In this document: one piece after another, positions 1 to 22,516 of the stretch
Layout of the letters: each line of letters begins with the position of its first letter
Position numbering within the stretch: position 1 is the stretch's first letter
NCBI GenBank assembly: GCA_035623825.1
Contig: DASPSR010000012.1
Coordinates: 1 to 22,516 of the forward strand
From: Nitrospirota bacterium
Lineage (GTDB): Bacteria; Nitrospirota; UBA9217
Length of the DNA stretch: 22,516 bases
Reading direction: 5' to 3'
Notes under the pieces: model-generated
Seen by the model: only the letters and a program-made list of their open reading frames with translations
The model's database searches: none
Told to the model about the DNA's origin: nothing
Made by a program: the position numbers and the translations under genes

Positions 1-714
1 GGTCTGGGTGTAGTACTCTGACCTGTTGTAGCTGCTGTTCGCGATTACGACCGGCGGGTTGCTGGTGAAGGTCACGCCGTCAACGGTGTCGCCACCGCCA
101 CGGAGCAGGCGGTAAACGCCAGTCGCCAGATTCTCGGACCCGACAACTGTCGGCTGGGCGCCGTACGAACCGGAGGTCCAGATGGCCTGGCCGGTCTTGC
201 CATATGCGCCCGTCGTCAGATAGCGGCCTTTGCCATGCATGTCATGGCAGCTGGTGCAGGCGAGCTGACCGCCCGGATACGTGCCGCCAGGGGCCGTGAC
301 GTTGGTGGGGTCGGCAACATAAACGCCGCCGCTGTAGCCGGCAGCAATAATGTTATGGCCATGGGTGTCGCCCAGGTCAGTGGTCGCTCCGCCGCGGACC
401 GTGAAGTAATAGCTCTTATGCAGCCAGCCGAAGTCACCACCGGGGCCTTCATTGGCCGGCGGGGTGCCCGCGGGCATGGTTGAATCGGGGCTTGCTACAT
501 GGTAGCTGGACTGACCAGCCGCACCATGGCAGCTCAGACAGGTGGAACTGTCATCGACGGCGATCAACAGGTTGGCATTTGCCGCATTGTGCATCTGATG
601 GCAGCCGACGCACTCGGCGACGCCGCCCGCATGGAACGCGAAGCTGATTCCGCTCAGCCCGAAGACTACCGCGGCTGCAGCGACAAGGATAAGGCTTAAC
701 TTGTAAATCTTCAT
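1..714 (-). CDS. omcS: OmcS-family multiheme c-type cytochrome (nanowire subunit homolog), 3' part beyond window edge
   Basis: Absent from the ORF track; translated by hand from ATG 714 (GGAGG SD at 723-727), open to position 1. Signal peptide, then FHAGGVAECVGCHQMHN...CLSCH...SSYHV...MPAGTPP...PGGDFGW...GHNIIA...TAPGGTYP..QLACTSCHDMHGK...SGSY...GVYRLL...YNRSE..TQT, collinear with Geobacter OmcS as recalled. CxxCH motifs at 598-612, 526-540 and 244-258. Confidence 0.93.
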   Translation of the reverse strand, partial: MKIYKLSLILVAAAAVVFGLSGISFAFHAGGVAECVGCHQMHNAANANLLIAVDDSSTCLSCHGAAGQSSYHVASPDSTMPAGTPPANEGPGGDFGWLHKSYYFTVRGGATTDLGDTHGHNIIAAGYSGGVYVADPTNVTAPGGTYPGGQLACTSCHDMHGKGRYLTTGAYGKTGQAIWTSGSYGAQPTVVGSENLATGVYRLLRGGGDTVDGVTFTSNPPVVIANSSYNRSEYYTQT

Positions 715-742
715 TTTAGAATCCTCCAAATTGATGCTTGAG

Positions 743-822
743 CTCCGGCAGCCCGGCCGTCCCGCTTTCGGGACCCGTTGGCTTTGTGTCCCCGCCTTGC
801 GACGGGTTTACTCTTTTCGGAG
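743..822 (-). ncRNA. GEMM-I (c-di-GMP-I class) riboswitch, A20 variant predicted to sense 3',3'-cyclic AMP-GMP
   Basis: Transcript CUCCGAAAAGAGUAAACCCGUCGCAAGGCGGGGACACAAAGCCAACGGGUCCCGAAAGCGGGACGGCCGGGCUGCCGGAG. P1 is CUCCG/CGGAG; P2 has the AAA/GAC internal loop and a GCAA (GNRA) tetraloop; then the CAAAGCC junction, P3 and the 3' UGCCG. Ends 28 nt upstream of the omcS-like ATG. Confidence 0.93.
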
Positions 823-1004
823 GATAGAGTGTGTCGGCTTGGCCGACATGAGTACAACGTGCTTCTTGCTGCTTACTACTGCCCACTTTTTTTATTCTAT
901 TCCGGCTTTCACCTCCTCCATTACGAATGCTCCTTTCATGTGTTTCTCAGTTCAGTCTATTCCTGTAATTTTGTGGTGATACATTATTTTATATTACTAT
1001 AGTA

Positions 1005-1020
1005 TGCATTCTTCATACCA
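1005..1020 (-). promoter_or_regulatory. Candidate sigma54 (-24/-12) promoter of the omcS-like gene
   Basis: Minus strand TGGTATGAAGAATGCA has exact GG-N10-GC spacing and resembles the TGGCAC-N5-TTGC consensus; predicted start site near 994. Confidence 0.7.
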
Positions 1021-1038
1021 TAATAATAAGTCTTGTAA

Positions 1039-1051
1039 AATCAGTGTGTTA
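1039..1051. promoter_or_regulatory. Candidate IHF binding site
   Basis: AATCAGTGTGTTA matches WATCAR-N4-TTR in AT-rich DNA, about 50 bp upstream of the predicted sigma54 start site. Confidence 0.55.
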
Positions 1052-1083
1052 ATTATTTTAATGCGTTAAAACTTAGAAAAACA

Positions 1084-1119
1084 TGGGCAAATAGGCCATA
1101 TAAATAGGCGATATGACCA
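1084..1119. promoter_or_regulatory. Candidate tandem enhancer (bEBP) sites
   Basis: Two similar imperfect palindromes, TGGGCAAATAGGCCA (1084-1098) and TAGGCGATATGACCA (1105-1119), 21 bp apart, about -90 to -125 from the predicted start site. Confidence 0.4.
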
Positions 1120-1713
1120 AAAGTATTATAGAATTTATCAGTATAGAGTTTATGTTAATTATCAGATAGATATAGAATTTCAATGAAAAGTTACAGAAAA
1201 GGCGCACGCTGAGAAGAGTTAGACTTAAATCTTCGAGTCAATTACCGGGATATAACAAGTCAACTAATAAGCTTCTTTATTTGCTGCTGGGTATATTCTT
1301 TCCGCAGCAACGGCAACAGAACGTTTTTTTTGCAAGTAGAATGATGAGAGGAAAGACGAGTCTAAAATAGGTGATTGCAGTAGAAGACGAACTGGAACGG
1401 TACATCTGTCATGTTCAATTTATTTTTCAACTTGCCATTAGACCACACCGTCCATGAAGAGTTAATCGCCCGGAAGGCGATGACTTTCACGAGGGAGCTA
1501 CCCCCTTTCATCAAGAACAGCTTGCCACATCATCTTTTAGCTTCATCAGGAAACGCTTTAGACCATGGCTAGACAAGCATTGGTTAATCTATTTGCTCTT
1601 TGTGTGGCAACATTTGTGCGGATGGGTCAAGGAGCGCATCGAAGGCCTAACTGCGGATCTTGGCTTTTGCGAATATGTATTAAGAAACAATTTCTTCAGG
1701 TGAAGCACTCAGG

Positions 1714-2511
1714 TCAGAAATAGTATGTGTATCCGACGCTCAAGCTGAAACCCGCGACCCGAATATCGTACCCATCTCCGTAAATGCGCGGAGCGGCATA
1801 ACTGAATGATATCCCGATGTGCTTCCAGTTCGCCTCGAGGAAGTTGGTCCACGCGAGACGCGGTTCAAAGGTCGTGTTCTTCGTGTATACAACCTCTCCG
1901 GTGGACATCTGCGCGGTACCGCTATAGCGGGCTCCTCCGACACCGACGCCGAGCCCGAGCCGAATGAACGTTCCCTTGTATCGGTGTTCGCCCCACTGAT
2001 AATAGAGCGTCGGGACGGCATACAAGATATAGCCATGCACCTCTGTTCCTAAGTTCACGAAATCATTTCCAGCGACATCCTGCTTCTTCATGTCGAAGTT
2101 CACATAACTCACCTTGAATGTGTAACCAAAGTGCGTGTCCTTGATGAAGGTGGGCTTTGACCCATAACTTAAAAAAAGGGCGCTGTCGTCGCGCTGAACC
2201 ATAGTAGCCGTAGCACCGTCGCTGCTGCGCTTGAGGTCCATCTTCCACTGCACAACGCCATATCCTACTCTGAGGTGCGCCTCGTCAGTTAGTCCTTTCC
2301 AGACCGTGCTTAAAAAACCGTTCGTCCCTTCTTCCTTGGCTGCTTGGGTTGTACCGGTTACCTCCGATGCGAGGGGGAATTCCCCCTGGGGATGAGCGTC
2401 TGAAGCGAATGCTGTCGTACTAATGCAGAAAAGGATGGAAAGAGCGAGGGCCAAGATTTGAATCGGCGCCCACCTGTAAACCCTAATGGTCCTCCAACGA
2501 TGATCGGTCAT
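1714..2511 (-). CDS. Putative outer-membrane beta-barrel protein
   Basis: Signal-like segment ending TAFA, alternating Gly/aromatic strands, C-terminal SVGYTYYF BAM-type signal. ATG 2511 preferred because the ORF-track start (2562) overlaps the upstream gene. Confidence 0.72.
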   Translation of the reverse strand: MTDHRWRTIRVYRWAPIQILALALSILFCISTTAFASDAHPQGEFPLASEVTGTTQAAKEEGTNGFLSTVWKGLTDEAHLRVGYGVVQWKMDLKRSSDGATATMVQRDDSALFLSYGSKPTFIKDTHFGYTFKVSYVNFDMKKQDVAGNDFVNLGTEVHGYILYAVPTLYYQWGEHRYKGTFIRLGLGVGVGGARYSGTAQMSTGEVVYTKNTTFEPRLAWTNFLEANWKHIGISFSYAAPRIYGDGYDIRVAGFSLSVGYTYYF

Positions 2512-2527
2512 AAGCACCGTATCATTA

Positions 2528-2992
2528 TCAGCGGACGACCGGTATTTTTTTGGCAAGGTCATAGTTGATCACCGATTGGATCTTGTTCTCGAGCTGGAAG
2601 TACCGTGCCACCTGCTTTGGGGGAAGAACAGCGCTGAACTTCTTCACATAGGCCTCTTTAAGCTTCAACTGCTCCCGTTCGATTTTGAGAAACTCGTGAA
2701 GCATGGCTGTGGCCTGATCGTCCGTCAGGGTCTCATAGTCCCTGAGGTAATCGGCAATGAGACGCGATGACCGGTCATGCACCGGCCGTAGGGCATTCTG
2801 GTATTCTTCGTACAGTGGCCAAAAAACAGCATTCTCCTGCCCGCGGAGCTCAAGAGTGGCGGCAATGATATTTTTCTTGTTAGAGAGAATATCGGCCCGT
2901 GTCTTTTCGAGGTCCTGCTGGTCTTGGGCGTACGCCGCTGCCGACAGAACGAGCAGGGCCGCAGATGCGGTGACTGCCAACAGTTTGCTCAT
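2528..2992 (-). CDS. Exported helical protein (Spy/CpxP-like, FWPLY motif), function unknown
   Basis: AGGGAGGT SD before ATG 2992; signal peptide ending AAYA; all-helical charged mature region with FWPLYEEYQ and VLPPKQVARYFQLE. Confidence 0.75.
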   Translation of the reverse strand: MSKLLAVTASAALLVLSAAAYAQDQQDLEKTRADILSNKKNIIAATLELRGQENAVFWPLYEEYQNALRPVHDRSSRLIADYLRDYETLTDDQATAMLHEFLKIEREQLKLKEAYVKKFSAVLPPKQVARYFQLENKIQSVINYDLAKKIPVVR

Positions 2993-3151
2993 GAATACCT
3001 CCCTTATCAGGTGATCAATCCCATCAGTTGCTAAATTACGGCCTGCTTCAAGGCAGGAACCCATGCCACTGAAATAAATATACTTATCCCAACCTTCAGA
3101 CATCCATCAGACGTAAATCGGCCATTTGTTAAGCTGAACAATTCGGTGCGA

Positions 3152-4126
3152 TCAGAACCATAGCCACTGCCAGGAGATCCCTATCGTGTCGAATGACGAG
3201 CCTATACGGGTAGATACACCCCGGGACCAAGCCAGCTTCAACGACTGCTGGAGCGTAATAGGGACCGCGAACGTCAACCCTACGCGGGTATTGTCTTGCC
3301 TGTCGTTCTGGCGCTGGCCGTCGACGATCGACGATCCACCTGTGTAGTAGGTGAAGTCAAATGCCGCCCACATCCTCGATTGAAAATTGTAGACGATGTG
3401 TGTCTGGAAGGTCGCGAGCGGGTCCTGCCTTTTTACATGGCCACCGAAATAGTTGTCGTTGGCTGTGAACAGCCAGACCCCTGCGTAGAATTCGAAAAAC
3501 CAATCTCCGATAGGCTGCGAAAGGCCCAGCTCCGGCTTGAACGACCAGCGGTTCGACCCGATGTTGACCAACTTCGACGGGTCATACTGGCCGAAGGGGG
3601 CGATAACGGTTAGGCTCGTGCCCAGTGTCGTCTCCGGTTTGTGTCGGAAAAATTCGAGCGGCGTCATCGCCGGCCCTCCCATAAGGTTCACGGCAAACCG
3701 CAGCCCCGGGTCGGCAAGACCAGAACGGCCAGCGCTGCGGGCCACATCCTGCACATCACCATGGATATTACCCCACGCATAGGGTATCACGGCGGTAGCG
3801 CTCGCTTGCCGCCCGAATAGTCCGAATGTCCGCGCGTAATAAGGCAGAACACTGTAGACCCTCGCTTGTACGTTTGTGATCGGCACGGATGGGTCAAAAG
3901 CGGCGCCTCCGCTCGAGTAGGCGTAGCCTATGCCTAAGAAGTTCGCGCCCACGGGCGATGGCGAGTAGGCGCGGGGTTCGAGCTGCTGCGCCTGCGCCGC
4001 TCTTGCGCCTCCGAACAGTATCGCAAGGGCAAAGCACGATGATATGAACACGGCTACGTGCTTTAAGCAGGACCACCTTCGATTTGTCATCCATTCATGC
4101 ATTAGTTGTCTTTTTGCCCGTTTCAC
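3152..4126 (-). CDS. Outer-membrane channel, Phenol_MetA_deg ('transporter') family
   Basis: QQLEPRAYSPSP N-terminus, GLADP, APFGQYD..KLVNIGSNRW.FKPELG motifs, C-terminal WQWLWF. The true start may be downstream (e.g. 4090). Confidence 0.85.
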   Translation of the reverse strand: MKRAKRQLMHEWMTNRRWSCLKHVAVFISSCFALAILFGGARAAQAQQLEPRAYSPSPVGANFLGIGYAYSSGGAAFDPSVPITNVQARVYSVLPYYARTFGLFGRQASATAVIPYAWGNIHGDVQDVARSAGRSGLADPGLRFAVNLMGGPAMTPLEFFRHKPETTLGTSLTVIAPFGQYDPSKLVNIGSNRWSFKPELGLSQPIGDWFFEFYAGVWLFTANDNYFGGHVKRQDPLATFQTHIVYNFQSRMWAAFDFTYYTGGSSIVDGQRQNDRQDNTRVGLTFAVPITLQQSLKLAWSRGVSTRIGSSFDTIGISWQWLWF

Positions 4127-4127
4127 A

Positions 4128-5513
4128 TCATAAATCTAAATCCGGCTTCTCCTTGAGAGTCCCAAGCCGTTCACGGACAAGTCTGATGTGCATGCGCAAC
4201 GTATACACCTGGTTCGCGTAGAAAAGAGGTACACGGAGACGGCTCGCCTTCTCCTCAAGCCGATCAAGCCATTCGCTGAGATCGCCAATGTTTCGTCCTG
4301 CAGCTCTGTTTTCCAGGTCTTTCTCAAGGGATCTCAATTCACCGTATAGCCGGTTGATCCGCCACCGAATTTCCATTGCGTATAGTCCCGGCATAAACCT
4401 CAATAAAGGATAGAAAACGCCGATCAGCGGAATGAGCAGGATGATCAGCCGGTCTATCATCACTGCCATCCAGAAAGGAAGGTGACGCTGGAGGAAAGGA
4501 CGCCCCGACCTGTAGAATTGGCGGGCATTATCGCTCAGGGGAAGGTCGATCGATTCTGCGGCTGGAAACTGTCCAGCTTTTTGAAAGATACCGGGTCCGG
4601 AATGGATCTGCTGCGCAGCATCGAGCAGCAAGTACTGGATTGCCGGATGCAGGTCCTTACGCACAACCAGGCTGGCCTTTGGCGCAAACAGGATGACGTC
4701 TTTGGGCGGCAGGTTCTTCGCCAGATCGCCAACACCGGCGGGTACCGTCAGCTTGTTCAAAAAAGGATACAGTGCAACATAAGCATCTGTACGAGGGAAG
4801 CTCACGAGATCGATGCGCTCGTCAGAAATAAGCCGCCGAACTATTGGAGAGTCCCAGGAGGTCATCATGAACGCGGCATCTATCTTGCCCCGGAGCAGCT
4901 TTTCGCCTGCCTCCCGGTGTGGAAGTGAAAGCAATTGCGCGAAACTCTTGTCGATACCGTTCCGGGTGAGAAGTTCAAGCGCGATCGCCCTGGTGCCGCT
5001 GCCTTCGGGTCCGATCGATATTCTCCGACCTTTCAAGAACTCTAATCCCTTTCCCTGCATGAACTTGACATCTAGGTTTCTGCCTCGTATGGCCCCTCGA
5101 TAAAAGAACCAGAGGGGCTCATAGAATACCGTGCCGAGAGACTCAAGATCAGGGGATTCCCGCTCATTCGTTATGCCTCCCTGTAGAAGACCAACCTCGA
5201 CGCGTGACTTTGGGTCACGCAACCGTGCCAGGTTCTCCACAGCTCCGCCGGTCGAGAGTAGCTGAAGTTTGATTCCGTCCCGCGCTAGCAGTTCTTGATA
5301 GCGTTTCCCCATCTCATAAAATCCGCCGCCCTCAGGCCCGGTGGCCATGATTACGCTGCGCGGCGGCAACGGACGCAGCGCAGCGATGGCCACCCATAGA
5401 AGAGCAACAATGATCAATAGCCCGGCAATCACAGGGATTATGAGATTAACGCGACGAGCGCGGAAATAATCACCGATATTCCTGCTGCGAGTTCTTTTGT
5501 CTAATGAATCCAT
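4128..5513 (-). CDS. TAXI-family TRAP solute-binding protein with N-terminal anchor and C-terminal TM/coiled-coil extension
   Basis: MATGPEGGGF, STGGAVENL, FYEPLW and ISIGPEGSGT motifs; hydrophobic segments at the N-terminus and near residues 346-375. Confidence 0.88.
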   Translation of the reverse strand: MDSLDKRTRSRNIGDYFRARRVNLIIPVIAGLLIIVALLWVAIAALRPLPPRSVIMATGPEGGGFYEMGKRYQELLARDGIKLQLLSTGGAVENLARLRDPKSRVEVGLLQGGITNERESPDLESLGTVFYEPLWFFYRGAIRGRNLDVKFMQGKGLEFLKGRRISIGPEGSGTRAIALELLTRNGIDKSFAQLLSLPHREAGEKLLRGKIDAAFMMTSWDSPIVRRLISDERIDLVSFPRTDAYVALYPFLNKLTVPAGVGDLAKNLPPKDVILFAPKASLVVRKDLHPAIQYLLLDAAQQIHSGPGIFQKAGQFPAAESIDLPLSDNARQFYRSGRPFLQRHLPFWMAVMIDRLIILLIPLIGVFYPLLRFMPGLYAMEIRWRINRLYGELRSLEKDLENRAAGRNIGDLSEWLDRLEEKASRLRVPLFYANQVYTLRMHIRLVRERLGTLKEKPDLDL

Positions 5514-5599
5514 AGTCTGTCTCCTGGGAATGGATACTGCGGAAAGGCCGGCTCAGAGGCGTATCTTTGCACAACCTTTAAATGCCACGCTTTAAGTGT

Positions 5600-7150
5600 T
5601 CATTCATTGCGATCCTCCACTTCATGCTTTGCGCTCCGGGCCATTTTTACCAGTTCCCAGTACGGAGGCGCATATCCTCTCTCGCTTTGGAACAACGCGG
5701 CCTTCTTGCTGAGACGTGCTGCTATGTCGTCGTGCCTTTTTGAGAACCAGACGTTCCGCAGCGCCGCAGTGGATGACATCCCCTCCGGAACCGGTCCGAC
5801 CTTCCCCATCAGGTTCAGGACCGCGCTGTACGCTTTTGCCAGCCTGACCACGGGCAAAAGATACCACTGGTATTCGAGCTTCTCTCCCTTTTCCGCCCCT
5901 TCGAGCATCACATCTGTAACGGCATTGTCATAATGGTCTTTCTTGAGCGTTTCAAGGTCTCGCCACTCCGCGACCACGGTGAGTTGTGGGTCGTACTCGA
6001 GGTCCGACGGCTCCTGCGTCTCGAAATAGCGGACGCCGAAATCGCTCAGCCATCTCTGCAGACCGGGCGAAGAAATATGGGATATCCCCATCCAGAGCTT
6101 GACGCCGAAGGGCTCGTAAGCGGCAGAAGCGACTTCCGAGCAGAAAAGTTTCGAGTGCTCGTGATAGTTCATCTCGAAGTCATAGGGGATATGTTTCTTT
6201 GTTGCATTATTGTACGCAAGCAGGGCGGCTTTATGCGGGATAATCGGTTCCTTCTTGAGCTGCGGCAGGTCCGCTCGTAGACGCAGCAGCATGACGCGAA
6301 GTTTCTTGTCTTCGAGATACTGCTCAACAGTAGAGACCACTACGCCCCTTTCTATATGCGCCTCGACGATGTTCGCTGTGCGTGTATCTGGATTGACAAA
6401 CACGAAGGCTATGTGCGAGAAGTTGCCTGGATAATCACTCCCGCGGGAAATGAGAGCCGATGTAGGAGCGCCGCCACGGGACACCAGGATATCGCCGCTG
6501 TGGATGTGCACACCCCGGACATCTGCCCAGGGTGTCTGGGAGGGCTCATCCTTTCCCGGAACAAAGTCCGGGACAGTGCCTGCTGGGGTCTGCAGAATGA
6601 CCTCCTCCGCTGCGGCGCGCGATCCATACAGAAGCCGGTATAAGGTATTTCTTGCTGTTAGTGAATTCATGTCCCAGTCTTCGGACCGTTTCTTGATAAC
6701 GGTACGCATATCGGCGATCATTCGGATGTAGTCCATAACTTGCTTATCGCAGGCGCTGACAACAGGACCCATCTCGAACACAAGCTTCTCAAGATCGCGG
6801 AATACCGGGTCTTCAGGGCCTGCAGGCGTTTTATCGATCTCGTACAGAATTCTTTTCACCCTCTGGAATTTCATGGGGAGAGCAGGTACGGCTTTCGTAC
6901 ACCCCCCCTGCTTCAGTGTCCGATATGTGGCTTCCAGAGCATTCCAGTATTCGTCTTGGTTCCATTCAAACGGCTGTTTCTGTGCGATTCCGCCAACGGG
7001 GGGAACGTTTACCCGTTCCCTCGATGGAATGAGCAGAATAATGTAGATAACGAGAAGTATGGCAACAACCCATCCGATGCGGTTCAGGATCTTCCCCGGC
7101 CGTTTCATTCCGGTTGAAGGTGATGATGGCATAGATTCTCGTTCTTTCAT
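5600..7150 (-). CDS. Membrane-anchored permuted papain-like (YiiX/YebB, NlpC/P60) cysteine hydrolase
   Basis: GDILVSRG...FSHIAFV...IVEAH...PYDF...LFCSEV: His precedes Cys, the permuted order; N-terminal TM helix. Confidence 0.85.
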   Translation of the reverse strand: MKERESMPSSPSTGMKRPGKILNRIGWVVAILLVIYIILLIPSRERVNVPPVGGIAQKQPFEWNQDEYWNALEATYRTLKQGGCTKAVPALPMKFQRVKRILYEIDKTPAGPEDPVFRDLEKLVFEMGPVVSACDKQVMDYIRMIADMRTVIKKRSEDWDMNSLTARNTLYRLLYGSRAAAEEVILQTPAGTVPDFVPGKDEPSQTPWADVRGVHIHSGDILVSRGGAPTSALISRGSDYPGNFSHIAFVFVNPDTRTANIVEAHIERGVVVSTVEQYLEDKKLRVMLLRLRADLPQLKKEPIIPHKAALLAYNNATKKHIPYDFEMNYHEHSKLFCSEVASAAYEPFGVKLWMGISHISSPGLQRWLSDFGVRYFETQEPSDLEYDPQLTVVAEWRDLETLKKDHYDNAVTDVMLEGAEKGEKLEYQWYLLPVVRLAKAYSAVLNLMGKVGPVPEGMSSTAALRNVWFSKRHDDIAARLSKKAALFQSERGYAPPYWELVKMARSAKHEVEDRNE

Positions 7151-7227
7151 TCAATCTCCTAAAACGTGGTATCCTTCAACATGGAGTGGGATGCTCTTTC
7201 TAACACGAGGTATTGACCAGCCTTCGT

Positions 7228-9456
7228 CTAATAGAGCTCTCTCCCGAGATAGAAGTATAATGTGGTAGTCCCTCCTGAACCGTTGCCGAGGGCCAGATAG
7301 AGAGGTCCTAGGACCGTGTCGTAGCCTATGAATACGCTCCCGCCTGTCCGGATATCATTGAATGAAGCGGTCTGCCCTACCTGCCACACATTGCCCGCCT
7401 CGAGAGAGGCCCCCATATAGAAGGATCCGAGCAGTGATTGGCTTGCCCTCCAGTAAGCTATCAGCCTTCCCAGTCCCATCTGCTGACCACGAAGCTGGTC
7501 CTGTTGATAACCAGAGAGGCGCAAAAAGCCGCCGAGGGTGAACTGGTCGTAGAAAGGGATCGTACTGTTGATATACGATGCGAACTCGGCGCTTGCGAGC
7601 AGCGTATATGACCGGTATGTGAAAGCCTTGATGAATTGGGCATCGATCTTCTGGTACCGATCGTCTGCTCCCAACCCTGGCATTGAATTGTAGTAATCGA
7701 TCCGCCCGGCATATCCCGAGTGGGGAAAATTCACATTATCGAGTTGATCTATGTGCACACGCCCCTCAAGCGCTCCGAGGTCAAAGTCCTGCCGGGGCGT
7801 GCCTGGCGTGCCTTTATAGAGAGTCTGACGTTCTTCCCCGCCCTCATATCCCAGTCTGATCTCGCCGTATTCCCGGAGGTCGATCCCGAAATCGGCTCCT
7901 GCCGCGGTCTTTTGCAGCCTGTACTCGGAGATGATATCGTTCCCCTGGTAGATATTGACATACTGCCGGTCCCACGTGAAACGGGGCGCTACGAAGTATG
8001 CACGGGAAGATGTCAATGGCTGATAGAACTCAGACAGGATCCGTTGGTGGCTGCCGAACTGGACCTGGTTCTTCCATTCAGCACCAAGCCGGTTCAACCA
8101 TCGCATGGTGTAGTCGCCAAGAATGTTATAATTAGTATCACCTGTGCTGGAACTCGATAAACTGAGGCCCCAACGGAAATAATTCGGCCCCCAGGATTTT
8201 TCCTGTGTGTGTATTTTCATATCATAGACATCATCCGTACGCTTGGCCTCGAGGGCCACGCGCTCAAAATCCTCCATACCATAGACTATTCCGACATCGT
8301 GCTTCAGCTTTTCAACGCTGATCTCCTGACCCGGTTCGATCTTGAGCTTGCTCTGGACGGTTTCTGGCGAGACGCGCGAGAGCCCTTCGACGGTGACGGT
8401 GCCGACCCGAACGGTCTTTGGCGGAACGCGCTGATGTTTATTGCGATAGGGAGCGTATTCCTGCTCCGAGACCGACAGCCTGCGAAGTTCATCCTCTTTC
8501 TCACGGGCGGCCTTCAGTCCTCGTTCGATCGCCTCCTTTCCCCTCTTGAAATCACCTGAGGATATGTTGCCAAGGTCAGGACGGATGAAGACATCTTGCT
8601 TCTCGAGCTGGTCGATCTGGGCCTTGACGTTCTCCTTGATCATGATGTCCACCATCTGGTTCATGATCGACATCGGTGACCCGAGTTCCTCCCTCGAAGG
8701 CAGGTTCTGTCCTACGTCCACGGCGATGATGATATCTGCACCCATGGACCGGACGACATCAACAGGCAAATTTCGAACGATCCCGCCGTCAGCGAGATAA
8801 CGGCCGTTAACCTCCACGGGCGGGAACACGCCTGGCACGGACATGCTCGCCCTTGCCGCATCGGCGAGTCTTCCGCTTTTAAGTACGACCGTATCGCCAG
8901 TCTCGAGGTCCGAGGCCACTGCGCGGTACGGCGTCGGCAGCTTGTCGAAGTCCGTTATGTCCGACACCGGCATGAGGATGGTCTCGAACAGGAGCCCTAT
9001 CTTCTGGCCCGCAATGACGGCCCGCGGCGTTCTCAGGCCGCCATTCTTGATACCCAGTTCCAGACCAGACAGGATCGTAAAGTCATCCCGCTTGCGCCAG
9101 AAGTCGATCTCCGAGCGTGGCGGACTGTCTGAGAAGAGATCGTCCCAATCAAGTGAGGTCACGATCTGTTCGATCTCTTCGGGAGACATGCCTGAAGCAT
9201 ACATGCTCGCAACCAAGGCGCCCATACTTGTGCCGCCTATGTAGTCAATCGGGACCTTCAGCTCTTCGAGCAACTTCAGCACGCCGATGTGAGCCGCGCC
9301 CTTGGCGCCTCCGCCGCCGAGGACCAATCCGATACGGGGCCGCTTCGGCTGCTCCGCGGCGTAGGACGGGCCTGGCAGAATACCGGTTATTGCCAGCCCG
9401 AGGAGAAGCATTAAAACGCACAGAATTCGAATCTGTGCAAGGGTCCTTTCCTCCAT
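7228..9456 (-). CDS. plpD: Patatin-POTRA-Omp85 barrel protein (PlpD-like type Vd autotransporter phospholipase)
   Basis: GGGGAKG, GTSMG and DGG patatin motifs; POTRA-like middle region; Omp85-type FTLGG..RLSGY and YDTVLGPLYL. GAAGGAG SD before ATG 9456. Confidence 0.9.
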   Translation of the reverse strand: MEERTLAQIRILCVLMLLLGLAITGILPGPSYAAEQPKRPRIGLVLGGGGAKGAAHIGVLKLLEELKVPIDYIGGTSMGALVASMYASGMSPEEIEQIVTSLDWDDLFSDSPPRSEIDFWRKRDDFTILSGLELGIKNGGLRTPRAVIAGQKIGLLFETILMPVSDITDFDKLPTPYRAVASDLETGDTVVLKSGRLADAARASMSVPGVFPPVEVNGRYLADGGIVRNLPVDVVRSMGADIIIAVDVGQNLPSREELGSPMSIMNQMVDIMIKENVKAQIDQLEKQDVFIRPDLGNISSGDFKRGKEAIERGLKAAREKEDELRRLSVSEQEYAPYRNKHQRVPPKTVRVGTVTVEGLSRVSPETVQSKLKIEPGQEISVEKLKHDVGIVYGMEDFERVALEAKRTDDVYDMKIHTQEKSWGPNYFRWGLSLSSSSTGDTNYNILGDYTMRWLNRLGAEWKNQVQFGSHQRILSEFYQPLTSSRAYFVAPRFTWDRQYVNIYQGNDIISEYRLQKTAAGADFGIDLREYGEIRLGYEGGEERQTLYKGTPGTPRQDFDLGALEGRVHIDQLDNVNFPHSGYAGRIDYYNSMPGLGADDRYQKIDAQFIKAFTYRSYTLLASAEFASYINSTIPFYDQFTLGGFLRLSGYQQDQLRGQQMGLGRLIAYWRASQSLLGSFYMGASLEAGNVWQVGQTASFNDIRTGGSVFIGYDTVLGPLYLALGNGSGGTTTLYFYLGRELY

Positions 9457-9554
9457 ATCGGCATTGTCTCCTTCCTGCCATGCTACTACGCCATGTTCTC
9501 GCATGACAAATATGCGCTGATAATCGCGGCGAACTCCGCCGCCCGCATATCGGG

Positions 9555-10493
9555 TCATCTTGCATTCTGATTACTTTTTACGAACTCCATAGTACCGGAA
9601 TCGAGTTTCAGGTTAAGAAAGAGCCTGTCGTTTTTGATAAGATACCCGCCAGCTCTGTTGAGGTCGCGAAGAAACTTACTCTCCAGAGAGCCTTCGGGAC
9701 AGGCGGCCATAGTCGTGTTGGTTATCGTGATAGAGAGCTTGCTGCTGTTCAATGTGAATGACCCCCCGCCCCGATTGCAGTCTCCCCGGACCTCAGCCGT
9801 TCCATCCGATTTAAACTGAATGGTATAACCGGCCGCGTCATCCGGACGGGTCATCGTCGTGCAGTCATTATATCGGGTCCGGACCCATTGCCAGACCGTG
9901 CCGATTATGTCCGGATCCTGCATACCGGCTTGCGCTTCATGCTTCGCCACAAGATGGTCCGCCTGAACCGTGAAACGACGCGTCACCTCGCTCGTCGGAC
10001 AGCACATCGCGTCGCCGGGACCGTGGGCGGTCATGCTCACGATTATCTCGTTATCTTCAATACCGACAGTATGCACCTTAACCCTGTCTCCTAAAAGGAC
10101 GGCATCGTCATATACCCATCCTCTTGGTCTCATTTCGACCAGGGCCAGATCATAGAACATACCGCTGCCGCCGGGGTTGGTCACGAGGACTATTGCTGCG
10201 ATGTTCTTCCCGTTCACCTGTCCGAAAGCGCGTGGGTCTGTCAATCTCACGACCGTCTCGGTTGCGGACCCAGGCGCGGCGGGCCCGCGATATTCTCCGT
10301 TTCTGAGCGTGACAGTCCCCGAAGAAACCCATGATGAGTGAATAGTTATTCCCTCAAGGTCTTTTGCTGCCGGGCCCTGTTCGTCCCCTGCAGAAGCAAT
10401 AGTGGAGATCGCAAAGATAGCAAGGAACAGAAAACAGCTGATGCTGGTAAGCCGCCTGGCTCTGCTTTCCGAAGATCGCTTGTAGTATATCAC
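9555..10493 (-). CDS. Exported protein with an N-terminal CCP-motif domain and a C-terminal META (HslJ-like) domain
   Basis: GTG start with a G-rich SD; signal peptide; NPGGSG and DAMCCP in the first domain; GTVWQW, GDCNRGGGSF and TTMAACP in the META domain. Confidence 0.85.
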   Translation of the reverse strand: MIYYKRSSESRARRLTSISCFLFLAIFAISTIASAGDEQGPAAKDLEGITIHSSWVSSGTVTLRNGEYRGPAAPGSATETVVRLTDPRAFGQVNGKNIAAIVLVTNPGGSGMFYDLALVEMRPRGWVYDDAVLLGDRVKVHTVGIEDNEIIVSMTAHGPGDAMCCPTSEVTRRFTVQADHLVAKHEAQAGMQDPDIIGTVWQWVRTRYNDCTTMTRPDDAAGYTIQFKSDGTAEVRGDCNRGGGSFTLNSSKLSITITNTTMAACPEGSLESKFLRDLNRAGGYLIKNDRLFLNLKLDSGTMEFVKSNQNAR

Positions 10494-10604
10494 TGCTTAC
10501 TCCCCCACCTTTCACGAACATAATGTGTGCGCTAGGTAATGTGATATTATCCCACGTTCGTTAACCATGCTCACTACGTTCAGACATAAATTATGATCGG
10601 TAAA

Positions 10605-11180
10605 CTATGGTGTATGCACGGAGATTGCAACTGCCTGGGTATACCGAACGACAATTTCATCGCCTTTTTTGATTTCATTGAACCTCTTTACCTGGTCACC
10701 TACCTTGAGGTGCATGGTATCTCCCTGAGGCAACTTGAGTGTGATCATCCGTGACTGGTAATCAATATCCTCGACCCTGGCCGTCATGTGTCCCGTGGTC
10801 TCGATTGTGCCTCCAGGTCTCTCTCCCGGTTTTGCTCTAGTCACTGTCTGCGTTTCTTCTGCCTTAGGTTCACCTGCGGACTTCTGGATGTCAACCGCAA
10901 CCGATTCATAATAGTCGAACGTGACCTTGTCCCCCTTTTTCACCTGGTTGAAATTCTTCGCTTCCTCTCCGACCTTCAGAGAAACGAGGTCGCCATTTGG
11001 TCCCCTGAGCGTCACGGTACGGGTATTATAGTCAATTGACTCCACGGTTGCCGTTATGCTCGACGTCTCAACGACGGAGCCGCCAGGTCTGTCGCTGCCC
11101 TTCTTTTCCGTAGCGTACGCAGGCAATGCAAATCCCATAGCTAGGACGAGTATTGCCGCTATTGAACATCCTGATTTCAT
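10605..11180 (-). CDS. Exported protein with two tandem OB-fold-like repeats
   Basis: AAGGAGGT SD; signal peptide ending AYA; duplicated VxxIDYxxRxxTL...KVG...FxxxKKGD repeat. Confidence 0.8.
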   Translation of the reverse strand: MKSGCSIAAILVLAMGFALPAYATEKKGSDRPGGSVVETSSITATVESIDYNTRTVTLRGPNGDLVSLKVGEEAKNFNQVKKGDKVTFDYYESVAVDIQKSAGEPKAEETQTVTRAKPGERPGGTIETTGHMTARVEDIDYQSRMITLKLPQGDTMHLKVGDQVKRFNEIKKGDEIVVRYTQAVAISVHTP

Positions 11181-11290
11181 GAAATACCTCCTTCATACTG
11201 GAATAATTACACGGTCATTTCGCGGAACGTTTCTCCGCTAAACAATTTCTTTTTAAAGAATCTATGGGACCGTATGCGTAACCTCTTATA

Positions 11291-11569
11291 TTAACGGACC
11301 CGCCGATGAGCGATCCAGCCAGCAATCACAGCAAGTACCAGAGACACAAACGACACAATAAACGCAGACACAGCAGGTGAGAGCAGCACTGCAAAATACT
11401 GGTACAATCCCCATAGGAAAAAAGCAGTTGAGGCAAGTATCAGAAGCGCTGCAATGACCATGAAGGCTATCCCCCATCCCAGATTCACCACAGCCCTGCG
11501 CATCGAACGGGCCATGGTTTCGATTAAGCCCAAGAATGCTATAACAAGATCAACGATTGCTTTTATCAC
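11291..11569 (-). CDS. Small membrane protein (YqjE / holin superfamily III-like)
   Basis: GAGGAGGAG SD with GTG start; amphipathic N-terminus, two TM helices and a basic tail. Confidence 0.65.
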   Translation of the reverse strand: MIKAIVDLVIAFLGLIETMARSMRRAVVNLGWGIAFMVIAALLILASTAFFLWGLYQYFAVLLSPAVSAFIVSFVSLVLAVIAGWIAHRRVR

Positions 11570-11690
11570 GGTCTCCTCCTCTAGATACCAAGTTTACAAT
11601 ATGCCCCCGATTCGGATACAACACGCACACGACACCCTGACATGTTGTCAAGCGCCGATACGATTTGCTTGTACTTCCCTATAGGACATC

Positions 11691-11728
11691 ATGAATAGCT
11701 TGCTATTCATCTAAGAATTCCTTATACT
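11691..11728 (+). promoter_or_regulatory. sigma70-type promoter overlapped by a perfect palindrome
   Basis: TTGCTA (11700-11705), 17-bp spacer, TATACT (11723-11728); the palindrome ATGAATAGC-TT-GCTATTCAT (11691-11710) covers the -35 element. Confidence 0.6.
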
Positions 11729-11804
11729 CTTATCGCATACGGCATAATTGGAATTGCCCCCCGTGTGGATTGAACAATAATCGTTCTTAAGGAGGGACAT
11801 TATA

Positions 11805-12320
11805 ATGTCATCTATGAAGATTGCAACGCATACAGTCCTTCTGTTCGCTGCCTTGATCACCTTTCAAGCTGCAAACGCAGACGCAGGCGATGCGTTCAGC
11901 GCAGGAAGCGCGCGGTTTACTGTCATCGTGGGAAGCGGCTATGCCTTCAATAACAGCTATCTCATCATCGGTGTCGGGGCCGCATATTTCGTAGCCGACG
12001 GACTCGACTTGGGGCTCGATTTTGAGGCTTGGACGGGGGGAAACCCGAGCATCACCAAGATCAGTCCCCGGCTCGACTATGTGTTCAAAACCGGCGGCTC
12101 GCTGCGGCCCTACATCGGAGCGTTCTACCGCCGCACCTTCATCGAGGGGCTAGATGATCTGAATTCCATCGGCGGCCGTGCAGGTTTGTACTATATGTCA
12201 GGCAAAAACTTTTATGTCGGTGCCGGACTCGTGTATGAAAGTTACCTGTCATGCCAAACATCAATATATTCGTCCTGCGAAGACACTTATCCTGAGTTCG
12301 TCGTCGCATTCACATTCTGA
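11805..12320 (+). CDS. Small outer-membrane beta-barrel protein
   Basis: AAGGAGGG SD; signal peptide ending ADA; LRPYIGA strand motif; C-terminal VVAFTF. Confidence 0.8.
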   Translation: MSSMKIATHTVLLFAALITFQAANADAGDAFSAGSARFTVIVGSGYAFNNSYLIIGVGAAYFVADGLDLGLDFEAWTGGNPSITKISPRLDYVFKTGGSLRPYIGAFYRRTFIEGLDDLNSIGGRAGLYYMSGKNFYVGAGLVYESYLSCQTSIYSSCEDTYPEFVVAFTF

Positions 12321-12459
12321 CGATGTGTTGTGATGAATTTTTCTGTTCTATTGAGATCAATTCCCTTTATTTTGACCCGCCCCATGAGATGGCAAATTCC
12401 TTGTCGAGCAATGAACGGATCTCTCGTGTCGGGAACGCTGATATACATATAAAAAATGC

Positions 12460-13101
12460 TTAGAATGCGATGATGAGTCCTGCATTTACGACGAATTGCG
12501 AGAACAGGTCTCCCTGCACATTGATCGCACATTTTCCGTCACTACAGAATGCCGAGCCGCTCCCGTTGAAAAAAGTGCCGAACCACCGTCCTTCGAGCCT
12601 GAGCCCGATCTGGTCCGTTGCGAACAGTTTCACGCCGCCGCCCAGGCTGAGGGAAAACTTCGTAAGTGAATTGAGCCCCGGTCCCTGCGGGTCCATGTAC
12701 GTGACGCCGAGGGTGCCAACCAGGAAGGGCCTGACCTTCCCCAAATCCGCACCATAGGTCCCGCCTATGTGATAATAATCTATGTCCAGGTCAAACAGGG
12801 GATTTCCGGTGAAGAGCCCGGTGTCCGTTCTCAGCTTCGTTGACTGGTGGCTGAAATATAGCTCGATTTGAGACTGTTCTTCCTGCTTAATGTCCGCCAT
12901 GTTAATGTCCAGCATTATTCCGTAGTTGTCCGTCTCGTCGACCTTCAACGTCGCGCCCGTGACCGAATCAGTGAACTGACCTCCCCAGGTATAGCCAGCA
13001 AAGGGAGTGATCTCATAATTCCCGGCGGTTGCTGCTAACGGGAAGAAAGTTCCTCCAAACATTAGTATCGCAGCGAGTATTGCAAACCTCGTCGTTCTCA
13101 T
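12460..13101 (-). CDS. OmpA-like / OMP_b-brl outer-membrane beta-barrel protein
   Basis: EITPFAGY, VRPFLVGTLG, LGGGVK and IGLRLEGR motifs; C-terminal GLIIAF; GGGAGG SD 9 nt before ATG 13101. Confidence 0.85.
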   Translation of the reverse strand: MRTTRFAILAAILMFGGTFFPLAATAGNYEITPFAGYTWGGQFTDSVTGATLKVDETDNYGIMLDINMADIKQEEQSQIELYFSHQSTKLRTDTGLFTGNPLFDLDIDYYHIGGTYGADLGKVRPFLVGTLGVTYMDPQGPGLNSLTKFSLSLGGGVKLFATDQIGLRLEGRWFGTFFNGSGSAFCSDGKCAINVQGDLFSQFVVNAGLIIAF

Positions 13102-13137
13102 GACCAATAACCTCCCACTGCGCTTTTGCCCTTTCAG

Positions 13138-13695
13138 CTATTTCTTGGTCGGCTGAGGCGGAAAATGCGAAAGCAATTGTGCTATAATCTCGTTGATGCG
13201 CTGCTGTTGCTCTTCGGGCGAACTCTTCGGCTGGATCGCGGCCGTGGCCGTCCCTTCCCAGATCTTTGCGTTGGCCTGTCGATCAATGAAGTCCATGACA
13301 AGCGTACCCTCTTGTTTGACCCGCGGCTTGCTTTTTCCGACACCGACTGACATGGAACCCCTGCCTCCCACTGGTACCCCTATCGATGTACCAACCCCAA
13401 CCGATCCCGATTCTACCGTCTTCTTGATCCCCTGCAGAGAGATCAGGAAATCAGGCGCGTCGGTCGACCGACCGTATCCCTTGGCAGCCAGTTGCGTGTC
13501 CACGGCGCTCATGAGCCGTTTCTCGGTCAGGTCCTCAACCTGGCTGCCGGGCGGTGACGGCAGCCAGTCATAGGTCTTGAGCTTCGTAAAATCATAGGTT
13601 GTGTCGTAATCATAATCAACCACGAGCCGCGTCGCGCACCCGATCATGAAACTCAGGATAAATACAAAAATAAGATATCTTGCGTGCTTCCCCAT
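13138..13695 (-). CDS. DUF4136-family lipoprotein
   Basis: Strong SD before ATG 13695; lipobox MIGC; DYD...DF..LKTYDW, EGTLVMDFID, IWEG and FPP motifs. Confidence 0.87.
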   Translation of the reverse strand: MGKHARYLIFVFILSFMIGCATRLVVDYDYDTTYDFTKLKTYDWLPSPPGSQVEDLTEKRLMSAVDTQLAAKGYGRSTDAPDFLISLQGIKKTVESGSVGVGTSIGVPVGGRGSMSVGVGKSKPRVKQEGTLVMDFIDRQANAKIWEGTATAAIQPKSSPEEQQQRINEIIAQLLSHFPPQPTKK

Positions 13696-13914
13696 AATCC
13701 CCTCCTCCGTCGCGTTTGAATATCTCTGTCCCCCGCACAATGTTGCTCGAACGCGGTGCTTTAGATTACAGTGCGGCGGATAACACGCCGCTATCATCTG
13801 TTGAACTTTTTCAGATAGGCCTATTTCAGATTAGCCTTCACTGATCTCTAAGTGTAACAAAAGCTGTTTTTTTGCCCTTGCACGGCATAATCCACACTTT
13901 CATGATTACGGATA

Positions 13915-15393
13915 TCATATATTCTTCAGCCGGAAAAAATGGTATTTCCATGGCCCCAAGTCAACGTGCAATCCATTGTCCCTCATGTCCTCGCCGTTTC
14001 GGTCATAGGTATCTCCCGACAGCACGTCAGATAGACGCCACATTTTCCCACCAAGATCATCCCACGGCGCCTGGATGCGCGCCTGGGAGTCCCCGTCCCG
14101 GAAATTCACGACAATAAGGTAGCGTTCATCGTCATAGGTCCAGCACCACGAGATAATGTTTAGAAAGCTTTGGTTGTCCGGCCAGCCTCTCCGCTCACAG
14201 AGGCGCCACTGACCGTTTCTGAAGACATCATGGTCGATCCCTTTCAATAGCCGTTGATAGAATGTAAGTAGGTCCTGATCCACATGTTCGAGGAGGCGCC
14301 TGCCAAGAAAAACGGGCAAACGAACCTGAAATCCCTGCATCTGCCCCTCATGCAGCAGCTTTGCCCCGGCGAGTGTCAGTGCCACGACTGCGGCGGCGCG
14401 CGCTTTCCCGCCCGAAAACGTAGCAGCGGCTCTCGGCTCGTCATGGTTCTCGATGAATCGGACGAGCCTTTCCTGGTAAGATATATACGCTAGGAGGTGC
14501 TGACGGACGCTCTCGGCATTGCTGTGCTCCATCCGGTCGTAGAGCCGCTTGTCATAACAGTAGTCAAAGCCCTGCTGCTGCAGTTCCCACTCAAGGTCCC
14601 AGTACGCCTCCGCGATGAACCTGAACTCCCTATGCTTTTTCTTGATAGCGGGAATGATCGTCGTCCAGTAGTCTTCATCCGGTTTCTTCCCGGCACGAGC
14701 GCCCCATGTTCGCTCGAAGACAGCGTTCAGCATAAGCATGGCCATGTCACACCTGATGCCATCACACTGGTCGGCAATGCCCGCGACCGTCTCGATGGCC
14801 CCTTTGCGCAGCCCGCGGTCAAAGGCGTTCAACTGCAGCACATCAGACCAGGCCGGAAAGTAGGGATCCCGGCCGCATGCGTATACATTGCCGTTCGTCT
14901 TGAAAAAAGATGAAGGTTCCCTCCGTAGGTCTTCGTCATTTCCATGGATGAAATACTCTGGATGCTCGATTGCCCAGGGATGATCAGGAGCAACGTGGTT
15001 CGGCACGAAATCGAGAATGAGACGAAGGCCGCGTTCACGAAGCATTTTTCGTGCGGTAGCTAGTCCCTCCGGTCCGCCGAGATGCCTGTCGACCATGTAC
15101 CTGCGCACGCAGTAGGCGGAGCCGATAATATCCTCCGGACGGAGATCAGGCAGTGCCCGGCGGAAATCTGCCATGAGCCTCTCGTTTCCGATCGCAACCT
15201 GGAGTCCCTTCGGGCTTCGTTCCCAGACGCCCATGAGCCATATGGCGTCAAAACCGAAGGAGGACAGGTAGTCCCATTCCTCCTTTGGGACGGCGGACAA
15301 TGTTACGGACCTGTTATGCTTTCGGCTCAGTTCCTGCAACCAGACCCAGGTGTTGATCTCATATATCTTCGGATGTCTCGTCCACGGTTTCAT
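13915..15393 (-). CDS. GH13 alpha-amylase-family glycosidase (cytoplasmic)
   Basis: LDFVPNH, DGIRCDMA (nucleophile Asp), IAEAYW (acid/base Glu) and ENHDE motifs; no signal peptide. Confidence 0.92.
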   Translation of the reverse strand: MKPWTRHPKIYEINTWVWLQELSRKHNRSVTLSAVPKEEWDYLSSFGFDAIWLMGVWERSPKGLQVAIGNERLMADFRRALPDLRPEDIIGSAYCVRRYMVDRHLGGPEGLATARKMLRERGLRLILDFVPNHVAPDHPWAIEHPEYFIHGNDEDLRREPSSFFKTNGNVYACGRDPYFPAWSDVLQLNAFDRGLRKGAIETVAGIADQCDGIRCDMAMLMLNAVFERTWGARAGKKPDEDYWTTIIPAIKKKHREFRFIAEAYWDLEWELQQQGFDYCYDKRLYDRMEHSNAESVRQHLLAYISYQERLVRFIENHDEPRAAATFSGGKARAAAVVALTLAGAKLLHEGQMQGFQVRLPVFLGRRLLEHVDQDLLTFYQRLLKGIDHDVFRNGQWRLCERRGWPDNQSFLNIISWCWTYDDERYLIVVNFRDGDSQARIQAPWDDLGGKMWRLSDVLSGDTYDRNGEDMRDNGLHVDLGPWKYHFFRLKNI

Positions 15394-15402
15394 TTCTGTT
15401 CT

Positions 15403-18141
15403 CTACTTTTTTGAGCCAGCAGGAACGAACACCGCGGCTTTTCCGTGCTGGAGCGCCTTTTGAGGATCGAGGAGCCCAAAGAGCTGGATTGTCTTGGCAA
15501 CGACTCCTGTCCATCCTGTCTGGTGGCTGGCGCCGAGGCCCGCGCCGTTATCCCCGTGGAAATACTCATAGAACAGGATGTGGTCGCGCCAGTGAGGATC
15601 GTTCTGGAACTTCTCGGTTCCGCCGTATACCGGCCGTCGGCCTCGAGCATCGCGTAAGAACATCCTGGTCAGACGATCCGCAATCTCCTTGCTCACCTCG
15701 AAGAGGTTCATCATCCTTCCGGAGCCAGTAGGGCATTCAATCTTGAAGTTATCGCCGTAGTAGAGGTAGAAGTTCAGGAGCGCCCGGATGATAAGGGCAT
15801 TCACAGGCATCCAGATCGGGCCGCGCCAGTTGGAATTGCCGCCGAACATCCCGGTGTTCGACTCCGCAGGCAGATAGTCCACCCGGTACTCCTGGCCTCC
15901 TGTATTGAACACGTAGGGGTTCCGCTCGTGGAACTTTGAGAGCGAACGGATGCCGTAGGGGCTCAAAAACTCGTTCTCATCCAGCATCCTCGAGAGGATC
16001 CGGCGGAGCCGCTCTGGATTGACCAGGGCAAAGATCCCCCTCTCGTCCACCCCCTGGTGACCCGGCCCCATGGGATGAACAGAAGACAGGAGTTTCGGCA
16101 TCTGGCGCATGCGCTGCGTGAACATCGCTGTTGCTCGCGGGACACGCTGCCTCTGCCACTCCTCAACCACGGTCGTAGCGCAGAGGGGCAGTAAGCCCAC
16201 CATGGAGCGCACCTTGAGCCGTGTGGCGCTACCGTCAGGAAGCCGCAGCAGGTCATAGTAGAATCCGTCCTCCTCGTCCCACATGCCGTCCTGGCCAGGC
16301 TGGTTCATGGCAGCGGCGATATAGAGGAAATGCTCAATGAACTTCGCAACCATGTCCTCGTACGTGCGGTCATAGGTGGCGAGTTCGACCGCGAGCTCGA
16401 GCATGTTCTGCGTGAAGAGGGCCATCCATGCCGTGCCGTCGGCCTGTTCAAGATGGCCTCCCGTTGGGAGCGGGGCGCTCCGGTCGAAGACTCCGATGTT
16501 GTCCAAGCCAAGGAATCCGCCTTCGAATACATTCTTGCCGAAGCGATCCTTCCTGTTCACCCACCAGGTGAAATTTAGCAGAAGCTTGTTGAAGGCCGAT
16601 TTAAGAAAGGCGACATCAACCTCTCCCCGTATGGCCTGTTCAGTGCGGTGCAGGAAGAGCGTGGCCCAGGCGTGGACCGGGGGATTCACATCGCTGAAGT
16701 TCCATTCGTACGCCGGGAGCTGGCCGCTCGGGTGCAGGTAGAGCCCGCGGAGCATCATTTCCATTTGGTCCTTGGCGAAGTCGGGGTCGACGATAGAGAT
16801 CGGAAGCGTGTGGAATGCGAGGTCCCAGGCGGCATACCAAGGGTACTCCCATTTATCGGGCATGGAGATGATGTCCTCGTTCACCATGTGGAACCACTCC
16901 CGGTTCCGGAACTGGCGTCCCTGATGGAGAGGATGAGCACTGTGTTCTTCGAGCCATTGATCGGCGTCCAGGTAGTAGAACTGTTTGGACCAGAGCATGC
17001 CGGCGATAGCCTGACGCATCACATTGGCCGCGTCCGGGGAAACAGACTGCGGGGTTACGGAGCGGTAAAATTCATCCGCCTCCAGCAAGCGAGTAGCGAA
17101 GACATCGTCAAAAGCTGCCCCGAAGGGCGAAGCATCGCCTTTGGTCTTTGCGCTCTGTTCGTCAGTGGCCTTGGTGAGGCGCAAGCGAACTTTCGCCGAC
17201 TGGCCGGGATCTACCTGCAACCGGTATTGAGCCGAAGCTTTCGTGCCTGTCCTGTCAGGGTTCACGGTATTCTGTTGACCGAGCACTACGTAGTTATTGA
17301 TCCCGTCCTTCACAAAGGGACTCGTATTCGGCGTGCCGAATATGCGCTCATAATTCGTTTCATTCTCAGTGAAGAGCAGCGGCACGTCGCCTTCGCAATA
17401 CAAATGGTACTTGCCAAGGACAGGATGTTCGACCATGATCATGCTCGTGCCGGCAGGTCCTTTGATCTGCTTAAGATTCGGTCTTTCGGACGGCATGGCT
17501 ATCCACTTCGCCCAGTCGTTGCGGAACCAGAGCGTCGGCAGCACTTGCAGTTCGGCAGTCTCAGGTCCCCTATTGGCCACCGTGATCTGTATCAGGATGT
17601 CCTCCGGGTCGTTCTTGGCATACTCCACGAAGACGTCGAAATATCGGTCACTATTAAAGGCTCCTGTGTCGATAAGCTCGTACTCCATTTCCTCGCGGGA
17701 GCGCCTCTTGTTTGTTTCCACAAGGTCCGCATATGGATAAGCAGCCTGGGGATATTTATACAGGTACTTCATATAGGAGTGGGTCGGAGTGCTGTCAAGG
17801 TAAAAGTAATATTCTTTCACGTCCTCACCGTGGTTTCCTTCGCTGTTCGTGAGACCGAAGAGGCGCTCCTTAAGGATCGGGTCTTTCCCGTTCCACAATG
17901 CAATGGCAAAGCAGAGCCGCTGATGGTCATCGGAGATGCCGGCCAGCCCGTCCTCACCCCATCGGTACGCACGGGAACGTGACTGATCGTGGGAGAAGTA
18001 ATTCCAGGCGTCACCGTTCTCGCTGAAGTCCTCGCGTACCGTGCCCCACTGCCGCTCGCTCAAGTACGGTCCCCATTTTTTCCAGGGAGCCTGGTCGTTG
18101 CGGGATGACTCAAGTCGATTTATTTCTTCGTTGTTCTTCAT
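15403..18141 (-). CDS. GH63 / MGH1-like glucosidase
   Basis: WGPYLSERQWGTVRED, MPDKWEYPWYAAWDLAFH, GGNSNWRGPIW and EYFHGDNGAGLGASHQTGWT motifs; GAGGAGG SD; start at 18141 or 18147. Confidence 0.92.
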   Translation of the reverse strand: MKNNEEINRLESSRNDQAPWKKWGPYLSERQWGTVREDFSENGDAWNYFSHDQSRSRAYRWGEDGLAGISDDHQRLCFAIALWNGKDPILKERLFGLTNSEGNHGEDVKEYYFYLDSTPTHSYMKYLYKYPQAAYPYADLVETNKRRSREEMEYELIDTGAFNSDRYFDVFVEYAKNDPEDILIQITVANRGPETAELQVLPTLWFRNDWAKWIAMPSERPNLKQIKGPAGTSMIMVEHPVLGKYHLYCEGDVPLLFTENETNYERIFGTPNTSPFVKDGINNYVVLGQQNTVNPDRTGTKASAQYRLQVDPGQSAKVRLRLTKATDEQSAKTKGDASPFGAAFDDVFATRLLEADEFYRSVTPQSVSPDAANVMRQAIAGMLWSKQFYYLDADQWLEEHSAHPLHQGRQFRNREWFHMVNEDIISMPDKWEYPWYAAWDLAFHTLPISIVDPDFAKDQMEMMLRGLYLHPSGQLPAYEWNFSDVNPPVHAWATLFLHRTEQAIRGEVDVAFLKSAFNKLLLNFTWWVNRKDRFGKNVFEGGFLGLDNIGVFDRSAPLPTGGHLEQADGTAWMALFTQNMLELAVELATYDRTYEDMVAKFIEHFLYIAAAMNQPGQDGMWDEEDGFYYDLLRLPDGSATRLKVRSMVGLLPLCATTVVEEWQRQRVPRATAMFTQRMRQMPKLLSSVHPMGPGHQGVDERGIFALVNPERLRRILSRMLDENEFLSPYGIRSLSKFHERNPYVFNTGGQEYRVDYLPAESNTGMFGGNSNWRGPIWMPVNALIIRALLNFYLYYGDNFKIECPTGSGRMMNLFEVSKEIADRLTRMFLRDARGRRPVYGGTEKFQNDPHWRDHILFYEYFHGDNGAGLGASHQTGWTGVVAKTIQLFGLLDPQKALQHGKAAVFVPAGSKK

Positions 18142-18233
18142 TATCATTCGCCTCCTCAATATTTACCGCCTTCAGGCCATGGCCACAATCACTCCACTAT
18201 GCAGCGCTGGTCCGAGAGTTCAACGATACTTCA

Positions 18234-18644
18234 CTATTTACCGGATTGAGGATACAGCCACTTGAATTTATTCAACGTTGAGATACATTCAGACGACAGA
18301 CTGACATAATTTACCTGCAGGCAATTTAACATCCCCAGGGGGTCTCCCTTTTCGATATTACAGCGTGAATCTATTTCCTTGGAGCATGCCGCTTTCAGAG
18401 CGTTTGCGTTTGACTTCACTCCTTCAGCCCAAGCCCTGCATGCCGAAGACATGCTGTTCTTGTTCTCTTCGTAGCAGCGAGCCAGGCGGCCGCCTCCCGG
18501 TGTAATATGGCCGCAGTATTGAGCAAAGTCCTTGGCGCATGGACTTGCCTCCTGCGCAAAAGCAGGCATCGAAAGCAAAAACAGAATTGGGATCGATATC
18601 ATCAAGACAATCACAATAGATACCGAATAGATATATATTTTCAT
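18234..18644 (-). CDS. Exported cysteine-rich repeat protein (GLG1/Cys_rich_FGFR-like)
   Basis: Signal peptide ending AFA; two C-x7-C-x12-C-x11-C repeats; PGGGRLARC motif. Confidence 0.82.
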   Translation of the reverse strand: MKIYIYSVSIVIVLMISIPILFLLSMPAFAQEASPCAKDFAQYCGHITPGGGRLARCYEENKNSMSSACRAWAEGVKSNANALKAACSKEIDSRCNIEKGDPLGMLNCLQVNYVSLSSECISTLNKFKWLYPQSGK

Positions 18645-18763
18645 GTGCCCCTCCCCATTTTGCCGCTATTTAATCCTGTCAATCCATGAATGATTGTCCT
18701 TTCTGATTCACATACAAGCGTATTGGTTGCAGCAGCCTAATTGGTTTTTACAAATCACATTAT

Positions 18764-19732
18764 TTAATTATCCAATATAAGTCGTTGAGACCAGTCGAGC
18801 AATAAGATGGCCTTCTGACGCAGTTCTGTCTCCTCGGTCCGCTCCAAGATGTGCAAAGCCAGCTCCTTTATATGGGCAGCTGCACGTGACTTAAGGGCCA
18901 TTGTAGCAACAGGACTCTTGGGAAAGAGATGGCCGCACGCCTCGGCGAAGATTTCCTCATCCATGGCATCTGCAAGTTCGAGGACCCATTCGCACGCCAT
19001 TTCCGGACGTGGCGAGGGATTTTTTTGCAGAAGCATTTCCACTTTTTTCAATGCATCCCGAACCTTGACCTGCATGCCGGCGAGTTTGTTAATCGTGCTC
19101 TTAGGCACATCCTTTTCATGCAGCTTATTCCGAAAAAAAGCAAGCAGATTAGCCAGGTTTCCTTCATTCAACGAACGATTGAGCCAAAACCCCATTTCCT
19201 CAGGGACTCCTTCGGTCGCATGTGCTAAATTAAGATAAAATTCAGAGGTTCGAGTCCTGAGTCCAATTGCCCTTTCTATGGCTTCCTGAAGCAGGTCCTT
19301 CGACCCTGTCCGGGGAAGCTTGGCATTTTCCAGCCAGTATTGGTAAAGGTTTGCCAAAGCCTCCAGAAGGCTCTTCGACTCAGGGACTTTGGGTATGTAA
19401 CTGCTGGCCCCTAGCGCATATGCATCGTTAATGATACTTTCGTTGTCCTTGTTTGAAAGCACAATGACCGGTGTCATGCGCCAAACGGGGTTCGTCTTTA
19501 CCTCGCGAATAACATCCAGTCCGGTCCCATCGCGAAGTTGCATGTCCGAGATTATCAGGCTCAAGGGTTCCTTTTTTTGCTCTCGCTCGTTAAGCACGTC
19601 AACCGCCGCGCTCACGGATTCCGCAGTGATTATGTCACCGTGAAAGCCAAAATGGTCGAATGCCGTTTTTACCAGTTGGGAAAGAAGAGTATCATCCTCT
19701 ACATGCAGGATCGTCGGGTCCCTTTTGTCCAT
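18764..19732 (-). CDS. Response regulator: receiver domain plus helical C-terminal domain
   Basis: HVEDD, IISDMQL (phosphoacceptor Asp), VIVLS and YIPK receiver motifs; GGGAGGT SD before ATG 19732. Confidence 0.88.
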   Translation of the reverse strand: MDKRDPTILHVEDDTLLSQLVKTAFDHFGFHGDIITAESVSAAVDVLNEREQKKEPLSLIISDMQLRDGTGLDVIREVKTNPVWRMTPVIVLSNKDNESIINDAYALGASSYIPKVPESKSLLEALANLYQYWLENAKLPRTGSKDLLQEAIERAIGLRTRTSEFYLNLAHATEGVPEEMGFWLNRSLNEGNLANLLAFFRNKLHEKDVPKSTINKLAGMQVKVRDALKKVEMLLQKNPSPRPEMACEWVLELADAMDEEIFAEACGHLFPKSPVATMALKSRAAAHIKELALHILERTEETELRQKAILLLDWSQRLILDN

Positions 19733-20188
19733 GTTCGTTGGCACCTCCCTCAATCTCGCATTATCCAGCGAGCACGGGGAAAAGTATTTTATGTCTATAG
19801 GATTACTGAATTACCCAATGATTTTACACTTTTTATTATTATAACTATATTTTCGGGTTCTTGCATGTTTCTCGCGGTCTCGATCAGTTCTTGGAACTGG
19901 GGGTACGCCTAATCGGACTCTCGAATCACCGTCTCTGGACATAATACTTTACATTTTTTAACTTTCCGATGGCTGAGAATCCAGCGGTCTAGATGCTGTC
20001 ATCCGGTTTTGCCTGGGCGCGCAGCACTTATCCATAGGGGCGATTTAGCTCTTTCGGATACCCGTGGTGCATAATACGTGGCGCTGAATTCGGCGGACCG
20101 ATCATGTCTAGATCTACATAGAGATATCATTATCTTCTAGGTATGAATGTCTCATTTAATCCTGAAAGAGGCTTCCTGGACGATTCTC

Positions 20189-20755
20189 TCATTTGACTGA
20201 CAAAGTGAGAGTCTGAGAATAGTCCACAACCAGCATGTCGCCCTTCCGGATCTCGTCAAAGCGTTTCACCTGTGGGCCGACTTTGTAGGTTGTCAGGAAG
20301 CCCTTGCGGTTCTTAAAGGTGATCATGCGAGTATCATAATTAATGGACTCGACCCTTGTCTTAAGCTTCCCCTCGATGCTTCGAGTACCTGACGGTTTTG
20401 CGCCCGGCACGGCGCTCGTCTGGGATTCCGTTCCTATGTTCATGGTATCCCCAGGACCGGGCTGGACCTCGACCGAGATCGTCTGGTGAATCATAACCGT
20501 CACTTCATCTCCTATTCTTACTCGTTCAAGATTCGCCACTTCCTCTCCCACCTGCACCGTTCTGACGCTCTCTTCCTCGTCCTTTAATGTGACCTTTCGA
20601 GCCTGATAGTCGATAGCGACGACCTTCTCCTTTGTAGTCTTAGCTTCGGTGACGGTGAAGCTCGGATTTCCGCCCTCACCTTGCGCCAAGATTCCTTGCG
20701 GAAGAGACACCATAAAGAGAACTAACGTGGTCCATATTGCAACTACAATTTTCAC
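20189..20755 (-). CDS. Exported protein with two tandem OB-fold-like repeats (paralog of 10605..11180)
   Basis: AAAGGAGGT SD with GTG start; signal peptide; same duplicated repeat ending VKRFDEIRKGD. Confidence 0.8.
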   Translation of the reverse strand: MKIVVAIWTTLVLFMVSLPQGILAQGEGGNPSFTVTEAKTTKEKVVAIDYQARKVTLKDEEESVRTVQVGEEVANLERVRIGDEVTVMIHQTISVEVQPGPGDTMNIGTESQTSAVPGAKPSGTRSIEGKLKTRVESINYDTRMITFKNRKGFLTTYKVGPQVKRFDEIRKGDMLVVDYSQTLTLSVK

Positions 20756-20856
20756 GTAATACCTCCTTTGATCTTGCCGATATGGTATTTATATCTGTCG
20801 CAGGCAGAACATGCCAGCCGGTACGCGACGCAAGCGATTTGCGATTCCATGCTCGG

Positions 20857-22044
20857 TCAAACCTTGACATCAGGCAATGACCTATCCAGAATGACATACC
20901 CAATGATCGCCGAAAGGAACGACCCGGTGAGAATTCCGATACGCTCATCCACGCTCTCGCCAAGAGTGCCAGGCTCGAAGGCAAGCGAACTTATGAAGAG
21001 GCTCATGGTGAACCCGATTCCGCACAGGATTGCCACACCGTACAATGTCTTCCATCCAACCGATTCCAGAGGGTGTGCAATGCCCATCTTAACTGCCAAA
21101 AAACTGAAAAGAAATACCCCCACCTGTTTACCTAGGAATAGGCCCGCAGCGATACCAAGCGGCAGCGGATAGAGGAGTGAAGACGACCGGACCCCTGCGA
21201 GTGATATCCCGGCATTAGCAAAGGCGAAGAGAGGCAGGATCCCGTAAGAGACCGTGGCATGCAGATCATTTTCCAGTTCGCGGAGCGGAGAGGAACCGTT
21301 TGCATCGCTCGTCCGGAGGGGAATGAAGAAAGCCAGGATGACGCCGGCAATCGTGGCGTGTATGCCCGATTTCAATACCGCGACCCAGAGGGCGATGCCT
21401 ATGATGATATACGGGGTCCTTTTCGATACGCCGAGGCGATTCAAAATGAAGAGAGATATGATCAAGACGCAGGCGAACAGGAGCGCCGCAATTGTCAGCT
21501 CCTCGGTGTAGAAGAACGCGATGATCAGGATGGCGCCTACGTCGTCGAAGATGGCGAGGGACGTCAGAAAGACCTTGAGGGAAACGGGTACACGGCTACC
21601 GAGCATGGCCATTACGCCGAGAGCGAAGGCGATGTCCGTAGCCGCGGGTATCGCCCACCCGCGCAAATACACAGCATCGCCATAGTTAATCGCAACGAAA
21701 ACGGCCACCGGCACAACCATCCCGCCTAAAGCGCCGAAAGCCGGCAGAGCAACCTGACGCAAGCTCGAGAGCTCACCCTCCAGGAATTCCCGCTTCAGCT
21801 CGAGGCCGATGAGGAAGAAGAAGATGGCCATCAGACCGTCGTTGATCCACAGCAGGGCGGGCTTGGCCACCTGTATGGAGCCCACGCGCATCTCGACGGG
21901 CGTATCAAGAAAGGCATTGTACAGAACCACCACAGGCGAGTTCGCCGCCACGAGAGCAAGTATCGTCGCTCCTATCAGCAATATACCTCCCGCCGATTCG
22001 AGTTTCAGGAACTCCTTAACTGAATCTGTCATCCTCTCGAACAT
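20857..22044 (-). CDS. nhaA: Na+/H+ antiporter NhaA
   Basis: WINDGLMAIFF, GLELKRE, ATDIAFA, LAIFDD, PLFAFANAG, GKQ and CGIGFTMSLFI motifs; AAAGGA SD before ATG 22044. Confidence 0.96.
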   Translation of the reverse strand: MFERMTDSVKEFLKLESAGGILLIGATILALVAANSPVVVLYNAFLDTPVEMRVGSIQVAKPALLWINDGLMAIFFFLIGLELKREFLEGELSSLRQVALPAFGALGGMVVPVAVFVAINYGDAVYLRGWAIPAATDIAFALGVMAMLGSRVPVSLKVFLTSLAIFDDVGAILIIAFFYTEELTIAALLFACVLIISLFILNRLGVSKRTPYIIIGIALWVAVLKSGIHATIAGVILAFFIPLRTSDANGSSPLRELENDLHATVSYGILPLFAFANAGISLAGVRSSSLLYPLPLGIAAGLFLGKQVGVFLFSFLAVKMGIAHPLESVGWKTLYGVAILCGIGFTMSLFISSLAFEPGTLGESVDERIGILTGSFLSAIIGYVILDRSLPDVKV

Positions 22045-22121
22045 AAGGAAAGTCCTTTCGTTATTCGAATCAGAATCCGGAAATGCTGATGCAAGACGAC
22101 TGACAGCTTTCGATCGCCCTG

Positions 22122-22516
22122 TCACATGCCCGCACCATGACATTCATGGCATAGCATCTCCTTCCACGCAGTACCGATGTCCACGGGATGGGGATATTTC
22201 ATGACCTGGAACACGGCACGGTCCGGTCTGCCGGCGCCCGCTTCCCCTGCCCGTTCGATCAGGAGATGACAGAGACTGCAGTCACGTGATAGGACCGTTC
22301 CGTCGTCGCTTCGGTGCTTTCCGTCATGACATCGGAAGCAGCCGGGCGAGAATCGGTGCCCCTGGTTGTTTGGAAAGTTTTTCCAGCTGACCTTCATGGA
22401 AGGGTCATAATTTCTGTCATAGGCGCGCTGAAGAGCTCCGATTGCATTAGAGATCGCTGCCTCCCTGTCCGAGGAAAGAGCTGGATATGTTGTCTTATAG
22501 AAATCCCTGATTGACG
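22122..22516 (-). CDS. C-terminus of an ImcH-like / NapC-NirT multiheme cytochrome c, 5' part beyond window edge
   Basis: Frame is open to the window edge: SIRDFYKTTYP...YDRNYDPSMKVSWKNFPNNQGHRFSPGCFRCHDGKH...CSLCH...HPVDIG...CHECH, with three CxxCH motifs. The NNxGH...PGCFRCHDG.H block matches ImcH-like proteins as recalled. Confidence 0.8.
   Translation of the reverse strand, partial: SIRDFYKTTYPALSSDREAAISNAIGALQRAYDRNYDPSMKVSWKNFPNNQGHRFSPGCFRCHDGKHRSDDGTVLSRDCSLCHLLIERAGEAGAGRPDRAVFQVMKYPHPVDIGTAWKEMLCHECHGAGM

Follow-up and report, generated by a model that had tools for sequence, protein, structure and literature searches.

A riboswitch-preceded subfamily-A gene of the OmcS cytochrome family in an uncultured Nitrospirota bacterium

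The window, a stretch of 22,516 nucleotides at positions 1-22516 of contig C26, holds the 5′ part of a gene that belongs almost certainly to the OmcS cytochrome family and, within it, to a subfamily that we designate A. Taken as a whole, the locus is probably a dispersed, riboswitch-gated copy encoding a secreted six-haem cytochrome that would form filaments. OmcS filaments serve as the model of electron transfer over long distances outside the cell, and metagenomes hold many OmcS-like genes that may or may not encode wires. In these filaments, each subunit's His16 is a ligand to a haem in its neighbour. The family is large and known to be widespread, and the window gene is a fairly ordinary member of it, with nothing that would set it apart as a new nanowire.

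The visible gene fragment and its likeness to OmcS

The reading frame begins with an ATG at 714-712 on the minus strand and remains open through window base 1, where the gene runs off the contig end, so that three of the six expected haem motifs are visible (Table 1). The gene is cut at this point because it is multi-copy and repeats broke the assembly. Its visible part comprises the signal peptide and 212 mature residues. These carry haem motifs 1-3 together with H2, H16, H94 and H134, four of the family's six distal histidines. Translation places the mature N-terminus FHAGGVAECVGCHQMHN directly after the 26-residue signal peptide, and cleavage is predicted to leave Phe1 first in the mature protein, as in OmcS.

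Table 1. Features of the cytochrome gene fragment and its upstream region, in window coordinates.
Feature	Position	Strand	Evidence or remark
OmcS-family (subfamily A) hexahaem c-type cytochrome gene, 5′ 238 codons	1..714	-	ORF and translation, protein P0001
Sec-type signal peptide, 26 codons	637..714	-	Hydrophobic N-terminus; OmcS mature-chain alignment begins at query residue 27
CxxCH haem motif 1, CVGCH	598..612	-	Translation and phmmer alignment
His16 codon, mature numbering	589..591	-	Aligned to OmcS His16
CxxCH haem motif 2, CLSCH	526..540	-	19 residues past motif 1 (OmcS: 33)
CxxCH haem motif 3, CTSCH, then DMHG	244..258	-	Translation and phmmer alignment
Shine-Dalgarno GGAGG	723..727	-	8 nt 5′ of ATG
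GEMM-I class (c-di-GMP-I clan) cyclic-dinucleotide riboswitch aptamer, 79 nt	743..821	-	Rfam RF03167; 28 nt upstream of ATG
CCUCC, 5′ side of aptamer helix P1, candidate anti-Shine-Dalgarno	819..823	-	Minimum-free-energy fold of 845..700
Leader that every copy shares as part of the duplicated unit: riboswitch and ~100 nt upstream	715..917	-	blastn, metagenome copies
Unique AT-rich spacer without ORFs, from the duplicated unit to the next gene	918..1713		Absent from other copies

A phmmer search aligned residues 27-238 of the window protein with residues 1-227 of OmcS (PDB 6ef8_A) at E 1.2e-43, far beyond chance. Together with the translation, this alignment confirmed the features that an earlier note had read from the letters: His16, three CxxCH motifs, a short AANAN loop, HGHNI opposite OmcS KGHNI, and CHDMHG opposite CHDPHG. 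The polymerisation histidine of OmcS is retained, window His16 aligning with OmcS His16. Gaps of 8 and 6 residues lie directly past His16 and one of 3 residues past haem motif 2; the window protein is thereby 14 residues shorter than OmcS from His16 to motif 2 and 3 residues shorter beyond it.

Recovery of the full gene, which the note had proposed, did not yield the 3′ half of the window copy: an exact 60-mer from the window end had no match in the metagenome contigs; contig L269 (100% over residues 1-95), located by a protein-guided scan, also ends inside the gene and has different upstream DNA; and the Logan contigs of four runs all stop 3-11 letters from window base 1. Six haem motifs are nevertheless present in a full-length stand-in, P0122 (416 aa, 96% identical to the window protein), and 232 of 236 homologs likewise have six. 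Residues 27-416 of P0122 align to OmcS 1-407 (E 2.8e-92). An AlphaFold2 model of P0122 (pLDDT 76.1) matched 6ef8_A in Foldseek with E 1.6e-33, TM 0.81/0.83 and 46% identity, and gave no other match at E ≤0.001. Through this stand-in, the window protein is predicted to adopt the OmcS fold.

With P0122 standing in for the missing half, the window protein and OmcS (GSU2504; PDB 6EF8/6NEF) belong to one hexahaem family and are colinear over the mature chain, from residue 1 to its C-terminal end; they have an identical signal-peptide junction, and the cysteines and histidines of the motifs are conserved along with the six distal histidines, His16 included. Besides the trimmed segments and the HGHNI and DMHG substitutions, the two differ in that the window gene belongs to subfamily A and to a Nitrospirota host and does not adjoin osc genes, whereas OmcS falls, by its bit scores, in subfamily B and is the one of the two that has been observed as a filament. 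No solved structure of any subfamily-A protein turned up, 6ef8/6nef being the sole PDB match in phmmer searches with the window protein and P0122. The filaments of OmcE and of archaeal cytochromes follow the same principle of a subunit's histidine ligating the next subunit's haem (PMC9473688). The PDB sequence and fold searches gave OmcS only and revealed no sequence or fold relationship to these other filaments.

A short-loop subfamily separate from the Geobacterales group

The proposed phylogeny with homologs was run and placed the window protein in subfamily A, apart from the Geobacterales group. A FastTree analysis of 140 rows split A (56 rows) from B (84 rows) with a support of 100, and IQ-TREE with the C20 mixture model recovered the same single A/B branch from 72 rows (SH-aLRT 96). 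OmcS itself was left out of the trees, and its side was inferred from bit scores to OmcS, which were 513 for the Geobacteraceae upstream gene, 441 for its downstream gene, 429 for a paralogue on contig C49 of this genome and 313 for P0122. Judged from these comparisons, the window protein appears not to be an orthologue of Geobacter OmcS; it sits in a separate, multi-phylum subfamily. Among 52 public subfamily-A genes sampled, no cultured strain was noticed in the record titles. Apparent NHL-cytochrome fusions in several high-GC loci (L011/L156, L161, L028, L185) were rejected as an artefact of stop-to-stop ORF calling; in L156, which was checked, the NHL match lies in a different frame.

A survey of homologs changed the weight of the individual residues. 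His16 had been taken as a mark of filament competence, but it is invariant in 236/236 homologs of both subfamilies, including the GSU2501-like type, as are all six non-motif histidines (H2, H16, H94, H134, H240 and H325). PMC12977616 names OmcS as the only Geobacter family member known as a wire and no known filament for the GSU2501-like type. HGHNI, previously thought distinguishing, proved to be the family norm (53/56 subfamily-A rows and 64/84 subfamily-B rows), with the KGHNI of OmcS as the exception. The short loop is real, but it characterises a large subfamily spread over several phyla, with a link of 19-21 residues between haem motifs 1 and 2 in 50 of the 56 subfamily-A rows. Only DMHG is lineage-local, occurring in eight of the 56 A rows and in none of the 84 B rows.

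Host, gene copies and osc-like clusters

Although the host had been considered undeterminable from the window, the whole genome did allow an assignment. In a search of the MAGs with the closest cytochromes, RpoB was 96% identical to that of three MAGs named 'Nitrospirota bacterium' and 91% identical to that of a fourth. The host is an uncultured Nitrospirota bacterium of peat metagenomes, and the suspicion of an OmcS-family cytochrome from outside Geobacter was well founded.

N-terminal pieces of the gene occur in the genome on C26 (the window) and C61, and C-terminal pieces on C29, C39, C48 and C49; the C29 piece contains haem motifs 3-6 in an intact frame. The genome has several near-identical subfamily-A copies, one of which fronts an osc-like cluster (C61 and C49). 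The window holds an additional, dispersed copy, duplicated along with its leader of roughly 200 nt. In blastn, C61 1-258 matched window 681-917 at 83%, and the match to the metagenome copies L205, L207 and L236 ends at window 917. The spacer beyond has no ORF of at least 60 aa in the sense orientation, and GC content is 0.356 over 900-1500 versus 0.53 for the whole window.

The osc-like gene order consists of an NHL beta-propeller, the cytochrome, a beta-propeller, a 768-aa protein and a lipoprotein, and in most lineages subfamily A supplies the cytochrome encoded within it. Among the 52 distinct public subfamily-A genes, 39 are followed within 3.5 kb by a beta-propeller gene and 40 are preceded by an NHL gene. 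The same order is found in Citrifermentans bremense and other Geobacterales, to whose loci the cluster on C61 and C49 is homologous. PMC12977616 and PMC13194489 tie this gene block to OmcS maturation and secretion; with the function of the osc-like genes taken from that literature, this genome would possess the genes for assembly and secretion. The window copy lies outside such a cluster: no NHL, beta-propeller, 768-aa or lipoprotein gene is present in the 22.5-kb window. At the orthologous positions in 3-4 close MAGs, the relatives of the neighbouring 282-aa ORF have no cytochrome gene within 1.5 kb on each side.

The GSU2501/OscC-type cytochrome, whose gene immediately precedes the eight-gene osc block, is of the same family as the window gene. 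Its counterpart in this genome is the C49 paralogue (6176..4887), which is followed by beta-propeller, 768-aa and lipoprotein genes; in the FastTree analysis it branches as the sister of the Geobacterales genes that occupy the corresponding place. The window gene, in contrast, matches by position the variable 'upstream' cytochrome, which is OmcS/OmcT in Geobacter and subfamily A in Nitrospirota, and it stands alone.

A cyclic-dinucleotide riboswitch in the leader

Control of the window gene by a riboswitch is highly likely. The aptamer matched RF03167 over the full model (1-80) on the gene's strand with 61.1 bits and E 1.9e-12, 2 bits above the gathering score of 59. Homologous aptamers immediately precede the subfamily-A gene at 14 of the 18 public loci scanned and on C61 of the same genome. 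In the minimum-free-energy fold of 845..700, CCUCC at 819-823 is paired with GGAGG at 727-723, and we infer a switching role for CCUCC from this predicted structure. No intrinsic terminator was found between aptamer and ATG, and a promoter scan was uninformative (3 sites versus 2.2 expected by chance).

As we read the cmscan alignment, an A occupies the G20-equivalent position of the window aptamer; the best Rfam model is the GGC variant, yet, again by our reading, the aptamer keeps an A at the position that defines this variant. An A at the G20-equivalent position goes with cGAMP selectivity, and PMC6456294 describes an A20G variant as c-di-GMP-selective. The A in the window aptamer suggests, as far as its sequence goes, cGAMP or dual specificity. 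Both cGAMP and c-di-GMP act on the GEMM-I riboswitch that PMC6456294 reports for the Geobacter omcST operon. The window aptamer resembles these Geobacter GEMM-I/GEMM-Ib elements in Rfam clan and in its place before an OmcS-family gene; it differs in its Nitrospirota host and in its predicted platform, which is translational and not a terminator. A regex scan of the genome, which may miss enzymes, revealed no convincing cGAMP synthase among 12 GGDEF-like domains. The only one with Ser at the selectivity site, at the C-terminus of a 378-aa protein on C13, was rejected because its motif is GGEEF, and Ser together with GGEEF is reported to be non-functional.

In two peat RNA libraries, contigs span the window from base 1 to about 700 at an identity of at least 97%, with 8-10 differences from it. 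They may come from a sister copy, and contigs cannot prove transcription. Over 918-1700 the RNA libraries gave no contigs, missing cover that is not evidence.

Alternative explanations

Could the same protein be a non-polymerising hexahaem electron carrier of the periplasm or cell surface, with His16 ligating a haem intramolecularly or in a hetero-partner? This would match what may hold for the Geobacter paralogues OmcT, OmcJ and GSU2501, and we consider it unlikely but worth weighing. The count of histidines speaks against it: the six haems are matched by exactly six invariant histidines outside the motifs, and given the OmcS arrangement a monomer would have a haem without a second ligand unless a neighbour gave His16. 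Subfamily A is also the only family cytochrome in the osc-like clusters of many phyla, and this genome has such a cluster. The window copy itself, however, is unlinked to osc-like genes, and His16, being invariant in all subfamilies, has no power to separate wire-formers. The 14-residue trimming of the loop beside His16 favours a carrier as well, for the interface could be changed or abolished by it.

The copy might instead be a decaying duplicate, a pseudogene whose 3′ half has been lost or broken. The unrecovered 3′ half, the missing NHL partner gene that precedes most copies and a position that is not conserved in close MAGs are what such decay would predict, and dN/dS against the C29 copy is 0.83, a value from a 94-codon overlap with only 14 differences. 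We nevertheless hold decay to be improbable. All 238 codons are open with every conserved cysteine and histidine kept, dN/dS against seven relatives is 0.19-0.31, and no amino-acid difference separates the window gene from L269 over 95 codons. The riboswitch and the ribosome-binding site are intact, and contigs break at the same gene in L269 and L236, as expected of a repeat and not of decay. More improbable still is an assembly chimera, in which unique upstream DNA would have been misjoined to a cytochrome fragment across a repeat or a strain mix. In two DNA runs, contigs cover 670-781, 759-898 and 888-1700 without a single difference from the window, although these runs may include the source sample and so lend weak independent support; on the other side, the MAG consists of 67 contigs with several near-identical copies, and in all four runs the predominant variant has 7-8 differences from the window within 1-441.

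Discussion

The preferred reading, a secreted subfamily-A cytochrome expressed from a dispersed riboswitch-gated copy, implies the following course. Without ligand, the P1 5′ strand CCUCC would pair with the ribosome-binding site; with ligand, P1 would close and the ribosome-binding site would be freed, which would make the element a translational ON switch. The product would undergo Sec export and haem attachment and would then presumably be handled by the osc-like machinery. Head-to-tail polymerisation as in OmcS might follow, with His16 completing haem-5 ligation in the neighbouring subunit, and the outcome would be an extracellular electron-transfer filament. Polymerisation is plausible, with chances that we put at about even.

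More tentatively, and at somewhat less than even odds, OmcS-type nanowires may come in two structurally distinct classes, subfamily A being the second, marked by its trimmed loop by the cross-subunit histidine. In anoxic soils, uncultured Nitrospirota, Acidobacteriota, Desulfobulbia and others would then rely on subfamily A as their main extracellular wire. In the present lineage it would have been amplified into several riboswitch-gated copies in which a cyclic dinucleotide, possibly cGAMP, would tune the amount of subunit.

OmcS homologs and osc clusters have already been reported to be widespread, and against that background these findings are unsurprising. The apparent wire signatures His16 and HGHNI are family-wide and do not discriminate, and cyclic-dinucleotide riboswitch control of OmcS-family genes probably reaches Nitrospirota. 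In many uncultured phyla, the cytochrome that resides in osc-like clusters is of the short-loop subfamily, which is large and separate from the Geobacter proteins. Subfamily A is a sensible next target for structure work.

An OmcS-family cytochrome in a Nitrospirota genome

The genome comprises 67 contigs (3.24 Mb), and because the window opens contig C26, the contig end truncates the cytochrome gene. Its product carries a 26-residue hydrophobic leader followed by the mature chain, whose alignment with the OmcS chain of PDB 6ef8 begins at residue 1 of both. The alignment matched residues 27-238 to OmcS 1-227 (E 1.2e-43) and upheld what the earlier note had read from the sequence: His16 (codon 591-589), three CxxCH motifs, HGHNI for OmcS KGHNI, CHDMHG for CHDPHG and a shorter loop, 8 + 6 residues being absent directly after His16. 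The protein is thereby 14 residues shorter than OmcS between His16 and haem motif 2. Pfam returned generic multihaem motifs only (PF09699). The dN/dS of the fragment was 0.19-0.31 against seven relatives, which argues against an old pseudogene.

The suggestion of a host outside Geobacter was borne out. That the host could not be determined holds for the window alone; the whole genome names Nitrospirota through RpoB (contig C63), which is 96% identical to that of three Nitrospirota MAGs and 91% to that of a fourth. The closest cytochrome genes sit in the same four MAGs.

The window stretch was found in peat metagenomes. Contigs from two peat DNA runs, both of which may include the source sample, tile all of 1-1700 including the unique spacer, with zero differences from 670 onward. 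Contigs from two metatranscriptome libraries lie over 1 to ~700 with 8-10 differences, and those of one library also span 759-917 with zero differences. Transcription is not provable from such contigs, and the 8-10 differences may reflect a sister copy.

Features of the window and of related contigs of the same genome
Feature	Location	Strand	Description
OmcS-family cytochrome ORF, 5' part	window, ATG 714-712, open to base 1	minus	238 codons
GEMM-I-clan aptamer	window 821-743	minus (cytochrome's strand)	Rfam RF03167; 28 nt before ATG
ORF-free stretch	window 918-1713		~800 nt, GC about 0.36-0.41; between cytochrome unit and next gene
Patatin/Omp85 protein	window 7228-9558	minus	776 aa; patatin-like phospholipase and Omp85 domains
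Another c-type cytochrome	window 22122-22514, opposite contig end	minus	C-terminal 130 residues; CFRCH, CSLCH, CHECH; weak c7/c3 Pfam matches
C29 piece	C29		residue ~145 to end; haem motifs 3-6; frame intact
C39 piece	C39		last 135 residues
C48 piece	C48		last 27 residues
C61 (L132) genes	C61		TPR protein; secreted 330-aa protein; riboswitch; leader and first 11 codons of subfamily-A copy
C49 gene 1	C49	same strand as genes 2-5	last 27 codons of subfamily-A copy
C49 gene 2	C49	same	group-B paralogue, 429 aa (GSU2501-like)
C49 gene 3	C49	same	YNCE/lactonase-like beta-propeller, 478 aa
C49 gene 4	C49	same	768-aa protein without Pfam match
C49 gene 5	C49	same	GNA1162/LpoB-like lipoprotein
GGDEF protein	C13 ~236907-238043 (L285 1408-2544)	plus	378 aa; C-terminal GGDEF domain

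Several copies of the gene and a full-length relative

Searches of the genome by tblastn and blastn recovered near-identical gene pieces at contig ends. These have two distinct 5' flanks and four distinct 3' flanks, so that several copies of the gene are probably present. The ends of C48 and C49 share an identical 141-nt terminal overlap, a pattern typical of a branch in the de Bruijn graph. Among the own-genome pieces and metagenome contigs, no 3' half could be assigned to the window copy.

We used P0122, a full-length relative of 416 aa with 96% identity to the window protein over 238 residues, as a stand-in. Its residues 27-416 aligned end to end with OmcS 1-407 (E 2.8e-92) and include six CxxCH motifs. 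The AlphaFold2 model of P0122 (pLDDT 76.1) superimposed on 6ef8_A with TM scores of 0.81/0.83 at 46% sequence identity, and comparison with the PDB gave no significant match beyond this chain. Over window 1-284 (C29 19179-19462) the C29 piece shows 95% DNA identity; the 14 nucleotide differences alter the amino acid at 10 of 94 codons (dN/dS 0.83). The window and C29 copies look mosaic relative to P0122, a pattern that may stem from conversion between copies or from diversifying change among them.

Two subfamilies and their conserved residues

FastTree analysis of 140 rows (genes of 114 public loci, own-genome pieces and two database proteins) yielded an unrooted tree in which a branch with support 100 separates group A (56 rows) from group B (84 rows). 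The window protein falls inside an all-Nitrospirota clade of 11-12 rows (support 100) within group A. Group A also holds genes from Acidobacteriota, Thermodesulfobacteriota, Myxococcota, Rokubacteria, Deferrimicrobia, Bacteroidota and others. The C49 paralogue of this genome falls in group B as sister to Geobacterales genes, and the remaining Geobacterales genes belong there too. A short IQ-TREE search on 72 hand-picked rows (LG+C20+F+G4 PMSF) again placed a single branch between A and B (SH-aLRT 96). OmcS is absent from the tree rows, and its side was deduced by phmmer against 6ef8_A, with bit scores of 513 and 441 for the upstream and downstream genes of a Geobacteraceae locus, 429 for the C49 paralogue and 313 for P0122. 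By the last two scores, the window gene is less OmcS-like than another gene of its own genome.

Conservation was examined in 236 homologs of 395-470 aa, with six CxxCH motifs in 232 and five in the other four. His16, which the earlier note had taken as a sign of filament competence, did not bear that reading: it occurs in 236/236 homologs and, being invariant, is a family-wide haem ligand that does not separate wire-formers from other paralogues. Outside the motifs, exactly six histidines are invariant (H2, H16, H94, H134, H240 and H325 in P0122 mature numbering), one distal ligand for each haem. HGHNI likewise failed as a distinguishing change, since it is present in 53/56 A rows and 64/84 B rows; the KGHNI of OmcS is the rare state. 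DPHG is the usual state (33/56 A, 79/84 B), and DMHG occurs in 8/56 A rows and 0/84 B rows. The spacing of haem motifs 1 and 2 is 19-21 residues in 50/56 A rows and at least 27 in 74/84 B rows; that of OmcS is 33, as deduced from the 14 residues missing in the alignment.

An osc-like cluster apart from the window copy

The pieces on C61 and C49 (L128) are contiguous in two close MAGs, and together they form an osc-like nanowire-assembly cluster with the assembly gap inside the subfamily-A cytochrome. We read NHL-like repeats in the secreted 330-aa protein of C61, for which a Pfam search gave no match. At its left end C49 matches C34 1285-1884 with 94% DNA identity, which may mean that part of the cluster is duplicated or exists as a strain variant. 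The gene order, with an NHL gene first, then one to three cytochromes of the family, a beta-propeller gene, the 768-aa gene and a lipoprotein gene, recurs across phyla, Citrifermentans bremense R1 and other Geobacterales among them. Downstream of the omcS-like GSU2501, eight genes (GSU2500-GSU2493), known as the osc cluster, are described as tied to OmcS maturation and secretion, with OscH assigned to folding, OscE, OscF and OscG to secretion and OscD to morphology (PMC12977616, PMC13194489). From gene order and homology to the Geobacterales loci, we infer that the beta-propeller, 768-aa and lipoprotein genes correspond to particular Osc proteins.

Among 52 distinct public subfamily-A genes, 39 have a beta-propeller gene within 3.5 kb downstream on the same strand, 11 showed none despite enough fetched flank, and for two the fetched flank was too short; an NHL gene lies upstream in 40/52. 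Many loci have no family cytochrome in the cluster other than the subfamily-A gene.

The window copy counts as 'dispersed': no NHL, beta-propeller, 768-aa or lipoprotein gene was found within the 22.5-kb window. The duplicated unit of cytochrome and leader begins at ~917 and is preceded by a unique AT-rich stretch (GC 0.356 over 900-1500). The ORF-free region at this boundary may be a scar of the event that placed the copy. Elsewhere in the window, genes for OMP beta-barrel, Phenol_MetA_deg-like and DUF4136 proteins are among the neighbours of the patatin/Omp85 gene, which makes this an outer-membrane-rich neighbourhood.

A conserved riboswitch ahead of the cytochrome

The leader scored 61.1 bits with RF03167, whose gathering score is 59 (E 1.9e-12). 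In a scan of 20 sources, 14 of the 18 public loci with a subfamily-A gene have a homologous aptamer immediately ahead of it; L011, L012, L013 and L015 lack one there, and the own-genome C61 copy is also preceded by one. Six close loci (L001, L003, L004, L005, L007, L008) have a second aptamer before the NHL gene, at ~1660-1770 and ~2895-2980 for the two; in close Nitrospirota MAGs each module of NHL and cytochrome gene has aptamers of two sequence types, one ahead of each gene. L006 has tandem aptamers (2543-2627 and 2749-2833).

By our reading of the cmscan alignment and the listed sequences, the window aptamer has A at what we take to be the G20-equivalent position and keeps A where the 'GGC' variant differs. 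In the minimum free-energy fold of 845..700 (-49.7 kcal/mol, z -2.8), CCUCC at the 5' edge of P1 pairs with the GGAGG ribosome-binding site, and no terminator-like site was found in the leader; together these point to a translational switch turned on by its ligand. In Geobacter, a GEMM-Ib aptamer reportedly became c-di-GMP-selective by A20G, the omcST operon riboswitch answers both cGAMP and c-di-GMP, and omcST expression fell 2-3-fold without cGAMP synthase (PMC6456294). A regex scan of the genome for a Hypr GGDEF able to make cGAMP gave a single Ser-type domain, that of the C13 protein, with Ser at the nucleotide-selectivity position and a GGEEF motif, a combination described as inactive (PMC6456294).

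Discussion

Family and subfamily, host, multi-copy state, the osc-like cluster in the genome and the riboswitch with its conservation were shown, and beyond them a mechanism can be proposed. Ligand binding would switch translation on; the cytochrome would be exported by Sec and its haems attached; the osc-like machinery would handle the subfamily-A protein; and subunits would polymerise head to tail, with His16 ligating a haem of the neighbouring subunit. We take the corresponding histidine of OmcS to be residue 16 and its target the neighbour's haem 5. Such a cross-subunit ligand is described for OmcS (PMC9473688). Polymerisation of the window protein stands at about even chances; in its favour, the invariant distal histidines equal the haems in number, six of each, and subfamily-A genes usually lie within osc-like clusters.

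OmcS homologs beyond Geobacter and a widespread osc machinery have been described (Portela et al. 2024, PMC10954620; by its title also Shen et al. 2025), and OmcS and Nitrospirota have been mentioned together, including in PMC13712944. Modest additions to this would be the A/B split, the amplification of riboswitch-gated copies among these Nitrospirota and the aptamer's A in place of G.

Follow-up and report, generated by a model that had tools for sequence, protein, structure and literature searches.

A GEMM-I riboswitch with adenine at position 20 before an OmcS-family cytochrome gene in a Nitrospirota genome

A contig from an uncultured Nitrospirota bacterium (GenBank assembly GCA_035623825.1, contig DASPSR010000012.1) carries a genuine GEMM-I cyclic-dinucleotide aptamer, which has two hairpin arms closed by P1 and occupies positions 822..743 of the minus strand. 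The aptamer ends 29 nt before a gene whose product is homologous to the nanowire cytochrome OmcS. It bears an adenine at the position equivalent to G20 of the Vc2 riboswitch, where the alpha nucleobase of the ligand is recognised. One explanation joins these observations: a functional A20/A47/C92 aptamer exerts translational ON control over the OmcS-family gene, and its ligand is most likely 3',3'-cGAMP. We regard this joint explanation as probable. Throughout, ‘the window’ denotes the whole stretch of DNA that was analysed, 22,516 nucleotides long, and coordinates refer to it unless another contig of the same genome is named.

The A20 aptamer and the gene behind it

The identity of the aptamer rests on covariance models and on covariation. 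A cmscan search of the whole window against Rfam returned a sole match, 821..743 on the minus strand, to RF03167 (c-di-GMP-I-GGC; 61.1 bits, E-value 1.9e-12, gathering score 59). In a whole-genome search with RF01051, positions 822..744 scored 63.6 bits, above the gathering score of 35. Comparison with the Rfam c-di-GMP-I models, proposed together with the original prediction of a riboswitch at this place, therefore recovers the element with both models. A search by E-value between 650 and 1750 gave no further RNA family. The hallmarks of the aptamer, namely the AAA linker, the intercalating A47, and the equivalent of C92, are present in the cmscan alignment (A785-A783, C748).

To assess covariation, 28 aptamers were aligned with MAFFT (alignment A1), 18 of them from the same genome and 10 from related loci. 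Under the Rfam-derived structure of 22 pairs, 88.6% of paired cells are satisfied, compared with 76.3% in shuffles. Changes on both sides occur in 14 of the 22 pairs, a number that was reached by none of 500 shuffles. Even in a near-identical relative (locus L020), pair G803-C794 of the window is replaced by A-U. The combination of a GCAA tetraloop with an arm carrying two bulged adenines is that of the receptor-less GEMM form, which was described in 2007 (PMC1950547). The features of the locus are collected in Table 1.

Table 1. Features of the riboswitch locus in the window, and one candidate synthase elsewhere in the genome
Feature	Position	Strand	Basis
GEMM-I (c-di-GMP-I clan) aptamer; form with GYRA tetraloop and two bulged A	743..822	-	RF03167 61.1 bits, RF01051 63.6 bits, covariation (28 aptamers)
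P1 5' strand CUCCG, pairs with CGGAG 747-743	818..822	-	Sequence and constrained fold
A equivalent to Vc2 G20, base reading the ligand alpha nucleobase	812..812	-	cmscan alignment; column 11 of alignment A1
G21 and U22, paired with C46 (786) and A45 (787)	810..811	-	Pair counts, 28 aptamers
Hairpin of 6 pairs (806-801 with 791-796), GCAA tetraloop 800-797	791..806	-	All 6 pairs change on both sides (28 aptamers)
A45 (787), C46 (786), and A47 (785; intercalating adenine)	785..787	-	cmscan alignment
Second hairpin arm, A783-U750 through G769-C764, bulged A779 and A778	750..783	-	Projection of the Rfam consensus structure
C equivalent to Vc2 C92, Watson-Crick partner of the ligand guanine	748..748	-	cmscan alignment
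Anti-Shine-Dalgarno stretch AUCCUCCGAA, overlaps P1 5' strand	816..825	-	MFE folds pair 825-816 with 730-721; same complementarity in 21/21 leaders
Shine-Dalgarno region UUUGGAGGAU, GGAGGA at 727-722	721..730	-	Masked in ligand-free fold, P(unpaired) <= 0.044 for 727-722
GC-rich hairpin, 7 nt upstream of the anti-Shine-Dalgarno stretch	832..848	-	Folds; hairpin in a similar place, of other sequence, in about half of related leaders
5' part of OmcS-family multihaem cytochrome gene; AUG 714-712; 238 codons; cut by contig end	1..714	-	phmmer against PDB 6EF8
Leader stretch found without any difference in one peat metatranscriptome contig	759..917	-	Contigs show neither strand nor ends; DNA carry-over possible
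GAF-GGDEF candidate synthase	C13:236907-238040		Best PDB match 6D9M (G. metallireducens GacA Hypr domain fusion), E 1.4e-30

The specificity base was located through its structural surroundings. J1/2 runs A817 A816 A815 A814 G813 A812 and is followed by G811 U810 and by the AAA of positions 809-807, so that the original reading of this segment as A-G-A-G-U-AAA recurs in the cmscan alignment. A812 lies under a consensus G of the model, directly 5' of the two-pair helix, and the cmscan posterior is ‘*’ across J1/2. Both pairs of the helix covary fully among the 28 aptamers: pair 21-46 (G811-C786) is GC in 14 and CG in 14, while pair 22-45 (U810-A787) is CG in 16, UA in nine, UG in two, and other in one. 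Consequently, the register of A812 is not arbitrary. Sliding the 3' partners by one to three columns lowers the paired cells from 88.6% to 31-46%, and no other register gives a G at position 20 without breaking both G811-C786 and U810-A787. The prediction had been right as to coordinate, base, and the register fixed by G21-C46 and U22-A45; the structural alignment, which could have shown a G at position 20, puts A812 there. On its sequence, the A20/A47/C92 pocket is composed as in the GEMM-Ib (3',3'-cGAMP) subclass.

By homology, the gene after the riboswitch is an OmcS homologue, and the aptamer thus stands directly before an OmcS-type (‘nanowire’) gene, as had been proposed. Residues 27-238 of its product align with chain residues 1-227 of the OmcS nanowire cytochrome of Geobacter sulfurreducens (PDB 6EF8; phmmer E-value 1.2e-43), starting from the mature N terminus. 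The two proteins share haem motifs, and the histidine at mature position 16 of OmcS, which we take to be the inter-subunit haem ligand there, is kept in the window protein. They differ in that the window copy extends over 238 residues only, with three CXXCH motifs, before the contig end cuts the gene, and filament formation would be a putative trait here. A full-length relative (locus L020, 76% identical) has 417 amino acids and six CXXCH motifs, with a second OmcS-like gene behind it. The genome of the window itself has a second copy of the leader and gene start, at one edge of its contig C61. The remaining genes of the window (1714-22516) show no electron-transfer theme.

The comparison also places the organism. 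The implied Geobacter-like host did not survive it: the closest OmcS loci, which are 69-76% identical, and the genomes of the same genus are Nitrospirota MAGs, whereas Geobacter matches reach only 38-41%. Contigs from three peat metatranscriptome runs contain the coding part at about 98.5% identity, and together with the leader match (Table 1) this establishes only that the leader and gene, or those of a close strain, are present in RNA libraries. A joint from 714 to 804 in one RNA contig was rejected, as one side comprises only 21 letters and probably comes from another organism or a paralogue. A promoter-like site at 1052..1023 was likewise set aside; such sites are no more frequent than chance (three found, 2.2 expected), and the RNA contigs fall short of it, although their missing cover above 940 carries no weight as evidence.

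Predicted Shine-Dalgarno masking in the leader

The riboswitch is predicted to be a translational ON switch. Without ligand, AUCCUCCGAA (825-816) would pair with UUUGGAGGAU (730-721), and the ribosome-binding site would be buried. With ligand, CUCCG (822-818) would be kept in P1 with CGGAG (747-743); formation of P1 would free the Shine-Dalgarno sequence and thereby turn on translation of the OmcS-family hexahaem cytochrome. The masking helix and P1 are mutually exclusive, because both use positions 822-818. The ligand-free MFE is the masked state at -44.9 kcal/mol, with the aptamer/P1 state 3.5 kcal/mol higher at -41.4 kcal/mol, in energies that leave out tertiary contacts and co-transcriptional kinetics. 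A gap of this size would be small next to what nanomolar ligand binding supplies. The fold of the whole leader has a z-score of -2.94.

No terminator-like site occurs in 600-1800, and transcriptional attenuation was dropped as a mechanism for the window copy. A mini-ORF at 921-892, with AAGGAG 8 nt upstream, was considered as a leader peptide and rejected, as its AUG is not kept in four related leaders.

The same type of leader is found elsewhere. A GEMM-I aptamer ends 20-77 nt before the start codon in 19 of 47 OmcS-homologue loci, and within 50 nt in 18 of them. In 27 of the 47 loci, no GEMM-I match attained the gathering score within the fetched 1.5 kb, and one locus (L025) has a tandem pair of aptamers of the terminator type. 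The complementarity to the Shine-Dalgarno sequence was evaluated in 21 leaders, comprising those of the 19 loci and two from this genome. In all 21, the P1 5' strand and its upstream bases form their best duplex with the Shine-Dalgarno purine run. This duplex has 6-11 contiguous pairs in 19 leaders; in L027 it is split into 5+4, and in L059 the region is cut short by the choice of start codon. Shuffled sequences formed duplexes as stable as the anti-Shine-Dalgarno duplex in at most 12 of 300 cases in 17 of the 21 leaders, and in 21-44 of 300 in the other four.

The flanks of the anti-Shine-Dalgarno pairing covary (AUCC/GGAU, CUCC/GGAG, GUCC/GGAC, CAUCC/GGAUG). The records of the OmcS loci are assigned to Nitrospirota, Acidobacteriota, Thermodesulfobacteriota, Desulfurivibrionaceae, Desulfobulbaceae, Schekmanbacteria, Syntrophorhabdales, and ‘delta proteobacteria’. 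By these measures, the Shine-Dalgarno-masking layout is conserved before OmcS homologues in several phyla.

Two known systems frame this arrangement. Vc2 of Vibrio cholerae, the archetype of RF01051, shares with the window RNA the three-helix junction, the AAA linker, the two-pair helix 21-22/45-46, and A18-G19 before position 20, and it is reported to act on translation as well (PMC9262584). In contrast, Vc2 has G20 and is described as a translational OFF switch, whereas ON behaviour is predicted for the window RNA with its A20. The GEMM-Ib riboswitches of Geobacter (Gs1761 before pgcA; the omcST leader) are alike in the GEMM-I fold, in A20, A47, and C92, in the OmcS-family gene downstream, in the ON logic predicted here, and in the occurrence of A20 alongside G20 c-di-GMP aptamers in one genome. 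They are unlike the window locus in several respects. The window host belongs to the Nitrospirota, with an OmcS homologue only distantly similar to those of Geobacter (see above); its platform appears to mask a Shine-Dalgarno sequence rather than to use a terminator; and its pair 22-45 is U-A. Moreover, a canonical GacA was not found in the window genome, and ligand binding by the window RNA is a prediction.

Ligand and candidate cGAMP synthases

The pocket points to cGAMP, which pairs through its adenine with A14/A20 (PMC6140456). Geobacter A20 aptamers are described as mostly cGAMP-selective (PMC6456294; PMC8835794). In a gacA mutant of G. sulfurreducens, the expression of all genes behind GEMM-Ib falls, with a 2-3 fold decrease for omcST, although the omcST riboswitch had previously been reported as responsive to both cGAMP and c-di-GMP (PMC6456294). 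We infer that the ligand of the window RNA is most likely 3',3'-cGAMP, sensed either selectively or along with c-di-GMP, the latter being what is reported for the omcST leader of Geobacter. Thus, A20 makes cGAMP binding likely without settling selectivity, since a G20A mutant of Vc2 and some natural A20 (GEMM-Ib) aptamers bind both ligands (PMC6140456). One study terms position 20 ‘a selectivity factor rather than a hard filter’ (PMC9262584). The proposed control of the nanowire gene by 3',3'-cGAMP therefore holds in part: an A20 GEMM-I aptamer does precede an OmcS homologue, and responsiveness to cGAMP is likely, but A20 alone is no proof of cGAMP selectivity, and control by cGAMP exclusively is no more than possible.

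Aptamers of both kinds occur in this genome. Position 20 is A in eight of its 19 GEMM-I aptamers and G in 11 (for those on contigs C14 and C20, the base was assigned by visual inspection and with alignment A1). The A20 copies lie on contigs C26 (the contig of the window, C26:1-22516), C61, C31, C27, C53, C9, C20, and C15, fall into three sequence subtypes, and precede two OmcS genes, a di-haem oxidoreductase, a sedolisin-type peptidase, secreted CarboxypepD_reg proteins, and Big_2 proteins. Downstream of the G20 copies are genes for PilZ, Usp, DUF7151, metallo-beta-lactamase, and other proteins. Of the A20 copies other than the one in the window, three have a P1 layout that competes with a terminator, as expected of ON switches. 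In relatives, a sample of 100 aptamers drawn from the best-scoring matches listed for 26 genomes has A20 in 30 cases, G20 in 70, and A47 in all 100 (model R1 alignment). Two specificity classes seem to be kept side by side in the genome, as in Geobacter.

Within the OmcS-leader type, position 20 is itself polymorphic, with A in 12 of 24 leaders and G in the other 12. The OmcS leader of a genome from the same genus (L021/L242) has G20. Another genome, G017, holds both versions, in that one of two near-identical OmcS paralogues has an A20 leader and the other a G20 leader. A change between G20 and A20 is a single transition and could be near-neutral if the RNA is bispecific.

The search of the genome for a Hypr GGDEF enzyme, the expected source of cGAMP, gave a mixed result. 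The residue at GacA position 348 is Asp in 13, Asn in one, and Ser in three of the 17 GGDEF domains. All three Ser348 domains carry GGEEF or GGDDF rather than GGDE[F/Y], and no Rec-type GacA with Ser348 and GGDEF was found in the 89.65%-complete genome. The search therefore yields Ser-type domains, none of them canonical. Coupling of cGAMP signalling to extracellular electron transfer, the broader claim of the prediction, is partly supported.

One candidate synthase is the GAF-GGDEF protein encoded on contig C13. Its GHLEGS aligns with GHLVGS of 6D9M (Ser348), and its NYR with NYR (Tyr304, numbered by counting back from Ser348). It thus resembles GacA (Rec-GAF-GGDEF) in Ser348, in Tyr304, and in having GacA of G. 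metallireducens as its best PDB match, and it departs from GacA in its GGEEF motif, in a 2-residue insertion between the serine and the motif, and in having no Rec domain. Its GAF-GGDEF architecture is that of GacB of Myxococcus xanthus, a cAMP-activated Hypr enzyme (bioRxiv 10.1101/600031). Orthologues with 65-87% identity occur in 23 of 24 genomes of the same family, and all 24 sequences of the C13 family keep NYR, GH[LM]EGS, and GGEEF without variation. As set out for the Goldilocks model, mutants combining Ser348 with GGEEF are inactive, and natural Ser/Thr348 enzymes are exclusively GGDE[F/Y] (PMC6456294). Because this published rule calls Ser348/GGEEF inactive, the C13 protein is either an exception to it or no cyclase.

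The other candidates are TM-HAMP-GGDDF proteins, two with Ser (C27 and C35) and one with Asn (C17). In G. sulfurreducens, GSU1937 is a second source of cGAMP and contributes to cGAMP reporter activity (PMC8835794). The C27 and C35 proteins, with their TM-HAMP-GGDDF architecture and Ser, fit the account of this HAMP-GGDDF protein in a comparison made by description only. The Ser-type GGDEF proteins, including the one on C13, may produce cGAMP. The cGAMP-type RxxQ/N motif appears in none of seven HD-GYP domains (RxxK/R in five, RxxY in one, and RxxH in one; Pfam search, with the motif position inferred), and SMODS/CD-NTase proteins had no matches in the genome. Across 41 genomes, A20 aptamers (from a sample of 100 aptamers among the matches listed, with 51 more outside the listing) and Ser-type GGDEF proteins show no clean co-occurrence. 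Genome G015 has a Ser/GGEEF orthologue and genome G027 a Ser-GGDDF protein, and neither has a GEMM-I match. Conversely, G029 and G038 have A20 aptamers, and their best HAMP-GGDDF-like matches, the only ones read, carry Asp.

These observations bear on the possibility that the same riboswitch, working by the same ON mechanism, has c-di-GMP as its physiological ligand, with A20 only loosening its specificity and little or no cGAMP made by the organism. We take this reading seriously but think it rather unlikely. It draws on the bispecific A20 aptamers mentioned above, and on the fact that Vc2 G20A still binds c-di-GMP by way of a protonated adenine (PMC6140456). The even division of OmcS leaders between A20 and G20 suits it as well, as do the plentiful c-di-GMP machinery of the genome (17 GGDEF domains, 13 of them with Asp348, seven HD-GYP domains, and 11 G20 riboswitches) and the failure to find a canonical Ser348/GGDEF enzyme, an RxxQ/N HD-GYP, or a CD-NTase in a genome that is 89.65% complete. 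On the other hand, the presence of A20 in three subtypes and in 30 of 100 aptamers of relatives, beside G20 copies at other genes, suggests that two signals are told apart; the Ser-type GGDEF candidates are conserved; and the precedent of Geobacter, where A20 aptamers are mostly cGAMP-selective, speaks for cGAMP.

Two further readings depart more strongly from a translational switch that senses cGAMP. One takes the Rfam label at face value and assigns the aptamer to the c-di-GMP-I-GGC variant class, whose ligand is not established, so that it would sense neither cGAMP nor c-di-GMP. RF03167 is indeed the family left after cmscan clan competition, its 61.1 bits exceeding the gathering score of 59, and the best Rfam model for the window by E-value. 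Its consensus, however, has G at positions 20 and 47 (..AAAGGC.., ..GACGCGAA..), and the ‘GGC’ of its name presumably denotes these variant pocket bases, an assumption drawn in part from the consensus line. The window instead has A at both 812 and 785, with GACACAAA where the model has GACGCGAA in the region of 785..787, and so lacks the G20 and G47 that the model consensus gives as the signature of the variant. RF01051 also scores slightly higher and far over its own cut-off. Since ordinary G20/A47 aptamers of related loci receive the same label, at up to 71.4 bits, the label mirrors overall sequence likeness rather than the variant pocket, and membership in the variant class is extremely improbable. 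The other reading, which we judge very unlikely, holds that the anti-Shine-Dalgarno match arises incidentally from a strong GGAGG ribosome-binding site next to the CGGAG of the P1 strand, and that control is transcriptional or acts through RNA stability. Any Shine-Dalgarno sequence pairs with CCUCC-rich segments, the shuffle control is weak in four of the 21 leaders, and the depth of RNA contigs is lower on the leader than on the coding part, although contigs are no basis for ranking depth. Against this, in several phyla the pairing continues past the GGAGG core into flanks that covary, and the spacing between aptamer end and start codon stays at 20-50 nt for 18 of the 19 related loci. Furthermore, no terminator was found in 600-1800 for the window copy, yet most of the 14 aptamers of other subtypes in the genome precede a hairpin and U-run. 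A translational ON switch with cGAMP as its most likely ligand is the reading preferred here.

Reach of the cytochrome leader beyond Deltaproteobacteria

The link between A20 and cGAMP has been known since 2015. GEMM elements before omcS in Geobacter have been known since 2007 (PMC1950547). The principle is consequently not new. What the window locus adds is its reach into uncultured Nitrospirota of peat-type habitats, and the recurrence of a compact, apparently translational switch before OmcS homologues in Nitrospirota, Acidobacteriota, Desulfobulbales-type lineages, Schekmanbacteria, and Syntrophorhabdales. The new elements are the Nitrospirota host, the putative Shine-Dalgarno-masking platform common to several phyla, the variation between A and G at position 20, and the conserved Ser348/GGEEF enzyme. 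Literature searches returned no paper joining OmcS, a riboswitch, and Nitrospirota, and none linking a cGAMP riboswitch or Hypr enzyme with this phylum.

A more far-reaching proposal is that Nitrospirota, and possibly other phyla with the OmcS leader, have a Hypr-type cGAMP pathway that runs through the GAF-GGDEF enzyme with Ser348 and GGEEF, and that OmcS paralogues are assigned to one signal or the other by the change between G20 and A20. The presence of both versions of the leader in genome G017 is consistent with such an assignment, but the proposal as a whole is speculative, and we are inclined to doubt it. If the A20 copies are bispecific, the locus would be one more leader of the c-di-GMP family before a cytochrome gene. 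If they read cGAMP, the coupling of cGAMP signalling to electron transfer would be much wider than the Deltaproteobacteria, where it was defined, and a Ser348/GGEEF enzyme that produced the signal would revise the present rule for Hypr GGDEF activity.

The leader and its upstream region

Roughly 90 nt 5' of the aptamer lies a conserved purine-rich box, which includes an SD-like GGAGG and also holds a copy of GCCGGA, the letters of the P1 3' strand. A mini-ORF of 9 codons in the same region (892-921) has an AUG that is not retained among the related leaders compared.

Closer to the aptamer, GC-rich hairpins are located 6-10 nt 5' of the anti-SD stretch in leaders L020, L022, L026, L028, L036, L040, L051, L239, and L241. 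About half of the OmcS leaders have such a hairpin, and stem letters differ between leaders (GUCGGC/GCCGAC, GCCGGC/GCCGGC, and CUGCCGG/CCGGCAG). The hairpin may serve as a 5' clamp or stabiliser.

Beyond the conserved leader, the AT-rich stretch has no counterpart in relatives, which in its place carry an upstream NHL-like gene that has a G20 riboswitch of its own. The stretch may be an insertion or rearrangement.

Coordinates of features in the window and in related loci
Feature	Location	Strand	Description
Purine-rich box AAGGAGGUGAAAGCCGGAAUAGAAUAAAAAAAAGUGGGCAGUAGUAAGCAG	window 892-921, up to about 950	minus	kept in 5 related leaders
GC-rich hairpin	window 832-848	minus	6-10 nt 5' of anti-SD stretch
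AT-rich stretch, ~760 bp	window 950-1713		between conserved leader and upstream beta-barrel-like ORF
329-aa protein	window 18767-19753	minus	receiver domain at N terminus
GAF-GGDEF protein	G000 C13:236907-238040 (locus L067:504-1637)		GacA-numbered Ser348 and Tyr304
Second A20 aptamer subtype (..CUCAGAGCAAAC..)	G000 C31:3353-3442, C27:55399-55488, C53:24696-24831		
OmcS paralogue pair	G017 C75:36266-36532 and C113:8416-8688 (L239, L240)		

GAF-GGDEF and receiver-domain proteins

The GAF-GGDEF protein of the source genome (G000) has the motif GGEEF and an insertion of two residues. Its Ser348, Tyr304, and GGEEF motifs are invariant in same-family orthologues (24 of 24). According to the section of PMC6456294 that sets out the ‘Goldilocks’ rule, pairing of Ser348 with GGEEF is inactive and absent from nature. 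Within the window, the C-terminal half (~200 residues) of the receiver-domain protein has no Pfam match.

Second aptamer subtype and OmcS paralogues

In the second A20 subtype, P1 competes with an intrinsic terminator. The genes behind it in the source genome encode a di-haem oxidoreductase, a sedolisin-like peptidase, and CarboxypepD_reg proteins, and further families of the phylum have the subtype as well (genomes G029, G031, G038, and G039).

The two OmcS paralogues of the related genome G017 have nearly identical N termini; one has an A20 leader and the other a G20 leader, and both are located at contig ends. Contigs repeatedly end inside OmcS-like genes, as at position 1 of the window, position 1 of contig C61, and the G017 loci. 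Such assembly breaks are consistent with multiple near-identical OmcS-like paralogues per genome.
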